IMG/VR virus record: IMGVR_UViG_3300023110_002336
Span: 26,622 to 90,621 of that record
DNA: 64,000 bases
Origin: a virus
Direction: 5' to 3' (one strand)
Below the pieces are notes generated by a model. The model was not told the DNA's origin. It saw only the letters and a list, made by a program, of their open reading frames with translations, and did no database searches. The position numbers and the translations under genes are program-made. Positions 1 to 64,000 of this stretch are shown here, piece by piece; the stretch's first letter is position 1; the number at the start of each line of letters is the position of its first letter.

Positions 1-3000
1 GCCTTGTAGAGAACATCGGCTTCTAGCTTAACTAGTTCTACGAAGGAAAGGTAATCGTATGGCCAGTTGAACTGGAGGTATTCATCATCCTTGTCGGTCT
101 CGGGCTTATCGAGGTTGCTTGTGGGTCTCGCTGCCTTGACCTGTGGCGGGATGAGATCGTAGTAATCCTTTGTTGCCTTCTGCTTGACCTTGAAAACCAT
201 CCAACGTAGGTTGGGGTTATCCATCAAGTTACTTTCATCTAGAAGCTCGTTGTTCATTAGATCGTGAGCAACCTTTGCTTCTTGGAATGTAATCTTCTTG
301 TAGTCTCTCGGAGCAAGGTTCTGCCAGATGTAGGAGAGATCGTCCTTGTCAAACTCGTACTTGAACTCAAAGAAGTACATTACAATGGGATCAATTTCAT
401 CAAAATTGATGAAGTCGAATTGTGGTGGGAGAACGTAGCGCTTCATCTTCTGAACCATCTTACGGATGCTCTCGCCTGCTGCTTCTAGTGAATCGCCATC
501 TTGTGAGCCCTCACGTTCCTTTAGTGCCGCTCTAAAGCGCTGCCTTGGTATGTTTATAAACTTCTTGCGGTTCTTGTCATCGTCAGTCTTGGCATTTCCG
601 TAATCTTCGTTTGCTTCAAGAATGTAAGGAATTGCCACAACCGCTTCATATACCTCTCTCTTATCCGCAATTTCTCCAAGGCGTACCTTTGCGCTGTCTT
701 TTTTCTGAGAGCGTGAGAAGCCGAATAGGTCGCTTAATGACTGATAATCTAGGTAGGCTGTGGAGCCTGAGCCTAGTGGGTCGTTATTGTTGTATGATGA
801 ACTCATGTTGATCACATCATAGTGATATTTAAGCCAGTCGTTTGGAATATCACCAATTTCTAGGAACACGCCTGTATCTGGATCTGTCGGCATTTCGCCA
901 AACTGGTGCCACATACCACGGGGAACTGACTCGGAGAAGTTAGTTGGGTAGGTAATATTGTTGCTATCTTCTTTCACGTTCGCGAAATTAAGCATCGGGG
1001 TTTCCCACTTAGGCTGAATAACCCAGCGCTTGCCTGCGAGTTCGTTTTGATCTAGAATTGTGTTTCCGAATTTGTCTTTGCGCTTCTTGGGGACTCTCTC
1101 GACACCGAAGAGGTTGAGAGAAGAATCAAGTTGCATTGCGTTCTTGTTGATTACGCTTCCACCATAAATTGCCTGCTGACCAGAAATACCACTGCTGGCG
1201 TCATAGCCATGGTCTATGAGTGCTCTTTGAAGATTGGAGTAGCCGTCGAGGTTGCTGTCTGCGGTGCCTTCAATTATTCTGCCCGGATCAACGCGCCAGT
1301 ATATTGCCTCGGTTTCAGTAAGAATATCTTCAAGTGTATAAGTTTTGGTAGAATCTGGACGGAAAATAAAATCAACCCAAGACTCGCCGTGGTAATAAGG
1401 CGGCGTGTATGCCCAGTTGTATCCCTCTAGTGAGTCAAGAGTTCCACTTAAGAATGCATCTGCATGATTCTCAGAAGAATCAGAGTTTCTGCCACTGATA
1501 GATGGACCGAACGCAGTTGGACGAGAATACATTGTAAATGTTTCTTGAAACTCAGAATTGTGTGCAGGATCTTGGGGAATCGGGAATGAAGCACTCAAAG
1601 AGATCACATTGCTTCCGGTGCTGCGAGTTGCTAAAGCGCCATTTGTTGAGAAGTACTCATTATCTCCGGTGGAGCCAGATTCACTATTGTAGAACCTTTT
1701 ACCATTATGAGACTTTCTGATTTTTAGTCTCGCAGCAAAAACATCGCCATCTTTGAACTTGAGTCCATCTTGGATAAGATCAGACTCAATTTTGGTGTAA
1801 GAAGAGTTCTTCAAGAAGAAGTCGCCTGTCTGTCCAAAGAAGTTCTTTGCCATAAGTTCGTAAATTCCGTCTGAGACAGAAGTGTCAAGAGAAGCTGTTA
1901 TATTTATAGAAGCAGAAGGGTGTGGCTCAAAGTCTAAGAACTCAACTTTGTCTATGTATTTTCCGGGTTCGATCATAGTCTCGAATGGAACACGAAGGTC
2001 CCAATAAGAATTTTGCGGGTTATAATCATCCAAAGACACTTCCGAAGAAGTTATCGGAATTAACATGTAGTTTTCAGCGTCTGCATTAGAGCCGGTGAAG
2101 TTAAATGTTGAAATTTTCTTTTTGTTATTGACAACCGGATAATCAACAGCGATTCCAGATTTAATGGAGTTGTAGAGGATACCGGGAGAGAAAAGGGGCT
2201 GGATCACTGGTCTATAAATTCCAGACACAGAGCCATTAAATCCTCCAACAGTGTTGGTGCCTCCCCCTAATTTTGGATAAGTAGCACTAAATCCAGCAGC
2301 AAAAGAACTTGAGAACTGGCTTACCAAGTCAAGCGTTCTCTGTGCTGGGTAGAAGCCCTTGTAGGGATTGAAGCGAACTGCTGCCTTACAGGTCAACATT
2401 ATTTCTTTCGCATTTAGTCCGGACTTATCCTTGATGCTTGCGAACTCTCGCAAGAAGTCAGAGTTAGAATAGTCCTTGTAGAAGTTCTGCTGTGAACTGC
2501 TGATTGTTGTTCCGGGGATCTCAAATGTGTCGAAGTTAAACTTGTTGAAAGTTCCGCCCTTGACGTATTCGTTAATGTGTTCTGAGATTCTGAACTCTGG
2601 AATAATGGCGTAATCTCTCGCAGCAAGTTGCAACTCTTCGCGGAAGTCCCCATATTCATCGAACCAAGGCTCAGATCGGTAAGAAGAAGTTATGAAAGAA
2701 CTACCAGACTTGACGTTAATTGTGGCATAAGTTCCTGCTTCCCACAACGCCTCACCAGCACCAATTCCAATCTGATCTGTAAATGAATCAGGCGAACTAC
2801 TAGTTTTGGCAAAGCCTGTTCTTGAAACAACCGAGTTTGGTGAAGTCAAGTTCTGCTTTCTAGAATAAAGAGCAGATGCAGCATTTAGAATTGCTTTAGT
2901 AGAGTTAGTTGGGAGATAAATGGGTGTAGATGATTTTACATAAGCCATCAAGTAGAGGTTTTGTAGCTCTCCTGCATTGCCCTCTAGCGATGGAGAATCA

Positions 3001-6000
3001 TAGTTAGAAGCTGTCAAGTAATCTGTAAAGCTGGAGCCATTGAAGTTTCCTGTCAAGATTGCTGTTCTATCAATGAAGTTGTCAGGAGCATCCAAAATCC
3101 AACTACTTTGCGAGACAACAAGATTGAATGAGTTTGTAAATGAATTTCCTAGTTCTGCTCTATCGCTACGACTATCTCTCCAGAACTTGTTGTCGTAGCC
3201 AAGTCTCTCGCGTGAGCCGCTTGAGAATTCGTTTCTTGTGGACGGGAATAGGGTTTCAGAGTAATGGATCCAGTTTAGGCTAGAACCTTGCTGTTGAGAT
3301 ACTTCTAACAACTGGTCAAATGGGGTGAGTGTTGGATCTTCTTTCTCGAACACAAGGTCATTCAATTCGCGCTCGTTGAAGTAGATCTTCTCGTTGTTGT
3401 GTGTTGTCTTGAGGGAAACGTTTTGCCCGTCAACATCCATGTTGACCACAACTGGGCGACCACGGAGAGAAACCGGTGGTAGTCGGAACTCTCTGATTGT
3501 AGTTCCCTTGACTGCTGTGAGTAGGTTTTCTTTGTGTTCTCGGTCCAAGATCGGGTGATCTTTCTGGTGGAGGGCACGCCAGTTCCAGCCATATGTGTCA
3601 CCACGATGGATAAGCAAAGCGTTTAGTCTCTCGCCTTCTGCGGGTGTCTGTAGTGCGCCGCTGATTGTTGGCTCGCCAAGAGTGTTTATGGCAGAACCAG
3701 TCTTATCGAGAACAAGCAAGTCCAATCTTGTTGTGTTCTGGTAGATTCCAGATGTAGCAGCAGATGCTGACACATAATCAAAGAACGGGTAGTAGTTACC
3801 TGTGATCTCGTAGTAAGGTGCGATAGGCGAGTTTACCTGCATGAAGCCAGAGTAGCGTGGCTCGCAAGCACCTGTATGAGTAATTGAGTGTGCAAACCAA
3901 GAGTATTGGCGATCAGAGCGTGGGATCTGGTGGTGTAGATTTAGGTTGTCGTACTTTTGGTCGCAGACAACTTCTGTAAGTGTATTTGTAACAGTTTCAC
4001 TAAATGTATCAAAAGTCGATGCCGTGATTTGTAGCTGACCTGCTGTTGTGACCGCTGCTTCAAAGTCATTAATGCCGCCTACATCTACGACTGCATCACC
4101 GTCAGATAGATTACCTACTGATGCATCTCCAGTAGAATCACCCATTCTGAGATAGAAATACATGTCACTAGATTTTACAGAATCTGGATCCCTATCTATG
4201 TCGTAATACGAGCCAGAATTATACAAACTATCTTTGTTAGCATCCGAAAGTTGCCCATTCCAGAAGCCAAACTCATCAATTAGATAGTCTCTGCCTTGGT
4301 TGTTGACATTAGGGTTCCAAATTGTTCCCCTACCGATAGCGTGCCTATGGTTAGAGCCGTAAGTGATGTTAATTGGATCTGAGAAAGAACCGATTGGGGT
4401 TGAGTTACTTGCAGTATTGTTAATCCAAATCTCAGGCTTATTGCTTGAATCTCCGTCCCAACGTATAAAAATGTGGTTCCATTGATCTCTGGTAACTGTA
4501 TTAGCACTCAAGTATCTTATGTCGCTAGATTTTGAACTCTCATCAGCATCAGAAAAAGCAATTGCTATTTGAGAATCGGGACTGTTATTTGTTAGAGAAA
4601 TCTGGAGTGGTGAAAATTCATCATCTAATGAACCAGTAGGGACATTTAACGAGAAAATGTGCTTAACAACATTGCTACCGATTGTCTTATCATCATAAAT
4701 CCAGAAAGAAAAAGTCATCTCTCTAGAAGTTAAATCAAAGTTACGAGTAGATAAGCTTTTAGCGTCTGTTGTGTCTGTAAAACGTAAAGAATTTTGATTT
4801 TGATAGGTTGTGGTGGTAATTGTTTCTACTTCTCTAGCCTTTATGACATTGTTTCTATGAACTTTGTGGAATGATGGCGCTTCGGTAAACGCATCGTCAG
4901 CTTTTCCGGGAGAATTTAAGTCAGGGGTGTTTCTTGGCACGTTGGAGAAGTCAGTGTCGCTCTCAACGTGAGAATCACGGAAGAATCTAGTAGCATGACG
5001 TGCAGCCAAGTTTGTAAAACCAAAGTCTTTGCCAGTGTGATCGAAACTTCTAATTCCTGTTGTCTGAGAAACAATCGAAGAAGTTACGCCTTGGAATGGG
5101 CGACGTGAAGTAAGGTTTCTGTTGTTAATTGTGTTGTAGACTGAGAAGTCACCAGAACGGAAGTCCTTGAAGGCAGGAGTCATAGACTCGAAAGAGCCGG
5201 GAGATGAGAAGCGGTTGACTATGACAGTCTTATTTTTGTAGTCTCCGGACCCTGTTAGGTAGCCAGCGTTGTAGTCGTCAACGAATGTAAAGTGTCCGTT
5301 TTTCCCTCTTTCGATGTCAAGAATAGTCTTGACAACATCAGCGCCTTCTGCTACAGTCGGTAGTGTTGGCTGTTCGTCAATGAATGCTCTTGGGTTAGAG
5401 TAGCCGCCTACAATATGGACAACATCGTAGTTATGGTTGTAGTTGCCAAGAATGGTTGAACCAGTTCTGTGCTGAATGTTGCGAATGTTGACAGGGCGCT
5501 TGGCGGTTTCGTCGCGGAAGTAAGTTGCCTTCATAGCACCAGTCATGGGGTATGGTGTTTGCCCTTCTTCGTTGGCTTCGGGGTAAGGGTAATCTGCGCC
5601 GACCATGCCGATAGCACCGTCAGTGTTGGGGCACTTGCCTAGGGCAATCTTCCAAGCCTCAGGGCGGTTTAGGTAGTTGTCTCCACCAGTGTTAAGTTTG
5701 ATGTGACGAGATTGATGCCCACCAACAGCGTAGTTAGTGAACGGACCCTGCATTGGGCGTTCCATGTCGGGACCATAGACATCGTTGTGGAGGTTTGTGA
5801 TTTCAATGCTTGCTGTTGCTCTCGCGATAACATGCGCGTTGTAGCCAGAACGAACAGAGGAAGAGACGATGTTGAATGGGAATGCCTTTGATGATTTAAC
5901 GTTCTTGTAGCCGAGTCCATCTTCCCAATCGCGACCGTGTTGAACGAGAATGTTTCTCTTGACCTTAGCTGCTGGGTTCTCGGGAGGATCGCTTGTGTCT

Positions 6001-9000
6001 TCGAGAGCAACAAGATCATCTGTAAATCCGAGAAGAACGTTCTTTGGAATAAAGATGTTGTCGGTTTGGTTTATTGGACCTGCGGGATGTAGAGCGGTAT
6101 AGGTGTAGTGAATGTCCTTGTCGTCTGTAAAGTTGACGCCGCCCTTGATTTCTCTTATTCTCTTTGACTCGAACACTTGACCCTTGGATAGAGTGCGGTA
6201 CTTGAAGTTTGAGCGTGAGTATTTGACGCCTGCGTTAGTGAAACTTCTACCAACACCGCCATTAGTCTGGTTTGTGCTAACATTGCGAATCTGAGTTCTG
6301 TCGGAGTCCACAGCAGCATCACCAGAAGAAATTGTACCAGCACGCTCAGCACGCTCCTTCCACCAGTTTGAGTTATCGCGTTCTAATCCGCTTACGGGGG
6401 CGTGGTTTCTATCCCAGTTGTAGCGCAACTCTTCTGCACCGAAAGCAACGCCCTCGGTTGAAGAAGTGAAAGCCATCATCGGGATTCTGTGTTGGAACTT
6501 AGCACGCTCCAAAACGTGTGATTCTACTGTGTTTAGAATATCTGATGTGTATTCAGCAGACGCTGGGATAAGCTGCCCAATGATCTGAGATACAGCATCA
6601 TCGAACCACTTGTAGTAATCTACGAAACGTTCTACTTCTGTGACGTTTGTGACTCTGCGGAAGAAGACTTCTCTTAGCTTGTTGAGACCCTTGTACTCCA
6701 TCCTGTACATATGAACAGGGTGTCCAATTAGGTTATGGAAATCATTAACGCCTGCGAAGAAGTTTAACATCTCCTCGGAGATTGCGTTATACATACTCTT
6801 TTCAAGAACGTGGTGGTAGTTGGGAATTGTATCAACAGAATCAAAAAGTTTATCGTCATCTGTTCTGATCTGAACAAGATTGTCCCCGATTACCAACTCT
6901 GGGTTGATAAACTGATGCGTGTTGACTTCTTTTTTGAGAACAACGTCGGTTGCGTTAGCCTCGAAACCAAATCCAACGCCGGGGTATAGATAGCCAGAGA
7001 TGGCCCCTAGTTCTCCGTATTCTCCGCTTCTAGCCTCGGTAGATCCAGAACTGATATCTGTGACCGAGAAGCCGCCTGTTCCATCAGCGCCAGTTACGTT
7101 GCCGAACTCGTAGTTGAGAGCGAGCGTGTGACGGTTTAATGTTTTGTTGTTATCGTTGTCTAAAGCAGATAAATGTTGGCTGGCACTAACAATTCCATAA
7201 TTTTCAAAATCAAACGCATGTTGCTGTAAAGAAATTTCGTCAAGGTATTTCGTCCAGTATCTTGTAGCAGTTACAAGAACATCTGATTTGTATTGTAACG
7301 CACCTGTGACGTTTGTTCTATGAGCACCAACGAAGATTCTCTTTGGAGACTTGAGAAGATCTTCTGCACTTGTTGCTGAACCGGTTACCTTGAAGCTGTT
7401 TCTGATCTCTCCAAGCCTCTGATTGTATCCTGAGAATTCTAGGGTGTAACCAGAGGCTGCTACACCTTCAACAGAGCCTGTTAGTCCGAGACTATCCGGC
7501 TTGATACGAACTGAAAGATTCCAATCTTCATCATCATAGACGCCGTGGAAGAGGCTACTTGAGATTTCGCTTGTGAGCATAGAAGAAGAAAGAACAAATT
7601 TTACATTCTTTGAGTAGTTCTCGTCTCTCTCGGCATAAACGTAGAAGCTTGGGTCGTATACATCGGTCCCTGCTGTATCAGCACTAGCAGAGTGAAGACC
7701 GAATAGCGATACTCTTGTGAAATTGCGATCGAAAGTATCGATAAGCTTGATGAACTTGGGGAATATAACGTCAACTTCGTGGGTCAATCCGTAGCGAAGT
7801 TCGTGAGAATCCAATCCAGAGCCATAAATGTAGCCCAATTGTGTTGAATCAGTAGAACCAGACGAGTAAACAACCGCACCAAGATGGTCTTTGTTGTTGA
7901 AATTAACAGAAGACTTTTTCAAAGTTGTCTGTTTTAGATTATTTTCAAGTTCATATGTGAAGTTGTTAGCGTAAGTATTGAATCTTACTAGCTTATCATC
8001 GATGTTGAAAGCGCGAAGAACGTTTCTAACAGCCTTTTCGGTACCCTTTGACTTGAAAATGTAAGTTAAGTTGTTGTAAAGGTTAAGATAAATAAGGTTT
8101 TTAACTTCTTCTAGGTCATTCTCGAAGGCTTCGGATTCGTTTCTATTGAGAAATTTCTCCATAACAGTCGCATCTACGAAGATTTCTGGTGTTTCTAGAC
8201 CCAAAGAAGCTGGCATGTGCTTCGCAAATGGGATTGGTTTATAGGAGGAACTGGTGTAAATTGGTGATTTGAAAGTGGAAACAGCCTCGATTTGGAGGTA
8301 TAATTTGTCAAAATATGTACCAATTATATGACTTAGGTACTTGAAGTTGGTGTTTCCAAGGTCCTCGTGCTCTTCCATGATCCAACTTGGCATGAAAGTC
8401 GCAAAAGCCGCGTTATTGCGCATGTCATGGTCTGCACCCTTGCTTATGAGACTTGTTTTGAGACTAGATACGCTTGGATGGGTAGCATAAATGATAGGGT
8501 CAAGGTACTCGCTTGTAGCAGCGCTTGCGGATACAATTGCAGAACCAGTGTTACGAGTGCTTGTGGTGTAGCCGGTGAAGGTACCGTTAGAAATGCGACC
8601 AGAGTAGTCCAAAACTATCTTATCTGTCGCCTCTACGCCTGTTATGCCCTCGTTAAATTTGTAGTAGACCCCAAGGGTAGTGTTAGAAATGTCGGTGTTA
8701 GAACCGCCTCTGACTTGACCAAACCAGTTTCTACCGATCTCTTGTGCTGTTCTCTCAACTTTCCAGAAACGGAACTCGTCCATAGAACCTGAGAAATAAA
8801 GGTGCCCTTCATCATGAGAACCAGAGCCAATGTAAGCAAGGGTCTCTGGTTGTGTAAGAGTGTTTACACCGTCGGTACCAAGAGTTGTTGTCTGATCGAG
8901 AACACCATTGAGGTAGAACTTGGTTGTGATACCAGCACTTGCGCTCTTGAACGAGACAGCATAGTGATTCCAGTTTTCTATAGATGAGGTATCTGGAGTG

Positions 9001-9725
9001 GAACCAATTTGTTCATCTCCAAAAATATCAGAGTGCGAGGCGCTAAGAGTGGCAAAGAAAGGTGAGCCAGCAGAGTCAGAAAGATATAAGGTAAATTCGT
9101 CACCACCAGAAGAGTTGGTGAGATGAAAGATTGCTCTTTTTTCGCCAGCACCCAACTCATGATTCTTAAGCCAGAATTCAATAGTGACACCCTTTTGGAA
9201 ATCACACTTTAGGTTCGACTCTCTGGTTCCCTGACCGTAATCAGATGGCAAACCCTCAGTAGTGTATAAATCTTCATCGTAGATATTGGCAGTCTCTCTT
9301 TGGGAAGACTTTGGATCCTTAAACAGTCCCTTCGTAGAAGTCGAACTGATTGTGTGTGGACCGCCCTTGAAAGAGATGTAAGAGTTTGAAAAGTTGACGT
9401 ATCCGTTGGTGCGAGGATAGAGAGTATTGAATATAAATTTCTCAATATCCAGAGACTTGTTGTAAAACTCGTTGTATTCTGCGTCAGACCCGTCGTATGG
9501 ATAGAAATCAATGATACGATCGATAGCAGACTGGTAGTAAAGCTCGGCAGAACCAAAACGAGCAAAAGAGAGAGGATCATTGTAATCTATCTGTGGCTCG
9601 AAAGTATTCTGCTTTTCAGAGATAGCGGCTACGTTTCTTGACGACTCTGCGTCAGTAAAAGCATCTTTCTGGTTTGTGTCTGAAACGTAGTTTGTTGAAC
9701 GCTCGAATAAATCTCTAGTACTCAT
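1..9725 (-). CDS. Giant virion structural protein (baseplate wedge/tail-associated, several LamG/concanavalin-like domains); >3,240 aa, 3' end runs off the window
   Basis: Absent from the ORF track. ATG at 9725 (MSTRDLFERSTNY...) overlaps the upstream stop. The same frame was confirmed by hand at ~8045 (LYNNLTYIFKSKGTEKAVRNVLRAF), ~4200 (LIDEFGFWNG) and the window edge (FNWPYDYLSFVELVKLEADVLYK). LamG-type motifs TIEFWLK, WNHYAV and DEFRFW are present. Not every codon was checked. Confidence 0.88.
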   Translation of the reverse strand, partial: MSTRDLFERSTNYVSDTNQKDAFTDAESSRNVAAISEKQNTFEPQIDYNDPLSFARFGSAELYYQSAIDRIIDFYPYDGSDAEYNEFYNKSLDIEKFIFNTLYPRTNGYVNFSNSYISFKGGPHTISSTSTKGLFKDPKSSQRETANIYDEDLYTTEGLPSDYGQGTRESNLKCDFQKGVTIEFWLKNHELGAGEKRAIFHLTNSSGGDEFTLYLSDSAGSPFFATLSASHSDIFGDEQIGSTPDTSSIENWNHYAVSFKSASAGITTKFYLNGVLDQTTTLGTDGVNTLTQPETLAYIGSGSHDEGHLYFSGSMDEFRFWKVERTAQEIGRNWFGQVRGGSNTDISNTTLGVYYKFNEGITGVEATDKIVLDYSGRISNGTFTGYTTSTRNTGSAIVSASAATSEYLDPIIYATHPSVSSLKTSLISKGADHDMRNNAAFATFMPSWIMEEHEDLGNTNFKYLSHIIGTYFDKLYLQIEAVSTFKSPIYTSSSYKPIPFAKHMPASLGLETPEIFVDATVMEKFLNRNESEAFENDLEEVKNLIYLNLYNNLTYIFKSKGTEKAVRNVLRAFNIDDKLVRFNTYANNFTYELENNLKQTTLKKSSVNFNNKDHLGAVVYSSGSTDSTQLGYIYGSGLDSHELRYGLTHEVDVIFPKFIKLIDTFDRNFTRVSLFGLHSASADTAGTDVYDPSFYVYAERDENYSKNVKFVLSSSMLTSEISSSLFHGVYDDEDWNLSVRIKPDSLGLTGSVEGVAASGYTLEFSGYNQRLGEIRNSFKVTGSATSAEDLLKSPKRIFVGAHRTNVTGALQYKSDVLVTATRYWTKYLDEISLQQHAFDFENYGIVSASQHLSALDNDNNKTLNRHTLALNYEFGNVTGADGTGGFSVTDISSGSTEARSGEYGELGAISGYLYPGVGFGFEANATDVVLKKEVNTHQFINPELVIGDNLVQIRTDDDKLFDSVDTIPNYHHVLEKSMYNAISEEMLNFFAGVNDFHNLIGHPVHMYRMEYKGLNKLREVFFRRVTNVTEVERFVDYYKWFDDAVSQIIGQLIPASAEYTSDILNTVESHVLERAKFQHRIPMMAFTSSTEGVAFGAEELRYNWDRNHAPVSGLERDNSNWWKERAERAGTISSGDAAVDSDRTQIRNVSTNQTNGGVGRSFTNAGVKYSRSNFKYRTLSKGQVFESKRIREIKGGVNFTDDKDIHYTYTALHPAGPINQTDNIFIPKNVLLGFTDDLVALEDTSDPPENPAAKVKRNILVQHGRDWEDGLGYKNVKSSKAFPFNIVSSSVRSGYNAHVIARATASIEITNLHNDVYGPDMERPMQGPFTNYAVGGHQSRHIKLNTGGDNYLNRPEAWKIALGKCPNTDGAIGMVGADYPYPEANEEGQTPYPMTGAMKATYFRDETAKRPVNIRNIQHRTGSTILGNYNHNYDVVHIVGGYSNPRAFIDEQPTLPTVAEGADVVKTILDIERGKNGHFTFVDDYNAGYLTGSGDYKNKTVIVNRFSSPGSFESMTPAFKDFRSGDFSVYNTINNRNLTSRRPFQGVTSSIVSQTTGIRSFDHTGKDFGFTNLAARHATRFFRDSHVESDTDFSNVPRNTPDLNSPGKADDAFTEAPSFHKVHRNNVIKAREVETITTTTYQNQNSLRFTDTTDAKSLSTRNFDLTSREMTFSFWIYDDKTIGSNVVKHIFSLNVPTGSLDDEFSPLQISLTNNSPDSQIAIAFSDADESSKSSDIRYLSANTVTRDQWNHIFIRWDGDSSNKPEIWINNTASNSTPIGSFSDPINITYGSNHRHAIGRGTIWNPNVNNQGRDYLIDEFGFWNGQLSDANKDSLYNSGSYYDIDRDPDSVKSSDMYFYLRMGDSTGDASVGNLSDGDAVVDVGGINDFEAAVTTAGQLQITASTFDTFSETVTNTLTEVVCDQKYDNLNLHHQIPRSDRQYSWFAHSITHTGACEPRYSGFMQVNSPIAPYYEITGNYYPFFDYVSASAATSGIYQNTTRLDLLVLDKTGSAINTLGEPTISGALQTPAEGERLNALLIHRGDTYGWNWRALHQKDHPILDREHKENLLTAVKGTTIREFRLPPVSLRGRPVVVNMDVDGQNVSLKTTHNNEKIYFNERELNDLVFEKEDPTLTPFDQLLEVSQQQGSSLNWIHYSETLFPSTRNEFSSGSRERLGYDNKFWRDSRSDRAELGNSFTNSFNLVVSQSSWILDAPDNFIDRTAILTGNFNGSSFTDYLTASNYDSPSLEGNAGELQNLYLMAYVKSSTPIYLPTNSTKAILNAASALYSRKQNLTSPNSVVSRTGFAKTSSSPDSFTDQIGIGAGEALWEAGTYATINVKSGSSFITSSYRSEPWFDEYGDFREELQLAARDYAIIPEFRISEHINEYVKGGTFNKFNFDTFEIPGTTISSSQQNFYKDYSNSDFLREFASIKDKSGLNAKEIMLTCKAAVRFNPYKGFYPAQRTLDLVSQFSSSFAAGFSATYPKLGGGTNTVGGFNGSVSGIYRPVIQPLFSPGILYNSIKSGIAVDYPVVNNKKKISTFNFTGSNADAENYMLIPITSSEVSLDDYNPQNSYWDLRVPFETMIEPGKYIDKVEFLDFEPHPSASINITASLDTSVSDGIYELMAKNFFGQTGDFFLKNSSYTKIESDLIQDGLKFKDGDVFAARLKIRKSHNGKRFYNSESGSTGDNEYFSTNGALATRSTGSNVISLSASFPIPQDPAHNSEFQETFTMYSRPTAFGPSISGRNSDSSENHADAFLSGTLDSLEGYNWAYTPPYYHGESWVDFIFRPDSTKTYTLEDILTETEAIYWRVDPGRIIEGTADSNLDGYSNLQRALIDHGYDASSGISGQQAIYGGSVINKNAMQLDSSLNLFGVERVPKKRKDKFGNTILDQNELAGKRWVIQPKWETPMLNFANVKEDSNNITYPTNFSESVPRGMWHQFGEMPTDPDTGVFLEIGDIPNDWLKYHYDVINMSSSYNNNDPLGSGSTAYLDYQSLSDLFGFSRSQKKDSAKVRLGEIADKREVYEAVVAIPYILEANEDYGNAKTDDDKNRKKFINIPRQRFRAALKEREGSQDGDSLEAAGESIRKMVQKMKRYVLPPQFDFINFDEIDPIVMYFFEFKYEFDKDDLSYIWQNLAPRDYKKITFQEAKVAHDLMNNELLDESNLMDNPNLRWMVFKVKQKATKDYYDLIPPQVKAARPTSNLDKPETDKDDEYLQFNWPYDYLSFVELVKLEADVLYK

Positions 9726-11133
9726 AATCTTCTACTCTGAATAGGAATTTCTGGTCTTGCTCAAGCCAGCTTTGGCGTTGAGAGTCATAGAACGCAAGCT
9801 TGATGCCATACTCATAGCCGGGCTCAAGCAAGGACATATCAAGGTTGAAATAATTTCCTGAGACATCGTAAGAAAGGAGTGTTTGAAGTTCTGATCCTGT
9901 GCCGTGTGGAATAGCATTGTAACCATCTAAGACTCTATAAACTCTGTATGATGCGCTAGGAATAATAGTATTTTCTATTTCACTTGACGCTACTGTGTAA
10001 ATAGTTGGGGACCAGTTTTTGCTTCGGACATAAACGTTGAAGCGTGCTTCCTCTTCAGAGAAGTATTTGTTTCTAAGATTCTTGATCTTTGTGATGTAAC
10101 GGTTGTTACCAGTTGATACAGCAGCAGCACCGAAGGTTTGAGGAGAAATTGTTCCCGTAAAGTATTCAGTGCCCTCAGAATACCAAACATCACGTAAGGT
10201 TGTGTAGGTTCCTGTGATACAAACTGAGCAAGAGTATATGCCTGTTGACACATAGCCGCCTGTTGCTGGTGTGTTGATTTCTTGCGTTAATGCGGTGCCG
10301 CCGAGGGTCTGGTAAAGATCGACGTAGATTTCTCCTGTGCCAATCGCTGGGATGTTGGTCAATTGGCCACGAACGTAGTTGTAAAGATAGAGTGTGTTGA
10401 GGTTGTCTGCTGCTGGTGCGAGAGAAGAAGACATGTAGAAGTCGCCTCTATCATCTTGTGTTGAAGAGTTCCAACGAGCTTCGATTACAGGCTTCTTGAA
10501 GAAGTATTGTGTGCCTCTCGCAAAGAAGCGCTTGGTGTAATACGATGTTGTGTCGCTTTCTACTGAGGAAGTAAGTCTTATACCGATACCATAGTTGTCT
10601 TTTGTGCCATCGATCCATTGTTCAACAAGATCAGAAATGTCTATTTCTAAATCCTCCAAACCGCTATCAAAAGTCTGAGTAAACACAGGAGTTTCATGAT
10701 AATCACCACCAGCCGAACTCCATGCAGTGGTAGTAGATGCTGAAACCCAGTTTGATTTACCAATGTCTTTGTAGTTCTCCAAATCTAAACCATCGCCCTC
10801 ATTCCAAGCTCTTGAAATTGCTTGTGCTACTACTGTGAAGTTTTTTGGGACAGTCTGAGAAGTTTCAGCATTGTATAGACGCAAGTAAAAACTCACACTG
10901 CCAGAAGCAGGAATTACACCGGCTGTTCTATCTGAAGATATTGTAGATACGCTGAATTGGGTAAGAACGCGAGAGAGTTCCGAAGAAGTCAAAGAAGCGC
11001 GTCCATAAATTGAAAAAACTTCACTAACATCTGCCTGACCCATGTTTGAGCCAGTTGCTCTTACTCCTAGCCCATCTTTGAAGGCATTTGTAATTGTATT
11101 ATCGGCACTTGCCACATAACGTCTAATAGCCAT
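9715..11133 (-). CDS. Virion/baseplate-associated protein, DNRLRE-like beta domain
   Basis: 472 aa; motifs YLRLYN..AWNEG.G.D and EIDISDLVEQWIDG..NYG; lies in the baseplate operon. Confidence 0.6.
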   Translation of the reverse strand: MAIRRYVASADNTITNAFKDGLGVRATGSNMGQADVSEVFSIYGRASLTSSELSRVLTQFSVSTISSDRTAGVIPASGSVSFYLRLYNAETSQTVPKNFTVVAQAISRAWNEGDGLDLENYKDIGKSNWVSASTTTAWSSAGGDYHETPVFTQTFDSGLEDLEIDISDLVEQWIDGTKDNYGIGIRLTSSVESDTTSYYTKRFFARGTQYFFKKPVIEARWNSSTQDDRGDFYMSSSLAPAADNLNTLYLYNYVRGQLTNIPAIGTGEIYVDLYQTLGGTALTQEINTPATGGYVSTGIYSCSVCITGTYTTLRDVWYSEGTEYFTGTISPQTFGAAAVSTGNNRYITKIKNLRNKYFSEEEARFNVYVRSKNWSPTIYTVASSEIENTIIPSASYRVYRVLDGYNAIPHGTGSELQTLLSYDVSGNYFNLDMSLLEPGYEYGIKLAFYDSQRQSWLEQDQKFLFRVEDYEY

Positions 11134-12929
11134 TATCTTAACTTACCTTTGATGTCTACTTGGGGAAACTTAATTTCAAATATTGCATTCTTTGGGCAAA
11201 CCAAAGAATCTCCATCTGGTGACATATTTTCTGCTATTGAGAAAAATACGTTAGAATAATTTGATGATGTTTTATTTACAAACTGAACTTTAACAACATC
11301 ATTAACACCGGGCACGTTGTTCAAGACATTGAAAATTTTTGAGACTGAAAGAGGCTCGCCTACAAAGAGTGGTGTTGAAAACTCATTTGCTAATGCAGCT
11401 ACACAGTTATTTAGGACATCAAATTTATTTGCATTCATCTCTGGTTTAATCACAAAATTAATTCCAAGATTGATGATAAATGTGTCAAGAACATCAACTG
11501 TATCATTAATCATCCGATAATGATTAAGCCAAGTTTTTATATTTTCTTTAATTGTGTTATTTGTCTGTTCGAGTTTGCCTTCTGGATTTTCTGATATGAC
11601 ATACACATTAAGATTTCTTTTTTGTGAATCTGGATCCTTTTGAACTGAGCAACGCTTAATCGACCCAAAGCTAGATGGCATTCTATAAACTAGATTTTCA
11701 TAATCTCTTTGAGTTACGGCTCTGTTCTGAGTTGGAAATGTGTCATAAATTCTTTGTTTTATTTCTGCCGAACTGGGATTGGATACGTTTCCGGCAATTG
11801 GTGTTTCGTTATTTACTTCAAGGGAGGATCTAACTGATTGCACAACTGGTGCCGAAAGCACCGAAACATCTTCAAACTCTAGTATCCTGTTCCCTACTGT
11901 GTTAATTGAATTTGCTGCAACATTGGCGTTTGTTGGATTTGTTTGTCTATACAAAATTGTCAATGTTGTGTTTTGTGGAACTATACCATAATATTTATTT
12001 GATACTAGAGTGCTAGGATCAAAAGAAGTGTCTGTAACGTAAGACTTGCCAAATACATCTATAGCAAGACTTTGCGGCTCTGCCACAACATCACCTGCGT
12101 ATTCGTCCCCGCTACCAAACTGTAAAGAGACACCGTTGTTATCAAAAACAGTTACAAACTTTCGATTGACAAGAAGTGGCTTTAAGACAGATGGCACATT
12201 ATCATTTTTATAATTTTTATTTGTTAGTTTTTTAAATATCGTATCTTGAGAAAGATTTTCAACTTCAAAGTATTCATTACCGTCTGAATCTAAAACACTG
12301 ATTATTTCTGATACATTTAACTCTGATAACTGAACCCTTCTAAACCTCTGAAACGCACCAATTTCTACCGTCTCAGTGTTGAAAAACCCAGATACCACTT
12401 TTCCATATGACTTAATGGCGTAAAAAGTTGGAGCGCCTGTAGTTGGCTCTGTTCTAGCTACCACTATTGGGTTCGTGGTTTTTGCCATGTCTACATCATC
12501 AGTCAAAACAAATCCTAAGCCATTTGCAGAAGAAAAAGTTGTGCCTCGCTTTATGATTGGTATATATCTGTTGTCCGGACCTATACCACTTGTTGAGGCT
12601 GGGACTAGAACATAGATAGCAACCGTACCGTATGTCGAAGGGCGTCCTGAGTTTTTGTATCCCATTATTCTGCCATGGCGAATAATGTTGTTTAACTGAT
12701 AGGAGGTATCTAGAAATGACTCATTAACATTGTAATCTAGATAAAAAGAAAGCTGGTCACCAACATAAGCAACTGCATCCAGCATCATAGAGCCGAAAGA
12801 AGCCTCGCTAAAATCTTGAAATGTATCGGGATAGAATCGTTCTGCTATCTGATTCAAATCCTCTCTAATGCTCCCATAATCTCTATTAGTATAGTTTATA
12901 GAGGGCGTTTTGTTGTTATGCTTTGGCAT
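11133..12929 (-). CDS. Baseplate wedge subunit (T4 gp6/baseplate J-like)
   Basis: Motifs YTNRDYGSIR, DFSEAS.G.MMLD.VAYVGD.LSFYLD..NESFLDT and QNRAVT.RDYE. Confidence 0.85.
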   Translation of the reverse strand: MPKHNNKTPSINYTNRDYGSIREDLNQIAERFYPDTFQDFSEASFGSMMLDAVAYVGDQLSFYLDYNVNESFLDTSYQLNNIIRHGRIMGYKNSGRPSTYGTVAIYVLVPASTSGIGPDNRYIPIIKRGTTFSSANGLGFVLTDDVDMAKTTNPIVVARTEPTTGAPTFYAIKSYGKVVSGFFNTETVEIGAFQRFRRVQLSELNVSEIISVLDSDGNEYFEVENLSQDTIFKKLTNKNYKNDNVPSVLKPLLVNRKFVTVFDNNGVSLQFGSGDEYAGDVVAEPQSLAIDVFGKSYVTDTSFDPSTLVSNKYYGIVPQNTTLTILYRQTNPTNANVAANSINTVGNRILEFEDVSVLSAPVVQSVRSSLEVNNETPIAGNVSNPSSAEIKQRIYDTFPTQNRAVTQRDYENLVYRMPSSFGSIKRCSVQKDPDSQKRNLNVYVISENPEGKLEQTNNTIKENIKTWLNHYRMINDTVDVLDTFIINLGINFVIKPEMNANKFDVLNNCVAALANEFSTPLFVGEPLSVSKIFNVLNNVPGVNDVVKVQFVNKTSSNYSNVFFSIAENMSPDGDSLVCPKNAIFEIKFPQVDIKGKLR

Positions 12930-12944
12930 TCAGTTTACCTCAAC

Positions 12945-13313
12945 TTAAATAGTGAACTCCAGCAAATCTCTTGCAGCGATGTCAGGTATAATATATTCTA
13001 TTCTTAAGCCCAGACTGTTGTTTTCTATTTCCGCTACACCAAACTCAATGCTTGTTATCTCAATAACTGGTAAATATCTCTGTGTCTGATCTTTGATTCT
13101 TGAGTCTATTCTTGCGTAAACATCACTTTGAAAATTCTCGAATAAAAATAATTTTATTCCTACACCAAATTCTGGATCCATTACTCTCTCACCGGGATTT
13201 GTCAAAATTAACATTTTGAAATTTTGTTTAATAAGAGTTTTTAAAGTTTTTATCGATGTATAGCCATCTCCAGAATCCAAAGTAAGTGGAAGTTTAGGTG
13301 CCAAAGAAGCCAT
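12945..13313 (-). CDS. Baseplate gp25-like (GPW/gp25) protein
   Basis: 122 aa; LILTNPGERVMDPEFGVGI signature. Confidence 0.9.
   Translation of the reverse strand: MASLAPKLPLTLDSGDGYTSIKTLKTLIKQNFKMLILTNPGERVMDPEFGVGIKLFLFENFQSDVYARIDSRIKDQTQRYLPVIEITSIEFGVAEIENNSLGLRIEYIIPDIAARDLLEFTI
12946..12953 (-). promoter_or_regulatory. CTANTTA motif (putative phage late promoter), representative copy
   Basis: ACTATTTA 16 nt upstream of the baseplate wedge ATG; at least 15 further copies precede starts (see findings). Confidence 0.55.
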
Positions 13314-13334
13314 TAATTGTCCCTCACTTTATAA

Positions 13335-16300
13335 TTAGTCATCTTCTTTTCTCTCGCATAGTTGACCCTTGGCGTTAAATGGGTTACTGGTGCGACGATG
13401 CCACCAAGGCACAGTTCTCGCACCGGGAGCAAACTTAAATTTTTCTTTTAGATTTTGTATAGCGACCTGAGCACCAGTGGCATCTGGCTTCTCTTGCTTA
13501 CCAAATTCTCTAGAATAATAATATGATTTAAACATCTTCTTGAGGACAGTATCTGATTTTCGTAATGTCTCTTTTGACCACTCGTCCCAAGTAAGAACAA
13601 ACGGACTGAAACCTCCGCGCTCAGCCCTTGGTAACCAGCCGGGAGCACTTACAGAAGTTGTACCATCTTCTTCAACAGCCATACCCGGCTTATTAGTATT
13701 AGATGCAGTTCCATCACCAATTTCCCCACTCTTTTTGGCTCCACTGGTAAGTTCTCCAATAGAATTTAGATATGACACATCGTTGTAAATTGCAATTGCA
13801 GATAGAATCTGCTTGACTGGAATTGCATATTCCATAAATAATTTGTAATTTGGGTCGTCTATTAACTTGTTGATTAGGCAGAGCAGTTCTTTGCTGTTAC
13901 CCTCAAGTCCTTTGAGCAAGTTCAGAGGCAAGTCTAGTACATCAATTTCAGCAGTTGCTATCACGTCGCCAGAAGTAGTTGAGAACTCCAAACCATAGCG
14001 TAGACCAAGTTCACCTTGAAGACCAACGATAGGTCTACCGGGCGCATCAGGATCAAGTGCTACGCTTCCTTCTCTTGTCTTCTGTCCGTCATAGACATAC
14101 TGAAGAGTACCGGGATAAACTTCGGATACTAATCTATCTCCACCATCATTTCTTATTTGTTTTATAAGTTCGGTAGAATATTCTTCTGGTGCTCCAAGAT
14201 TCCTTCTAATGTACTTTCTGATCTTGAACGGAGCAGTTGGATCTCCACTTGCGCCGTCTATATCTCCAATTGGAACTATCACCTTGTTTGCGAATGGTCT
14301 CAAAAGCCTATCGTCGTCGCCGTGCTCTTCACCAACCATAAAGACCAGATCGCCTTCATCATCTTCCATAGCGTGGTAGTATCCAACGTATGGCGTTCCA
14401 TCTTCTAGAGCAAACTCGTCGCCGTCTGTGTAATCTGATTGACCAGCCGTGATTGGGGAAGCAACTTCTTCTCTCAATTCTTGATTCAGTTTTAACTGTG
14501 AGCCATATGTTAGTTCTGTCAATATATGATAGTGGATGTTAGTCACATAGTTATTCTTATCTATGAATTTTTCTTCAACCATGTTCTTATAAAATACGTT
14601 TGAAATAAAATTGACTTCTTCAATCATAAACTCTTTTAGTATTATTTTACAATCATCTTCTACAGATTTAACAGCAGCAAGATTTTCGTCTTCTCTATAC
14701 TGTGTAAGACCTTGGAGTAATGGTGCTTCTCCAAGTTTTTTAGCGTTCTTTAGATCTTTGCGATTAGGATACTTGTATCTGTTCTGGGCAGCAGCGATTC
14801 TCTCTAAAGCACTCTCAACATCTGTTGGTATATCTATAATTGAACCAGACTGTATTTTATTGAAATACGTTTGAACAGCTTGCTCCAAGAATGCATACCA
14901 AAATTCATCGTCTTTGAAAGGATTGAAAAGCTCAGCCAATTGACCTTGAGAGTCTTTCATATTCTTTTCCATATCCTCAAGAATAAAGGAGGCGTAAACT
15001 GAACTCAAAGTTGTATTAAAATCTGGTTTGAACATTGCAAAAGTATTGATTGTCTTAAGAAAGTGCATTGAAGCATAAATTCTACAAGCAGCGGAAATAG
15101 CTCCCTCAATACCAGCCTTTGATGATCGTCCAAGCACACGGTCAAAGGGTCTTTCTACAATACAATCAGGGTCGCCTGCTAATCTCGGATCATCAGGATA
15201 ATTGTTGTAACTTGTTGAGATCTTTGATGCTATGTCTCCAAAATCTACAAGATCTGTTCTGTATGGTTTACAAGGACTTAATTCAGGGAACATAACATTC
15301 ACAAGACCCAATATTCCTTCTGCATCAACTGGTTTAACGTATACTTTTGGATTGGTGTATGTTCCACCAAATTGTGCCGGGTCGAGATAAAATACCCTCG
15401 CATTATCTCCATTTTCATACTGGTCTCGACTCAAGCCCATTACTCCATCAGAATTTCTTAATGGCTGCTCGATGCCGTCTTCATCTGTAAATGTTGCCTC
15501 CGAATATGGTTTAAAGACTCCGTCTTGCTCAACACCGTATTCTGCCAACTCTGAAGTTAAAGAGTCTGGCTTGGCACCGTAGAGGAAAGAGGGATTATCG
15601 TTTGTGAATACTCTATTTCCAAAATTAGAAGCCAAGGTTTGGATTGTGTTTTGCCAATATGACCTCGCGGCGGGAGTGCCTATGTCAAGGATATCTGAAA
15701 CCATTAGAACCAATGGAGATTCATCTGATAGAGTTTGGAATGAAGCCTCAAAATTTGCAAATTTATTTCTATCTCCAGACATTCTACGAGCAGACTGTAA
15801 GAGTTCATCGATTCCAGAATCAATGCCAATAAATTCATAATTTTGATTCTCAATAATCGCGCTATCGGCTACGGGCTTGGCAGGTGCGGTCTCAGAGCCT
15901 TTAGAATTTTGATTATTAATAGTATCTGCAACATCTGCCGATAAATTGCCATAGTTCAGCAATTGAGTAATTTTTACTCTCACATTACTATTTTTTATAT
16001 TTATGCCATTACGAACTTCGCCAAAATAGAACTCGAATCTATCACCAATGCCCATTGAGTCTACAGTTCCATCAGAATTACCGTTACCTGCTCGATTGTC
16101 ACGATAGGTCATTGTAAGTTCTGGAATTGCTTTACGACGACGAGTAATAATGTTATAGCCATCCTCAACTGGTTCTATTCCTATGTTATATCCAAAATCT
16201 GGTAGTGCCGTTATATCATCTTTGCTTTCTACAAATTTTGTCTTTTTAGTTGTGATAGCGTTTGTTGGTTCATTTACGGTTAATTCTCCAGAGTTTATGC

Positions 16301-19300
16301 CCCAATAGGTGTTCTGCCACTCTCCAACATAAACCGGGAAAGCACCTCTTTGGCGCGCGGTCTTTGCATAATTAACGTCTTCGTCTCCGTCTGAACTGTC
16401 CTTATTATCAACATAGAAATCAACATATTTCTTAGCACCAAATATGGCGAACCTATTAACAAGTCTGGCATGGTTAGTAAAAGGTCTTGCCATCGTGTCA
16501 CAAAGAATCATATTGACGTAACCCCAGTTCTTTTCTCCGGGTCCGTTACCTAGCATGTCATACGAATAGGCTATTTTCAAATTATCTAAGTCTGCGGACA
16601 AGCCTGCTGATGCAGCTTGCTGTAATTCTTCCGGCTCATATGGAAACAGCCCATTGTTACAACCGGGATCAGACAATAGCGGCGGAAGGTTATTCATAAT
16701 TGTGGCTGGAATGCCATCTTGTAATACGTTATTAAGGGTCTCAAAATCATCTGTAGGACGAGTACAGAGAGTTGCAATCTGCTCGTCGGATGCTCTTCCT
16801 GCAAGGATTTCTGCACGTAGTGAACAGAACTCTTCTATTTGATCTGGAGTTGCACATAACGTGGGATTAGCCGGAAGATCAAGATTTTCATAAGTTTGAT
16901 TTGCTATGTTATCCAATTCATCTTTGACTTCTGACGGCAAAAGATTGCCGAAATTGGTAAAGAAAGAGCCAATCGCACTTCTATTTGGCATAGCCTCTCT
17001 GAAATCTGGGAACTGGACTTCTATAATTGTGTCAACTATGGATAGGAATTCTTGTGATGGGTTACCAAGTGAAGCATCAATAATTTCTTGTCTTGTTGAT
17101 GATGAAGCAATCGCCTCGTTAAGCTCTAGAACTCTATCTTTATTTGCAAGGTTGGCACCAGCACCACCAAGTGTCTCAAACATGGAAGCAATAGAATTGT
17201 CTACATCTTCATCCGAAGCATTGGGTCCACATATAGATTCTCTTACAATATCTCTAATCGTTGTATTACCTGTAACCAATCCCGGTAGGCTTCCAATAAT
17301 GTTGCCTGCTGTTTCAAGTGCTTTACAGATTGCCTCACCAAGAATCTCACAAATCTTAACCATTAACTTGATTAATATCTCTAGAACTGCTTGAATAATT
17401 GCTTCTTTGATAGCCTCAACTATTCTTTTAATAATTTCTGCAAAATTTATCTTTGGAATAAATAACTTTGGCAAAGCAATATCGCCTATGTTTCGACAGA
17501 ATGGAAGCTCGACATCCTTTAGGAAGTCCATTATACTCGGAGTGAATAGAGGCGGACGAGGACAATCAGCCACAGCAAGAATCTTACTGATAATTTCTGC
17601 ACCGGGAAATTCATTTAGCTTATCTACAAGATCTAACAATCTTCCTGAATAGTACTCAATCAATGCCAAAATGTATGCTTCCATTATGGAGTCAGCAGAG
17701 AATGTCTGTTCTGCTCTTTTTGCTACACTATTGATGGCATCTGCAGCGGGAGTTTGATTGCCGGATATTTGTTGCGGATTATCATATTCGGTTCCCAGCC
17801 TCGGGCGATGACCAAAGTTACTGCTCTGAGCTTCGTAAACACCTGTAGACACAGTTGTTCCCTCATAAGGACCGGGAGTGCGAGAGGCTCTTTCTTGTTC
17901 AAGCAAAACTGGATCTTCAAAGGGTTTTACAAAATTTACATCACCAAACACGCTTGCATCTGCATCAACAGAATTTCTTTCTTGATCTTGTGCTGCTGTT
18001 TGTCTTGTTCCAGCAGATTGTTTTGCCTCTGCCAATTTTCTCTTGACTAAGGCATCTAGTTCAGCTTGCTCTTCTGGTGGTAGCCCAGCAAAAAGGATAC
18101 CAAAATTTTCTATACCCATTGCCTTTAGGGCACTTGTCAAAGCAATTGTGAGGGCTTCTTCTAATTCCAAGCCTCCCCACAAACAGCCAAGAGCGTCAAG
18201 CAAGAAATCAAGAAGACCACAAAGTTTCATTCTATCAAAAGAACTATCCCATAAATCTCTCGCCGCAAACTTGCCACCTAAGCCTGACGCTCCTATGAGC
18301 ATTTCAGCACATAACTGAACAAACACATTTGGGTTTGTTTGTAGTTTTTCAAATGCCTGTTGGGTAGCCATTGCTTTCACAGCATTTCTACTACCCTTAC
18401 TGAAAATTGATTCCTTGCCTTTTTTCTTGCTTCCAAAAATGACAAGTTCCTCTACTGGCTTGTATCTTTCACCAAACTGATCAACTAGATCCTGCTGTTC
18501 TTCGTCATCTCTACACAATTGCTTGTGGAACTGGTATGCCAAAATGTCGCCAATACCCAAGACATCATTAACCAGTTCTTGACCAAGACCCTGTATGTTT
18601 TCTCTGATCTTATCAGCAACACAACTAGAATCGCCCTCTACTATCTCTTCTGCGTCTAGAAAAGCAACAGTAGGGTATGTGTAATCTTGAATAAAATCAA
18701 CAAAGTTTTTTGGATTACGTGCCGTGAGATCTCTTTCCATATCAGCTAATTGTGCGAAGTAAGCCATCGCTGTACGATCTTTGAATACATCGACCCTATT
18801 GAGCGCTGATAATTTATTTCCTTTGAAAACTTTTGGCTTTTCTCTACAGCCTAGCGAGAAGACTGATAACTTCCTTAGTTTAAAGTTTTTAGTAAATCCA
18901 AGTTTTAATTTTATAACTCTGTCTTTGCCAAAACCAAAACTACCTGCACCAACAATGTTGAATCCTCTACGATTCAAGAACTTATCCAACTCAATTAGGA
19001 CTCTAGCCATCTCGCTGCTTCTGCCAAATCCAGAGTCACCATATTTATCAATATTAAAAACTGAACGGGTTTCGTCAAACACAAGGCTTGCGCCTTTCAT
19101 GACTGATTCTACTTTGACATACCTAGAGTAAAGATTGATTCCTTTACGAACTCTTGTAAGCAAGACCGGCAACTCTGAGGCTAGGTAAGTAACCTCTATC
19201 GGCTCTCTTTCATCATCCTCTTCGTCGTCATCGTCATCTGCTTCCTCTAAGCCCCCAATGGCATCAAAGGGCACTGAATACAACAGAGATAAAGTAGAGT

Positions 19301-19691
19301 TTGCTCTTGCTTCAAGATCAAAATCTTTGTCAGAATCATAAGTTATTGCTTCACGCAAAGCCTCTATGTTTTCAAAACTGACTGCCTTCTGGTATTCATC
19401 CAGAAACAATTCAATCGCTTCTTCTTTGTAGGTTTCAAACCTGTCTACAATGCCTTCATTACCACCAGTATCATTGTGCGAAGTTTTAACGCCAACTTGA
19501 TATAAACAAAGTTTCTCATTGAGAAATGGTGTGTTTAGGCTTGTTTTCCAATTCTGGACTATTGCTTTTGGATTCGGTTTGCAATCGAGACATACTTTCT
19601 CGATTGGTCCGGGTAGATCTACTTCGCAATCATCAATTAGAAAATCGCCATTTTTATCCTGATAGCGCAGGAAAGGTGAAGGATTTGACAT
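13335..19691 (-). CDS. Very large hypothetical protein, probably virion/baseplate-associated
   Basis: 2118-aa ORF between the gp25-like and spike-like genes; acidic, Cys-sprinkled, helical middle; no recognisable enzyme motif. Confidence 0.6.
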   Translation of the reverse strand: MSNPSPFLRYQDKNGDFLIDDCEVDLPGPIEKVCLDCKPNPKAIVQNWKTSLNTPFLNEKLCLYQVGVKTSHNDTGGNEGIVDRFETYKEEAIELFLDEYQKAVSFENIEALREAITYDSDKDFDLEARANSTLSLLYSVPFDAIGGLEEADDDDDEEDDEREPIEVTYLASELPVLLTRVRKGINLYSRYVKVESVMKGASLVFDETRSVFNIDKYGDSGFGRSSEMARVLIELDKFLNRRGFNIVGAGSFGFGKDRVIKLKLGFTKNFKLRKLSVFSLGCREKPKVFKGNKLSALNRVDVFKDRTAMAYFAQLADMERDLTARNPKNFVDFIQDYTYPTVAFLDAEEIVEGDSSCVADKIRENIQGLGQELVNDVLGIGDILAYQFHKQLCRDDEEQQDLVDQFGERYKPVEELVIFGSKKKGKESIFSKGSRNAVKAMATQQAFEKLQTNPNVFVQLCAEMLIGASGLGGKFAARDLWDSSFDRMKLCGLLDFLLDALGCLWGGLELEEALTIALTSALKAMGIENFGILFAGLPPEEQAELDALVKRKLAEAKQSAGTRQTAAQDQERNSVDADASVFGDVNFVKPFEDPVLLEQERASRTPGPYEGTTVSTGVYEAQSSNFGHRPRLGTEYDNPQQISGNQTPAADAINSVAKRAEQTFSADSIMEAYILALIEYYSGRLLDLVDKLNEFPGAEIISKILAVADCPRPPLFTPSIMDFLKDVELPFCRNIGDIALPKLFIPKINFAEIIKRIVEAIKEAIIQAVLEILIKLMVKICEILGEAICKALETAGNIIGSLPGLVTGNTTIRDIVRESICGPNASDEDVDNSIASMFETLGGAGANLANKDRVLELNEAIASSSTRQEIIDASLGNPSQEFLSIVDTIIEVQFPDFREAMPNRSAIGSFFTNFGNLLPSEVKDELDNIANQTYENLDLPANPTLCATPDQIEEFCSLRAEILAGRASDEQIATLCTRPTDDFETLNNVLQDGIPATIMNNLPPLLSDPGCNNGLFPYEPEELQQAASAGLSADLDNLKIAYSYDMLGNGPGEKNWGYVNMILCDTMARPFTNHARLVNRFAIFGAKKYVDFYVDNKDSSDGDEDVNYAKTARQRGAFPVYVGEWQNTYWGINSGELTVNEPTNAITTKKTKFVESKDDITALPDFGYNIGIEPVEDGYNIITRRRKAIPELTMTYRDNRAGNGNSDGTVDSMGIGDRFEFYFGEVRNGINIKNSNVRVKITQLLNYGNLSADVADTINNQNSKGSETAPAKPVADSAIIENQNYEFIGIDSGIDELLQSARRMSGDRNKFANFEASFQTLSDESPLVLMVSDILDIGTPAARSYWQNTIQTLASNFGNRVFTNDNPSFLYGAKPDSLTSELAEYGVEQDGVFKPYSEATFTDEDGIEQPLRNSDGVMGLSRDQYENGDNARVFYLDPAQFGGTYTNPKVYVKPVDAEGILGLVNVMFPELSPCKPYRTDLVDFGDIASKISTSYNNYPDDPRLAGDPDCIVERPFDRVLGRSSKAGIEGAISAACRIYASMHFLKTINTFAMFKPDFNTTLSSVYASFILEDMEKNMKDSQGQLAELFNPFKDDEFWYAFLEQAVQTYFNKIQSGSIIDIPTDVESALERIAAAQNRYKYPNRKDLKNAKKLGEAPLLQGLTQYREDENLAAVKSVEDDCKIILKEFMIEEVNFISNVFYKNMVEEKFIDKNNYVTNIHYHILTELTYGSQLKLNQELREEVASPITAGQSDYTDGDEFALEDGTPYVGYYHAMEDDEGDLVFMVGEEHGDDDRLLRPFANKVIVPIGDIDGASGDPTAPFKIRKYIRRNLGAPEEYSTELIKQIRNDGGDRLVSEVYPGTLQYVYDGQKTREGSVALDPDAPGRPIVGLQGELGLRYGLEFSTTSGDVIATAEIDVLDLPLNLLKGLEGNSKELLCLINKLIDDPNYKLFMEYAIPVKQILSAIAIYNDVSYLNSIGELTSGAKKSGEIGDGTASNTNKPGMAVEEDGTTSVSAPGWLPRAERGGFSPFVLTWDEWSKETLRKSDTVLKKMFKSYYYSREFGKQEKPDATGAQVAIQNLKEKFKFAPGARTVPWWHRRTSNPFNAKGQLCERKEDD

Positions 19692-19708
19692 TTTATGCTC
19701 TCAAATAA

Positions 19709-20722
19709 TTAGGTTGTCTTGACATTTCTACTTTCGATATAACGAAACCCAATTGGTTGTAAATAATTTATGTCAAATAGTGTGGCATCTATGTTGGCTC
19801 GCCACAAATCTATTGATGTGGTCACTTCTCTTGTGCTGTATAGAGCGAACGCTGCAGATATTAGAGGTCCTGCAATAGCAGGAGGTAAAGAGGCAGCAGC
19901 AGAAATTGCTATATTTAGAAGCTTTTGATTAGCTTTAGTTTTTCTTACAACACCAATGACATCTTGCAACAAGAACATCAAATCTTGAAATGCTTTTACT
20001 AGATTGTTGCCCATACCAACACCTTGTAGCGGATCATACATCTCGTCTTCGCCAAAGAAAGCACCCAAAGTTCCTGCTGCTGGTCGGGGCTCTGTGTTGT
20101 TTCCAGCAATTAGTTCGATAGTAGGAGCAGGAAGCATCTTACCTCCAAGAGAGTTCTTTTCATTAGTGGCTTGCATTCTGCCTGTAACTATTTTAACACC
20201 CTCTCGACCGATGATTCTCACACCATCAGCCTTGATACCAATACCAGAACGTTGTTCCATGTAACCAGATTTGCCCGGATCTATACCAAAGTTTGCATCA
20301 ATATCGGTAAGTTGTGAAATGTAAATTCTTGCAGCATCAGCCTGAAAGCTGTTGTCTGTATTTGTGCCATCATCAGGCTTACCCATAGATTGCCTCCCAA
20401 CCACTAAATCAATTCTATTAGCCCCCATAGCTCCTTTGCCACCGTAACCACTGGCAGTTCCCGTAGGTTTATCTGCTCCAAAAGTTATAAAAGCGCCTTT
20501 GTGCTGGATAACATGTTCGTTTGGGCTCGCTGCATAATAAACGTTAATGTCTAGCTTTTCAGTGTTTAGTAAGCCGCTTAGTCTTGGTACAAGAGGAGAA
20601 CCGCCAGCATCTTTGCTTTCCATATAGTCTTTTACTTCTCTCTGGATTCTTTTTGCCTCTTTACGACGAGTACCAGAAAACTTACTAGGATCTATTATGC
20701 TTTTAGTTCTTGATTGTGCCAT
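19709..20722 (-). CDS. Putative baseplate spike/hub (gp5 C-terminal beta-helix-like) protein
   Basis: Beta-repeat-like DAARIYISQ..GIGIKADGVRIIGREGVKIVTG; gene context. Confidence 0.5.
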   Translation of the reverse strand: MAQSRTKSIIDPSKFSGTRRKEAKRIQREVKDYMESKDAGGSPLVPRLSGLLNTEKLDINVYYAASPNEHVIQHKGAFITFGADKPTGTASGYGGKGAMGANRIDLVVGRQSMGKPDDGTNTDNSFQADAARIYISQLTDIDANFGIDPGKSGYMEQRSGIGIKADGVRIIGREGVKIVTGRMQATNEKNSLGGKMLPAPTIELIAGNNTEPRPAAGTLGAFFGEDEMYDPLQGVGMGNNLVKAFQDLMFLLQDVIGVVRKTKANQKLLNIAISAAASLPPAIAGPLISAAFALYSTREVTTSIDLWRANIDATLFDINYLQPIGFRYIESRNVKTT

Positions 20723-20739
20723 TGTTTTAATCCTTTAAA

Positions 20740-21927
20740 TTATGAGTGTTTTGAAGTTTGTTTAGCAGTCGCCGCAGATGATTCCACAACTGCAGAAGAC
20801 AGTTCGGCTTCTCTAGCGGCAGTTGCGGCAGCGTGAGCGGCTTCTCCAATGTGCCAAGCTGGATTTAGTTTATCACCATTGCTTCTATGTAACTGAAGGT
20901 GTAGGTGAGGACCAGAACTATTTCCTGTGTTTCCAGAGTATGCAATTATGTCTCCAGCCTTGACAAATACACCAGATTTTGCTGTCAACTCTTTTCCTGA
21001 AAGGTGCATATAAGATGTGAACCACCCATCTGGATGTGTAAGTCTTATAAAATTTCCTCCACGAGAGCCCTTGTAAGTGCCATCTGGCTGTTTACCACAG
21101 TCTTTTTCTGCTATTGCAACAAGTTTTCCATCCACAGATTTTAGATTAGAAAAATTGTCTTTGCAGTTTGAAGCTCTAATAGATACCGTACCATCGTGCA
21201 TTGCTCTAATCGGAGTTTCAACTTCCGCTCCTAGATCTAAACCTCCGTGAATACCACTACCTCTTTTATTATAAAAATTATCAGACACCGGATAACCACT
21301 CAAAGGATTTGATAATGGACCAATTGAAGGCTCAAAGTGTTCTTTGTAGCTTGTGCTTATACTACCAACACTAGTAAAGCTAACAGATTTAAATAAACTC
21401 TCCATAGAATCACAAACTTCTTTTTGTTTTTCATTCACGGGTTTAAAATCATTTTCAGATGTGTGTCTTACAATACCAAGATAAGATTTTGCTCTTCTGC
21501 AATTAAATTCATAATCTAGACCTGACTCAAGAGTTACTTTTACAATATCGCCTTTCTTTGGTCTAGCAAAATGATTTGTTATAACCCGACAAAGTTGTGT
21601 ATTTAAAGTATTTATTTGAGTTCTTTTTTCATCTGAATAAGTGGGATCGTCTTCACAGTCTTCTGCAAGGAATTTTTGAGGCTGATTACCTATTAATTTA
21701 ACGTAAAATTGATATTTTCTATCACCATCTTTTGGATTTGGATTTCTTGATTTTTTATATCCATCGCTCTCAAAATCAGCAGGAACATTTACAGGCGTTG
21801 TCATCACCTTAGCTTCAAACTCATTACTTCTTTTAACACCGGGATTAATCGTTTCTCGGGCTGCATTAACAAGTAGTTCCATACCAGCGCCCGGATAATT
21901 AATTTGATTGAAATCAATCCTCGCCAT
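20740..21927 (-). CDS. Baseplate hub-like protein with C-terminal M23 peptidase
   Basis: M23 motifs HGGLD, YMHL and GNSSGPHLH. Confidence 0.85.
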   Translation of the reverse strand: MARIDFNQINYPGAGMELLVNAARETINPGVKRSNEFEAKVMTTPVNVPADFESDGYKKSRNPNPKDGDRKYQFYVKLIGNQPQKFLAEDCEDDPTYSDEKRTQINTLNTQLCRVITNHFARPKKGDIVKVTLESGLDYEFNCRRAKSYLGIVRHTSENDFKPVNEKQKEVCDSMESLFKSVSFTSVGSISTSYKEHFEPSIGPLSNPLSGYPVSDNFYNKRGSGIHGGLDLGAEVETPIRAMHDGTVSIRASNCKDNFSNLKSVDGKLVAIAEKDCGKQPDGTYKGSRGGNFIRLTHPDGWFTSYMHLSGKELTAKSGVFVKAGDIIAYSGNTGNSSGPHLHLQLHRSNGDKLNPAWHIGEAAHAAATAAREAELSSAVVESSAATAKQTSKHS

Positions 21928-22214
21928 CAGGTTTCTCCTTGAATCATGTCAAAGAGGCTTGCCTTGTCCTCGTCAGACAAACCAACTTCTTTGGTTCTCT
22001 CCTTTTGCTTGAGGGTGAGAACCTTTACCAACTGTTCATTAGAGCGCTGCATGGTTTCAATGTGCTTTGCAGCGACGGGGGAAAGTGCTCGGTTGTTTTC
22101 TGCGTTTTGAGCGATTTGGTTGGCTAACTCATTCAAGAACTCGCGCGCAACCTTGCGGTCGTTGCGAATGTTCTCGATTGCTTCGTCCATCAAATCATCA
22201 AATTCATCGCTCAT
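21927..22214 (-). CDS. Hypothetical helical protein
   Basis: 95-aa ORF coupled to its neighbours. Confidence 0.65.
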   Translation of the reverse strand: MSDEFDDLMDEAIENIRNDRKVAREFLNELANQIAQNAENNRALSPVAAKHIETMQRSNEQLVKVLTLKQKERTKEVGLSDEDKASLFDMIQGET

Positions 22215-22903
22215 ATTTTGCCATTCTCCCAGTCTGACTTGAAGTCACAGTATAGCTCTCTAAACTTGTTCAGAGAATTTACGACCTGCTTTGTATTGAG
22301 ACCTGTAATCTCTCGCAGATATAGGTAAATAGCTTTTTTATTAAAAATTTCTATGTCGTCTTTGCTCTCGAACAGAACGATGATTGCCTTGTATACGCGC
22401 TCATCATTGTCGCGCATGTCATTGAATTCCCAAGTCTTCATGTCTTCATAGAAGGATCTCCAGAATTCTCGTTGTAGTTGCTCAGTGACCCATGTCTCTT
22501 CTGTTGCCAGATACTCTTGCTCGTACTTCTTGGGAGCAGCATCGTAGTCTACCTCTCTTTGATTCTTGCGCTTTTGCTTCTTGACCTTATGGATAAACCA
22601 GTTTTTTGTGATCACAGAGAAGTAGGAGAATGCTTTGTGTCCTTTCTCGGGCTGGAACTTGTCAAGGATGGTCATTAACCATACCTTACACTCTTCTCTT
22701 AGGACATCGATGTTTGGAAGAGTCGTGAACTTGTATGTGTATACGATCTTGTCTACCATCTCACTGAACGCAGGCTGCAACATTGTTACATAGATCTCAG
22801 TCTTTCTCCTATTACAGTCTGTAGAGCAGTACTCAATAATTGCCTGTTCGTGCTCTTTGGTAAAATAGTGATTAGATTTCTTCGATCTGCTGCGTCTCGG
22901 CAT
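22211..22903 (-). CDS. Phage sigma factor (T4 gp55-like, putative late sigma)
   Basis: YFTKEHEQAIIEY and KFQPEKGHKAFSYFSVITKNWF resemble sigma region 2; probable start MPRRSR at 22903. Confidence 0.7.
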   Translation of the reverse strand: MPRRSRSKKSNHYFTKEHEQAIIEYCSTDCNRRKTEIYVTMLQPAFSEMVDKIVYTYKFTTLPNIDVLREECKVWLMTILDKFQPEKGHKAFSYFSVITKNWFIHKVKKQKRKNQREVDYDAAPKKYEQEYLATEETWVTEQLQREFWRSFYEDMKTWEFNDMRDNDERVYKAIIVLFESKDDIEIFNKKAIYLYLREITGLNTKQVVNSLNKFRELYCDFKSDWENGKI

Positions 22904-23201
22904 CTTCTTCTCCGTCTGGTATGTATATGAAGTCAAACTCGTCCATGTATTCTCGGAAGGAACGAGCGTGATCCATCAAAGCTTGCAGTGTCTGATCACC
23001 GTAGAACGCCTCTAGTTCGTACACCTTCTTTACATGCTCGGCAAAGCTTCCTGCTGCTGCTCGTAGATCATCAATCTCTTCTGAGATCATGACAAGCTTT
23101 TGTGCTACGTTGCGAGAATACACAAACAGCAGTGCATTGATCCCGAGAGACAACAACAGGATAAGTGATAGTATCATTTCTAGCCTACTCATAAAGTCCA
23201 T
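22872..23201 (-). CDS. Membrane-anchored coiled-coil protein
   Basis: N-terminal hydrophobic helix followed by heptad-like sequence. Confidence 0.6.
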   Translation of the reverse strand: MDFMSRLEMILSLILLLSLGINALLFVYSRNVAQKLVMISEEIDDLRAAAGSFAEHVKKVYELEAFYGDQTLQALMDHARSFREYMDEFDFIYIPDGEEDAETQQIEEI

Positions 23202-23439
23202 TATTTGCTTTCTCCTTCATCTCAGCCAGTAGCTCACGATTGGCTTCAATGTATTCGTTTGTGAGGGCACCAGTAGCCTTAGAATCTTCCTGTTTTTTGT
23301 TCAGGACTATCGGCTTACCCACCATTTTTGTAACGCTCTCGTGCCCACAGAGGTCGCAAGACTCCTTTTGCTCCGAGAACGAGTGAAAAGCCACGAAGTC
23401 TCCCTCGCAGCTTTCACATTTGTATCGATAACGCGGCAA
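23185..23439 (-). CDS. FmdB-like zinc-ribbon protein
   Basis: MPRYRYKCESC...CDLCG. Confidence 0.8.
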   Translation of the reverse strand: MPRYRYKCESCEGDFVAFHSFSEQKESCDLCGHESVTKMVGKPIVLNKKQEDSKATGALTNEYIEANRELLAEMKEKANNGLYE

Positions 23440-23661
23440 TTAGTCGCCCGCCATGTTGAGCAAATCTTGCTCGGTAATTGGCTTGCTGTTGCTAACGCGG
23501 ACAGTTGGTGGATTCGTTACGACAAGACCTTCATCTCCTGTCTGTAGTTCAAAACCCTTGATGATTGGAACTATGTCCAATTCGTTTAGCAGTGACTCCT
23601 GAAGAGCCATCATTAGGGCACCTACTGCCTGATTTGATAGTTTGAATGTTCCGTTGCTCAT
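23440..23661 (-). CDS. Hypothetical protein
   Basis: Probable start MSNGTF at 23661 after GGAG; fills the gap between neighbours. Confidence 0.6.
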   Translation of the reverse strand: MSNGTFKLSNQAVGALMMALQESLLNELDIVPIIKGFELQTGDEGLVVTNPPTVRVSNSKPITEQDLLNMAGD

Positions 23662-23663
23662 TA

Positions 23664-24509
23664 TTACTCCTTTGAAACGGCGCGACCGGGCATGTTTTCC
23701 CAATCTCTGTTAATTCTCACCTTATTATTTTTCTCTCTAGTCGCTTCTAGAATTGTTGGCTCTAGTCCCAAACTTGATGCTACATAAATCATTGCATCTA
23801 AATCCTTTGGGAAACAATGCCCACCATACCCAAAATCTCCATCAGGTCCGGGGACAGCGAGGTGACTTCTTCCAATTCTTTGATCAAAAAGCGCATACTC
23901 AGTCACCTTATCATAATCAATTCCTAACTCATTGCAAATCTGGTACATTTCATTTGCAAACGACACCTTCGTTGATAAAAAGTTATTAATAAAATATTTT
24001 ACCATTTCTGCAGTTTGGTATCCTGTTTTAATAATAGGAATATACGGAAATGCTTTTCTAAACATTGTTTTTACTTGAGTTGTATAAGGTCTTGGTCCTC
24101 CAAGGATAATACGTGTCTGATTTTTAAAATCTTCTATTGAATTTGCTTCTGTAAGAAATTCTGGGCTAAATATAATATTTAAACTAATAAACGTATCATT
24201 TAGTCTTTCACAAGTACCGGGCGGGACCGTAGACTTTATAACAACGATAGGGGTGCGATTGAATTGTCTGGAAAGCTCATCTATGTTTTTTAAAGAGGCT
24301 TCTACGATTGTCAAATCGCATTCACCAGTTGAACGCATTGGTGTTGGCAAGCACTGAAAAATAATACCAGAATGTAAAACCAGCTTTTCAAGAGTGGAGT
24401 TAGATTTGGTTTCATTAATATCGTATGTTCTAATATTATAAAAGTTTTTCAAACCTTCATAGATAGCTGTACCCACAAAACCTTGTCCAATTATCCCTAC
24501 AGAACTCAC
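23664..24509 (-). CDS. UDP-glucose/GDP-mannose dehydrogenase family protein (short, lacks C-terminal domain)
   Basis: GQGFVG, KSTVPPG, SPEFL, GGHCFPKD. Confidence 0.88.
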   Translation of the reverse strand: MSSVGIIGQGFVGTAIYEGLKNFYNIRTYDINETKSNSTLEKLVLHSGIIFQCLPTPMRSTGECDLTIVEASLKNIDELSRQFNRTPIVVIKSTVPPGTCERLNDTFISLNIIFSPEFLTEANSIEDFKNQTRIILGGPRPYTTQVKTMFRKAFPYIPIIKTGYQTAEMVKYFINNFLSTKVSFANEMYQICNELGIDYDKVTEYALFDQRIGRSHLAVPGPDGDFGYGGHCFPKDLDAMIYVASSLGLEPTILEATREKNNKVRINRDWENMPGRAVSKE

Positions 24510-25381
24510 TTAAGTCTCCTGAAGCAATCTGATATTCCTTCGTTTATTTCAATACCTGCTCGCCAGCCTAGTTCGGCAAGACCTGATACGTTTGCCTTTG
24601 TGGTCATTACATCGCCTTTTCTTGGCTCAGTATAATCAAAATTGACGTTTGGGAAATGCTCTTTTACTACCTGAGACATTTCATTTAGAGAAATATTGGC
24701 ACCTGTACCAACATCAAAAACAGATCCATTCAGCTTTTCTTCGTAGTTCATGCAAAAGATGTTAGCATTGACAACATCGTCAGCATTGACCATATCGCGG
24801 CGTTGTTCACCATCACCAGTAATGAATGGATTGATGCCTTCTCTAATACTCTTCATCCAGTTTGCAACAGCAGTAGCATATGGACCATCTGCTCGTTGGT
24901 CATGAGAATAAACATTGAAGTACCTAAGACTTACAGTATCTAAGCCATAAAGATGAGAATACATGGTAGTCTCAAGTTCTGTGGTAAACTTTTGTAGAGC
25001 ATAGGGGCTTGCAGGTCCATTTCCATTTCCAACCACAGATGAAGAACTAGAATAAATTACTCTCTTGACAGAGCCAACCTTTCTTGCAAAATTAAGAACA
25101 TTGGTTCCTGCAAGTACATTGTTCCTTGTTGTCTCAACAGGATGCTCCACACTATAGCCTACACGGGGAAGACATGCCATGTGAAAGACATATTCTGGCT
25201 GGAAATTAAAGAAATAAGGGTGAAACTTGCCATCGCTATCTTCTGCCAAGATCTTGTTGATATCTTTTGAGACTTCTTCGTTAAGATCAATACCAATAAC
25301 TTTGTGACCCAAAGACTGCAGTCTTGTAAAAAGCTTTGAGCCTATATATCCTTTGTGTCCTGTTACTAAACATCTAGCCAT
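24506..25381 (-). CDS. NAD-dependent epimerase/dehydratase
   Basis: TGHKGYIG, YALQK, LRYFNVY, GDGEQRRD. Confidence 0.9.
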   Translation of the reverse strand: MARCLVTGHKGYIGSKLFTRLQSLGHKVIGIDLNEEVSKDINKILAEDSDGKFHPYFFNFQPEYVFHMACLPRVGYSVEHPVETTRNNVLAGTNVLNFARKVGSVKRVIYSSSSSVVGNGNGPASPYALQKFTTELETTMYSHLYGLDTVSLRYFNVYSHDQRADGPYATAVANWMKSIREGINPFITGDGEQRRDMVNADDVVNANIFCMNYEEKLNGSVFDVGTGANISLNEMSQVVKEHFPNVNFDYTEPRKGDVMTTKANVSGLAELGWRAGIEINEGISDCFRRLK

Positions 25382-26378
25382 TCTTTTTCACCTGTTTTAG
25401 AATCCAATTATACGTCATTTCCATCCCTTCGTATAGGGGTTGTGATACTTCCCATCCTATTTTTTCACGATAAAGCGTGTTATCAGAGTTTCTTCCGTTA
25501 ACACCAATTGGGCACTTGTGCCCATACTTAGCTTCAAACTCCTCACCGTCAATGTTATAAAGTTCCAGATCCTTGCCAGAGATTTGTATTGCCATTCTGG
25601 CAAAATCGTTAATCGCGATCATTTCTTCGGAGCCAATGTTAACTGGTCCCGTAAAATCAGACTGCATCAAGCGGTAAGTGGCTTCAACACATTCATCAAC
25701 ATACAGGAAGGATCTAGTCTGAGTACCCGGTCCCCATACCTCAATCTTACTGCCTTCTGGAGCTTGTGCAACTTTACGACAGAAAGCAGCGGGAGCCTTT
25801 TCTCTACCACCTTCCCATGTTCCATATGGTCCAAAAATGTTGTGATACCTTGCCACACGCACTTCAAGTCCCTTGTTTCTCATGAAAGCCAAGAATAGTC
25901 TTTCTGAGAAAAGCTTCTCCCAACCATATTCCGAATCTGGATTTGCTGGATATGCAGAGTCTTCAACACAGTTTGGGTTATCGGGATCTAGTTGGTTGTG
26001 CTCTGGATACATACAAGCAGAAGAGGAGTAGAATACTCTCTTGACCTTCTTTTTGGCTGCTTCGTGCGCAACGTTTAGGTTGATCATGGCAGAATTATGC
26101 ATGATATCTGCATCATTCTCGCCAGTAAAAACAAATCCTGCTCCGCCCATATCAGCAGCAAGTTGATAGATTTCATCCATTTCTTCGTCAATCACGGCGG
26201 CGACAACATAAGGATCTCTCAGATCTCCAATAACAAAATGATCTGCTATCTCATCAACCTTATGAAATTCGTTGTATTTAAGATCAACACCGCGTACCCA
26301 GTAGCCTTTCGACTTTAGATACTTGACAAGATGACCACCGATGAAGCCACCCGCTCCACACACTAATGCTTTTTTCAT
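25374..26378 (-). CDS. GDP-mannose 3,5-epimerase-like SDR
   Basis: GAGGFIG, QLAADMGG, YSSSACMYP, YGWEK, GGREKAPAAFCRK. Confidence 0.85.
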   Translation of the reverse strand: MKKALVCGAGGFIGGHLVKYLKSKGYWVRGVDLKYNEFHKVDEIADHFVIGDLRDPYVVAAVIDEEMDEIYQLAADMGGAGFVFTGENDADIMHNSAMINLNVAHEAAKKKVKRVFYSSSACMYPEHNQLDPDNPNCVEDSAYPANPDSEYGWEKLFSERLFLAFMRNKGLEVRVARYHNIFGPYGTWEGGREKAPAAFCRKVAQAPEGSKIEVWGPGTQTRSFLYVDECVEATYRLMQSDFTGPVNIGSEEMIAINDFARMAIQISGKDLELYNIDGEEFEAKYGHKCPIGVNGRNSDNTLYREKIGWEVSQPLYEGMEMTYNWILKQVKKNG

Positions 26379-27019
26379 TTCACACTCCAAATTTTGCAAT
26401 CTTCAGCATTGTTTATTTTTTCTATGAAAGAAGAGTATCCAGAATTAAAGATTTTTATCTGTTCGCCTGTTAGGCTTTGTCTTAGGTTTTTAGATTCTCT
26501 AGTTTTACGCTCAGGGAGCCTAAAATCAAAATCTAGAAACTCAGAAATTTTATCTTCATTTTCCCATAGAGTTTCATACCTTAGACACATAATATCACAT
26601 GTTTGCGGTTTGTAAAATGAATCAAACATATTTTCTAGTTTTAGAACGTCTCGAATAAAAATATCTCCAAACTCTCCCCAATCAGCATCTAGGTTCTTGA
26701 AGTGAGCAGGACCCCAGTAGCCTTCAGTTTTACTTTTTCTAACAACCGACAATATAATATCCAAAGGATTACCAAAAGTAAAAATAACTTTGCAGTTGTC
26801 AGGATATTGAATTGGATATAGGTGTGTTTTGTGAACCACCCCGTTCTTGAATACACTAGGATATTCTCTTATAAAAGGTCTTGTCTTTTTTAAAAATTTC
26901 TTTTCGTGCTCCTGAAATCCCCATAAATGATTGTGTAAAGCCACCGTCATTAACTGAGAGCCGCATCGACCAAGCGAAGCTACAACATATGAATTATTCA
27001 TTTTATCACGTATACCCAA
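26375..27019 (-). CDS. Putative sulfotransferase-fold protein
   Basis: VVASLGRCGS (PAPS-loop-like), HKTH, NPLDIILS, LRYETL, ISEFL. Confidence 0.55.
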   Translation of the reverse strand: MGIRDKMNNSYVVASLGRCGSQLMTVALHNHLWGFQEHEKKFLKKTRPFIREYPSVFKNGVVHKTHLYPIQYPDNCKVIFTFGNPLDIILSVVRKSKTEGYWGPAHFKNLDADWGEFGDIFIRDVLKLENMFDSFYKPQTCDIMCLRYETLWENEDKISEFLDFDFRLPERKTRESKNLRQSLTGEQIKIFNSGYSSFIEKINNAEDCKIWSVK

Positions 27020-27693
27020 GTTTCTGGCCAGTCAAAGCATGTTTCATAATAGCCGTAGTCTTTTAGCTGTGGCTTTACAGTAACATGTTGAAATTTCTTG
27101 GACCACTTATGCTCTTCAGCGTAATCAATCACATCTTGATGACTAATTTTTTGTGGATGAAAATCACCATCTATTTCATCTTTTGTATCAAACATTAAAA
27201 ACATGCTTTTTGAAACTCTCAAACACTCATCGATAGAAGCCTTCCAATCCCAACCATGATCGATAGAATTGTAACCAAAAAGAATGTCTAGCGAATTATC
27301 TTCTAGATGAATGTGTTCGGCGGGAGCATTAATGAAATGAGAATTAGAAGTCCAATTGACATAATTCATATCTTTGAAATCATCCATAAAAACATCAATA
27401 AAATATTTCTCTTTGCAATTCATTCCATAACACTCTATGATGCCTCCATAAGGTCCTACAGATATCTCCCCTATGATTTTATCTTTGACATTATCAAATG
27501 TGATGCCAGTAATACTTTTTATATCATTTAAGAAAAAATCGTAGTTCGCCTTTTTAGTTTCGGGCTTTTCTTTTGGATCGCTTTTTCCTACTCTTTTCCA
27601 CCAATTAATGTTGGTAGCCCTAATGTCATCCCAAGTCAAATTATTGTTCAAACCAAACATTTGCTCTTCTAAATTATATGGTTTTTTTAGCAT
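26998..27693 (-). CDS. Class I SAM-dependent methyltransferase
   Basis: GEISVGPYG and AEHIHLEDNSLDILFGYNSIDH. Confidence 0.65.
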   Translation of the reverse strand: MLKKPYNLEEQMFGLNNNLTWDDIRATNINWWKRVGKSDPKEKPETKKANYDFFLNDIKSITGITFDNVKDKIIGEISVGPYGGIIECYGMNCKEKYFIDVFMDDFKDMNYVNWTSNSHFINAPAEHIHLEDNSLDILFGYNSIDHGWDWKASIDECLRVSKSMFLMFDTKDEIDGDFHPQKISHQDVIDYAEEHKWSKKFQHVTVKPQLKDYGYYETCFDWPETWVYVIK

Positions 27694-28487
27694 ATTTCAA
27701 CCTCCGCTGTTGCTCCTCCTAACCACCATGCTACTTCTGTATAAGTACTAAGATAAGTTCCTATAATTGTTTTGTTCTTGGACAGTAAAAGCATTTCAAT
27801 GAAGTCTTCTTTGATTCCTTCCCCATGAAAACGACTTGTTGCTATGTCTGTCTCTCTGTCATAAACCAGTACTCTGTTTCCGTATCTTGTCTTAAATAAA
27901 TTTTTGACATAATCAGAATCTGACGTAAGATATATATTACCATCCGTAGTATTATTCAAATTAGACTTAACACTGGCAAAAAAGTTTTCTAATCTGTGAA
28001 AGCTATCTTTTCTCTCGATATCGTCCGACCAAGAACGTATGTGTACTGATATGGTCTCATCGTTGAAATTGCTTGAGAATCTTTCGACTTTTTCTAAAAT
28101 CTCTGGATTTATGATTAGGTCATTGAATTTACTAACACATTCAGATCTTACAGCTTCAGGTATTCTTGAAAATTCTAAATCAATGTTTCGTAATCTAGGA
28201 CAAGTAAAACTAAATCTATTACCAGCCATATCTCTGTCTGCTGTAATCTTGGTGAAACCATTAGGTATTGGGTCTGTGTCTAAAATAGCCAGTCGCCATG
28301 AAGGGTAAGTTTTAGCACCTGATGGGATTGATTTCACCTCTACATCATTTAGAAATAAATCAGAAAATTCACAAGTCAAATCCTTATTTTTAGTCCAGTG
28401 GACACGGTAATCACTGTCAAGCCTCATGGCAGAAACAATCGATTTCATTCTGTTACCCAACCCTGACTTATTGTTGGCTACTATCAT
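27687..28487 (-). CDS. Fucosyltransferase-fold glycosyltransferase (NodZ/GT23/GT11-like)
   Basis: GLGNRM, VHIR, YLTSDS, LLSK..IIGT..STY. Confidence 0.75.
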   Translation of the reverse strand: MIVANNKSGLGNRMKSIVSAMRLDSDYRVHWTKNKDLTCEFSDLFLNDVEVKSIPSGAKTYPSWRLAILDTDPIPNGFTKITADRDMAGNRFSFTCPRLRNIDLEFSRIPEAVRSECVSKFNDLIINPEILEKVERFSSNFNDETISVHIRSWSDDIERKDSFHRLENFFASVKSNLNNTTDGNIYLTSDSDYVKNLFKTRYGNRVLVYDRETDIATSRFHGEGIKEDFIEMLLLSKNKTIIGTYLSTYTEVAWWLGGATAEVEIC

Positions 28488-29887
28488 CTTAGTGCTTCCT
28501 CTATTTCAGACCAGTTGTTATTGTATCTAATGAAAGGTATATTGAAATAAATCAATTTCTTGACATTATCTTTCTTTACTTCAATATTATCAGTATGATG
28601 TCCTCTTGTTAAGTCATCTATGAACAAATGAGTTCTATGATCTGATTTTAGTATCTCTAATTTTTGCTCAAAGTTATCAACAATTATTATCTGGTCATAA
28701 TGAAAGTTATTTTTGATAAGCCAGTCTCTAGTAGAGAGATAGGGATTATTGAATTTACCCCTAGCTGTTATAAAAACAATTCTATACTTTTCTTTTGCAT
28801 AATTGAGAATTTCTCTTGCTTGCTCATTGGCAGGATCGAGCATAATCTCATCATAATCTCCATATCTTTGGTCTATAGAGCCATCTGAACTTGTCCATTT
28901 TTTCACCCTAGGTACATGGTCATTAATCGTGTAGTCAATATCACAATAGATTACTGGCTTTTCACTTTCCGACTTCAAAAATTGAATTACTTTTTTATAA
29001 AAGTCTAATTGTATTTGTCTTTCTTTTACTTTGAACTCAGCAGTTCCTTTGAAAGATTTGTATGCAGAGCCAACAGGACCCGGAACATTCATACTAAAGA
29101 TTGGGGAAACTTCAAAAAAATGTGGTTCTACTGTCAAATCATCATTTTCCCAAGCAACATCACACGCTCCTATATTTATATTTGTAAGCTTTCTAAACTT
29201 CTTTATGTGTTTTGACATCTCTTTTAGATCAATATCAAAATCACAAACAGAACCAAAACGAGTAGAACCAGAAAGTGAATCTTGGTCTTTCTTGATTCTA
29301 AAGTAGCCATGCACCACTTCATCGCCAACAAAAGTCAATCTTGCTTCTTTTGTGAACATTATCTTTTGCTGCACTATGCATCCCGAAGATACATTGAAGA
29401 TTTTTCTAACCTTATCTCTGTATTCCTCTATATTTTTAGCCTGCTCCATGAAGTTGCTAGCGCACGAATAAGGGTGTTTTATGACGACCGGGAATGGTAT
29501 TTTAGTGTTTAATGCTTCTTCAGGATTATCAAAAAACCAAGTTTGTGGTTGTTTTACTCCGCATTTATCAAATAAGAAAAATATGTTTTTCTTGTTTTCA
29601 TACAGCCTGTAAAGATAAGAACTAGGAAATATTGAACTTCTCTTGTTTTCAAAGTGTAGAGCTATCTCTTCTAGTTTTTTGGATAATTTTTCAGAATTCT
29701 TGTAACCAGCATCATGGTTGAGTCTTGTTAAATAAAATAAAGTTTCTTCATCTACAAGAGACGGGTTGTCAATAAAATCTAATTCTAAACCTAGAATACC
29801 AATTGCCTCTTTCATCCTATTTGTCCAATCACAATTTTGCCAACCGCTTGGGTGAAAACGATTTTTCAAAACTCCAATCTTACTCAT
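28484..29887 (-). CDS. RimK-like ATP-grasp ligase fused to a C-terminal HAD phosphatase
   Basis: FPVVIK, IVQQKI, EARL, CDVAW and FEVS, followed by YCDIDYT, FITAR and FIDD. Confidence 0.7.
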   Translation of the reverse strand: MSKIGVLKNRFHPSGWQNCDWTNRMKEAIGILGLELDFIDNPSLVDEETLFYLTRLNHDAGYKNSEKLSKKLEEIALHFENKRSSIFPSSYLYRLYENKKNIFFLFDKCGVKQPQTWFFDNPEEALNTKIPFPVVIKHPYSCASNFMEQAKNIEEYRDKVRKIFNVSSGCIVQQKIMFTKEARLTFVGDEVVHGYFRIKKDQDSLSGSTRFGSVCDFDIDLKEMSKHIKKFRKLTNINIGACDVAWENDDLTVEPHFFEVSPIFSMNVPGPVGSAYKSFKGTAEFKVKERQIQLDFYKKVIQFLKSESEKPVIYCDIDYTINDHVPRVKKWTSSDGSIDQRYGDYDEIMLDPANEQAREILNYAKEKYRIVFITARGKFNNPYLSTRDWLIKNNFHYDQIIIVDNFEQKLEILKSDHRTHLFIDDLTRGHHTDNIEVKKDNVKKLIYFNIPFIRYNNNWSEIEEALR

Positions 29888-29922
29888 CTACATCTCCAAA
29901 ATATTCTGATATTATTTCTTTT

Positions 29923-30687
29923 TTACTTTCTGATATATTCATTGACCTTCTCTATAACATGTTTAGAATTTCTAAATCTGTTTATTCTGCCAGAGAAGTC
30001 TGTTTTCTGTCCAGTACCCTTGAAGTGAACTATCTTTGTATTTTCATCTGAGAAAAAACTTTCCTCTTCACAAGCAACATCAGCAGTAAACACATCTCCT
30101 ATATTAAATTCTCCGTGTTTACCTTGTCTAATTTCATTAAGCAATAAATTCAAGGAATGAGATTCAAACCAGCCGCGATGTGGCTGTTCTTCCATTAGCC
30201 TCTTCATTCTACCAATCCAAGAATTCAAAAATCTTATACCTTCATCTGGATTGTTTACAACAAAAAAAGAAGCAATCCAGTTATCATCTTCTTTATAACT
30301 TCTATTGCAAACTAAAATATCCTTATCTTGTTCTATCACTTCTGTTACATCGCCTAAAAACATACAATCTGAATCGACCATAATCAATGGACTGCTGTGG
30401 ATCTTTAGTGCCACTTTACAAAATTTAGTTTTTCTGAGAACATGTTGTAGCCAATTTGAATTTCGTGGAAGAGCATCAGAAGTGTCTGTAAGATTCAAGT
30501 CACTTTGTAGAATACTGACTTTGCTGAAGCTCTTGAGATATTCAACCTCTTCATCTTTCAAACCCGTATCTAAGATTATTATATTATCAATTTTGTCGTC
30601 GGGGACTTCCTCTAATAATGAAAGAAGCCAAATTTTTCCAAAAATCATATAAGCAGAGTTGAGAACTGTAAAGAAATTGTACTTCAT
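29923..30687 (-). CDS. Nucleotide-diphospho-sugar transferase (GT-A fold)
   Basis: DxD motif MVDSD; W..HVLRKT; NWIASFF. Confidence 0.65.
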   Translation of the reverse strand: MKYNFFTVLNSAYMIFGKIWLLSLLEEVPDDKIDNIIILDTGLKDEEVEYLKSFSKVSILQSDLNLTDTSDALPRNSNWLQHVLRKTKFCKVALKIHSSPLIMVDSDCMFLGDVTEVIEQDKDILVCNRSYKEDDNWIASFFVVNNPDEGIRFLNSWIGRMKRLMEEQPHRGWFESHSLNLLLNEIRQGKHGEFNIGDVFTADVACEEESFFSDENTKIVHFKGTGQKTDFSGRINRFRNSKHVIEKVNEYIRK

Positions 30688-31598
30688 GATTTTATTCCAT
30701 ACTTTTTAAAGTAAAGAGCATCAGCACCACCCCATGAAAACCAACCATCAAAATTGGTTCTTCCAAGGTTTCTTCTAAGATTGGGAGGCTTAGCAATCTT
30801 CCAAGGATTAAAAATTGCTACTTGCGATGCTCCACTTAAAGTAGCTGCCCACCAAGAAAATGTACTGTTATGTACAATAACTTTATCAAAACTTCTCAAA
30901 AGATTGAAATCATCAATGAAGCTGCCTCGCAGCCCACCAGTACCTCCCATCATTTCAGCCCCATTACAGTGAATAATTGGGTCTAGAGGTGTCAATTCCT
31001 CAACAAGATGATTCATGTATTCTAAAGACTGCTCAGTAGAAACCCATGGGGCTGTTCGATTGGGTCCTACTCTGATTTGATCTTGTATCTTTTTAATATC
31101 AGAAATAGTATATGGTTCCCACTTTTCAGCATCAGTGACAATGTGAAGTCTTTCAAAACTCATCTTGTTTAAAACTTCTTTTATAGAATCTGCAGTGATG
31201 TGATTTTTGTGATGAGACTCTTGTATCAATCTATTTTGCAAACGAAGGTGTAAGATAACATCCTTTCTATTTGTTATTTCAGATGGTGTATACCAAGTTC
31301 TTATTTCGTCAATATATGGTTTTATGATTTTATAATCTTCAAAGTAACCATTGATAACAAAATTTTGTTCTAAATTGATATCAGAGTTTAGACATTGTTT
31401 GTAGTTTGAATCGTTGATATAAAATACTGGAAGTTGTCTATTTGCAAAAGCTGTTTGCTCGGGAATACCAAGCTCAGGTATTGCTCTATGTAAAAGCTTG
31501 AGACCATTTTTTTCAGCAAATAATCTACCACATGCATATTGAAATAGGTTGTTTCCAAAACCAATTGTAAAATTTATTTGTACTACGCCTTTATTCAT
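30684..31598 (-). CDS. Alpha-1,2-fucosyltransferase-like (GT11)
   Basis: GFGNNLFQYA, GYFED, LHLR, NSTFSWWAA. Confidence 0.85.
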   Translation of the reverse strand: MNKGVVQINFTIGFGNNLFQYACGRLFAEKNGLKLLHRAIPELGIPEQTAFANRQLPVFYINDSNYKQCLNSDINLEQNFVINGYFEDYKIIKPYIDEIRTWYTPSEITNRKDVILHLRLQNRLIQESHHKNHITADSIKEVLNKMSFERLHIVTDAEKWEPYTISDIKKIQDQIRVGPNRTAPWVSTEQSLEYMNHLVEELTPLDPIIHCNGAEMMGGTGGLRGSFIDDFNLLRSFDKVIVHNSTFSWWAATLSGASQVAIFNPWKIAKPPNLRRNLGRTNFDGWFSWGGADALYFKKYGIKS

Positions 31599-32698
31599 CT
31601 TCTCTCCACATAAGCAAATAAATCATCATATATTTTTTTTAGATTTTGTATTACTTCTTCGGATTCTTCAATTGTAACCTTGACTCCATTTTTTGCCAGT
31701 GCATGAGCGAACCTTAGCTGCTGAGATTCTTCTAAAATTACTGTTCCTTTTTTGTATGTCACTGAATCTGTGAAGTATTCAGATTGTCCAGAGCTTAAAA
31801 ATTGCTCTACCTGAAAATCTAAATGTTTGCCATTGATATCAGTAGAAGCTTCGCACATGTCAAAAGGCATATCATTGTTCTTGGCAAGGCGCATGTAGGC
31901 TCTTGTGTCTCTAGGGAAACACGGACCACCCCACCCAAAGCCATATCTAAAAAACTTATTGTTTATTCGACTATCTGAGCCAACTGCGTGTAAAACTTTG
32001 TCAGGATTAGCCCCTATCTTTGTGGCTAGATCACCAACCATATTGGCGAAAGAAATCTTGCAAGTTAAGTAGCAATTGAGGGATACCTTCGTAAGCTCAG
32101 CACTTAGTCTATCCATAATGTGTATGGAGGGAGTATTAGTACAAGCATTTTTGTAAACAGATACAATCTCCTGTGCAAGTTCATCCGTATCGCTGCCTAT
32201 GTAAACACAATCTGGCTCAGATTGATTTTTTAGAATTGTTCCTTGAGCTATTGTTTCTGGATTAAAACTAACATTCCAGTTATATTCCCGTAATCTCTTG
32301 TATACAGTATCTGAATAACCGGGATTAACATTTGTGCAAACTACTAAATGCTTAGTATCTTTTTGCTTGCCAAGTTTCACTAGAGTATCTACAACAGAAT
32401 CGACTTGAGAAACATCGTATTGACCGTCTGGCTCTGAAAAAGATGCTACAGTAACGAAAAGAATATCCGAATGTGACACACAATCAGCAGCATCCGATGT
32501 GGCTCTAAAATTTTTTGACTTTGATAAGAGTTTATTTACTCCGGGCTCATGAGAAAAGAATGCTTTTTTATTGATTTCGTTTACATAATTTTCGATTATG
32601 TCATAGCCAACAACATTGTATCCAGCCTTTTCTAATGTTAGGCAGAAACAAAGACCGAGGCGACCGATTCCAATTACACTTATATTGTTTTTCATCAA
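31595..32698 (-). CDS. UDP-glucose/GDP-mannose dehydrogenase family protein
   Basis: GIGRLG, NPE, KISFAN, GGPCFPRD. Confidence 0.88.
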   Translation of the reverse strand: MMKNNISVIGIGRLGLCFCLTLEKAGYNVVGYDIIENYVNEINKKAFFSHEPGVNKLLSKSKNFRATSDAADCVSHSDILFVTVASFSEPDGQYDVSQVDSVVDTLVKLGKQKDTKHLVVCTNVNPGYSDTVYKRLREYNWNVSFNPETIAQGTILKNQSEPDCVYIGSDTDELAQEIVSVYKNACTNTPSIHIMDRLSAELTKVSLNCYLTCKISFANMVGDLATKIGANPDKVLHAVGSDSRINNKFFRYGFGWGGPCFPRDTRAYMRLAKNNDMPFDMCEASTDINGKHLDFQVEQFLSSGQSEYFTDSVTYKKGTVILEESQQLRFAHALAKNGVKVTIEESEEVIQNLKKIYDDLFAYVERR

Positions 32699-33309
32699 TA
32701 GTCCTTCATTTTATCTCTGATGATAGATACTATATCATCATTTTTCTGTGGAAGGTATTCCGTAAATCTATACAAATTTATATCATTTTCTTTTAGTAGT
32801 GTGTAGTAGGCATCGACTTTATCCTCAAGTTCTGATACCTTTTCTACATCGTGACCTTGCCCACAATATACATCAATGTGTTTATGTACTCCAGAATTTA
32901 CAAGATCATTAAACAAATACCACTCTGAGCCTTCAATGTTAACCTTTAAAATATTAAAAGCAATTTTGTGTGCTTTTACATTCTCTTTAATCCACTCTGA
33001 AAACACGATACCTTCAACTTCTTCATAGTTTTTGGATACGTTTCTTTTTGTTGAAAAAACAGAGTGACCGACGTGATTTGGGGCATGATAAAGCCTAACC
33101 ATTCGCGGAGTGTCAACTACAGCTTTGTTAATAATTTCAACCCGATCATTATCCTTGTACTTATTTTTTAAGGCATCAGCGTAATCCTTACAAGCCTCAA
33201 AACCATATACTTTATAGTCTGTGATATTGAGAGCAGGGAAGACATGATTGACCATCCAGTGTATCTCTGTTCCCTTCCATAATCCAAAATCATAGTAGTA
33301 AACTTTCAT
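32695..33309 (-). CDS. FkbM-family methyltransferase
   Basis: YDFG, YGFEA, LKVNIEGSE. Confidence 0.75.
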   Translation of the reverse strand: MKVYYYDFGLWKGTEIHWMVNHVFPALNITDYKVYGFEACKDYADALKNKYKDNDRVEIINKAVVDTPRMVRLYHAPNHVGHSVFSTKRNVSKNYEEVEGIVFSEWIKENVKAHKIAFNILKVNIEGSEWYLFNDLVNSGVHKHIDVYCGQGHDVEKVSELEDKVDAYYTLLKENDINLYRFTEYLPQKNDDIVSIIRDKMKDY

Positions 33310-34209
33310 TTAATCTTCCTTTAAAAAATTTAAGTATTTTTTGGCAACGATAGCCATTGATATTTTTGAATCAAAAGAGTTGCCAGTTATGTTGTTAAAC
33401 TCAAGGGCTGGAGGCTCGGGGCTCTCCAAAAAACTATAATCCCATTCTGGTTCGTTAACAATTGTTGCGCCTAAGCCTGCTATTTCTCGTGTTCCACCTG
33501 CAGATGAGCAAATGATATTACACCCGCAGGCGCGAGCGTCAATAACAACATTTGGACAGTGATCTAGATAAGCCAAATGAATAAAGTATTTTGAAATTTT
33601 ATATACCGACATGAGTTCAGATATTGATAGGTCACCAACGTAAAATATTCTTGGGTGCTCAATCACATAGTCAGGATTATTTCCACATACTATCAGACAA
33701 TCATTATCACCCGCAAAATTCAAGAAATACTTTACATTTTCTTTCAGTCTCTTGAAGGCGTGCCAGCTAGCAGCACAACTCCAAACATTATCAAAAGAAC
33801 TGTATCTGTTCTTTATTTGTTCTGATATCTCAAAATCAGATATTGATAATACATCGGCTCCATTATTTATGATGGCATAATTTGAATGTGAACCAAACCA
33901 TTTAAAAATCAATTCTTTATTGAAATTTGTTTGAAAGATCACACCTTTAGCATCATGATAGCTAGCTTTTATATTATGGTTCATTCTCTCGCAATCAAAA
34001 CCAGAATTGAAATATATACCATCTAATCTAAGATACATGTCCAAGTCCTTTCTTTGACCACTTGACTGTATAAAAGTAAGCTTCTTGTCGTAAGGAATCG
34101 AATTACTGAATTGTACTCCACGTAAACTAAGGTATTTTACTAACTTTTGTCCAAAATGATTAGGTCCAGAAGTCGATCTAAGATTAACGTTTTCTAGCAG
34201 AATATTCAT
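33310..34209 (-). CDS. Glycosyltransferase family 4
   Basis: RLDG, INNGAD, DHCPNVVIDARACG. Confidence 0.8.
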   Translation of the reverse strand: MNILLENVNLRSTSGPNHFGQKLVKYLSLRGVQFSNSIPYDKKLTFIQSSGQRKDLDMYLRLDGIYFNSGFDCERMNHNIKASYHDAKGVIFQTNFNKELIFKWFGSHSNYAIINNGADVLSISDFEISEQIKNRYSSFDNVWSCAASWHAFKRLKENVKYFLNFAGDNDCLIVCGNNPDYVIEHPRIFYVGDLSISELMSVYKISKYFIHLAYLDHCPNVVIDARACGCNIICSSAGGTREIAGLGATIVNEPEWDYSFLESPEPPALEFNNITGNSFDSKISMAIVAKKYLNFLKED

Positions 34210-34940
34210 AGTTTTTCTAATCTATCGTATGGTTTTATTTGTCTTATAAGTTTTTCTGTTAAAAGTTGATCATTTCTATTAACCCTATCATCTGACAATG
34301 GGTTTTTTCTATTGTAGCAGTATAACACTTCGTTTATCGAACGATGGTGTTCTGGTCCTGCCATCTCAGCCATAGGCCACATTATTGCTTGGTCACTTGT
34401 CGTAGCCCAGTATAGACCAGACGAATTCATTAGGTGCTTCTTTTTTATTCTATCATACAATTTCTTCTTAAAAGTTCCAAGATGAGAGAACTCCCAACTT
34501 TTTTGTCTTATGTTCCCAGACCAATAGTCATTGTTTAATCTTGGCTTAACCACAAAACCGTGTGGTTCAATAACATAAGAGCCATTTGTCATCCAAACAT
34601 TTGAATCTTGATAAATTTGATTTAAAAAACCAAGGACCTCTTTATTGTAGAACCAATCATCACCATCTAGAATTACTGTAATTGTGTCTTCAGGTAAAGA
34701 CTCATTTACAATCTCTAAGTTCTCCATTTTGCCTTTGTTGAAAGAGTTAAAAAATGTTACTATCTTATCGCTCTTGAAAGAAGAAACAATATCCACAGTT
34801 TTGTCTGTAGAGCAATCATCAACATAGTAAATTGTATAATTGTCGTATGATTGCCCTAAGACAGAACCTAAGTTTTTCTCAACCCATTCTTCGCAATTAT
34901 ATGAAGGAATGACAACAGAAAAATGATTATCTAACTTCAT
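34206..34940 (-). CDS. Glycosyltransferase family 2
   Basis: VVIPSYN, VDDCSTD, LDGDDW. Confidence 0.88.
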   Translation of the reverse strand: MKLDNHFSVVIPSYNCEEWVEKNLGSVLGQSYDNYTIYYVDDCSTDKTVDIVSSFKSDKIVTFFNSFNKGKMENLEIVNESLPEDTITVILDGDDWFYNKEVLGFLNQIYQDSNVWMTNGSYVIEPHGFVVKPRLNNDYWSGNIRQKSWEFSHLGTFKKKLYDRIKKKHLMNSSGLYWATTSDQAIMWPMAEMAGPEHHRSINEVLYCYNRKNPLSDDRVNRNDQLLTEKLIRQIKPYDRLEKL

Positions 34941-36972
34941 CCCAGAATACTTCCTTTCGATTCAACAGGTAACTCTTGATATCTTCTAAATTATCTGTAT
35001 TGAACCAATCCTCATTAGCGTGCTGAACATGCTCGTTTAGATGTAGTTCACATCCCAATAACTTAGCCTCAATAACAAATCTTGGACAAGTATCATAGCC
35101 TGTTGGCAAGAAGCATACACCCTTTGCCTTTGACATCCGTTCCAGCACCTCTTCTGGCTTAAGACCTGAAATCACTTCATAATCTAGATTGTTATCTTTG
35201 CACCACTTTTCAGATTGATTGCTTCCCTTAACCCAAGAACGAGAACCTAGCACAAGCCACTTATCAGTCTTCTCGTTTGAAGAATACTTCTCAAGATTTT
35301 CAAAGAAATCCGTGTTGAATGTGGAAGATAATACGACTAAGTTGTCACCAGTTAGGCTCTTCAAATCAGCAGCATGGATATCACGCTGAGCTTGTGACAT
35401 ATAGAAGGTCTTTATTGAGTTGTTGATAAACTTAGAAATTAACTTACCTCTTGGGGTTTCGCTATATTCACACTTTTCATCTTCAAGGAACTCATAAAGA
35501 ACTGGGTTCCTGTACTCACAGTACTTGTAATCATACTCGATAAAGTAGTAATTTGTAAGATTCTCGGCTGCAAAAGAAATAAGTTCTTCTGGTAACTGAG
35601 CTATATTACCAAATATCCATGTCTTATCCTTATTTAAGGAAAGCATGAGTTCAGAAACATTGGCTGAATTTACACGGGTAAAAGTTTTAGATTCAGGTAT
35701 TGAATCAATCAAGGTCTGTAAGCTCAGTTCAGCACCACCGATATACTGCTCTTGAAACATATCACTTACAAAAATACAGTCTTGTTCTATTACTATTCCA
35801 GCAAAGCCCATGGTTTTTACAAACTTTTCATACATCGCCTGCTCAGAGAAACGTTCGTGTAGTTGCTGAGCGTACTCATCGCGTCTCGTATTATTCTCAA
35901 AACAAGCACGCATCTGTTCCTTCGCAGAGCCCTCGCGAGCAAACGCCCACATGGAATCAGGGACTATGACCCCATCCCAAACAACCTCTTTCTGGACCGG
36001 CTGTAGATCGAAGGCGACGTTGTAAAATTGTTCCTTGCCCTCAGCATCAACCAAGAAATCTAACTGCCCAGACCAGCCTGTAGCGACTACAGGGAGATCT
36101 GAGTAAGCAGCTTCAAAGAGTGGAAGACCAAAGCCTTCGCCGTGGGGGAGAGAGACAAATGCATTGATTTGAGGATCACGATACAAGGAGTGCATTTCGG
36201 CGTCAGTCATGTCGCCGTGTAGGAGGAATACTTTGCACTGTCTCTCTCCCTGTTGACGAAGGAAGTTAGCAAGATCTACCATCAAGCGCTTGCGATCCAT
36301 CAAACAGTTCTTTGCAATGTTAGACTTAACTACAAGACCTACATCCTCATTGCGGAACTCTTCAATAAACCACTTAATGGTGTTTAGAAGGTTCTTTCTT
36401 GGCCCGAACTGAGCAACAGTAAGGAAGTTGAATGAAGTAGGTAAGTCTAGACCTAACTCTGGTAGAGTCTCGAAAGTCTTGACTGGGTATCCGACTGCTT
36501 CTATGGGGGTCTGGTTTCGTAGAGTTACCTGCTCACCAGTCTGCTGGTTTACTGCCTTATACTCGGTGCTCTCGAATACTTGCTTAGAGTGATTAGATAC
36601 AACTATAACCTTGTCCATCTCATTTGACTTCTGAAGCCACTGGTGAGCGATCTTGGTGGTCTCAATACCAGCAGTATATCCAATGTTTACCGGAGCAAGC
36701 TTCTGAAATTCATTTGGAATCGTTACTTGTAGAGAAATGTCGAACTGACCTCCCTGCTGAATGTAACCAATCGTCTTCTCAATAGTCTGGTCAATCCAAA
36801 TGCGCTCTTCATTCATTTCAGAAGTCCAAGATGTCTGCCCCCACTGGATGGGCTGAATGAAAACTTCAAAAAGGTCTTCGCGAGAACGCAAAGAACGAAG
36901 AGCAAAACGAGCCTGCTCGCCATAACCAGAGCGGGTTAGAAGCGGACCCTTGAGTAGAACTTTCTTTTTCAT
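34927..36972 (-). CDS. Tandem two-module GT-B (GT4-like) glycosyltransferase
   Basis: SGYG...GEGFGLPLFEAA, then a second module GGAEL...DTCPRFVIEAKLLG. Confidence 0.82.
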   Translation of the reverse strand: MKKKVLLKGPLLTRSGYGEQARFALRSLRSREDLFEVFIQPIQWGQTSWTSEMNEERIWIDQTIEKTIGYIQQGGQFDISLQVTIPNEFQKLAPVNIGYTAGIETTKIAHQWLQKSNEMDKVIVVSNHSKQVFESTEYKAVNQQTGEQVTLRNQTPIEAVGYPVKTFETLPELGLDLPTSFNFLTVAQFGPRKNLLNTIKWFIEEFRNEDVGLVVKSNIAKNCLMDRKRLMVDLANFLRQQGERQCKVFLLHGDMTDAEMHSLYRDPQINAFVSLPHGEGFGLPLFEAAYSDLPVVATGWSGQLDFLVDAEGKEQFYNVAFDLQPVQKEVVWDGVIVPDSMWAFAREGSAKEQMRACFENNTRRDEYAQQLHERFSEQAMYEKFVKTMGFAGIVIEQDCIFVSDMFQEQYIGGAELSLQTLIDSIPESKTFTRVNSANVSELMLSLNKDKTWIFGNIAQLPEELISFAAENLTNYYFIEYDYKYCEYRNPVLYEFLEDEKCEYSETPRGKLISKFINNSIKTFYMSQAQRDIHAADLKSLTGDNLVVLSSTFNTDFFENLEKYSSNEKTDKWLVLGSRSWVKGSNQSEKWCKDNNLDYEVISGLKPEEVLERMSKAKGVCFLPTGYDTCPRFVIEAKLLGCELHLNEHVQHANEDWFNTDNLEDIKSYLLNRKEVFWDEVR

Positions 36973-38237
36973 GCTACCTCCATTAAATGCCATCTATCGT
37001 AACCAGTCCTTGTTTCCCAAGAACCCATTTCGGCAGTGACCTTATCCATTAGCTCAATCCAAGACTTTTCAAAAGTCTCAAAGTTGTAAGATTTTAGCAC
37101 ATGCCTACGACCATGTGAAGCCATTTGGCGATATTTCTTGGTTGGATTCTTGAGCGCAGAAGTAAGCGCCTTATCAAAATCTCTTTGTGAGATTCTGTCC
37201 TCGTAGATGTATGGAACCTGTAGAGAGCCAATAACTGTCTTTGAGGAAGGTTCGATGCCAAAGCCAAACCAGTTCTTGCCGTCAGTTACCTGCTCTTGTA
37301 GACCGCCTGTCATGTTAACAATGATGGGAGTACCACAAGAAAGTGACTCAAGAGTTGCTAAACCAAAGCCCTCAGCATCAGAAATGTTGATGGTGTAATC
37401 AGCCATTCGGTAAAGATTAGCAAGCTCTTGTGGGTTCACTTTCGTTGTCGAAAGCAGAACTTGGCCTTGGTCCAGCCCAAGATGCTGAATAAGATGTGGT
37501 AGATCTTGTCCGTGCGGATCTCGTGGATCTGTGTGCATTAGGAGCATAGCCTTATCATGGCCAACCTTATCTAACCACTCTTTGAACCACCAGATGAGAG
37601 TACCGCTCTGCTTACGACGGGCATTACGGTTGTTCCAGAAAAAGATCTTCTTTTTTGTCTTACCCTGTGTTACTCTCTCGCGGAGTGACTCAGCAGCACG
37701 TTCTTCCTCTTCGTTTGAAGCTGGGTGGAAGAAAGTTTCATTTACTGCATGGGGTAGGTAACAAGACTGAACATCAGGCGCAACCTGCTCAACAATTGCA
37801 TGTGTAACCTTTGAAATACAAGCAACAACATCTGTAGAGTTGTAAAAGTCAGCATTGAACTTGGGTGCCGGGAAGTTATCCCAAACATGGTAATAAACCA
37901 TTGGAATATTCGCACGAACCTCATTCTCTATCTCCCATAGCCAGCCATAGAATCGTGGGTCGGTCATAAACCAGAGAACGTCAGGGCGCTCCTTTTGAAG
38001 AATGGAGCGAATAATCTCATGGTTTCCATAACCATCGATCGGGAAGATGCGCCAGTCATCACCCCAAGGATCTACTCTCTGGGGGGTGTAATCCTTATGC
38101 TTGACAGCCCCGCCAAGACAAACGAACTGGTAGCGTCCGGTCTTCAGCAGGGCTTCTATCATATACTTAGTCTGTGTCCCAACACCAGATGGGGACAGTG
38201 GATGGTCTGATAAGACCAAAACCTTTTTCTTTGTCAT
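36969..38237 (-). CDS. Glycosyltransferase family 4
   Basis: NRNARRK and EGFGLATLESLSCGTP. Confidence 0.88.
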   Translation of the reverse strand: MTKKKVLVLSDHPLSPSGVGTQTKYMIEALLKTGRYQFVCLGGAVKHKDYTPQRVDPWGDDWRIFPIDGYGNHEIIRSILQKERPDVLWFMTDPRFYGWLWEIENEVRANIPMVYYHVWDNFPAPKFNADFYNSTDVVACISKVTHAIVEQVAPDVQSCYLPHAVNETFFHPASNEEEERAAESLRERVTQGKTKKKIFFWNNRNARRKQSGTLIWWFKEWLDKVGHDKAMLLMHTDPRDPHGQDLPHLIQHLGLDQGQVLLSTTKVNPQELANLYRMADYTINISDAEGFGLATLESLSCGTPIIVNMTGGLQEQVTDGKNWFGFGIEPSSKTVIGSLQVPYIYEDRISQRDFDKALTSALKNPTKKYRQMASHGRRHVLKSYNFETFEKSWIELMDKVTAEMGSWETRTGYDRWHLMEVA

Positions 38238-38245
38238 TTATTCCT

Positions 38246-39004
38246 CTATCGACAATGTTCCGTTTTGTTAAAAACACAAAACTTGCAAGAAAGTCTGTTC
38301 TTAATGTACCGCTTGTTCTTGATATTGTATAGTGCTTTTTTCAACAATTTTAGAGCGTTCTCTGTCTTACGTGGTCCGGAGGTCACTCTAAAGAATTCTA
38401 CACGATCCTTCTTGGATGTTCTCTTAAGTAGTGCAAAATGAGTTTCAATGTTCTTTGGATCGATATCCATCTTCTGAGCAAAGTAATGCTTGTATAGAGT
38501 TAGCTGGTATGTGGTCATAGGTGCATTACGACGCTTGGCATCCCAACCCCAAGAACAAGTCTTCCAGTCGAAGATGTGTACCTTGCCATCAGGTGTGGCC
38601 ACAACACCATCGATAAAGCCCTTGAAGACATACTCGTCTTCGTCTTCAATCTTCTCGTCAAGAGGAATCTCAGAGCCTAGGACTTCGTATTCTCCGAAGT
38701 AATCTGCAAGCGCATCTTCAATCTCAGGCAGAATAGCCTTGCCCTGCGAGCGCATTTCCTCAACCAGTTTAGCGTCCTGCTCTTCGTCAAGTTCGCCAAG
38801 AAAGTGCTCAAAGCGTCGGATAAACAGATCATTCTCATCTACCTCTTCTTTTAGAAGTTTCTTCTCGCAGACTTCGTGGATGGCGTTACCGAAGGCAGTG
38901 TAGGCGTTGCCTTCAAATCCTCCGATGTTATCGATGCGAGTTAGCTTGTGGTACCAAGCGCAAAAGTTCCAGTCCTTCAATGCCGAAAATGAAATGTGAG
39001 GCAT
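38246..39004 (-). CDS. Cas4-like/RecB-family PD-(D/E)xK exonuclease with Fe-S cysteines
   Basis: SFS..C, GNAIH, GFID, DWKT, QLTLY, CKFC...C; probable start MPHISF after GGAG. Confidence 0.85.
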   Translation of the reverse strand: MPHISFSALKDWNFCAWYHKLTRIDNIGGFEGNAYTAFGNAIHEVCEKKLLKEEVDENDLFIRRFEHFLGELDEEQDAKLVEEMRSQGKAILPEIEDALADYFGEYEVLGSEIPLDEKIEDEDEYVFKGFIDGVVATPDGKVHIFDWKTCSWGWDAKRRNAPMTTYQLTLYKHYFAQKMDIDPKNIETHFALLKRTSKKDRVEFFRVTSGPRKTENALKLLKKALYNIKNKRYIKNRLSCKFCVFNKTEHCR

Positions 39005-39024
39005 AATAATCTCCTTATGCCTAT

Positions 39025-39053
39025 AATATAACACCCCACACGGATGCTGTCAA
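39025..39053 (-). promoter_or_regulatory. Sigma70-type promoter
   Basis: TTGACA-N17-TATATT with extended TG, upstream of the nuclease gene. Confidence 0.75.
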
Positions 39054-39742
39054 GTCTGATCGAGCTTATGAAGCTGAACTAATTTTTTGTATAGCTCTGG
39101 AGATGTCTTCTGGAGGTAATTGTGGCTGTCAGGATAAAGATAAAATTCTGTAAAGCCTGTTGCAAAATACTCTCGCAAAGACGTGGCAGCGTATGGCGTG
39201 ACCATGATTCCCTTCAAAATCTCTGACAACTTGTCGTACCCAATATCATCTAGAAGAAATTGGTCAAATTCTTGGTCATACTCTGTATCGAAGAACATTT
39301 CTCGTGGAGCCTTGAAACCCATGTTCCATAGGACGTTGTAAAGGTGCATTCTCTTTCTCAAGAATTCATCCTTGAGTTCTTGGTCTCCGTAGATCTCCAT
39401 TCCGTACTGCTCTTCGACGGAGTGGGCTGTCTCATGGACCAGATCATCCAGAAGGTCATCGTTGTCGCTCTGGATATTTGAGACGTAGAGGGCACCGTCT
39501 TTGTAAAATGCATTGATGTCGCGCTCTTCAAACTCATCAAAGCTACCAATAATAATCATCTCTATACCATCACGAATGTGGTCAGGTAGCTTTGCTTCGA
39601 GATTGGCAATCACAGCCTCAAGATCTACGAGGTCATTCATCATCGCGTCTTTGGTAAAGACGTGTATACCATTAGGGGTATAAAAATTATTTGACTCTTC
39701 AAGCATCTTCTGGCGCTGTTGTATGTAATTTACTAGCATCAT
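39050..39742 (-). CDS. Zincin metallopeptidase (HExxH plus downstream E)
   Basis: HETAH and REYFATGF. Confidence 0.7.
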   Translation of the reverse strand: MMLVNYIQQRQKMLEESNNFYTPNGIHVFTKDAMMNDLVDLEAVIANLEAKLPDHIRDGIEMIIIGSFDEFEERDINAFYKDGALYVSNIQSDNDDLLDDLVHETAHSVEEQYGMEIYGDQELKDEFLRKRMHLYNVLWNMGFKAPREMFFDTEYDQEFDQFLLDDIGYDKLSEILKGIMVTPYAATSLREYFATGFTEFYLYPDSHNYLQKTSPELYKKLVQLHKLDQT

Positions 39743-39962
39743 CTAGTCCTTGTTGGTAGCCTCTAATCCAGTTTTCCTCAGCCATAATCATAACGAACTC
39801 TGGAAATTCGTGGGCAAGAGTGTCTACAATCATTTGGACTGTGACTTCAAACTCACCTTCATCTTCTTCTGTCGCAAACTTGTTTCCCACATACTCTAGT
39901 AGCATTTGCTTCAGTGGATTTTCTGGGGCAACTGCGACCGCTGCAAGGTTTTCTGTATTCAT
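39699..39962 (-). CDS. Hypothetical protein
   Basis: 87-aa ORF, SD GGAG. Confidence 0.6.
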   Translation of the reverse strand: MNTENLAAVAVAPENPLKQMLLEYVGNKFATEEDEGEFEVTVQMIVDTLAHEFPEFVMIMAEENWIRGYQQGLDDASKLHTTAPEDA

Positions 39963-40389
39963 ATTTTCTCCGTGTTCTTAGTAAGTAATCCGCTAAGGGA
40001 TGAACTACACACCAGTTCTTGTCTTGGTCTTTGCCCATGTGGTGGTCGTAATGCCACCGCAAGTACTTGTAACACCAATCAGGATTCTTGTGTGCGTAAC
40101 TGTGAATAACTAAATAGAACATAGCATGTAGAAACATTCCTGTGTAGGCTATGGGTGAAACGAACATTATTGGAGATAACAAGAAACATAAGAAAAAGAC
40201 CCCAACGACTTCTCTTAAAGAGACTTTGGGATCTAGGAATTTGTTTTTTCTTGCCTCGCGATGATGGACGCCCCAGTGAAATGAGAACACGGACGCCTTC
40301 TTCTTACCGAGATCATGTAAAAAGAATTTATGAACAATCCACTCTAGAAAGTTCCCGAGAAATAAACCTAGAATGAATTGCCAAACCAT
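39859..40389 (-). CDS. Fatty acid hydroxylase/sterol desaturase family membrane protein
   Basis: His boxes HKFFLH, HWGVHH, HSYAH and HYDHH, plus TM segments. Confidence 0.8.
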   Translation of the reverse strand: MVWQFILGLFLGNFLEWIVHKFFLHDLGKKKASVFSFHWGVHHREARKNKFLDPKVSLREVVGVFFLCFLLSPIMFVSPIAYTGMFLHAMFYLVIHSYAHKNPDWCYKYLRWHYDHHMGKDQDKNWCVVHPLADYLLRTRRKYEYRKPCSGRSCPRKSTEANATRVCGKQVCDRRR

Positions 40390-41720
40390 TAGAGCACCTT
40401 GGACGCTAGGGTAGCAACTTCGGAGCGCTCGCCTCTTGTGAAGGTAACGTGACCCGCAATTGGATAATTCTTGAATTTTTCAACAGCATGAGCGAGACCA
40501 TTAGAGGTCTCATTTACATAAACGTTGTCGATCTGCTCTACGTCACCTGTAAGGACAATCTTTGTTCCTTCACCAACACGAGTCATAATGGTCTTGATTT
40601 CGTGTGCTGTCAAGTTCTGAGCCTCATCAATAATAATGAAAGCATTTGCAATTGAGCGACCACGAATGTAAGTCAGAGCTTCTATTTCTATCTTACCCTT
40701 TTCCATGTACATTTGTAAAGTTTTCTTGTCGCCTCCGACCAAAAATTGTAGGTTGTCTTGAATAGGCATCAACCAAGGAAGCATCTTCTCTTCCATAGTT
40801 CCGGGTAAGAAACCTATGTCTTTACCAAGTGGTTGAACTGGTCGTGACACTATCATTCGGTCATAGTGGTTGTTGCCACGCAAACCAATTGTTTGCTGTA
40901 ATCCAGCAGCAATCGCACAAAGAGTTTTACCAGAGCCAGCACGACCGACCAAGGACACAACCTTTACAGACGGATCTAAAAGTAGGTCAATAGCGAACGC
41001 CTGTTCCTTGTTCCTTGATGAGATTTTCCAATCGGGAATCTTGTCATTAGTAATTTTTTTCAAGGGCTGGAAATGGCTGTAAAACCTCGCTATACAGGTT
41101 TTCTTCTCATTGGCATTGGATACCATAAGCACATACTGGTTTGGATACCATCGAGATTTAACTTCATCTTCACTTATTGTAATTTCGTCACCAGCATAGA
41201 AGCGGTCAATAACTTGATCATCAACAAGGTGAGCAGCAAGTCCAGAGTACAATTCATCTGAAGAAGTAACAACCTTCTCGGTTGTATAGTCTTCTGCTAT
41301 CAGCCCAATTGAATCACAGATGACACGCATGTTGATATCACGAGAAACTACACAGGTTTTACGTGTTGAGTCTTCCCTCACTGCCATAGCGGTCGCGATG
41401 ATCATGTGGTCTGGTATTCTTAGGTCGAGATCAGAAGGAAAAACAACATTCTTGAGAACCTCATAGGAAACAACCTTGAGCATTCCCTTACCCTTGTCTA
41501 TTCTAACGCCTTTTTGTAGATTGCCCTTTGCTCTCATCTCATCAAGTGTTCTGATGATCTTGCGAGCATTGATTCCTACGGAATCCTGACGCTTCTTGTG
41601 CTTATCGATCTCTTCAAGAACCTTGAGAGGAATGAAGATGTCGTGATTGTCAAACTTGAAAAGAGCGTCCGCATCAGTAAGGTAGACACTTGTGTCAAGA
41701 ATGTAGTTCTTTTTAGCCAT
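40389..41720 (-). CDS. phoH: PIN-domain PhoH-family ATPase
   Basis: N-terminal PIN (LDTSV, VLEEID); GRAGSGKT, GFLPG, YIRGRS, DEAQN, GDVEQID. Confidence 0.92.
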   Translation of the reverse strand: MAKKNYILDTSVYLTDADALFKFDNHDIFIPLKVLEEIDKHKKRQDSVGINARKIIRTLDEMRAKGNLQKGVRIDKGKGMLKVVSYEVLKNVVFPSDLDLRIPDHMIIATAMAVREDSTRKTCVVSRDINMRVICDSIGLIAEDYTTEKVVTSSDELYSGLAAHLVDDQVIDRFYAGDEITISEDEVKSRWYPNQYVLMVSNANEKKTCIARFYSHFQPLKKITNDKIPDWKISSRNKEQAFAIDLLLDPSVKVVSLVGRAGSGKTLCAIAAGLQQTIGLRGNNHYDRMIVSRPVQPLGKDIGFLPGTMEEKMLPWLMPIQDNLQFLVGGDKKTLQMYMEKGKIEIEALTYIRGRSIANAFIIIDEAQNLTAHEIKTIMTRVGEGTKIVLTGDVEQIDNVYVNETSNGLAHAVEKFKNYPIAGHVTFTRGERSEVATLASKVL

Positions 41721-41749
41721 TTAAACTCCTATGACTAACGTAAATAGTA

Positions 41750-41770
41750 AGCCCACCATTTAGGCGGGCT
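41750..41770. terminator. Hairpin/putative intrinsic terminator
   Basis: AGCCCACC-ATTTA-GGCGGGCT inverted repeat directly after the SpoU gene. Confidence 0.55.
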
Positions 41771-41773
41771 CTT

Positions 41774-42337
41774 TTAGGTTAGCATTGCATATCTTTGATT
41801 GTTTATCGAATTAAAGAAATTTTCTTTTTTCTTGTATTGCTTCACTGCTTCGTAGAGCATAATGTTGGCTGCCTGTGCGGTGTTTAGGCAGAAGCCTACG
41901 CCGGGCATCTCAATGTTTACAACGTCGCTATTTACGAGGATCTGCGTTGGAACACCTGTCGTTTCGTTGCCGACAATGATGCTCGTCTTTCTCTTGGGGT
42001 CAAACGAGTAGCGTTCGAGATTGACTGAATCGCTTGTTAGTTCTGCTGAGACAAGGTGAATGCCCTCTGCCCGAGAATAATCCAAAAACTCTTCTGGATT
42101 GGAGAACTGGTTGATTTGGACATAATCTACAAGGGAACCTGATAGTGCTCTTAGTTCGCTTCTCTCTGGAATGCAACCAATCACGTTCACGCTATCAGCA
42201 CCAAAGCAAGCAGCAGAACGAATAAGATAGCCTAGGTTCTCGTCACAACGAAAGTTGATTGCTGTTAGACTAACTGGGAATGTCCTTGCTTCTGATAGTT
42301 TGTTATCATAACGCTCTCTTCTAGTCTTGTCTCTCAT
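41774..42337 (-). CDS. SpoU/TrmH-family RNA 2'-O-methyltransferase
   Basis: NLGYLIRSAACFG, VGNETTGV, IEMPG..CLNTAQAA. Confidence 0.88.
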   Translation of the reverse strand: MRDKTRRERYDNKLSEARTFPVSLTAINFRCDENLGYLIRSAACFGADSVNVIGCIPERSELRALSGSLVDYVQINQFSNPEEFLDYSRAEGIHLVSAELTSDSVNLERYSFDPKRKTSIIVGNETTGVPTQILVNSDVVNIEMPGVGFCLNTAQAANIMLYEAVKQYKKKENFFNSINNQRYAMLT

Positions 42338-42353
42338 TTTGCCTCCAAAAAGG

Positions 42354-42429
42354 TGGTGCCTGAGGAGGGACTCGAACCCCCAACCCTCGACTTACAAAAT
42401 CGACGCTCTGCCAATTGAGCCACACAGGC
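42354..42429 (-). tRNA. tRNA-Thr(UGU)
   Basis: 76-nt cloverleaf GCCTGTG-TG-GCTC AATTGGCA GAGC-G-TCGAT TT TGT AA GTCGA-GGGTT-GGGGG TTCGAGT CCCTC-CTCAGGC-A-CCA. Confidence 0.93.
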
Positions 42430-42431
42430 AT

Positions 42432-42524
42432 GTTCGGTTTTAGTCTAGAACAAGGATAACCGAAAACCTCTGCCTACGTTTGGGTCGGGCAGCCCCCTAC
42501 CGTTATTACCGACGATACAGCGGT
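42432..42524 (-). ncRNA. Putative structured RNA: three tandem H-type pseudoknots
   Basis: Pairings ACCG/CGGT + TATCGT/ACGGTA; GGG/CCC + CTGCC/GGCAG; AGG/CCT + TTCGGTT/AACCGAA. Confidence 0.5.
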
Positions 42525-43030
42525 TACCAAAGATAATCTTCCCAAATGTCCTCAGCGTATCTTCTGAATTTGAAAGAGATGCTCTTTGGCTTTGTTGGTT
42601 GTCGTAGTAATGTCATACTTGCTTCTTCAGGAGTCTTGCTTCCCTTCTTCTGATTACATTTTTTACAACAAGCAACAAGGTTATTCCACTCGTTTTTGCC
42701 GCCTCTAGAGCGGGGCATAACATGGTCTATTGTTAGCTCAATCAAAGGCAACTTTTTAGCGCAATACTGACAAGTGTTATCATCTCTAATGCAAACGTTT
42801 TTTCTATTTGGACTGAAGCCTGAAAAGACGTACTTTACAACCCTATTGACAACAATGACCGAGGGAAGTTTGAAGCTGTTTGAGACAGAGTTTATCTCTA
42901 CATCGTGCTCTTCAATTGCTTTTGCTTTTCCAACGATACAAAGTACCAAAGCTTCTATCGCTTCGATAACTGCAATAGGCTTGTAGGCGGCATCTAACTT
43001 TAGAGCCATTATGTTTGATGATTCCATCAA
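42524..43030 (-). CDS. HNH endonuclease (McrA-like) with PLMP-like N-terminus
   Basis: RDDNTCQYC, TIDHVMPRSRGG, NLVACCKKCNQKKG; N-terminal LKLDAAYKPI..EAL.L...GKA. Confidence 0.88.
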   Translation of the reverse strand: MMESSNIMALKLDAAYKPIAVIEAIEALVLCIVGKAKAIEEHDVEINSVSNSFKLPSVIVVNRVVKYVFSGFSPNRKNVCIRDDNTCQYCAKKLPLIELTIDHVMPRSRGGKNEWNNLVACCKKCNQKKGSKTPEEASMTLLRQPTKPKSISFKFRRYAEDIWEDYLW

Positions 43031-43043
43031 AGCCTCCAGCTAT

Positions 43044-43072
43044 ATTATAACTAGAGAGATCCCGCCTGTCAA
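43044..43072 (-). promoter_or_regulatory. Perfect sigma70 promoter
   Basis: TTGACA-N17-TATAAT followed by SD GGAGG. Confidence 0.85.
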
Positions 43073-43073
43073 G

Positions 43074-43526
43074 TCATCTCTCAGATTGTTTCGGGCTTCT
43101 GCGATCGGGTGCTTGCACACGTTTAACGAGTTCTGAGGATGAGTCTCTTTTATCGTCTCCGCCTACTGACCAAAGCATTTCAACCCCCAACTCTTCACAA
43201 ACAGATTGCTCGGGAGTGTTATTGCGACCTCTATCGCCTCCGTTAGCAAAGTAGGTGGGCTTGTGACGGCGAATGGCATCGCAAACTGTTCCATCTGTGT
43301 CGTCAACAGAATCAACCAAAATTACACCCTTGATTGCTTGTAGAATCTCTGCTCTCTGGTCGAAATCCATAAATACGAATCCCTTCTTCTCAAATAGCCA
43401 GCGGTCGGAGTTTGCGATTACAATCACGTCGCCCCACTTTCCTGCGTCGATAATCATTCGGATGTGTCCTGCGTGGACGGGATCAAAGCCGCCAGACACC
43501 ATTACTGTTGGTCTTTCTTCACTCAT
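43074..43526 (-). CDS. Cytidylyltransferase-like (HxGH) nucleotidyltransferase
   Basis: SGGFDPVHAGH and ANGGDR. Confidence 0.85.
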   Translation of the reverse strand: MSEERPTVMVSGGFDPVHAGHIRMIIDAGKWGDVIVIANSDRWLFEKKGFVFMDFDQRAEILQAIKGVILVDSVDDTDGTVCDAIRRHKPTYFANGGDRGRNNTPEQSVCEELGVEMLWSVGGDDKRDSSSELVKRVQAPDRRSPKQSER

Positions 43527-44340
43527 CTAGTGCTCCTATTAGTTTGTGTAGATGTAAGTCAATGATTTCAATGGTTTCCTCTGGATCAGAAGTCTCAAAG
43601 GATCTCCCAAGTGGCGAGAGTGCTTCAAAAATTTCAAAGTCATTACCATTTGGAGAGCATCTGTCTCCAACGAAGAAGCAATCCCACTGGTCGTCTGGAA
43701 AATGTTTTAGGGCATAGGTCTTGTCCCAGCCATCGGGATAGATGTCGAATGATGTGTCTCCACCAAGTTTGATAGTAACATCTTCTATGGCTTCCTCAAG
43801 CATCCTCTTTCTGAACTCATGAATAAAATTATTTCTAATTCCATAGATCTTATCCATAGCCATGAACTGCTGGCGTTCTCCTTGGTTTGCGTTTCTACCA
43901 ATAGGAGACCAGTTTATCATTGAGCCTCTGTTCTGAAAATGATGCCCTGAGAATGAGATGTCGTAATCAGCCTCCGCAATCTGTGCTTGGAGAATCATTA
44001 TGGTTTTCATAATTGTATTGAACTTCTCAAAACCAAGTTTCTGGAACATAGAGATAGTGTGAATCTCTATGAAGTTACCCGGTGCATCTGGATTTGGAAT
44101 GTAATACTCCGTTCCGTTACACGGCAAGATGTGGCAGTTGAGGCTCAACTCTTGGTCAGCCAACAATGGCCAGAGTTGCTCCTTGATGTAATCCAAGCCA
44201 GAGCCAGTCAGCAAACCAATCTCGGTTGTGAATGAGAGTTCTCTAAGAACATCTAGCATTGGTTTGTCTATTCTTCTTCTAGACTGAGTTAGCGTTCCAT
44301 CTACATCAAAGAGACAAATTGAATTTTTTGGGTTTTCCAT
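43519..44340 (-). CDS. Phosphomannomutase (eukaryote-type, HAD IIB)
   Basis: LFDVDGTLT, RGSMINWSPIGRNA, GGDTSFDIYPDGWDKTYAL, GDRCSPNGND. Confidence 0.85.
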   Translation of the reverse strand: MENPKNSICLFDVDGTLTQSRRRIDKPMLDVLRELSFTTEIGLLTGSGLDYIKEQLWPLLADQELSLNCHILPCNGTEYYIPNPDAPGNFIEIHTISMFQKLGFEKFNTIMKTIMILQAQIAEADYDISFSGHHFQNRGSMINWSPIGRNANQGERQQFMAMDKIYGIRNNFIHEFRKRMLEEAIEDVTIKLGGDTSFDIYPDGWDKTYALKHFPDDQWDCFFVGDRCSPNGNDFEIFEALSPLGRSFETSDPEETIEIIDLHLHKLIGALDE

Positions 44341-44950
44341 TATCCTTCTCGGGTGGTCTTACACCAGATGCTAACACAATTTGACAAATGTGTTCAACTC
44401 TTTCTATGTGTTCAAACGCTTCCCAAGGATTTTTGCCTACGGCAGTGACGCCATGATTCTTTTGACCTACAATGTCAAACTCCCGAATTCCATTTTGAAT
44501 TCCAAGATTTCTACAGGTGTGTTCTGCTAACTGCTGCGATAGAGCATCCCAAGCAGCAACGTTAGGTCCAACGCGAGTGTAGCGATAGACCTCTGGAAAT
44601 GGCTTTACCATCTCGTTTAGATCCCAGCCAGCAAACATAGCAGCAACTATGCTGGGTGGATGTAGATGAACCGAACTAAGTGTTGTCTTGGCTTCTTTGA
44701 GAATTAGATAGTGCATCTCCCATTCGCCCGTTGGTTGGTAGTTGTGAGAACTGAAAAAATCAATTCCACCATCGTCCAACATAATTCCATTTATTATGTT
44801 CTCTGGCACAATAAGTTTCTTGTTGAATCCAGAAGGAGTAAAGTAAATTTTATTTTTGTCTTTGATTCTCACAGCAACGTTGCCATCGCGCGTCGTAATC
44901 CAGTTGCGCTTGTAGGCTTCGCGCATTACATCGCCCATCTGTGTCTTCAT
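44306..44950 (-). CDS. Class II aldolase/adducin family protein
   Basis: GNVAVR, TPSG, PTGEWEMH, HLHP, NHGV. Confidence 0.85.
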   Translation of the reverse strand: MKTQMGDVMREAYKRNWITTRDGNVAVRIKDKNKIYFTPSGFNKKLIVPENIINGIMLDDGGIDFFSSHNYQPTGEWEMHYLILKEAKTTLSSVHLHPPSIVAAMFAGWDLNEMVKPFPEVYRYTRVGPNVAAWDALSQQLAEHTCRNLGIQNGIREFDIVGQKNHGVTAVGKNPWEAFEHIERVEHICQIVLASGVRPPEKDNGKPKKFNLSL

Positions 44951-45900
44951 TATCTTACCAGTGAATCGTAACCAACTTTGATTGCTGCCCCGTCATTCAT
45001 AGGGAACTCAAAGTAAACTGTGTTCGTAGTTCTCAAGTAGTACCATGCTGTTTCCTCGACGCCATCTTGATAAACTACAATAGAGTCCTCAACTGGAACA
45101 CGAGATAATCTCAAGTGGGTGGTCTGAGAAAACAAGAAACTGCTATCAGCAAGAGCTAACTGCCAATCACCGCAAAAGTCTACAACCGTCTTATTGTAGT
45201 AGTCCATAAGGTCTTGGTATTTATGTCCGACATTAAACTCGCCGTAGAGACAATCAGGATCAGATGAAGGTAGCATCGCAATAGATACCACATCATACTG
45301 AACGTTTTCGTGATACTCTACCAACCATTCGTTAAATACTGAAACAGGTACAATACTTTGCTCGTCTTCATCACTGATGTAAAAGATTAGCTTGTCTACA
45401 CCGGGTCTCAAAAATTCAGAACCCTCAGAGGTCTGTGTAGCAAAACGATAATGAGATTCAAATGCTTGTTCTCTGTAATCTGGGTGCAGTAAGGATGGTG
45501 CTAGAATCAAATCTATTGTACTAGTGTCTTTATCAAAAGGTCCAACAAAGTAAGGTCTGCCAGCACTGTCAACCAAAGAGGAATTGATGATAGCCAACTG
45601 ATAATCGTCAGTCAGTAACTCAATGTCGGTTCTCAATAGGTCCATTCCAATTGAAACTTTTTCGTAGTCGTCTCGCATAGAACAAGAGGTGTCGAGAACA
45701 AGCAAAACATCCAAACTCACTGGCTTGGTTGGCTGCTCGAAATAATCAATGATTACCTCGGTCTCGGGTGGGTCTGCGTAGACAGGAGGTCCAGAGTCTT
45801 CTACGACGACCTCAACTTCTACTACTTTGTGCGGACTTATTAGAAAGTCGTTTCCGCATGAGAACAAAAACAAAAATAATAAACTAATAGTCTTGATCAT
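44950..45900 (-). CDS. vWA-domain lipoprotein-like protein
   Basis: Signal peptide with LFSC lipobox; MIDAS DTSCS; ISDEDEQS. Confidence 0.7.
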   Translation of the reverse strand: MIKTISLLFLFLFSCGNDFLISPHKVVEVEVVVEDSGPPVYADPPETEVIIDYFEQPTKPVSLDVLLVLDTSCSMRDDYEKVSIGMDLLRTDIELLTDDYQLAIINSSLVDSAGRPYFVGPFDKDTSTIDLILAPSLLHPDYREQAFESHYRFATQTSEGSEFLRPGVDKLIFYISDEDEQSIVPVSVFNEWLVEYHENVQYDVVSIAMLPSSDPDCLYGEFNVGHKYQDLMDYYNKTVVDFCGDWQLALADSSFLFSQTTHLRLSRVPVEDSIVVYQDGVEETAWYYLRTTNTVYFEFPMNDGAAIKVGYDSLVR

Positions 45901-45947
45901 AACAGTCACAAGGGTCGCACTCACAGATGGGGCACGGACAAAAGTAA

Positions 45948-46151
45948 CTAGTCAATAGGTTCAAGATTCTCAGCATTTACGATCTTCCTTCTCCATTTAT
46001 CATCGATTTTTGGGTCGTCTATGTAAATCTCATAATAGTCGTTTGGTAGTCTATCAAGTATAACAGCTTTCTTTCCCTTTCTCAGATTTTCGCTTTGAGC
46101 ATCTGGAAACTGCCGATACATAACCCATTCGTCTATTCTAAATCTATGCAT
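45948..46151 (-). CDS. Small SH3/KOW-like protein
   Basis: Probable ATG at 46151; FRIDEWV..AVILD..YEIY. Confidence 0.5.
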   Translation of the reverse strand: MHRFRIDEWVMYRQFPDAQSENLRKGKKAVILDRLPNDYYEIYIDDPKIDDKWRRKIVNAENLEPID

Positions 46152-46157
46152 TTTACA

Positions 46158-46292
46158 AAAAGAAGAAAGGTCCGGTGCGGATCTCTTGCTCACCGCAGCT
46201 AGCCTACAGTTTAATTACGGGTTCAGATGCCGACAGGTCGTGATAGGCATGGACCTGATTACCATAAGCTCCCCGCCGAACCTCGGGGCAGA
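46158..46292 (-). ncRNA. Putative structured intergenic RNA/attenuator
   Basis: Pairings CCCCG/CGGGG, AGGTC/GACCT, ATGCC/GGCAT, TGCGG/CCGCA and alternative AGGTCC/GGACCT, followed by a U-rich tract. Confidence 0.4.
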
Positions 46293-46299
46293 ACACTTT

Positions 46300-46548
46300 T
46301 TATAACTTGTTGATTGTACTAATTAGCCCTTCTTTGCTAAAAAAGGAAACCTTATCAACTCTTAGCCATTCGCTGTACTTGTCATAGCCTCGCAGTTCCA
46401 TGACTCTCTGACGATCCATCTCAAATGCTTCATCGTCAACCCAATCTACACGGACCTCAGCCCATCCGTTCTGAATTCTCTCTTCTACTACCTTCCCAAA
46501 ACGAAGGCAGTGGTCTCCAAACTTAGTCCAAACGTTCTTGCCAATCAT
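46300..46548 (-). CDS. Small SH3/KOW-like protein
   Basis: FGKVVE...VRVDW; SD GGAGG. Confidence 0.6.
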   Translation of the reverse strand: MIGKNVWTKFGDHCLRFGKVVEERIQNGWAEVRVDWVDDEAFEMDRQRVMELRGYDKYSEWLRVDKVSFFSKEGLISTINKL

Positions 46549-46556
46549 AGAACCTC

Positions 46557-47249
46557 CTAGTAAAATTCTTTGTCTAGTTTCTCGGCTGGAACCTTACGCC
46601 ACAGTGCGACAATTTGATTGTCTTGTTGGTTGCTCTGTGGGTAAATGAATCCTATACTATTATAACGTTCTTCGGCTAGGTTGGCAACCATTTCGTATGT
46701 GTTTGGCTTTAAATGATGGAACCTAGGATTATCAACCATGAGAGTGTCACCTGCATGACGCTCTTTTGTGTAGTAGAGCCCATCTGAATCTTCTGTCTTG
46801 GTACAGATGTGCCATTCATTGTAGCGCTCACTGACGGAACACTTTTCGGCTGTCTTCATCTTCTCAGCAAATTCTGGAATGTTTGCTTCCATCCAGTTCT
46901 GCTGTTCTTGCTTTGAGGATAAACCTGCTGGGTCATCCATGACTGGATAGAGTTGGTTTGGTCTCAGCCTAACACGATAGGGGACACCTTCAATTCTTCC
47001 AATGCCTGTGTCTTCTTGTCCGAGACGAGTAAAAAAGAAAACTCTTGGTCTATCCCAACTTCTGTATTCTTGCTGAGTGTAATTCTTAAGATTTCTTGCA
47101 GCAATGTCAGGGTCTAGTTCTTCAATGTCTTCTACACTAGAAACGTGATAAAGAATAATGTTACCCTCATCATCTTGTTCTAATGGAATCTCAGAAATAA
47201 AATTTTGTTCTGTCAAGAACCTTCTGAAGTTTTCAATTATTAATTTCAT
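46557..47249 (-). CDS. Leader-bearing protein, putative ADP-ribosyltransferase fold
   Basis: MKLIIENFRRFLTE leader; LYHVS...LDP...VFFFT pattern. Confidence 0.5.
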   Translation of the reverse strand: MKLIIENFRRFLTEQNFISEIPLEQDDEGNIILYHVSSVEDIEELDPDIAARNLKNYTQQEYRSWDRPRVFFFTRLGQEDTGIGRIEGVPYRVRLRPNQLYPVMDDPAGLSSKQEQQNWMEANIPEFAEKMKTAEKCSVSERYNEWHICTKTEDSDGLYYTKERHAGDTLMVDNPRFHHLKPNTYEMVANLAEERYNSIGFIYPQSNQQDNQIVALWRKVPAEKLDKEFY

Positions 47250-47580
47250 CAAAGAACTCCTGCAAGTCGTACTCTCTAACTAGTTTATGCAGAGTTTCAT
47301 AGTCAGTTCCAAGAAACCTAGCAGCATCCATCTTAGAGTCAGTAGCACTGATAGCAAACTTTATGATTGCTTCTTTAACTAGTTTCTTTGTGTTTGACAA
47401 CAAGTTGAAAGCATAAAGTTTATTATTTATGTGTCTTGCTGAGAGTTCTAATTTAACAGCAATCAAATCTTCTAATGAAAGACTATCAATGAATGTTAAA
47501 TTACTTTCATTTATGATATTATTATTTAATAATTTATTAATAATACTTTTGTGTTTGTACTTTGATCTTCTCTTCTTCAT
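47233..47580 (-). CDS. Fis-type HTH protein
   Basis: C-terminal KMDAARFLGTDYETLHKL; probable start MKKRR at 47580. Confidence 0.6.
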   Translation of the reverse strand: MKKRRSKYKHKSIINKLLNNNIINESNLTFIDSLSLEDLIAVKLELSARHINNKLYAFNLLSNTKKLVKEAIIKFAISATDSKMDAARFLGTDYETLHKLVREYDLQEFFDEINN

Positions 47581-47586
47581 AGATAG

Positions 47587-47614
47587 ATCATAACACAAGA
47601 TCGTCAGTTGTCAA
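47587..47614 (-). promoter_or_regulatory. Sigma70-type promoter (possibly leaderless transcript)
   Basis: TTGACA-N16-TATGAT with TG; ATG 6 nt after the -10. Confidence 0.65.
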
Positions 47615-48376
47615 TCAGATTTCTAGATCTAATTGTTCTCCACCGTCAACAGGCTGTTCTTGCTTAGCCGTGTCGTAGGCTTGGTTGGTAGGTTCTTCAA
47701 CATTAGGCTGGATCTCACCTTCAAACTTATCAAAGTAGAGTTTAAGGTTGGCAATTAGGTAGTCAAAGAAAATTTCTTGATCTTCGGGATTAGAGAGCAT
47801 GTCGTAAGCATCAATGATTTGAGATTCAATTTTCTTGAAAGTTGTATACGCCATGTTACGACCTGTGGTATCTTTACCTTCGATGCCGAAAGCGTCCCTT
47901 GGATCCTCTTCTTCTTCTTTTTCCTTGGGTTTTTCGGGATTGATGTCAATGAACATGTCATCTTCGCCCTCATCGTCGGAGATCTGAACATCAACTTCTT
48001 CATCAAGTTCGCCTTGTGGGGCGTCTTCTGGTGCATCGTTGTTGAGTTCAACAGGTGTAAGGGTCTGAACAGTAGCCTGAATGATGTGAGCGCGGTAAGA
48101 CTCACGCTGCTCTTCAGAAGTGGTGAGAAGCTTATAGTCATCTTCAATTTGTGGAACAATCTTCTTTAGAAGGTCTTCCAGCACATTGATTCCAGTAGAC
48201 TTGTGTGGTGCAGGATCATTGTCGGGAGTTGAAGCCTCTTTGAGTTCGTGCTTCAAAAATTCTCTAATGATCTGACGTAGTTGTGTTTCTTCAGAGACTT
48301 TATTCTTGTTTCTTTTCTTGACAAGAGAGATCAAATCTCTTACATTCTCTCTAAGCAAATCTTCTGGGGTCTTCAT
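47615..48376 (-). CDS. Acidic hypothetical protein (possible head-internal)
   Basis: EDLLRENVRDLI and ETQLRQIIREFL helices; very acidic. Confidence 0.65.
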   Translation of the reverse strand: MKTPEDLLRENVRDLISLVKKRNKNKVSEETQLRQIIREFLKHELKEASTPDNDPAPHKSTGINVLEDLLKKIVPQIEDDYKLLTTSEEQRESYRAHIIQATVQTLTPVELNNDAPEDAPQGELDEEVDVQISDDEGEDDMFIDINPEKPKEKEEEEDPRDAFGIEGKDTTGRNMAYTTFKKIESQIIDAYDMLSNPEDQEIFFDYLIANLKLYFDKFEGEIQPNVEEPTNQAYDTAKQEQPVDGGEQLDLEI

Positions 48377-49152
48377 TTGACTAATCCTTCCTTCATAAGT
48401 AGTTTCAAGACTTCTTTGTATAAGTATAACTCATTGTACTCACTTTGTTTCTTCTTTCTTTTTCTCGCTCCAAGCGGCGCTCCGTATCCTTGGACGGCAC
48501 CACCAGCCATAGCAGACATCTCTTCGATCTGTGAGTCTAGACCAAGCACAGCCCTCACAGAATCAGTTCTGCCGTCTCCAAAAAACTCATCAGCGTTCTC
48601 GCCCTGCTCTAACATTTTACGAGCGTCAGTAGCGCTGAACGGCTCTCCAGAGGGTCTTTTGGCTGGGACGACGGCTGTCTCTTCTGGTGGTAGTAGGTTG
48701 ACGCCGGGTTTGATGTATTTTGCGGCAGTCTTCCAACGTTTGAAATCACCACCTTTCTGGCTAGCACCCAAGACGACGTTTGTTCCGGGCTCTAATGGAC
48801 CTTCTTCTCCGACAAACTCAAATGTGGCTTGGACAGGGGAAGGCTTAGGGGAAACCTCAAGTCTTACATTAGGTAACCCCGCATCGTCAAGGAGCATTTC
48901 CCAGATTTCCATAGACTGCCTAGCAGTGATTGGCTTACCGCCAACACCCCTGCTTGCCTTGAGAGGAGAAGAAATAAGAACAATCACCTCGTCTGCTTGT
49001 TGGGCATACTGGCGAACCATGTCCAAATGCCCCAAATGTGGTGGTTTGAAAGCACCGGGTACAATAGCGATAGTCCGACCCCCTACAGGATCGGAATCTT
49101 CGTCTTCTAACTCTAAAACGAGTTCTTCTATGCTGTTGTATAATTCAGACAT
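48373..49152 (-). CDS. HxGH nucleotidyltransferase (NMNAT/cytidyltransferase-like)
   Basis: PGAFKPPHLGH and FSATDAR. Confidence 0.75.
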   Translation of the reverse strand: MSELYNSIEELVLELEDEDSDPVGGRTIAIVPGAFKPPHLGHLDMVRQYAQQADEVIVLISSPLKASRGVGGKPITARQSMEIWEMLLDDAGLPNVRLEVSPKPSPVQATFEFVGEEGPLEPGTNVVLGASQKGGDFKRWKTAAKYIKPGVNLLPPEETAVVPAKRPSGEPFSATDARKMLEQGENADEFFGDGRTDSVRAVLGLDSQIEEMSAMAGGAVQGYGAPLGARKRKKKQSEYNELYLYKEVLKLLMKEGLVK

Positions 49153-49160
49153 TAGAACTC

Positions 49161-49418
49161 CTATAGATCGAGGTCTTCTTCCAGAATTGAAACCTTTTTG
49201 TTGAGAACTTCATTTGTGTGCTTCATTTCTCTCGCTTTGAGTTTTATCTCAGAGAGAACATCACAAATGGCTTGAAGCCTAGCCTCTTCACTTAGAGACT
49301 TAGGCTTTGCCTTTAACAACTTTAGTTCTTGTTGTGCTTCCTCGATAAGACTCTCAAGATCTTCTTTTCTTGGAACCCCGTCAAGGAAATCGCGCCACTT
49401 AGACATCTTCATTCTCAC
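49161..49418 (-). CDS. Small coiled-coil protein
   Basis: MSKWRDFL.. start, heptad pattern. Confidence 0.6.
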   Translation of the reverse strand: MRMKMSKWRDFLDGVPRKEDLESLIEEAQQELKLLKAKPKSLSEEARLQAICDVLSEIKLKAREMKHTNEVLNKKVSILEEDLDL

Positions 49419-49557
49419 TTTGGGCTTGGTCTAATAAAAATCCTTGTGATTTCAAAAATTCTATCATTTCAGAATTAGAAATACCATTTTTATGAGAAAA
49501 ATGTGTTTTTTCTTGTTCTTTATTTTGAACTGGTATTTTCTTATATTCTTTTGACAT
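49399..49557 (-). CDS. Small hypothetical protein (52 aa, not in track)
   Basis: TAATG overlap with the upstream stop; MSKEYKKIPVQ...ENEDV*. Confidence 0.45.
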   Translation of the reverse strand: MSKEYKKIPVQNKEQEKTHFSHKNGISNSEMIEFLKSQGFLLDQAQSENEDV

Positions 49558-50627
49558 TATCTAGACACTTTTTTATTCATAGCTTCTTTGACTAATTTGC
49601 GGATTAGGTTACGAATCTGTGCTTCGTCCATCTTTTCTTTCTTGTCTTGGTCCTTGCAAGGAACGTGATCGCACTTTTCGTCCTTGCCGTCGCCATCATC
49701 ATACTTACCTTTTTCTTCTGCCTCTTCCATCGGGCGAGCACGCTTCTGTGAAGAACGGCGGTCGTCATTCTGCTCGCGGTCAGCAGTCAATTCACGACCT
49801 GAAGAAGAAGCGCCTTCCTCGATCTCTTCTGATTCTGCGTAGAGACCCTGAGCCATCACGGCTGCATCTATGCACTTTTGGGAACCTTCTTCTGCTCCGC
49901 CGCGACGGCATTCTGGCGGCAAGAATCTTTCGTCGCCTTCCTCTTCAAGATGCTTGCGATAGTCCTTCTCACCGTAGTATCCCTTTATGGCGTCTTCATA
50001 ACGGTCACGATCCCGCGCCGTTTTTATCTTTTTCTTGGCGGCAGCCACACTATTCGGGAGATCTTCGTCGTCTCCGGTGCGTCCTTTGAAGACACCCTCT
50101 TCAACAGCTTCTTCCTCCTGAGACTCAGTAAGAAGATTAAATGAGAAACCCCATTTCTCTGTTAGGAGAGTTGGTAACTCTCTGTTTTTCCAATCTTTAA
50201 TAGACATGTCTTTTTTTGCTCCTTTCTGCAAAGATTCATTGTAAATAGTGCCCTTTATGCTATCTTCCCAATCACGAAAACACAAATTGCCTTTCTCGTA
50301 GGCTTGCCTCTCCATTTCGCGTAGGTGAGCGTCATTTTGGGCATAGCCCTCACCCATTTCACCTACGTCGTTGAACTGACCATTACAATTCTGTGTGTGA
50401 TGCACCAGTTCGTGAGATAGGGAACGCATAACGTCTTTCGGATGTCTCCCATTTATGTAAAGAGTGACCGACATCTTCTCTGGGTCATAGTAAGCGGTCT
50501 TGCCTAATGGATTCTGTGCGTTCTCGGGATCATCACGCAAAAACACACGCGGTGGCTTCTGAAAGCCCATTCGCTTCTGAGCGAACGGCATGAACTGATT
50601 GAACAGCGGCTGTAGAATGTCTTTCAT
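49557..50627 (-). CDS. HExxH metallopeptidase with acidic, scaffold-like C-terminal half
   Basis: RSLSHELVHH..E.QAY; the C-terminal half is Glu-rich and ends EAQIRNLIRKLVKEA. Confidence 0.7.
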   Translation of the reverse strand: MKDILQPLFNQFMPFAQKRMGFQKPPRVFLRDDPENAQNPLGKTAYYDPEKMSVTLYINGRHPKDVMRSLSHELVHHTQNCNGQFNDVGEMGEGYAQNDAHLREMERQAYEKGNLCFRDWEDSIKGTIYNESLQKGAKKDMSIKDWKNRELPTLLTEKWGFSFNLLTESQEEEAVEEGVFKGRTGDDEDLPNSVAAAKKKIKTARDRDRYEDAIKGYYGEKDYRKHLEEEGDERFLPPECRRGGAEEGSQKCIDAAVMAQGLYAESEEIEEGASSSGRELTADREQNDDRRSSQKRARPMEEAEEKGKYDDGDGKDEKCDHVPCKDQDKKEKMDEAQIRNLIRKLVKEAMNKKVSR

Positions 50628-50956
50628 TTGAGGAAGGTCTCACTTTGCTTTGGAGAATACCAAATATACTCTAAGTAGTTGCCAAATGGGTCTTTGACAT
50701 AGACGCCGACTGTGCCATCCCGATGATGAACTCTCACTCCATCTTCTGGAAGGTCATCGTATTCCTCCACCAGCACCCCAATGTGTTCATAGGGGTAGTA
50801 TTCTTCATTTATAAGGGCTATGTTGGTGTTTCCTACCTTTAGGCGAATGTATTTGTGGTCCTTGTAGGTAATTTCAGCACTAAGATGCCCCAAATACCAT
50901 GATTCTGCGATTTCTAGGTCGCTTACTTTGATTGCTATGTGGTCTATAATGTTCAT
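50624..50956 (-). CDS. VOC/glyoxalase family protein
   Basis: IDHIAIKVSDL..WY, HIGV, YVKDPFGNYLE. Confidence 0.85.
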   Translation of the reverse strand: MNIIDHIAIKVSDLEIAESWYLGHLSAEITYKDHKYIRLKVGNTNIALINEEYYPYEHIGVLVEEYDDLPEDGVRVHHRDGTVGVYVKDPFGNYLEYIWYSPKQSETFLK

Positions 50957-50957
50957 T

Positions 50958-51218
50958 TTATACCTCTTTTTCGTCTGCTGAAGACACTAGTTTTAGTGAA
51001 AAAGTGAACAATTCTACCGGTATTTTCGGCTCTTTCATGGGTAAAACGGTGGTTACACACACCATTCTATCAGAAAAAATGGTGTTTTTTACCTCTAAAA
51101 CGACTCCAAGGTGTTGAATCCAGTCAGAATTGTCAGAATTCCACTTAGACCAAGCAACAATGTCACCGATTTTGATGTTTTCAGCCGCTAACTCACCGAA
51201 ATTGTTCTTTTCTTCCAT
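50958..51218 (-). CDS. Small KOW/SH3-like protein
   Basis: IKIGDIV.W...GVVLEV; probable start MEEKNN. Confidence 0.55.
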   Translation of the reverse strand: MEEKNNFGELAAENIKIGDIVAWSKWNSDNSDWIQHLGVVLEVKNTIFSDRMVCVTTVLPMKEPKIPVELFTFSLKLVSSADEKEV

Positions 51219-51253
51219 CTCACGAGAGTAAATAGCGCCCAAAGCGGTCTTTA

Positions 51254-51406
51254 TTAGACCAAATGTTGGGATTTGGACCAAAACTGTCCCAAAATACAAC
51301 CAATTCCTGTTATAACTGTAATTTCATAGCCAAAAAATGCATAAAATAGCCAAAAACAAACTACAGTCAATGTAATTTTTGGTATTTTGCCAAAAGTAAG
51401 CATCAT
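51254..51406 (-). CDS. Small membrane protein (50 aa, not in track)
   Basis: MMLTFGKIPKITLTVVCFWLFYAFFG...; fills the gap. Confidence 0.45.
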   Translation of the reverse strand: MMLTFGKIPKITLTVVCFWLFYAFFGYEITVITGIGCILGQFWSKSQHLV

Positions 51407-51407
51407 A

Positions 51408-51701
51408 TTAATTAAAACCTATCTCTTCTATGTCATCTGGGTGGATAGCAAGTAGATTGAAGCCATCATACACCAAGATTCTGTCTTTTTCATCCATTTC
51501 GTAACTGATTACATAGACTTGGATGCCTCTATTGACTTTCAGGAGTGTTTTCTTAGTCGGAGCCCATAGATAGAGGACACCAGTGCCCTTGATCATTGCG
51601 GGATTGACTAATTCCTTGGTTTTATCAATCTTTTTGCCAGTTATCTGGCGGATAACTTGCTCAACTCTATCAGCTTCAAGTTCATCCCACGCCATTTGCA
51701 C
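51408..51701 (-). CDS. Hypothetical protein (SH3-like C-terminus)
   Basis: 97-aa ORF. Confidence 0.55.
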   Translation of the reverse strand: MQMAWDELEADRVEQVIRQITGKKIDKTKELVNPAMIKGTGVLYLWAPTKKTLLKVNRGIQVYVISYEMDEKDRILVYDGFNLLAIHPDDIEEIGFN

Positions 51702-51945
51702 CTGCTTTACTTAAGATAACGATGTCTGTTTGGTCATTTGTCCTAGCATAAGACATCTTCGTTAGTAAATAGCGCCGGTTTAGATCTTCAAATACATCAC
51801 CCTTGAATTCTAAGAAAAAATGCTTGTTGTAACTGAGCCACTGGACCACAAAAGAGTCACTTTTGGACTGAACAACAATCCCTCTTTTTAAATAACACTC
51901 GTCAATTGGGTGCTTTTGTTCTACATAATCGCCAAGTTCTATCAT
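51682..51945 (-). CDS. Small KOW/SH3-like protein
   Basis: IELGDYV...GIVV...VVQW. Confidence 0.6.
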   Translation of the reverse strand: MIELGDYVEQKHPIDECYLKRGIVVQSKSDSFVVQWLSYNKHFFLEFKGDVFEDLNRRYLLTKMSYARTNDQTDIVILSKAGANGVG

Positions 51946-51963
51946 AATGGCTCCTATGTAACT

Positions 51964-51991
51964 AAAATAACACGCTTTTTGTGATTGTCAA
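51964..51991 (-). promoter_or_regulatory. Sigma70-type promoter
   Basis: TTGACA-N16-TATTTT with TG; SD AGGAG. Confidence 0.55.
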
Positions 51992-51998
51992 ATAAATT

Positions 51999-52319
51999 TT
52001 AGCCTATTGGACCCATCAACTTGCTTAGAAGAACTAAAACTGCCATTGCAAACTGGACAACAGCGAAGATTGTGATTGCTTTTGTCTTGAAATTATTTAA
52101 TTCTTCTACATCTTTAACTAATTTGGCTAGCTGGGGCGGCGAGATCACATCATCAATCTTTCCTTTCCATTCTCTCAACTCAACAACTTTGTCTTCTTTG
52201 GCTTTGAGTTCAGTTAGTTCTTGCTTTACTGTTTGAAGATCAACTCTAAGTGCCTCAATACCCTGTGATAATGCCTGGAGTTGGGCTAAAACTAGTTGAT
52301 TATAATTTTGTTCAGGCAT
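51999..52319 (-). CDS. Coiled-coil protein with C-terminal TM helix
   Basis: Heptad pattern followed by AITIFAVVQFAMAVLVLL. Confidence 0.65.
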   Translation of the reverse strand: MPEQNYNQLVLAQLQALSQGIEALRVDLQTVKQELTELKAKEDKVVELREWKGKIDDVISPPQLAKLVKDVEELNNFKTKAITIFAVVQFAMAVLVLLSKLMGPIG

Positions 52320-52348
52320 TTAGAGCCCTCCTTACGTTAGTTAATTAG

Positions 52349-53497
52349 TCAAGACTTGTAGTCACCGCCACGTTTCTGTCTTTTGCAGTATTGTTTTTGG
52401 CTAAAACCCTTTGGAGATGAGCAATTTATGCTTCTTTTATACTTTTGCGACCACTTCTTGGCTTCTTCGTCGATTGTTTCTTCGCCAATAAGGCGTTTTC
52501 TCTGATCTTTACACAAGAATTTACCGCTAAGAGGGATGATGTCCTTGTTCTGACGCCAGAAATCTTCCAATTCTACCGGGATGTGCCCACATTGATCACC
52601 AGTTACAGGATCTTTATTGCCTCTCGTGCTATCAAGAATCTTTAGATAGTAACGATAGACATCATTTTTGTCTTCTTCGGACAAACTAGCCTCAATCCAG
52701 TTGTAGAGGCTGTTGAAGTTACGCATTTCTTCAACCGAGATAGGTGTCCTATAGATTTTTTCAATCAGTTCTAGAGCCTCCTGCGGGCTTGAAACGACCT
52801 TTTCCTTTGTGCCCTTGCGATAGATTCCCTTCGCGTGCTGGAATGAGTAGTCTTTTACTCCGAGAAGAGATAAAATCAACTGAGTTCTGTGCAGACCCTT
52901 CAGCATTTCTTGATCTTTTGATGGAGCATCCGAGAAATAAGCAAAGGTAAGCCAATCTAAGTTACCAAGCATCCAGTCGATCTGGATTCCAACGTCTTGT
53001 TGCTCTCCAGAGTCCGAGATCTGAGGAAATAAAGAGAACATACTGTTTGATGTAATCTTCTTTAGATCTGTTTTGATCAATTGAGAGTTCTGGTCGATGT
53101 ATTTTGCTAGCTCTTGTAAGAACGCACGAAGATCTAACTCTTCATTTGTAGCATTCTTTGATCGTTTAGCAAACTTTTGTCTTGTCTCAGCCCAAGTTTG
53201 TGGGTCAAGATTCCAACTCTGCAACATAGCGTCATCAATCTTCTTGCTAGGCACTAATCTGGGCACATCTACGGCGAGGTCGATGTCGCCAGATCTAGCT
53301 TTCTTACCTACAGAACCAACTGGTTCAAAAGTTTGGAATAGTTCTGAGTGCTCTGGAAATAAGCGAGCAAGTTCTTCGTAGTAGTGCTCAAGCGTTGGCT
53401 GGATAAATTCCAGAGGAATAGGACCAACGGCTTCGCCTTTGAAGACATTTCCACCTTCATTGACGAACCTACGCCAGTTTTCCATCAAAAGTTTCAT
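52349..53497 (-). CDS. Leader-bearing Pol-beta-superfamily nucleotidyltransferase
   Basis: MKLLMENWRRFVNE leader; GSVGKK..SGDIDLAVD and QIDWM. Confidence 0.7.
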   Translation of the reverse strand: MKLLMENWRRFVNEGGNVFKGEAVGPIPLEFIQPTLEHYYEELARLFPEHSELFQTFEPVGSVGKKARSGDIDLAVDVPRLVPSKKIDDAMLQSWNLDPQTWAETRQKFAKRSKNATNEELDLRAFLQELAKYIDQNSQLIKTDLKKITSNSMFSLFPQISDSGEQQDVGIQIDWMLGNLDWLTFAYFSDAPSKDQEMLKGLHRTQLILSLLGVKDYSFQHAKGIYRKGTKEKVVSSPQEALELIEKIYRTPISVEEMRNFNSLYNWIEASLSEEDKNDVYRYYLKILDSTRGNKDPVTGDQCGHIPVELEDFWRQNKDIIPLSGKFLCKDQRKRLIGEETIDEEAKKWSQKYKRSINCSSPKGFSQKQYCKRQKRGGDYKS

Positions 53498-54501
53498 CAG
53501 TTTAATTCTTCAGTGTCTTTCTTGAGGGTTTGTGCATTCTGACGTGCTCGCAATGCGGAGTCCTTAGCCTCTGGTGCTCCCAAGTAGTATTCATTAACGT
53601 TCTTTGATAAAAGGTCAAGTTGCTGATAGATTTCAACAAGAACAGAGCCAAGCCTCGCGGTGTATAATTCGGCTAGCTTTCTCATTTCTTCGCGAGAACC
53701 ACCAAGATTCAAATTACCAATGAAATATTTTGGCTTCATTATGTAAGCTATGCCTAGACCATTGCCAGTTTTGTTTTTAGCAGATGTTACAAATTTTTTA
53801 GCGCCCTTGGTTTTCTTTCCAAGATCTTTGGCTGTAAAGTTGCCACGTATACTACGGTGACCAACAGTAAATTGATAAAAATCTATACTCATAACATTGT
53901 TGCTTGAGTCTCTGTTCTTGATTGCTACGACATATGTCATTGGAACTTGGTATTGTTCTATACTAGCAACCAAATTATTGTAAGAAGCTGTCACATAAGC
54001 AGATGCTCCAGAAAAGAAAAACTTCAAACTCATTGGATTACCTTTATCATCAACAATATCAGTAACGTCTTGATTTCTTCCACCTATAGTCTCAATTTGT
54101 TCTGCATCTCCACCAAAGAGTGCTGCAAGCAGTGACTCAAATAAAAACCCGCCAGTTTTGTCATTGAAGTCGTAGATGACTGATGAAAGGGAATCTAGAA
54201 AAACGAGGTTTGCGAGAATTTCAGAAACATCTTTTTGGGCTGCACATCCTGCATCGCACTCAGCGACAAAAGAATTTAAAGATTCAATCTTTGCAGCAAG
54301 AGAATCGCCAGCAATCTTAGAGGTAAACATCTCAATGATTTTTCTGTCGTCACTGCCGGGTGTTCCCCACTGTTCAGAAATTCTGAACTTGGGTAGACGA
54401 AGAACCATTTCTTCCCCACCACCTGCGGCAATATCAACTGCTCGCGTTGGCATTTCTTCTGCAATTAGGAATTTATTCCAATGTTCAAATAACTCTTTCA
54501 T
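53497..54501 (-). CDS. Leader-bearing PD-(D/E)xK-like nuclease
   Basis: MKELFEHWNKFLIAE leader; GFLFESLLA..DVTD..MSLK. Confidence 0.5.
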   Translation of the reverse strand: MKELFEHWNKFLIAEEMPTRAVDIAAGGGEEMVLRLPKFRISEQWGTPGSDDRKIIEMFTSKIAGDSLAAKIESLNSFVAECDAGCAAQKDVSEILANLVFLDSLSSVIYDFNDKTGGFLFESLLAALFGGDAEQIETIGGRNQDVTDIVDDKGNPMSLKFFFSGASAYVTASYNNLVASIEQYQVPMTYVVAIKNRDSSNNVMSIDFYQFTVGHRSIRGNFTAKDLGKKTKGAKKFVTSAKNKTGNGLGIAYIMKPKYFIGNLNLGGSREEMRKLAELYTARLGSVLVEIYQQLDLLSKNVNEYYLGAPEAKDSALRARQNAQTLKKDTEELN

Positions 54502-54572
54502 TTCAATGACTCCATGTACTTAACTAGTCTTTCAGCTTCACCATCGCTTAGAATCCAATTGTAAGATGGTTT

Positions 54573-55721
54573 TCATGTGTTGAATCTTCCGAGATCAACA
54601 ATAACAATATCATTCGTGCCGGGACGCATCATAACGTTACCAGCGTGAACATCAAAAGGTCTAAACTCGCGGTCAGCAAACCTTTTCATCGCATCGCGGA
54701 CAAACATAATCTCTGGGAACTCTTGTTCTAGTTCGTCTTCTTGCCCGTAGAACTGGTCCATACCACGGAGAGCGGAGTCTTGTGATAATTCTCGTCCTTC
54801 TGCTCCAGAAACCAGAGGCTTTTGATATGCTTTTTCAAAACCAATAATTAGTGATTCTTTCATGTGTTGCTTATATTGTTCTATTACTTCTCTGTGTGCT
54901 TCACTTCTAGCATGATTTAGCATCTCTTTGTAACTTATTTGAACGTAGAGCATCATGAGCTTCTTACCTAAGTCGCTCATCGCCATTCTTCTTATGTAAG
55001 GATCGGGACGCACAGCAGGTATAGTGCCTGAGAAGAATTGTTCCATAATTTTTTTCTCTGCGGCTTCTTGTGCTTTCACGGTTAGATAATTACCTTGTTC
55101 TCCCATCAAACTCCAAGCAATATTCAAAAGCGAAGAGACGAGCTTGGGATTCTTGAGAAGTCGCTTGTCTCTAATTTCTCTTGCTCTTTTGTTTCTGTCT
55201 GAGTTGCCAAGAGCAGCAAACATTGATCTGGCAACATCTGTCGGTAATGGCTCTAGTTGTTCCATAACAATAAAGCCATGTTTCTTCTTTGTGCCGTCTG
55301 CACCTTCACCTTCAACTGGAATGTCTTCCATTGAGGCTTCATAGACGACGGGTAGATACTTCTTGTAGGCTCTAAAAGAATTGTAGTTATCTTTCACAAA
55401 CTTGTAGTTTTTTACCTCTCTCTCGGCAGAAGCACCACCACCTTGGTCAGCATCGATAGTCTTGATGGCCACAGTCTGACCAGTTTTCTTGTTTGTTGCT
55501 TTATAAACCTTGCCGTCCATACCAGAACCCAGTAGTTTATCTAGATAGTAGCCCTTCTCTGATAGGAAAAGTTTCAAGCCTGTAAGGGCACGGCGCTCGG
55601 GTTGTGGATCTGGTTTTGTTGGCTCATCGTTAAGAGCAAATGTAGGCTCTGCATCTCTGACTGTAGGACCAGCGAGTGGATTTTGCTCTAGCAAGAATTG
55701 ATTCCAAAATTTATTATACAT
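54573..55721 (-). CDS. Leader-bearing Ser/Thr kinase-like protein
   Basis: MYNKFWNQFLLE; LGSGMDGKVY, VAIK, EREV, DVHAGNVM, VDLG. Confidence 0.8.
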   Translation of the reverse strand: MYNKFWNQFLLEQNPLAGPTVRDAEPTFALNDEPTKPDPQPERRALTGLKLFLSEKGYYLDKLLGSGMDGKVYKATNKKTGQTVAIKTIDADQGGGASAEREVKNYKFVKDNYNSFRAYKKYLPVVYEASMEDIPVEGEGADGTKKKHGFIVMEQLEPLPTDVARSMFAALGNSDRNKRAREIRDKRLLKNPKLVSSLLNIAWSLMGEQGNYLTVKAQEAAEKKIMEQFFSGTIPAVRPDPYIRRMAMSDLGKKLMMLYVQISYKEMLNHARSEAHREVIEQYKQHMKESLIIGFEKAYQKPLVSGAEGRELSQDSALRGMDQFYGQEDELEQEFPEIMFVRDAMKRFADREFRPFDVHAGNVMMRPGTNDIVIVDLGRFNT

Positions 55722-55906
55722 TATTTTCTACCTGTTATCAAGAAATACAACGAAAAACACGCAACGTTAAATAGTGTTAGAAGTTGTAATTGGGGTTGTT
55801 CCGAGATAACAGCAAAAAGAAAAAGCCCAATGTTTATCGCAATACATGTCATTGACATGGTTTCGATAAAACGATTGGACTGATTCATTCGTGAGCCCTC
55901 TACCAA
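55721..55906 (-). CDS. Small two-TM membrane protein
   Basis: Two hydrophobic segments. Confidence 0.5.
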   Translation of the reverse strand: MVEGSRMNQSNRFIETMSMTCIAINIGLFLFAVISEQPQLQLLTLFNVACFSLYFLITGRK

Positions 55907-55917
55907 TAAGTAGAGTG

Positions 55918-56148
55918 TTAGTCGTCTATGTTTGAGATAATGTCAATTTCAGAAGGCTGTAGCCACCTCTTTGAGTTTGTCCTAAACATAAATACTTCTA
56001 TAAATAAAGCACTCTCTGGTTTTTTAGGAACCCCTGTTACGATTCCAACATCTCCTGCCTTATTTAGAACATCTATTTGAGAGAGCTTTCTAATTCTTAC
56101 TAGGTCTCCGGGTTTGTGCGCGAAATACCAATCTGACTTTCCATCCAT
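55918..56148 (-). CDS. Small KOW/SH3-like protein
   Basis: KPGDLVRI...GIVTGV. Confidence 0.6.
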   Translation of the reverse strand: MDGKSDWYFAHKPGDLVRIRKLSQIDVLNKAGDVGIVTGVPKKPESALFIEVFMFRTNSKRWLQPSEIDIISNIDD

Positions 56149-56558
56149 GCGACAGCCTCCTCTCTAGTCTCAAGCTTATCAGATAGACACCCGATAAACC
56201 TGTGTGTTCCTCCTTCGGCAACACACCAAGCCCATTTCCATTCTGTGTCCTCGTTACACATAAGACAAGTAATGGAAGAACTCTGACTTAGAGCAGGGAA
56301 CTCCTGCGCTACGAGTTTTGATAGAAGGTTGTTCCTCTTCTTGGCGAACATGTCTTCTTTCTCGTTTCTGATCTCGGCTGCTCGCTCCTGCGGTGCGTCT
56401 TCGGGAATGACGACCCACTCTGCGTTTTGGAACTTCTTGTCTAGTGTAGGCAGAACGTCCGAGAAGAAAAATTCTTTTTTATCTGCCTCAAATGTTGTGA
56501 TTGGGGTCTTTGCCCTCTTGCCATTTTTGAAAATTTTATAAGCATTCCAGTTACTCAC
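56100..56558 (-). CDS. Hypothetical protein
   Basis: 152-aa ORF. Confidence 0.6.
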   Translation of the reverse strand: MSNWNAYKIFKNGKRAKTPITTFEADKKEFFFSDVLPTLDKKFQNAEWVVIPEDAPQERAAEIRNEKEDMFAKKRNNLLSKLVAQEFPALSQSSSITCLMCNEDTEWKWAWCVAEGGTHRFIGCLSDKLETREEAVAWMESQIGISRTNPET

Positions 56559-56829
56559 TCGTGCCTCCTGCTTTGTGAATTTGGATTGTTCCTACAATGA
56601 TAGACATTTTTAGCCCTTCTTCTTCCATGAATGGAATGTTATTGAAATGATTGAACTTTTCTGTTTGGTGAAACCAAGTGATTTTCCAAACATAGATGTC
56701 ATCGTGGGCGATGTCTATTCTTCTCTCACGCTCAGACAGGAACCCTTTGGAGCCTGTGCTAACGTCTATTATCATATCTCCTACAGATAATGTAACACAC
56801 TGCGACAAATCTCGCAAGTCATTCATCAT
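56551..56829 (-). CDS. Small KOW/SH3-like protein
   Basis: LSVGDMIID...GFL...VWKITW...EEEGL. Confidence 0.6.
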   Translation of the reverse strand: MMNDLRDLSQCVTLSVGDMIIDVSTGSKGFLSERERRIDIAHDDIYVWKITWFHQTEKFNHFNNIPFMEEEGLKMSIIVGTIQIHKAGGTSE

Positions 56830-57073
56830 CTTTCTCTACTATGTTCCATTCTCCTGCGTTGAGAAGCGAAAGCAGAGCCTCTTCTATGAATGGGATCATA
56901 CAGTTTTCAAAGTCAGTCGTTGGTCCAGCCCAATACATGTCCCAGACCCAAATCTCTTCGTGCTCCCAGCCTTTCATTATGTCGAATCTTTCAACCAAGA
57001 ATCCTAAATCATTTGTAACTGGATCCTTGACTAACAAGCCGGGTTTTAGGTCATTTTTCCTGTAGTACCTCAT
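56819..57073 (-). CDS. Small KOW/SH3-like protein (paralog of 56551-56829)
   Basis: LKPGLLVKD...GFLVER...VWDMYW...IEEAL. Confidence 0.6.
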   Translation of the reverse strand: MRYYRKNDLKPGLLVKDPVTNDLGFLVERFDIMKGWEHEEIWVWDMYWAGPTTDFENCMIPFIEEALLSLLNAGEWNIVEKDDE

Positions 57074-57350
57074 GCTTATAACTAGCTTGCTCTTCGTTGA
57101 TGAGTAGCCAGTTTTCATGGGACTTGATGCAGGCAGCAGCAAATTCGCGCATTTTCTCACTATCGATCTCGGAAGTAGCCTTTAACACGCACACGCTACC
57201 GGGCATGTAAATAGCTTTTCCTGTTGTAGCAATACTTTCAACCTTGACGCGCTCAACTTCGCTGCCAATAACATTCAGCTTGTGATGTAGTGAGAATGCA
57301 GTAGCACAGCCACTTAGCATAAACAAACCAATAATAAATTCGTTTTTCAT
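57051..57350 (-). CDS. Secreted or lipoprotein-like protein
   Basis: Hydrophobic N-terminus with LSGC. Confidence 0.5.
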   Translation of the reverse strand: MKNEFIIGLFMLSGCATAFSLHHKLNVIGSEVERVKVESIATTGKAIYMPGSVCVLKATSEIDSEKMREFAAACIKSHENWLLINEEQASYKHEVLQEK

Positions 57351-57358
57351 GTTGTCTC

Positions 57359-57544
57359 CTATTCTACTGGTTCAACTAGATTAATAGACAGCCTCCCTGA
57401 CCTTCTTACCCTGATCCAGTAGACCTCGACATAATTGTCATCGAGAATTTTTAAAACCAATCCCAAGTCTCCAACTACAATTCCAAAAGAGTGTAGCCAA
57501 ATAGGATAGATTGAATTTAGCCTAACTAGATCGCCTACATTCAT
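57359..57544 (-). CDS. Small KOW/SH3-like protein
   Basis: MNVGDLVRL...GLVLKI...VEVYW. Confidence 0.65.
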   Translation of the reverse strand: MNVGDLVRLNSIYPIWLHSFGIVVGDLGLVLKILDDNYVEVYWIRVRRSGRLSINLVEPVE

Positions 57545-57756
57545 AAAACCTTGTATTGACCATTGTTTTTTTTAGTAAACCACCTTTCTTCGGCATTGTC
57601 AAAGCACAATACTTTCATGAATTTAGTTTTATGATCAACGTCTATAACTAGTGCCAATAACTTACGAGGATAGTCTTTGCAGTTGTAGTAAATCCAATCT
57701 CCCTCTTTGGCTTGCGGAAACTGGGCTGACCAAGGGTCGTCTTTTGGGTCTGTCAT
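57541..57756 (-). CDS. Small KOW/SH3-like protein
   Basis: KEGDWIY...ALVIDV...MKVL. Confidence 0.6.
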   Translation of the reverse strand: MTDPKDDPWSAQFPQAKEGDWIYYNCKDYPRKLLALVIDVDHKTKFMKVLCFDNAEERWFTKKNNGQYKVL

Positions 57757-57762
57757 GTAGAT

Positions 57763-57791
57763 AATATAACGCTAGAGCTTGATCCTGTCAA
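57763..57791 (-). promoter_or_regulatory. Sigma70-type promoter (possibly leaderless transcript)
   Basis: TTGACA-N17-TATATT; ATG 6 nt after the -10. Confidence 0.65.
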
Positions 57792-59649
57792 TGATGTAGG
57801 GGTGTTCTAGTGACAAGTCCTTGTAAAGCTTCTTCATGATTTTCTTGACGACATCGGCAACTTGCTCTTTGGTGTCCTTCGCCTTTAGCTGCTTCTGGAC
57901 CTCTTTCTCAATCATCTTCTTGATTTCTGACTTGTCCTCGGAGGATAGTTTCTCAACGATCAACTTAACACGACGAGCGCGATGCTCCGTGAAGTAGTCC
58001 TTGGAAGCAGTAGCCTGCGGGTCGAAGCGACCGAGAATGTAATCGACTGCCTTTTGCTTTGAGAAATCATCAGAGAGGTAAAGCATAATGGAGTCGTAAA
58101 GGTTGTTGAACTTACCAGTAGGCATCTGGATTACGTTGTTCATAACCCACCAAGTGGCCAAATCAGAGTATTTTGGATCTTGATAAGGTTTCATTTCCTT
58201 TGGCTTGGGAGCAGGCTTTGGTCCTCTTGGTTTCTTTGGACCTTTTACCTTTGGCTCTTTGGGTGGAGTTGGGAAATAGTCAAACATTGCACCCTTCTTG
58301 CCGCGAGAGGTAATAGAACGAACGCCTTGTCCCTTCTCAAGAACATAACGACCAGCTTCTTCAAAGCCTTGTCCGTCAATAGTCGAAAGAATTGTTCCAA
58401 GCCAGTCTTGCTCTTCAAGTTGCTTGAGGGTTGCTAGATCGTCCTTGATTGTAGCAACGTTTGTGATAGCATCTCTAATCTGGTTGTAAGCAAACTGAGT
58501 TGTAACACCCAAGCCAGCCTCGCCAGTCTGCTTAATCTGAGAAGCAACCCAGATAAGAGCCTGCAACTCGTGTGGTAGAAGACCTAGCTTCTTTGCTTCG
58601 GAAGCAACGAGACGAGCCATATAGCGATAGGAAACGACGTTACCCATCATCTTACCCTTGATAGTCTCCCACTCTTTCGATGTGGACGCCTTTCTCAAAG
58701 AGGGGTAAAAAGCATCAATCATCCAAGTGTCGATTGTAGAGTTCCACTCGTACATATCGTCATAAGACATCTCACCACCTTCGCTACGCTTACCTGCGAG
58801 TTCAGGTGCAATTAGATTGAGAGTGAAGTTGGGAACCTTGTGTGCGTTTGTGAAGCCTCTGGATTCACCGGGGGCTCTTTTCTCTGCACCGGGGAAAGTC
58901 TCAAGGTATTCTTTTAGTTCCGGACCCTTGCCATCAGCAACATCCTTCTGGATAGCCTTGAACATAAAGACGGCTTCAGCAAGATTGAGAGCAAACTTTG
59001 CTCTTGGAGAGTAAGTTGCAATTAGAAGACCAAGTAGGGTTGCATCTTTGTCGTTCCCTGTCTCTTTATCAAGGAGACCACGGATGTTATGATACCAATC
59101 CCTCGCTTCTTCAAAAAGACCATCGACCTCTTTGGTGTCTTCAACAAGCTGTCTAAATGATTCGAGAACCTCGTCAGGAACAGGAATAACGATGTCTGCC
59201 TCTTCAAAGTCTCCAGCAGACATAGTACCGAGACCTTTCTCAAGACCTCTAACTGCTTTTGGACCTCTCTTGGCTACATCGCCTTCTGAGCCATAGTATT
59301 GACGACGAAGAGCCAACTGCTCGGGAGTAGCAGCACGTAACTGCGCTACGGTAATACCAAGCGCCTCTGCTTCTGCCTTTTCCTCTTCTGTTGCGTCATC
59401 GACCTCTTCGGCAACCATACGCATTTCTGGCTCTGCGAAAGAGCCGTCTAGCTGAGGAATTTCACCTTCTGCTCCAAGAACCTTCTTAGCAGTTCCAACG
59501 ATCTTGGCGATTGAATCGTTTACTTGATCTAATTCTGATGCGGTAAAAGTGTAGTCTTTAGACCCGCTCTTCTTTTGAGAGCCGGGAAAAGGAATTACTT
59601 GAGCATCTTCAGTTACATACTTTCGCCAGTTTTCAAATAAAAGCTTCAT
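57772..59649 (-). CDS. Leader-bearing protein with putative helical DNA-glycosylase-like domain
   Basis: MKLLFENWRKYVTE leader; ARDWY, ATYSP..N...A, KVPNF, TIDTWM, ELQALIW. Confidence 0.45.
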   Translation of the reverse strand: MKLLFENWRKYVTEDAQVIPFPGSQKKSGSKDYTFTASELDQVNDSIAKIVGTAKKVLGAEGEIPQLDGSFAEPEMRMVAEEVDDATEEEKAEAEALGITVAQLRAATPEQLALRRQYYGSEGDVAKRGPKAVRGLEKGLGTMSAGDFEEADIVIPVPDEVLESFRQLVEDTKEVDGLFEEARDWYHNIRGLLDKETGNDKDATLLGLLIATYSPRAKFALNLAEAVFMFKAIQKDVADGKGPELKEYLETFPGAEKRAPGESRGFTNAHKVPNFTLNLIAPELAGKRSEGGEMSYDDMYEWNSTIDTWMIDAFYPSLRKASTSKEWETIKGKMMGNVVSYRYMARLVASEAKKLGLLPHELQALIWVASQIKQTGEAGLGVTTQFAYNQIRDAITNVATIKDDLATLKQLEEQDWLGTILSTIDGQGFEEAGRYVLEKGQGVRSITSRGKKGAMFDYFPTPPKEPKVKGPKKPRGPKPAPKPKEMKPYQDPKYSDLATWWVMNNVIQMPTGKFNNLYDSIMLYLSDDFSKQKAVDYILGRFDPQATASKDYFTEHRARRVKLIVEKLSSEDKSEIKKMIEKEVQKQLKAKDTKEQVADVVKKIMKKLYKDLSLEHPYIIDRIKL

Positions 59650-59885
59650 CGCTTACACTCGCCCTCTTTGGTGCTCTTGATTGCATCATCACCAATGTCG
59701 TGCTTCTTCTTGATCTTTCTCTCGGCAACACCACCAGCATCAGCGTAAACACGCTCGTGGTGCATCTCGCCGTCTTTCTCGAAGCCAACACACCAAGCCT
59801 TCTCAACGCCCTCTAGGACATTCTCAAGCTCTTCCTTGATAATCTGCTTTAGTCTTGCTCTAGTAATCGTCATAGTAGTAATCAT
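59646..59885 (-). CDS. Small protein with RLKQIIKEEL leader
   Basis: MTITRARLKQIIKEELENVLE. Confidence 0.65.
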   Translation of the reverse strand: MITTMTITRARLKQIIKEELENVLEGVEKAWCVGFEKDGEMHHERVYADAGGVAERKIKKKHDIGDDAIKSTKEGECKR

Positions 59886-60420
59886 CCTCTTCGTAACTAA
59901 GTAGATCGGTCGCTAACTGAATGTCTGTTGCTTTGGGTGCGAGAGTCCAAGCACGACCATCTGGATACGCACCATAAATAGCATCGTAGGGAGTTCCTTC
60001 CAACTCGTAATCGGTGAAGAACTCAACCTCTTTTGGAACTTGGTTCATCGGAATGCGGACTAGCAGCAGGTTCTCGTTGATGCCCTTTTCTTTGTCTTCA
60101 TCAGAAAAGTCACCAACAATTGCTTCCAACTCTTGCGTGTCGGACATCATAGCAGCCTTAGCGTCATCGCCAGAACCAAAAAAATAAATCCTATGCTCTG
60201 GGTTGCCATCAGAATTTAGATAGGGCTGTGAGTCATCTGCGGACCTATCACGGGACCTTATGACCTTAGTTCCCTTCCGGAAGCGTTCGTAGTTGTCGCC
60301 CTTGTCTCCATAGCGCTTGGAGATGCGGTAAAGGTCTCTGCCTACATCGTCAATAGTTCCGATGTATTCGCCTTGTTCTTCGGTCAAGAACTTGCGCCAG
60401 TTTTCAATAATCAGTTCCAT
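59860..60420 (-). CDS. Leader-bearing protein, possible ADP-ribosyltransferase fold
   Basis: MELIIENWRKFLTE leader; LYRIS...IYFF..LLVRI..DYE. Confidence 0.4.
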   Translation of the reverse strand: MELIIENWRKFLTEEQGEYIGTIDDVGRDLYRISKRYGDKGDNYERFRKGTKVIRSRDRSADDSQPYLNSDGNPEHRIYFFGSGDDAKAAMMSDTQELEAIVGDFSDEDKEKGINENLLLVRIPMNQVPKEVEFFTDYELEGTPYDAIYGAYPDGRAWTLAPKATDIQLATDLLSYEEDDYYYDDY

Positions 60421-61130
60421 CTCTTTTCTCCAGTCATATCTGAGAACACAGAAGCATCGAGAACCTTTAGAGTGTGGTCTTTCATATCTACGCCAACATT
60501 ACCTTCAGCAATATCACCACCCTCTACGCCATATCTCTTCATAGCCTTTGATAGTTGTCTAAACCAAGGCTCGTTGGCCAAACCAAATTCTTGGATCTGT
60601 CGGAATATGCTTGTAGTCTGATTATCTGCATAATTCAAAGGACGAGCAGCAACAGTTATGAAGCGAAGGATCTCGAAAGGCTCTATATCGTCTTCTACAA
60701 AGTTCGCTTGTTCCGAGAGCAACTTAACAACAAATTCATAAAGCTTGGGCATAGTAGCAACAAAGGCTTCCTCAAGCATCTCTCTGTTTCTAACTGAGAT
60801 GGGAGTAACCCTATCAGCCACAATCCAGTGATAGTCGGGCGAGTGTGCATAAACCCTAGGGAACACATCGGGGTATTCATCACCAAGTATCTTCTCGATC
60901 TTGTTCATAAAAGAGTCTGATTCGCCATAGCGAATAATTTTTACAACATAGTCCGGGTCTTCATCAGGGATGATAGTAGTTCTAAACGAACCAGAGCCAC
61001 CAAAGCCGCCTTTTCCGTGTTGGTCTTGGATGAACTTAGTTGGATTGGAATAAAGATCCTCAATCCAAGGAAAGTAGGTGCTTTGATCTTCGGTGAGGAA
61101 TCGCTTCCAGTTTTCAATAATAAGTTTCAT
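60411..61130 (-). CDS. Leader-bearing atypical kinase-fold protein
   Basis: Probable start MKLIIENWKRFLTE at 61130; GSGSFR, VVKI, NKIE, DIAEGNVG, VLD. Confidence 0.7.
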   Translation of the reverse strand: MKLIIENWKRFLTEDQSTYFPWIEDLYSNPTKFIQDQHGKGGFGGSGSFRTTIIPDEDPDYVVKIIRYGESDSFMNKIEKILGDEYPDVFPRVYAHSPDYHWIVADRVTPISVRNREMLEEAFVATMPKLYEFVVKLLSEQANFVEDDIEPFEILRFITVAARPLNYADNQTTSIFRQIQEFGLANEPWFRQLSKAMKRYGVEGGDIAEGNVGVDMKDHTLKVLDASVFSDMTGEKRWN

Positions 61131-61645
61131 TATTCTAAATTGTGTCCATTGGGTGCATAAGGATTGTAAAATAAGTAGCCCAATCCATTTGATTCCCATG
61201 TAACAGAATCAGTGCTCCATTCGAGAGTCAAAGTGCCGGGCCCTGTATTATTACCAACTACAACAGCAAAAGGATATAGAATTCCATTTGTCAGGCTTAT
61301 ATTGTTGCTTGTTCTGGTTTGGGTACCATGCAACCCACCATTATCTACAACAGCGTTGTCAGTATCGAGCGCAGTATCTACCGCTGTAGAGTTAGAACCA
61401 ATCCAAACATAAGAAGCATCGTCAGAGTTAGTGCGAAACTGCCAAGTTGTGGACGTAGTATCAGCACGAAAGTAACCCCTGAACAGCCAAGTGTCTGTTT
61501 CGCCAACATCATAGGAACTAAGCTGAGTGCTAACATCACTATTTGTAGGAGTAGTCAAATTGCCCATGTTGTCAGCAAAGTAGGTATTGAAATATCTACC
61601 AAAAAGGCCAGCTTGTAGTCTTCTTTTTTTAAGGATGATTGCCAC
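61130..61645 (-). CDS. PA14/GLEYA-like carbohydrate-binding protein
   Basis: GYFRA...FRTNSDDASYVWIG...VVDNGGLHG. Confidence 0.75.
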   Translation of the reverse strand: MAIILKKRRLQAGLFGRYFNTYFADNMGNLTTPTNSDVSTQLSSYDVGETDTWLFRGYFRADTTSTTWQFRTNSDDASYVWIGSNSTAVDTALDTDNAVVDNGGLHGTQTRTSNNISLTNGILYPFAVVVGNNTGPGTLTLEWSTDSVTWESNGLGYLFYNPYAPNGHNLE

Positions 61646-62487
61646 TAGATGTTTCTCCTGAAGTACAGGGATGCTCGCAAACCTTGTGCGTCAGCAGGCG
61701 TGGCTGTGATAGCAAACGTAATTACATCACCTGTATCACAGGAAGCGTTGGAAACGGTTGTTGTACTACCACCAAGACTCGTGCCAGCCAAAGAAAGTGT
61801 AATCATCGTGTTTGCGTCAGTTGTGTTGGTTACTGTAACGGTAACATCGCCACTTGTTGTATGCTGGTCTAGTCCCAATCCAAGTGCCGTAACTGTGAGA
61901 CCATAAGGACAGTTGAATCTAAAAGCATTGGTATCGGTCTGAAGATCAACGCCGGGTATACTCAATTCAGCCATGATAATGTCTTCAAATGAGAATGAGC
62001 CACTTACTGTAGCATTTTCCTGCACAACCGCAGAACTAGAAACAAATAACCCACCACCAACATCAAGTGTGTCAGTTGGAGATTCTTCAAAAATTCCTAT
62101 TCTAGATGTAGCGCCTTTTGCACGAAGGACATTTGTTGAGCCGACTCTTAGAGCTAAGTCATTAGAAGGATCTGCTTGTTGTACAAACAACACCTCAGCA
62201 GAGTTGAAATAAATTCCGCCAATGTCGTTACCATTATTTTCAAAAACAATTTCTCTGAAATCATCATCAGTTTTGGAGATTCTTATCACCTCTGTACCGC
62301 TTGGGTTTTGGAAATCAGCAGTTCCAGTTACATGCATACCCGCATTTGTGATAGCAACCCTTTGAGTATCTCCAGTTACAAATTTTATTTGATTATCCTC
62401 AAAATCTATTTTAGTGTCTCTCTCAGCATCATCGGCAGCAGTAAGGTCACCGATTACTTGCCCCCCTCTTGAATAATTGTAAGCCAT
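61645..62487 (-). CDS. Fiber/decoration-like virion protein
   Basis: Thr/Gly-rich beta repeats; RIGIFEESPTDTLDVGG fiber-like motif. Confidence 0.55.
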   Translation of the reverse strand: MAYNYSRGGQVIGDLTAADDAERDTKIDFEDNQIKFVTGDTQRVAITNAGMHVTGTADFQNPSGTEVIRISKTDDDFREIVFENNGNDIGGIYFNSAEVLFVQQADPSNDLALRVGSTNVLRAKGATSRIGIFEESPTDTLDVGGGLFVSSSAVVQENATVSGSFSFEDIIMAELSIPGVDLQTDTNAFRFNCPYGLTVTALGLGLDQHTTSGDVTVTVTNTTDANTMITLSLAGTSLGGSTTTVSNASCDTGDVITFAITATPADAQGLRASLYFRRNI

Positions 62488-62609
62488 AATATAATCTCCT
62501 TCAGAGTAATTAGTTTCTTTTATGGGTCTCGGAGCGAAAAACCGCCATTTTTTCTCGCGCTAAAAGTTTCCGCACTCAACACACGAAAACCCGCATAACC
62601 ACCGCACTC

Positions 62610-62933
62610 TCAACGAGAGTAGTGGATTGACCCGCGCAATTCCTTCGCGTTACAACGCAAATCTTCAACGTGTGTGTCTACACTCCATACGTCACCAGCA
62701 TTGATAATGCCGTCCTCCCATTGTAGGGGAACTTCCCAGCGGTCTTCCGCAGTTCTAATCACAAGCGAAACGTCCGAAGGATTCATTTCCGTGTAGTAGA
62801 AGGCTTTAACTCGTGCTCCGCTCCGTGTATCTTCACACACCCATTGCTCGTCACGATTGTTTTCAAAAGTTTTTGTGGTCCAGAACAGGGCGCAGCCTGT
62901 CAAAAAAACGGGGATTATCAGTAGTTTGTTCAT
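62610..62933 (-). CDS. Putative lipoprotein
   Basis: MNKLLIIPVFLTGC lipobox. Confidence 0.6.
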   Translation of the reverse strand: MNKLLIIPVFLTGCALFWTTKTFENNRDEQWVCEDTRSGARVKAFYYTEMNPSDVSLVIRTAEDRWEVPLQWEDGIINAGDVWSVDTHVEDLRCNAKELRGSIHYSR

Positions 62934-62963
62934 AAATCACCCTCCTTATGCGAGGGTAATTAG

Positions 62964-63278
62964 TCAATCCTGTTCGTTATAGACGAAATCGCCTCCAAGG
63001 TCGTCCGAGTAGCAGTCCAATTCCATCAGGTTTGCTTCCGCACGCCATAGACCATCTCCATAATCATAAAGTTCTAGTTCGTGAAACTGATCGTTGTCGT
63101 AAATCATGAACTGAATAGACGACCAATCTTCAGAGGTGGTTGCTTCCGCAACGACAAAAGCCGAAAACTGCGTCTCTACATGTTCACAGGACCACCAGTC
63201 TCCTTCAGGACTGGTAGAATCCCCCATAGGCGAGCTACAAGCCCCCATGAAGGCAAATAAAAAAACTTTCGGTATCAT
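62964..63278 (-). CDS. Putative lipoprotein
   Basis: MIPKVFLFAFMGAC lipobox; SD GGAG. Confidence 0.6.
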   Translation of the reverse strand: MIPKVFLFAFMGACSSPMGDSTSPEGDWWSCEHVETQFSAFVVAEATTSEDWSSIQFMIYDNDQFHELELYDYGDGLWRAEANLMELDCYSDDLGGDFVYNEQD

Positions 63279-63323
63279 GTGTGCTCCATAAATGTAGGAT
63301 GCATTACGGGGCATCCTATCCCT

Positions 63324-63352
63324 ATTATAACACGCGCGTGCGCGGGGCGCAA
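63324..63352 (-). promoter_or_regulatory. Sigma70-type promoter
   Basis: TTGCGC-N17-TATAAT with extended TG. Confidence 0.55.
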
Positions 63353-63384
63353 CAAAAAACCCAGCCCCGTGGTGGGAGGCTGGG
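63351..63384 (-). terminator. Intrinsic terminator
   Basis: CCCAGCC...GGCTGGG stem followed by TTTTTTGTT. Confidence 0.8.
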
Positions 63385-63425
63385 AATCTTTGTGTTCTCG
63401 ACCTATGGGTGTTGAACTATCTTTA

Positions 63426-63713
63426 TCAAACGTCTAGTGCGTCTACGACAGAACGAGCAGCATGGGTGCCCTCGAACTTGGAGCCCTTTAGGGCATCGCG
63501 AGCATCGGCAGTAACCTTTCCTCTTGCTAGTCCGCCTCTATCGTCAAGGATGCCTTTTCCTTTTAGGAACTTTTTAACATCCTCGCGGGAAGCTTCTACT
63601 TCTTTAGAGGGCTTGTCTGCACTGATTGTGCCTGTCTTCGCATCTACTTTCTCGTTCATCAAGGCTAGTTCTTCCTTGATGATCTGCTTTAGTCTTTCTT
63701 TTGTTAGTTTCAT
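63426..63713 (-). CDS. Small protein with RLKQIIKEEL leader
   Basis: MKLTKERLKQIIKEELALMNE. Confidence 0.7.
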   Translation of the reverse strand: MKLTKERLKQIIKEELALMNEKVDAKTGTISADKPSKEVEASREDVKKFLKGKGILDDRGGLARGKVTADARDALKGSKFEGTHAARSVVDALDV

Positions 63714-64000
63714 GTTAGTCTCCTGCCTTATTGGCTACGATGTAAATAGTTTTTGTTTTGTTCTCGGTCACAAATCTGGGAAATTTTTTGGCGGTGTTTT
63801 TTGCATAACCCGTTTTGTGGGGGTGTGCAAGCGAATTCTGGAAATTTTGGCGCGGTATTGTGAATGTACCTGCGCCGCCACGGCGATAACCCGCCTTCAT
63901 AGGGACATACCCTCCGGGGGGGGAGGGGGGAGGGGGGTACCCCCAACGCAAACTAACGATCCCACAAACAAACGCACGCAACGGAACGCCCGCCAGTGCG

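What the first reader, a model, noticed from the sequence alone, without database searches (positions are those of the whole stretch)
41750..43072. Self-contained unit: sigma70 promoter - PLMP-like HNH - pseudoknot RNA - tRNA-Thr - SpoU methylase - hairpin
Seen: a perfect TTGACA-N17-TATAAT promoter precedes an HNH nuclease, a 90-nt structured spacer, tRNA-Thr(UGU) and a SpoU/TrmH methylase, and a hairpin closes the unit. Known: the PLMP-plus-HNH architecture defines IshB, a relative of the RNA-guided IscB; SpoU enzymes 2'-O-methylate RNA (e.g. TrmH Gm18); phage tRNAs can counter host anticodon nucleases. Inference: an early RNA-centred module, for example an HNH-ncRNA RNP, or a nuclease/methylase pair that protects phage tRNA while host nucleic acid is attacked.
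Basis: partly seen in the sequence, partly recalled or inferred. Interest (0 to 1): 0.72.

Follow-up and report, generated by a model that had tools for sequence, protein, structure and literature searches.

The report
Phage nuclease, three-pseudoknot RNA, tRNA, methylase unit
An uncultured marine phage carries one early operon that strings together an IscB-related mini-nuclease, a previously undescribed RNA made of three pseudoknots, a threonine tRNA and an RNA methylase, but related phages show these are separable pieces, with the RNA as the conserved core.

Summary
They are a perfect sigma-70 promoter, an HNH gene whose N-terminal domain folds like the PLMP domain of IscB/IsrB, a 90-nt non-coding RNA, tRNA-Thr(UGU), a TrmH-like SpoU gene and a terminator-like hairpin.

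The spacer is the main result. It is a single-copy RNA of three tandem H-type pseudoknots. It was recovered in 41 distinct variants from related marine phages, with 98.8% of 974 pair cells paired and 9 of 24 pairs compensatory. Rfam 15 has no match.

Synteny argues against an obligatory four-part module:
- The HNH abuts the RNA in 20 of 41 variants, lies 0.6-1 kb upstream in 14, and is absent from the locus in 7. One complete 203-kb genome has the RNA but no HNH.
- SpoU occurs in 7 of 41.
- A tRNA-Thr(UGU) or tRNA-Asn(GUU) starts 4-8 nt after the RNA in 18 of 41.

Best reading: a mosaic early transcription unit. The RNA is a conserved core, often a tRNA 5' leader. The tRNA-SpoU-hairpin is an accessory cassette, possibly anti-defence.

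First-stage notes of this scan describe similar tRNA-abutting pseudoknot RNAs in other genomes.

The parts
43044..43072 (-). Sigma-70-type promoter: -35 TTGACA at 43072-43067, 17-nt spacer, -10 TATAAT at 43049-43044
   Evidence: 12 of 12 consensus positions. Only perfect match in the window. The same promoter type (TTGACA or TTGACG, then TATAAT or TATATT) stands upstream of the HNH in L091, L011, L012 and L013. Other relatives carry a CTATTTA-type motif there instead.
42524..43027 (-). IshB-type nuclease gene, 167 aa. PLMP-like domain about residues 6-70 (42812-43027); HNH domain about residues 77-141 (42605-42799)
   Evidence: Pfam HNH_5/HNH/HNH_4. HNH part closest to TbaIscB, 2.2e-16, and to NCBIfam guided_IscB, 2e-15, below cut-off. 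N-domain model pLDDT 84.8. The top 5 of 48,161 chains are all IscB/IsrB N-termini, Z 6.6-4.6, with the next at 2.8. CxxC pairs and D-H/N residues are invariant in 30 homologues.
42498..42523 (-). Pseudoknot 1 of the RNA. 3-bp helix 42523-42521 with 42511-42509; 5-bp helix 42517-42513 with 42502-42498. It starts on the base after the HNH stop codon.
   Evidence: On A7 the helices 9-11:22-25 and 15-19:58-62 are 99-100% paired, with 5 pairs changed on both sides. The 3-bp helix was not part of the covariance model used to align.
42470..42497 (-). Pseudoknot 2. 3-bp helix 42497-42495 with 42484-42482; invariant 5-bp helix CUGCC/GGCAG, 42492-42488 with 42474-42470
   Evidence: Helix 63-65:76-78 is 92.7% paired and 2 pairs are compensatory (GC/CG; GC/UA/AU/GU). 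Helix 68-72:86-90 never varies in 41 sequences.
42434..42469 (-). Pseudoknot 3. 3-bp helix 42469-42467 with 42455-42453; 5-bp helix 42463-42459 with 42438-42434. It ends 4 nt before the tRNA.
   Evidence: Helix 91-93:105-107 is 100% paired (AU/GU/GC). In helix 97-101:124-128 the closing pair occurs as UA 21, CG 12, AU 4, UG 2, GC 1.
42354..42429 (-). tRNA-Thr, anticodon UGU, CCA encoded
   Evidence: ARAGORN. Rfam tRNA 64.8 bits. A tRNA-Thr(UGU) holds the same place, 4 nt after the RNA, in L012, L091, L104, L254, L271 and L272, and 8 nt after it in L097.
41774..42337 (-). SpoU/TrmH-like RNA 2'-O-methyltransferase gene, 187 aa. Its Shine-Dalgarno sequence starts 8 nt after the tRNA.
   Evidence: Pfam SpoU_methylase 3.4e-22. 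NCBIfam RlmB/TrmH/TrmL hits are all far below cut-off. Nearest solved chains are the TARBP1 methyltransferase domain and TrmH-family enzymes. Homologues at 84/77/68% identity sit in the same place in L254, L104 and L091.
41750..41770 (-). Terminator-like hairpin (8-9 bp G+C-rich stem, 5-nt loop) closing the accessory cassette
   Evidence: z -4.88. Flagged by the terminator scan. The same hairpin follows SpoU in L091 and L104 and is absent where the cassette is absent.
41740..41748 (-). ACTATTTAC motif, a phage promoter-like element heading the next gene (PhoH2, 40389-41720). It marks the downstream boundary of the unit.
   Evidence: 4 exact copies in the window against 0.51 expected. The motif lies before PhoH2 in the relatives and before the HNH in most relatives.

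Best explanation
The stretch is one early transcription unit of an uncultured marine or salt-marsh phage of about 190 kb. It was assembled from separable pieces and is not an obligatory four-part machine.

Shown:
1. A consensus host-type promoter and a terminator-like hairpin bracket four genes.
2. The first gene encodes an IshB-type protein: a PLMP-fold domain plus an IscB-like HNH domain, with no RuvC.
3. The spacer is a 90-nt RNA of three tandem H-type pseudoknots. It is single-copy and conserved in 41 variants across several phage clades. It always lies between the cytidylyltransferase-like gene and PhoH2.
4. What lies upstream of the RNA varies: the HNH stop codon, other ORFs, a tRNA-Gly, or its own sigma-70 promoter.
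5. In 18 of 41 variants a tRNA-Thr(UGU) or tRNA-Asn(GUU) begins 4-8 nt after the last helix.
6. tRNA-Thr + SpoU + hairpin is a cassette. It sits between the RNA and the PhoH2 promoter-like motif in 4 variants, this window among them.

Inferred mechanism:
- Host RNA polymerase transcribes the unit early.
- RNase P cuts at the tRNA 5' end, 4 nt after pseudoknot 3. This frees the tRNA and leaves the compact pseudoknot RNA as the 3' end of the nuclease mRNA, or as a stable small RNA.
- The RNA has a role of its own, because the clade without an adjacent tRNA keeps it at about 90% identity.
- The phage tRNA supplies ACA decoding. It either replaces a host isoacceptor destroyed by an anticodon-arm nuclease or matches phage codon use.
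- The SpoU enzyme 2'-O-methylates a tRNA ribose.
- The HNH protein acts on nucleic acid independently of the RNA.
For: Anatomy.

PLMP fold:
- The N-domain model has pLDDT 84.8.
- In Foldseek against the PDB, ranks 1, 2, 4, 6 and 12 are IscB/IsrB, with probabilities 0.66-0.87 and E 0.5-1.2.
- An independent VIA-align search of 48,161 chains gives a top 5 that are all IscB/IsrB residues 1 to about 55, Z 6.6, 6.2, 5.2, 5.0 and 4.6. The next chain scores 2.8.

RNA structure:
- A1, 17 distinct rows: 99.4% of cells paired.
- A6, 27 rows: 99.5%.
- A7, 41 rows: 98.8% of 974 cells paired, 9 of 24 pairs changed on both sides, 90 such cells. Slid controls pair at 32-48%, and 0 of 500 shuffles reach the covariation score.
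- The three short pseudoknot helices were not in model R1, so the alignment was not fitted to them.
- U-G and G-U pairs fit the gene strand only.

Single copy: one match each in G000, G003, G004 and G005, two of them rated 100% complete.

Context table, n = 41:
- HNH abutting 20, 0.6-1 kb upstream 14, none in the locus 7.
- tRNA 4-8 nt after the RNA in 18 (8 Thr-UGU, 10 Asn-GUU).
- SpoU in 7.
- PhoH2 downstream in 37; the other 4 contigs end first.

Other points:
- G003 (203 kb, terminal repeats, 100% complete) has the RNA but no HNH homologue at E<=0.001.
- L262 has a sigma-70-like promoter ending 18 nt before the RNA model, then the RNA, then tRNA-Asn.
- Cassette boundaries: relatives go from the RNA straight to the ACTATTTA motif. 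The window, L091 and L104 insert tRNA, SpoU and the same hairpin there.
- AriB of PARIS cleaves tRNA-Lys(UUU), Thr(UGU) and Asn(GUU), and T5 versions of the three rescue infection (PMC12409363, abstract and passages).
- ACA is the commonest Thr codon, 251 of 633, in 30 large ORFs of the window.
Against: - No expression or processing data exist. The two RNA libraries that hold part of the stretch give one contig each, both inside SpoU. Contigs cannot show ends, and DNA carry-over is possible.
- RNase P cleavage, stability of the RNA and the methylation target are all inferred.
- The host is unknown, so neither the anti-nuclease nor the codon-supply reading of the tRNA can be tested.
- All 41 variants come from syntenic relatives, so co-occurrence counts are not independent events.
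- The RNA starts on the very base after the HNH stop codon in 20 variants. Within the clades that carry it, the HNH keeps a fixed position close to the RNA. Both facts still allow a functional HNH-RNA link there.
- PLMP similarity is by fold only. A profile of 34 N-domains found no PDB sequence at E<=10. Z values of 5-6.6 are in a range where common small folds also score.
Confidence: 0.6

Rival explanations
1. HNH-RNA particle. The three-pseudoknot RNA is the cognate RNA of the IshB-type nuclease. It is bound through the PLMP domain, as the omega RNA is contacted by PLMP in IscB, and it is matured at its 3' end by RNase P at the abutting tRNA.
For: - PLMP-fold domain.
- A review passage states that in OgeuIscB the PLMP domain contacts the last loop of the omega RNA (PMC10734217).
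- The RNA begins on the base after the HNH stop in 20 of 41 variants and lies within 1 kb of the HNH in 14 more.
- In L014 and L020 the HNH frame runs into pseudoknot 1.
Against: - A complete 203-kb genome has the RNA but no HNH homologue.
- 7 of 41 loci lack the HNH.
- Model R1 matched only loci that carry the element; the 33 of 59 sources without a match, which include the distant HNH homologues L002-L009 and L033 onward, had none at E<=1.
- There is no similarity to HEARO/omega RNA or any other Rfam family.
- The RNA lies 3' of the gene, whereas the IscB omega RNA is associated with the left (5') end of the element (PMC10734217 passage).
Confidence: 0.12
2. Cis-regulatory leader. The RNA is a riboswitch-like or attenuator element that controls whatever lies downstream, ultimately PhoH2, a PIN-PhoH RNA helicase/nuclease.
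For: - PhoH2 is downstream on the same strand in 37 of 41 variants, only 40-45 nt away in 14 of them.
- All three pseudoknots have A-rich third loops (sequence). That such loops are typical of ligand-binding H-type pseudoknots is recalled, not tested.
Against: - The genes directly downstream vary: tRNA, SpoU, unrelated ORFs, PhoH2.
- Insertions of up to 3.4 kb separate the RNA from PhoH2. In this window they include a terminator-like hairpin.
- PhoH2 has its own promoter-like motif after the RNA.
- No terminator or Shine-Dalgarno-sequestering platform follows the RNA.
- No Rfam riboswitch matches at E<=10.
Confidence: 0.1
3. Uncleaved composite 3' end. The upstream mRNA keeps the three pseudoknots and the tRNA as its 3' end, like the upstream pseudoknot domain plus tRNA-like structure of tobamovirus RNAs. 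This would stabilise the message or recruit elongation factor or CCA-adding/aminoacylation enzymes.
For: - The order is the same: stop codon, three tandem H-type pseudoknots, then a tRNA with an encoded CCA after a short fixed 4-8 nt linker, in 18 of 41 variants.
- The tobamovirus parallel is recalled, and it is also made in note e1-6128515.
Against: - A genuine tRNA with a normal acceptor stem is a standard RNase P substrate.
- In this window the SpoU gene follows the tRNA on the same transcript, so the tRNA is not at a 3' end.
- 15 variants of the main clade have no tRNA after the RNA.
- L262 has no upstream ORF.
Confidence: 0.05
4. Plain codon-supply tRNA and housekeeping methylase. The tRNA-SpoU cassette only tunes translation of an A+T-rich phage in a host with different codon use and has nothing to do with defence.
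For: - The window has 41% G+C, and ACA is its commonest Thr codon at 40%.
- The complete relative G005 carries 10 tRNAs, mostly decoding A-ending codons (UCU, UUG, UUU, UUC, UGG, UGU).
Against: - The tRNAs that recur at this one site are Thr(UGU) and Asn(GUU), two of the three AriB targets.
- The window's tRNA-Thr is a different allele from that in L012, L091 and L104, which suggests turnover.
- The host is unknown, so neither side can be weighed.
Confidence: 0.3

Closest known systems
IshB (PLMP + HNH, about 180 aa; OMEGA/IscB relatives)
   Same: - Small protein of 167 aa.
- N-terminal domain with the IscB/IsrB PLMP fold.
- HNH domain closest to the IscB and Cas9d HNH.
- No RuvC, bridge helix or TAM-interacting domain.
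   Different: - It sits at a fixed, vertically inherited position in a phage genome, between metabolic genes, and not in an IS200/IS605 element.
- There is no HEARO/omega RNA.
- The literal PLMP motif is not evident; one Pro is invariant.
- The primary description (Altae-Tran 2021) was not held. The definition is taken from passages of PMC10734217, PMC11610941 and PMC13284715.
Tobamovirus upstream pseudoknot domain plus tRNA-like structure; tmRNA pseudoknots PK2-PK4
   Same: Three consecutive H-type pseudoknots directly 5' of a tRNA-shaped element, right after a stop codon.
   Different: - Here the downstream element is a real tRNA gene of a DNA phage.
- No sequence or Rfam relation.
- The comparison is recalled, not tested.
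Phage T5 tRNA-Lys/Thr/Asn variants that neutralise PARIS (AriB)
   Same: [quoted passage not shown]
   Different: - The host and its defences are unknown.
- No tRNA-Lys at this site, although G005 and G003 carry one elsewhere.
- Resistance of this tRNA is untested.
Theta (HDV-like) ribozymes next to phage tRNAs
   Same: A small structured, pseudoknotted RNA abutting phage tRNA genes.
   Different: - Theta ribozymes are proposed to process tRNA 3' trailers (PMC10879173 passages). This RNA lies 5' of the tRNA.
- Its six covarying helices form three local pseudoknots, not the nested double pseudoknot of HDV-like ribozymes.
- No Rfam ribozyme matches.
TrmH/SpoU tRNA (Gm18) 2'-O-methyltransferases
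   Same: SPOUT domain. The nearest solved chains are TARBP1 and TrmH-family enzymes.
   Different: - Scores are far below the NCBIfam equivalog cut-offs (49 bits against 227 for TrmH).
- It is a phage gene packed 8 nt behind a tRNA.
- The substrate is unknown.
Stable small RNAs of the phage T4 tRNA gene cluster (recalled, not looked up)
   Same: Small non-tRNA RNAs encoded beside phage tRNA genes and presumably cut out of the same precursor. Their function is unknown.
   Different: No sequence relation was tested. The T4 RNAs are not known to me as pseudoknot arrays.

Membership tests
IshB (PLMP + HNH) | N-terminal domain with the PLMP fold of IscB/IsrB | tested here: met
   Model pLDDT 84.8. 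VIA-align over 48,161 chains gives a top 5 that are all IscB/IsrB residues 1 to about 55 (Z 6.6-4.6, rmsd 2.2-3.9, 48-53 aligned), with the next at Z 2.8. IscB/IsrB are also the leading Foldseek rows.
IshB (PLMP + HNH) | Sequence-level PLMP motif or profile similarity | tested here: inconclusive
   A profile of 34 N-domains found no PDB sequence at E<=10. One Pro (P17) is invariant in 30 close homologues and nearly invariant (90% or more) in the wider 34-sequence set. No residue-level alignment to IscB was obtained.
IshB (PLMP + HNH) | IscB/Cas9-type HNH domain with catalytic and zinc-binding residues | tested here: met
   Pfam HNH_5 8.9e-20. TbaIscB 2.2e-16. NCBIfam guided_IscB 2e-15, a partial match below cut-off. 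C86, C89, C121, C124, D101, H102, N116 and N125 are invariant.
IshB (PLMP + HNH) | No RuvC, bridge helix or TAM-interacting domain; about 180 aa | tested here: met
   167 aa. Only HNH families hit in Pfam.
IshB (PLMP + HNH) | IS200/IS605 transposon context | tested here: not met
   The same position between the cytidylyltransferase-like gene and PhoH2 holds in related phages. The neighbours are sugar-nucleotide and PhoH2 genes. Transposon ends were not searched for specifically.
IshB (PLMP + HNH) | Associated omega/HEARO-type RNA and RNA-guided cleavage | tested here: not met
   No Rfam match at E<=1 over 3 kb or at E<=10 on the RNA itself. The adjacent RNA is unrelated and also occurs without the HNH. 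Activity is not testable here.
Tandem H-type pseudoknot RNA | Crossing helices supported by covariation | tested here: met
   Six helices forming three crossing pairs. 98.8% of 974 cells paired, 9 of 24 pairs compensatory, slid controls 32-48%.
HDV-like / theta ribozyme | Nested double pseudoknot (P1 and P2 spanning the whole RNA) at a tRNA 3' trailer | tested here: not met
   The covarying helices are three local pseudoknots and none spans the RNA. The RNA lies 5' of the tRNA in 18 of 41 variants. No Rfam ribozyme matches. Self-cleavage is untested.
tRNA | Cloverleaf, anticodon, 3' CCA | tested here: met
   ARAGORN Thr(UGU). Rfam 64.8 bits against a gathering score of 29. CCA is encoded.
SpoU/TrmH (SPOUT) methyltransferase | SPOUT catalytic domain | tested here: met
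   PF00588 3.4e-22, residues 27-162 of 187.
TrmH (Gm18) equivalog | Score above the curated equivalog cut-off | tested here: not met
   TrmH 49 bits against 227, RlmB 52.9 against 160, TrmL 42.2 against 190.6.
Intrinsic terminator | G+C-rich hairpin followed by a U tract | tested here: inconclusive
   The hairpin is strong (z -4.88). The tail passes the scan's rule of 5 T in 8 but is interrupted and overlaps the next promoter-like motif.
Sigma-70 promoter | Consensus -35 and -10 hexamers at 17-nt spacing, placed before a gene | tested here: met
   12 of 12. Unique perfect match. Conserved in 4 relatives. Activity is not testable here.

The most novel reading that the evidence does not exclude
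The three-pseudoknot RNA is the missing RNA partner of an IshB-type (PLMP + HNH) nuclease. The PLMP domain would grip the RNA encoded directly behind its own stop codon, and RNase P cleavage at the abutting tRNA would set the RNA's 3' end. The particle would then act on RNA or DNA early in infection. Lineages without the HNH would keep the RNA for a second role linked to the tRNA.
Probability: 0.1. Interest if true: 0.85.

Novelty: new variant of a known kind. Interest (0 to 1): 0.62.

Why it matters
Three points matter.

1. The spacer defines an RNA family that Rfam 15 does not hold, and my two literature searches did not find it. It is a single-copy array of three H-type pseudoknots with unusually clean covariation. 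It is conserved across several clades of large marine phages and often sits 4-8 nt in front of tRNA-Thr(UGU) or tRNA-Asn(GUU). These are two of the isoacceptors that a known anti-phage nuclease destroys. That makes a link between phage tRNA expression or processing and a new structured RNA testable.

2. IshB-type proteins are uncharacterised and have been invoked as a possible RNA-compatible ancestor of IscB (PMC13284715 passage). This one is a resident phage gene with a conserved RNA at its stop codon. It is a concrete pair for a binding test, even though comparative data argue against an obligatory pairing.

3. The tRNA-SpoU-hairpin cassette is a candidate counter-defence module that could be tried in model hosts.

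Tried and rejected
Single-sequence folding of the spacer gave no signal (z 0.05). Only comparative analysis showed the structure.

MAFFT alignment A2 of divergent variants misaligned helix 1 and the 3' end. It was replaced by model-based alignments.

DNA search of cultured phages found only tRNA matches. The best PhoH2 match in cultured phages was below 40% identity, so no cultured relative and no host could be named.

The first IMG/VR scan with the SpoU protein found nothing. SpoU-bearing relatives came later through the RNA pattern.

The genome contigs pattern scan was too loose. Of the 80 screened with R1, only L173 was a convincing match, at 54.8 bits. L111, L125 and the other weak matches look like coding or chance sequence.

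Whole-protein fold search returned only HNH-domain matches. The N-domain had to be folded alone.

HDV-like/theta ribozyme and riboswitch readings were considered and set aside on topology and on the lack of Rfam matches.

A long-range helix between the 5' flank and loop 3 of pseudoknot 3, seen in L094 and L098, did not generalise.

The conserved flanks of distant soil-type HNH homologues most likely reflect neighbouring genes and were not pursued.

Expression: two RNA libraries held one contig each, both inside SpoU, and nothing on the RNA or tRNA. Contigs cannot show absence, ends or level, so no conclusion is drawn.

No tmRNA homologue was found in the window.

The primary IshB paper was not held. 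The supplements of PMC12409363 (cleavage-site figures) and of the IshB paper could bear on the tRNA and membership claims.
Full report
WHAT IS THERE

The window is bases 26622-90621 of a 90.6-kb IMG/VR virus record rated about 50% complete. All genes run on the minus strand. From 43072 down to 41750 the sequence reads as follows.

- Promoter. A TTGACA-N17-TATAAT promoter scores 12 of 12. It is the only perfect match in 64 kb. Five sites with at most one mismatch all lie on the coding strand, against 0.58 expected.
- HNH ORF. It is 167 aa from the ATG at 43027.
- Spacer of 94 nt.
- tRNA-Thr(UGU) with an encoded CCA.
- SpoU-family ORF of 187 aa. Its Shine-Dalgarno sequence starts 8 nt after the tRNA.
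- Hairpin. It is G+C-rich, z -4.88.
- Directly behind the hairpin comes an ACTATTTAC motif and then PhoH2, a PIN-PhoH fusion.

THE NUCLEASE

Pfam sees only the HNH domain at residues 87-141, but the whole length is conserved in over 1,200 database proteins of similar size. The HNH part is closest to the IscB and Cas9d HNH: TbaIscB at 2.2e-16 and NCBIfam guided_IscB at 2e-15, below cut-off.

The whole-protein model matched only HNH domains. Residues 1-72 were therefore folded alone with 34 diverse homologues, giving pLDDT 84.8.

- Foldseek against the PDB gave no match at E<=0.001. Ranks 1, 2, 4, 6 and 12 were IscB or IsrB structures, for example OgeuIscB at probability 0.87, rmsd 2.2 over 57 columns.
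- VIA-align, which does not depend on Foldseek, ranked five IscB/IsrB representatives first among 48,161 chains. Their Z scores were 6.6, 6.2, 5.2, 5.0 and 4.6. Each aligned over its own residues 1 to about 55, which is the PLMP domain. The next chain scored Z 2.8.
- A sequence profile of the domain found nothing in the PDB at E<=10.

I take the PLMP-plus-HNH (IshB-type) architecture as supported by fold, with moderate strength. Review passages define IshB as about 180 aa with PLMP and HNH but no RuvC, and treat it as uncharacterised. The primary paper was not held. Unlike IshB as named, this gene sits at a fixed position in a phage genome and not in an insertion sequence.

THE SPACER IS A CONSERVED RNA OF THREE PSEUDOKNOTS

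Alone it folds no better than shuffles. Yet the intergenic sequence after the HNH is about 90% identical across relatives whose HNH proteins are only 52-66% identical.

Two pattern scans of IMG/VR, one metagenome scan and one genome-collection scan produced 41 distinct variants. On the model-based alignment A7 six helices hold:

- 98.8% of 974 cells pair.
- 9 of 24 pairs change on both sides, in 90 cells.
- Partners slid by 1-3 columns pair at only 32-48%.
- No shuffle of 500 reaches the covariation score.
- Earlier subsets gave the same picture.

The helices form three consecutive H-type pseudoknots of the same build: a 3-bp helix, a 5-bp helix and an A-rich third loop. Only the three 5-bp helices were in the covariance model, so the support for the crossing 3-bp helices is not an alignment artefact.

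- The closing pair of the last helix occurs as U-A, C-G, A-U, G-C and U-G.
- Helix 1 is wholly rewritten between clades.
- The CUGCC/GGCAG helix never varies.
- G-U pairs fit the gene strand only.

Rfam 15 has no match at E<=1 over 3 kb, at gathering scores over the window, or at E<=10 on the RNA alone. Two literature searches found nothing like it. The RNA is single-copy in four records, including two complete genomes.

First-stage notes of this scan describe the same RNA here (e1-6128515) and similar tRNA-abutting pseudoknot RNAs in other genomes (e1-5805723, e1-6043473, e1-6043488, e1-6011661).

SYNTENY

Among the 41 variants, with up to 6 kb examined on each side:

- HNH. Its stop codon abuts the RNA in 20. 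It lies 0.6-1 kb upstream in 14, separated by a tRNA-Asn and one to three ORFs. It is absent from the locus in 7. The complete 203-kb record G003 has the RNA but no HNH homologue at E<=0.001.
- Upstream of the RNA. It can follow the HNH stop, a 158-aa ORF, a short Cys-rich ORF, a tRNA-Gly (L266), or a sigma-70-like promoter with no ORF (L262).
- Downstream of the RNA. A tRNA starts 4-8 nt after the last helix in 18 variants: 8 Thr(UGU) and 10 Asn(GUU). In 15 closely related variants the PhoH2 leader follows directly.
- PhoH2 lies downstream in 37. The other four contigs end first.
- SpoU. It occurs in 7. Four have it behind tRNA-Thr as here (window, L091, L104, L254). One has it 23 nt after the RNA (L173). 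One has it 0.8 kb after (L266) and one 0.9 kb before (L271).

Comparison with cassette-free relatives places tRNA-Thr, SpoU and the hairpin as one insertion between the last helix and the ACTATTTA motif. The hairpin is conserved with the cassette.

The sigma-70 promoter before the HNH is shared only with L091, L011, L012 and L013. Other relatives have the phage motif there.

The unit is therefore a real operon in this phage, but its parts are separable. The RNA is the constant element.

MECHANISM

Shown: the anatomy, the fold match, the RNA structure and the distribution.

Inferred:
- Early transcription by host polymerase.
- RNase P cleavage 4 nt after pseudoknot 3, releasing the tRNA and leaving the RNA as the 3' end of the nuclease message or as a free small RNA.
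- An independent role for the RNA, since the tRNA-less clade keeps it.
- Supply of ACA decoding by the tRNA.
- Ribose methylation of a tRNA by the SpoU enzyme.

The anti-defence reading of the tRNA rests on analogy. AriB of PARIS cleaves tRNA-Lys(UUU), Thr(UGU) and Asn(GUU), and T5 versions of these rescue infection (PMC12409363, abstract and passages). Thr(UGU) and Asn(GUU) are exactly the tRNAs that recur at this site. Codon supply is an equally live reading: ACA accounts for 40% of Thr codons and the window has 41% G+C.

The SpoU protein is TrmH-like by its nearest solved relatives but scores below every curated cut-off.

EXPRESSION DATA

The DNA is held almost whole by salt-marsh metagenomes and in part by estuary and seawater runs. 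Two RNA libraries gave one contig each inside SpoU. This shows neither transcription level nor ends.

VERDICT

- The interpretation as a self-contained RNA-centred module is partly supported.
- The PLMP call and the pseudoknot call were right.
- The obligatory linkage of the four parts, and with it an obligatory HNH-RNA particle, is contradicted by relatives.
- The most valuable outcome is a new, strongly supported phage RNA family tied to tRNA-Thr/Asn genes, sitting next to an IshB-type nuclease.

Noticed in passing
window 41740-41748, 9997-10005, 50241-50249, 63742-63750 (- strand); relatives L014-L032 upstream of the HNH: An ACTATTTAC / CTATTTA-type motif lies 10-20 nt before Shine-Dalgarno sequences. 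It has 4 exact copies in the window against 0.51 expected. It replaces the sigma-70 promoter before the HNH in most relatives. It is probably a phage-specific promoter.
   Followed up: partly
L096 about 7625-7688; L099, L101 and L255 at the same place: A short Cys-rich ORF (about 20 aa in L096, L099 and L101, half of them Cys; longer in L255) has its own CTATTTA-like motif and Shine-Dalgarno sequence. It ends right at the start of the pseudoknot RNA. It could be a small metal-binding peptide or a leader peptide.
   Followed up: no
L011 1792-2126, L013 445-780, L016 941-1277, L019, L023, L252-L271; G003 about 29.5 kb: Many relatives encode a tmRNA about 1-3.5 kb upstream of the HNH or cytidylyltransferase gene. 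None was found in this window.
   Followed up: partly
L251, L253, L255, L257, L258, L261, L264 and others: Two separate tRNA-Asn(GUU) genes flank the block of ORFs and pseudoknot RNA. One follows the HNH and the second starts 4-8 nt after the RNA.
   Followed up: no
L014 and L020, HNH 3' end: The HNH stop codon is changed (TAA to CAA). The frame runs 7 codons into pseudoknot 1 and ends at the conserved UAA of its loop.
   Followed up: no
L173 (genome contigs record filed as a Woesearchaeota MAG): The contig carries the phage cytidylyltransferase gene, tRNA-Asn, the pseudoknot RNA, SpoU and PhoH2. It looks like a phage contig binned into an archaeal MAG.
   Followed up: partly
window about 46130-46310 (- strand): An ORF-free, G+C-rich stretch of about 170 nt with several possible hairpins lies between two small genes (sequence). 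There is no Rfam match at gathering scores.
   Followed up: no
window 42354-42429 against L012, L091, L104, L254: The tRNA-Thr(UGU) of the window differs in acceptor and anticodon stems from the allele shared by L012, L091 and L104. The first 11 bases of L254's tRNA that were shown differ from the window's at one position. This suggests tRNA replacement at a fixed site.
   Followed up: partly
window 39025-39053, 46659-46687, 55713-55741, 57763-57791 (- strand): Four further near-consensus sigma-70 promoters (11 of 12) all lie on the coding strand. They are likely early promoters.
   Followed up: no
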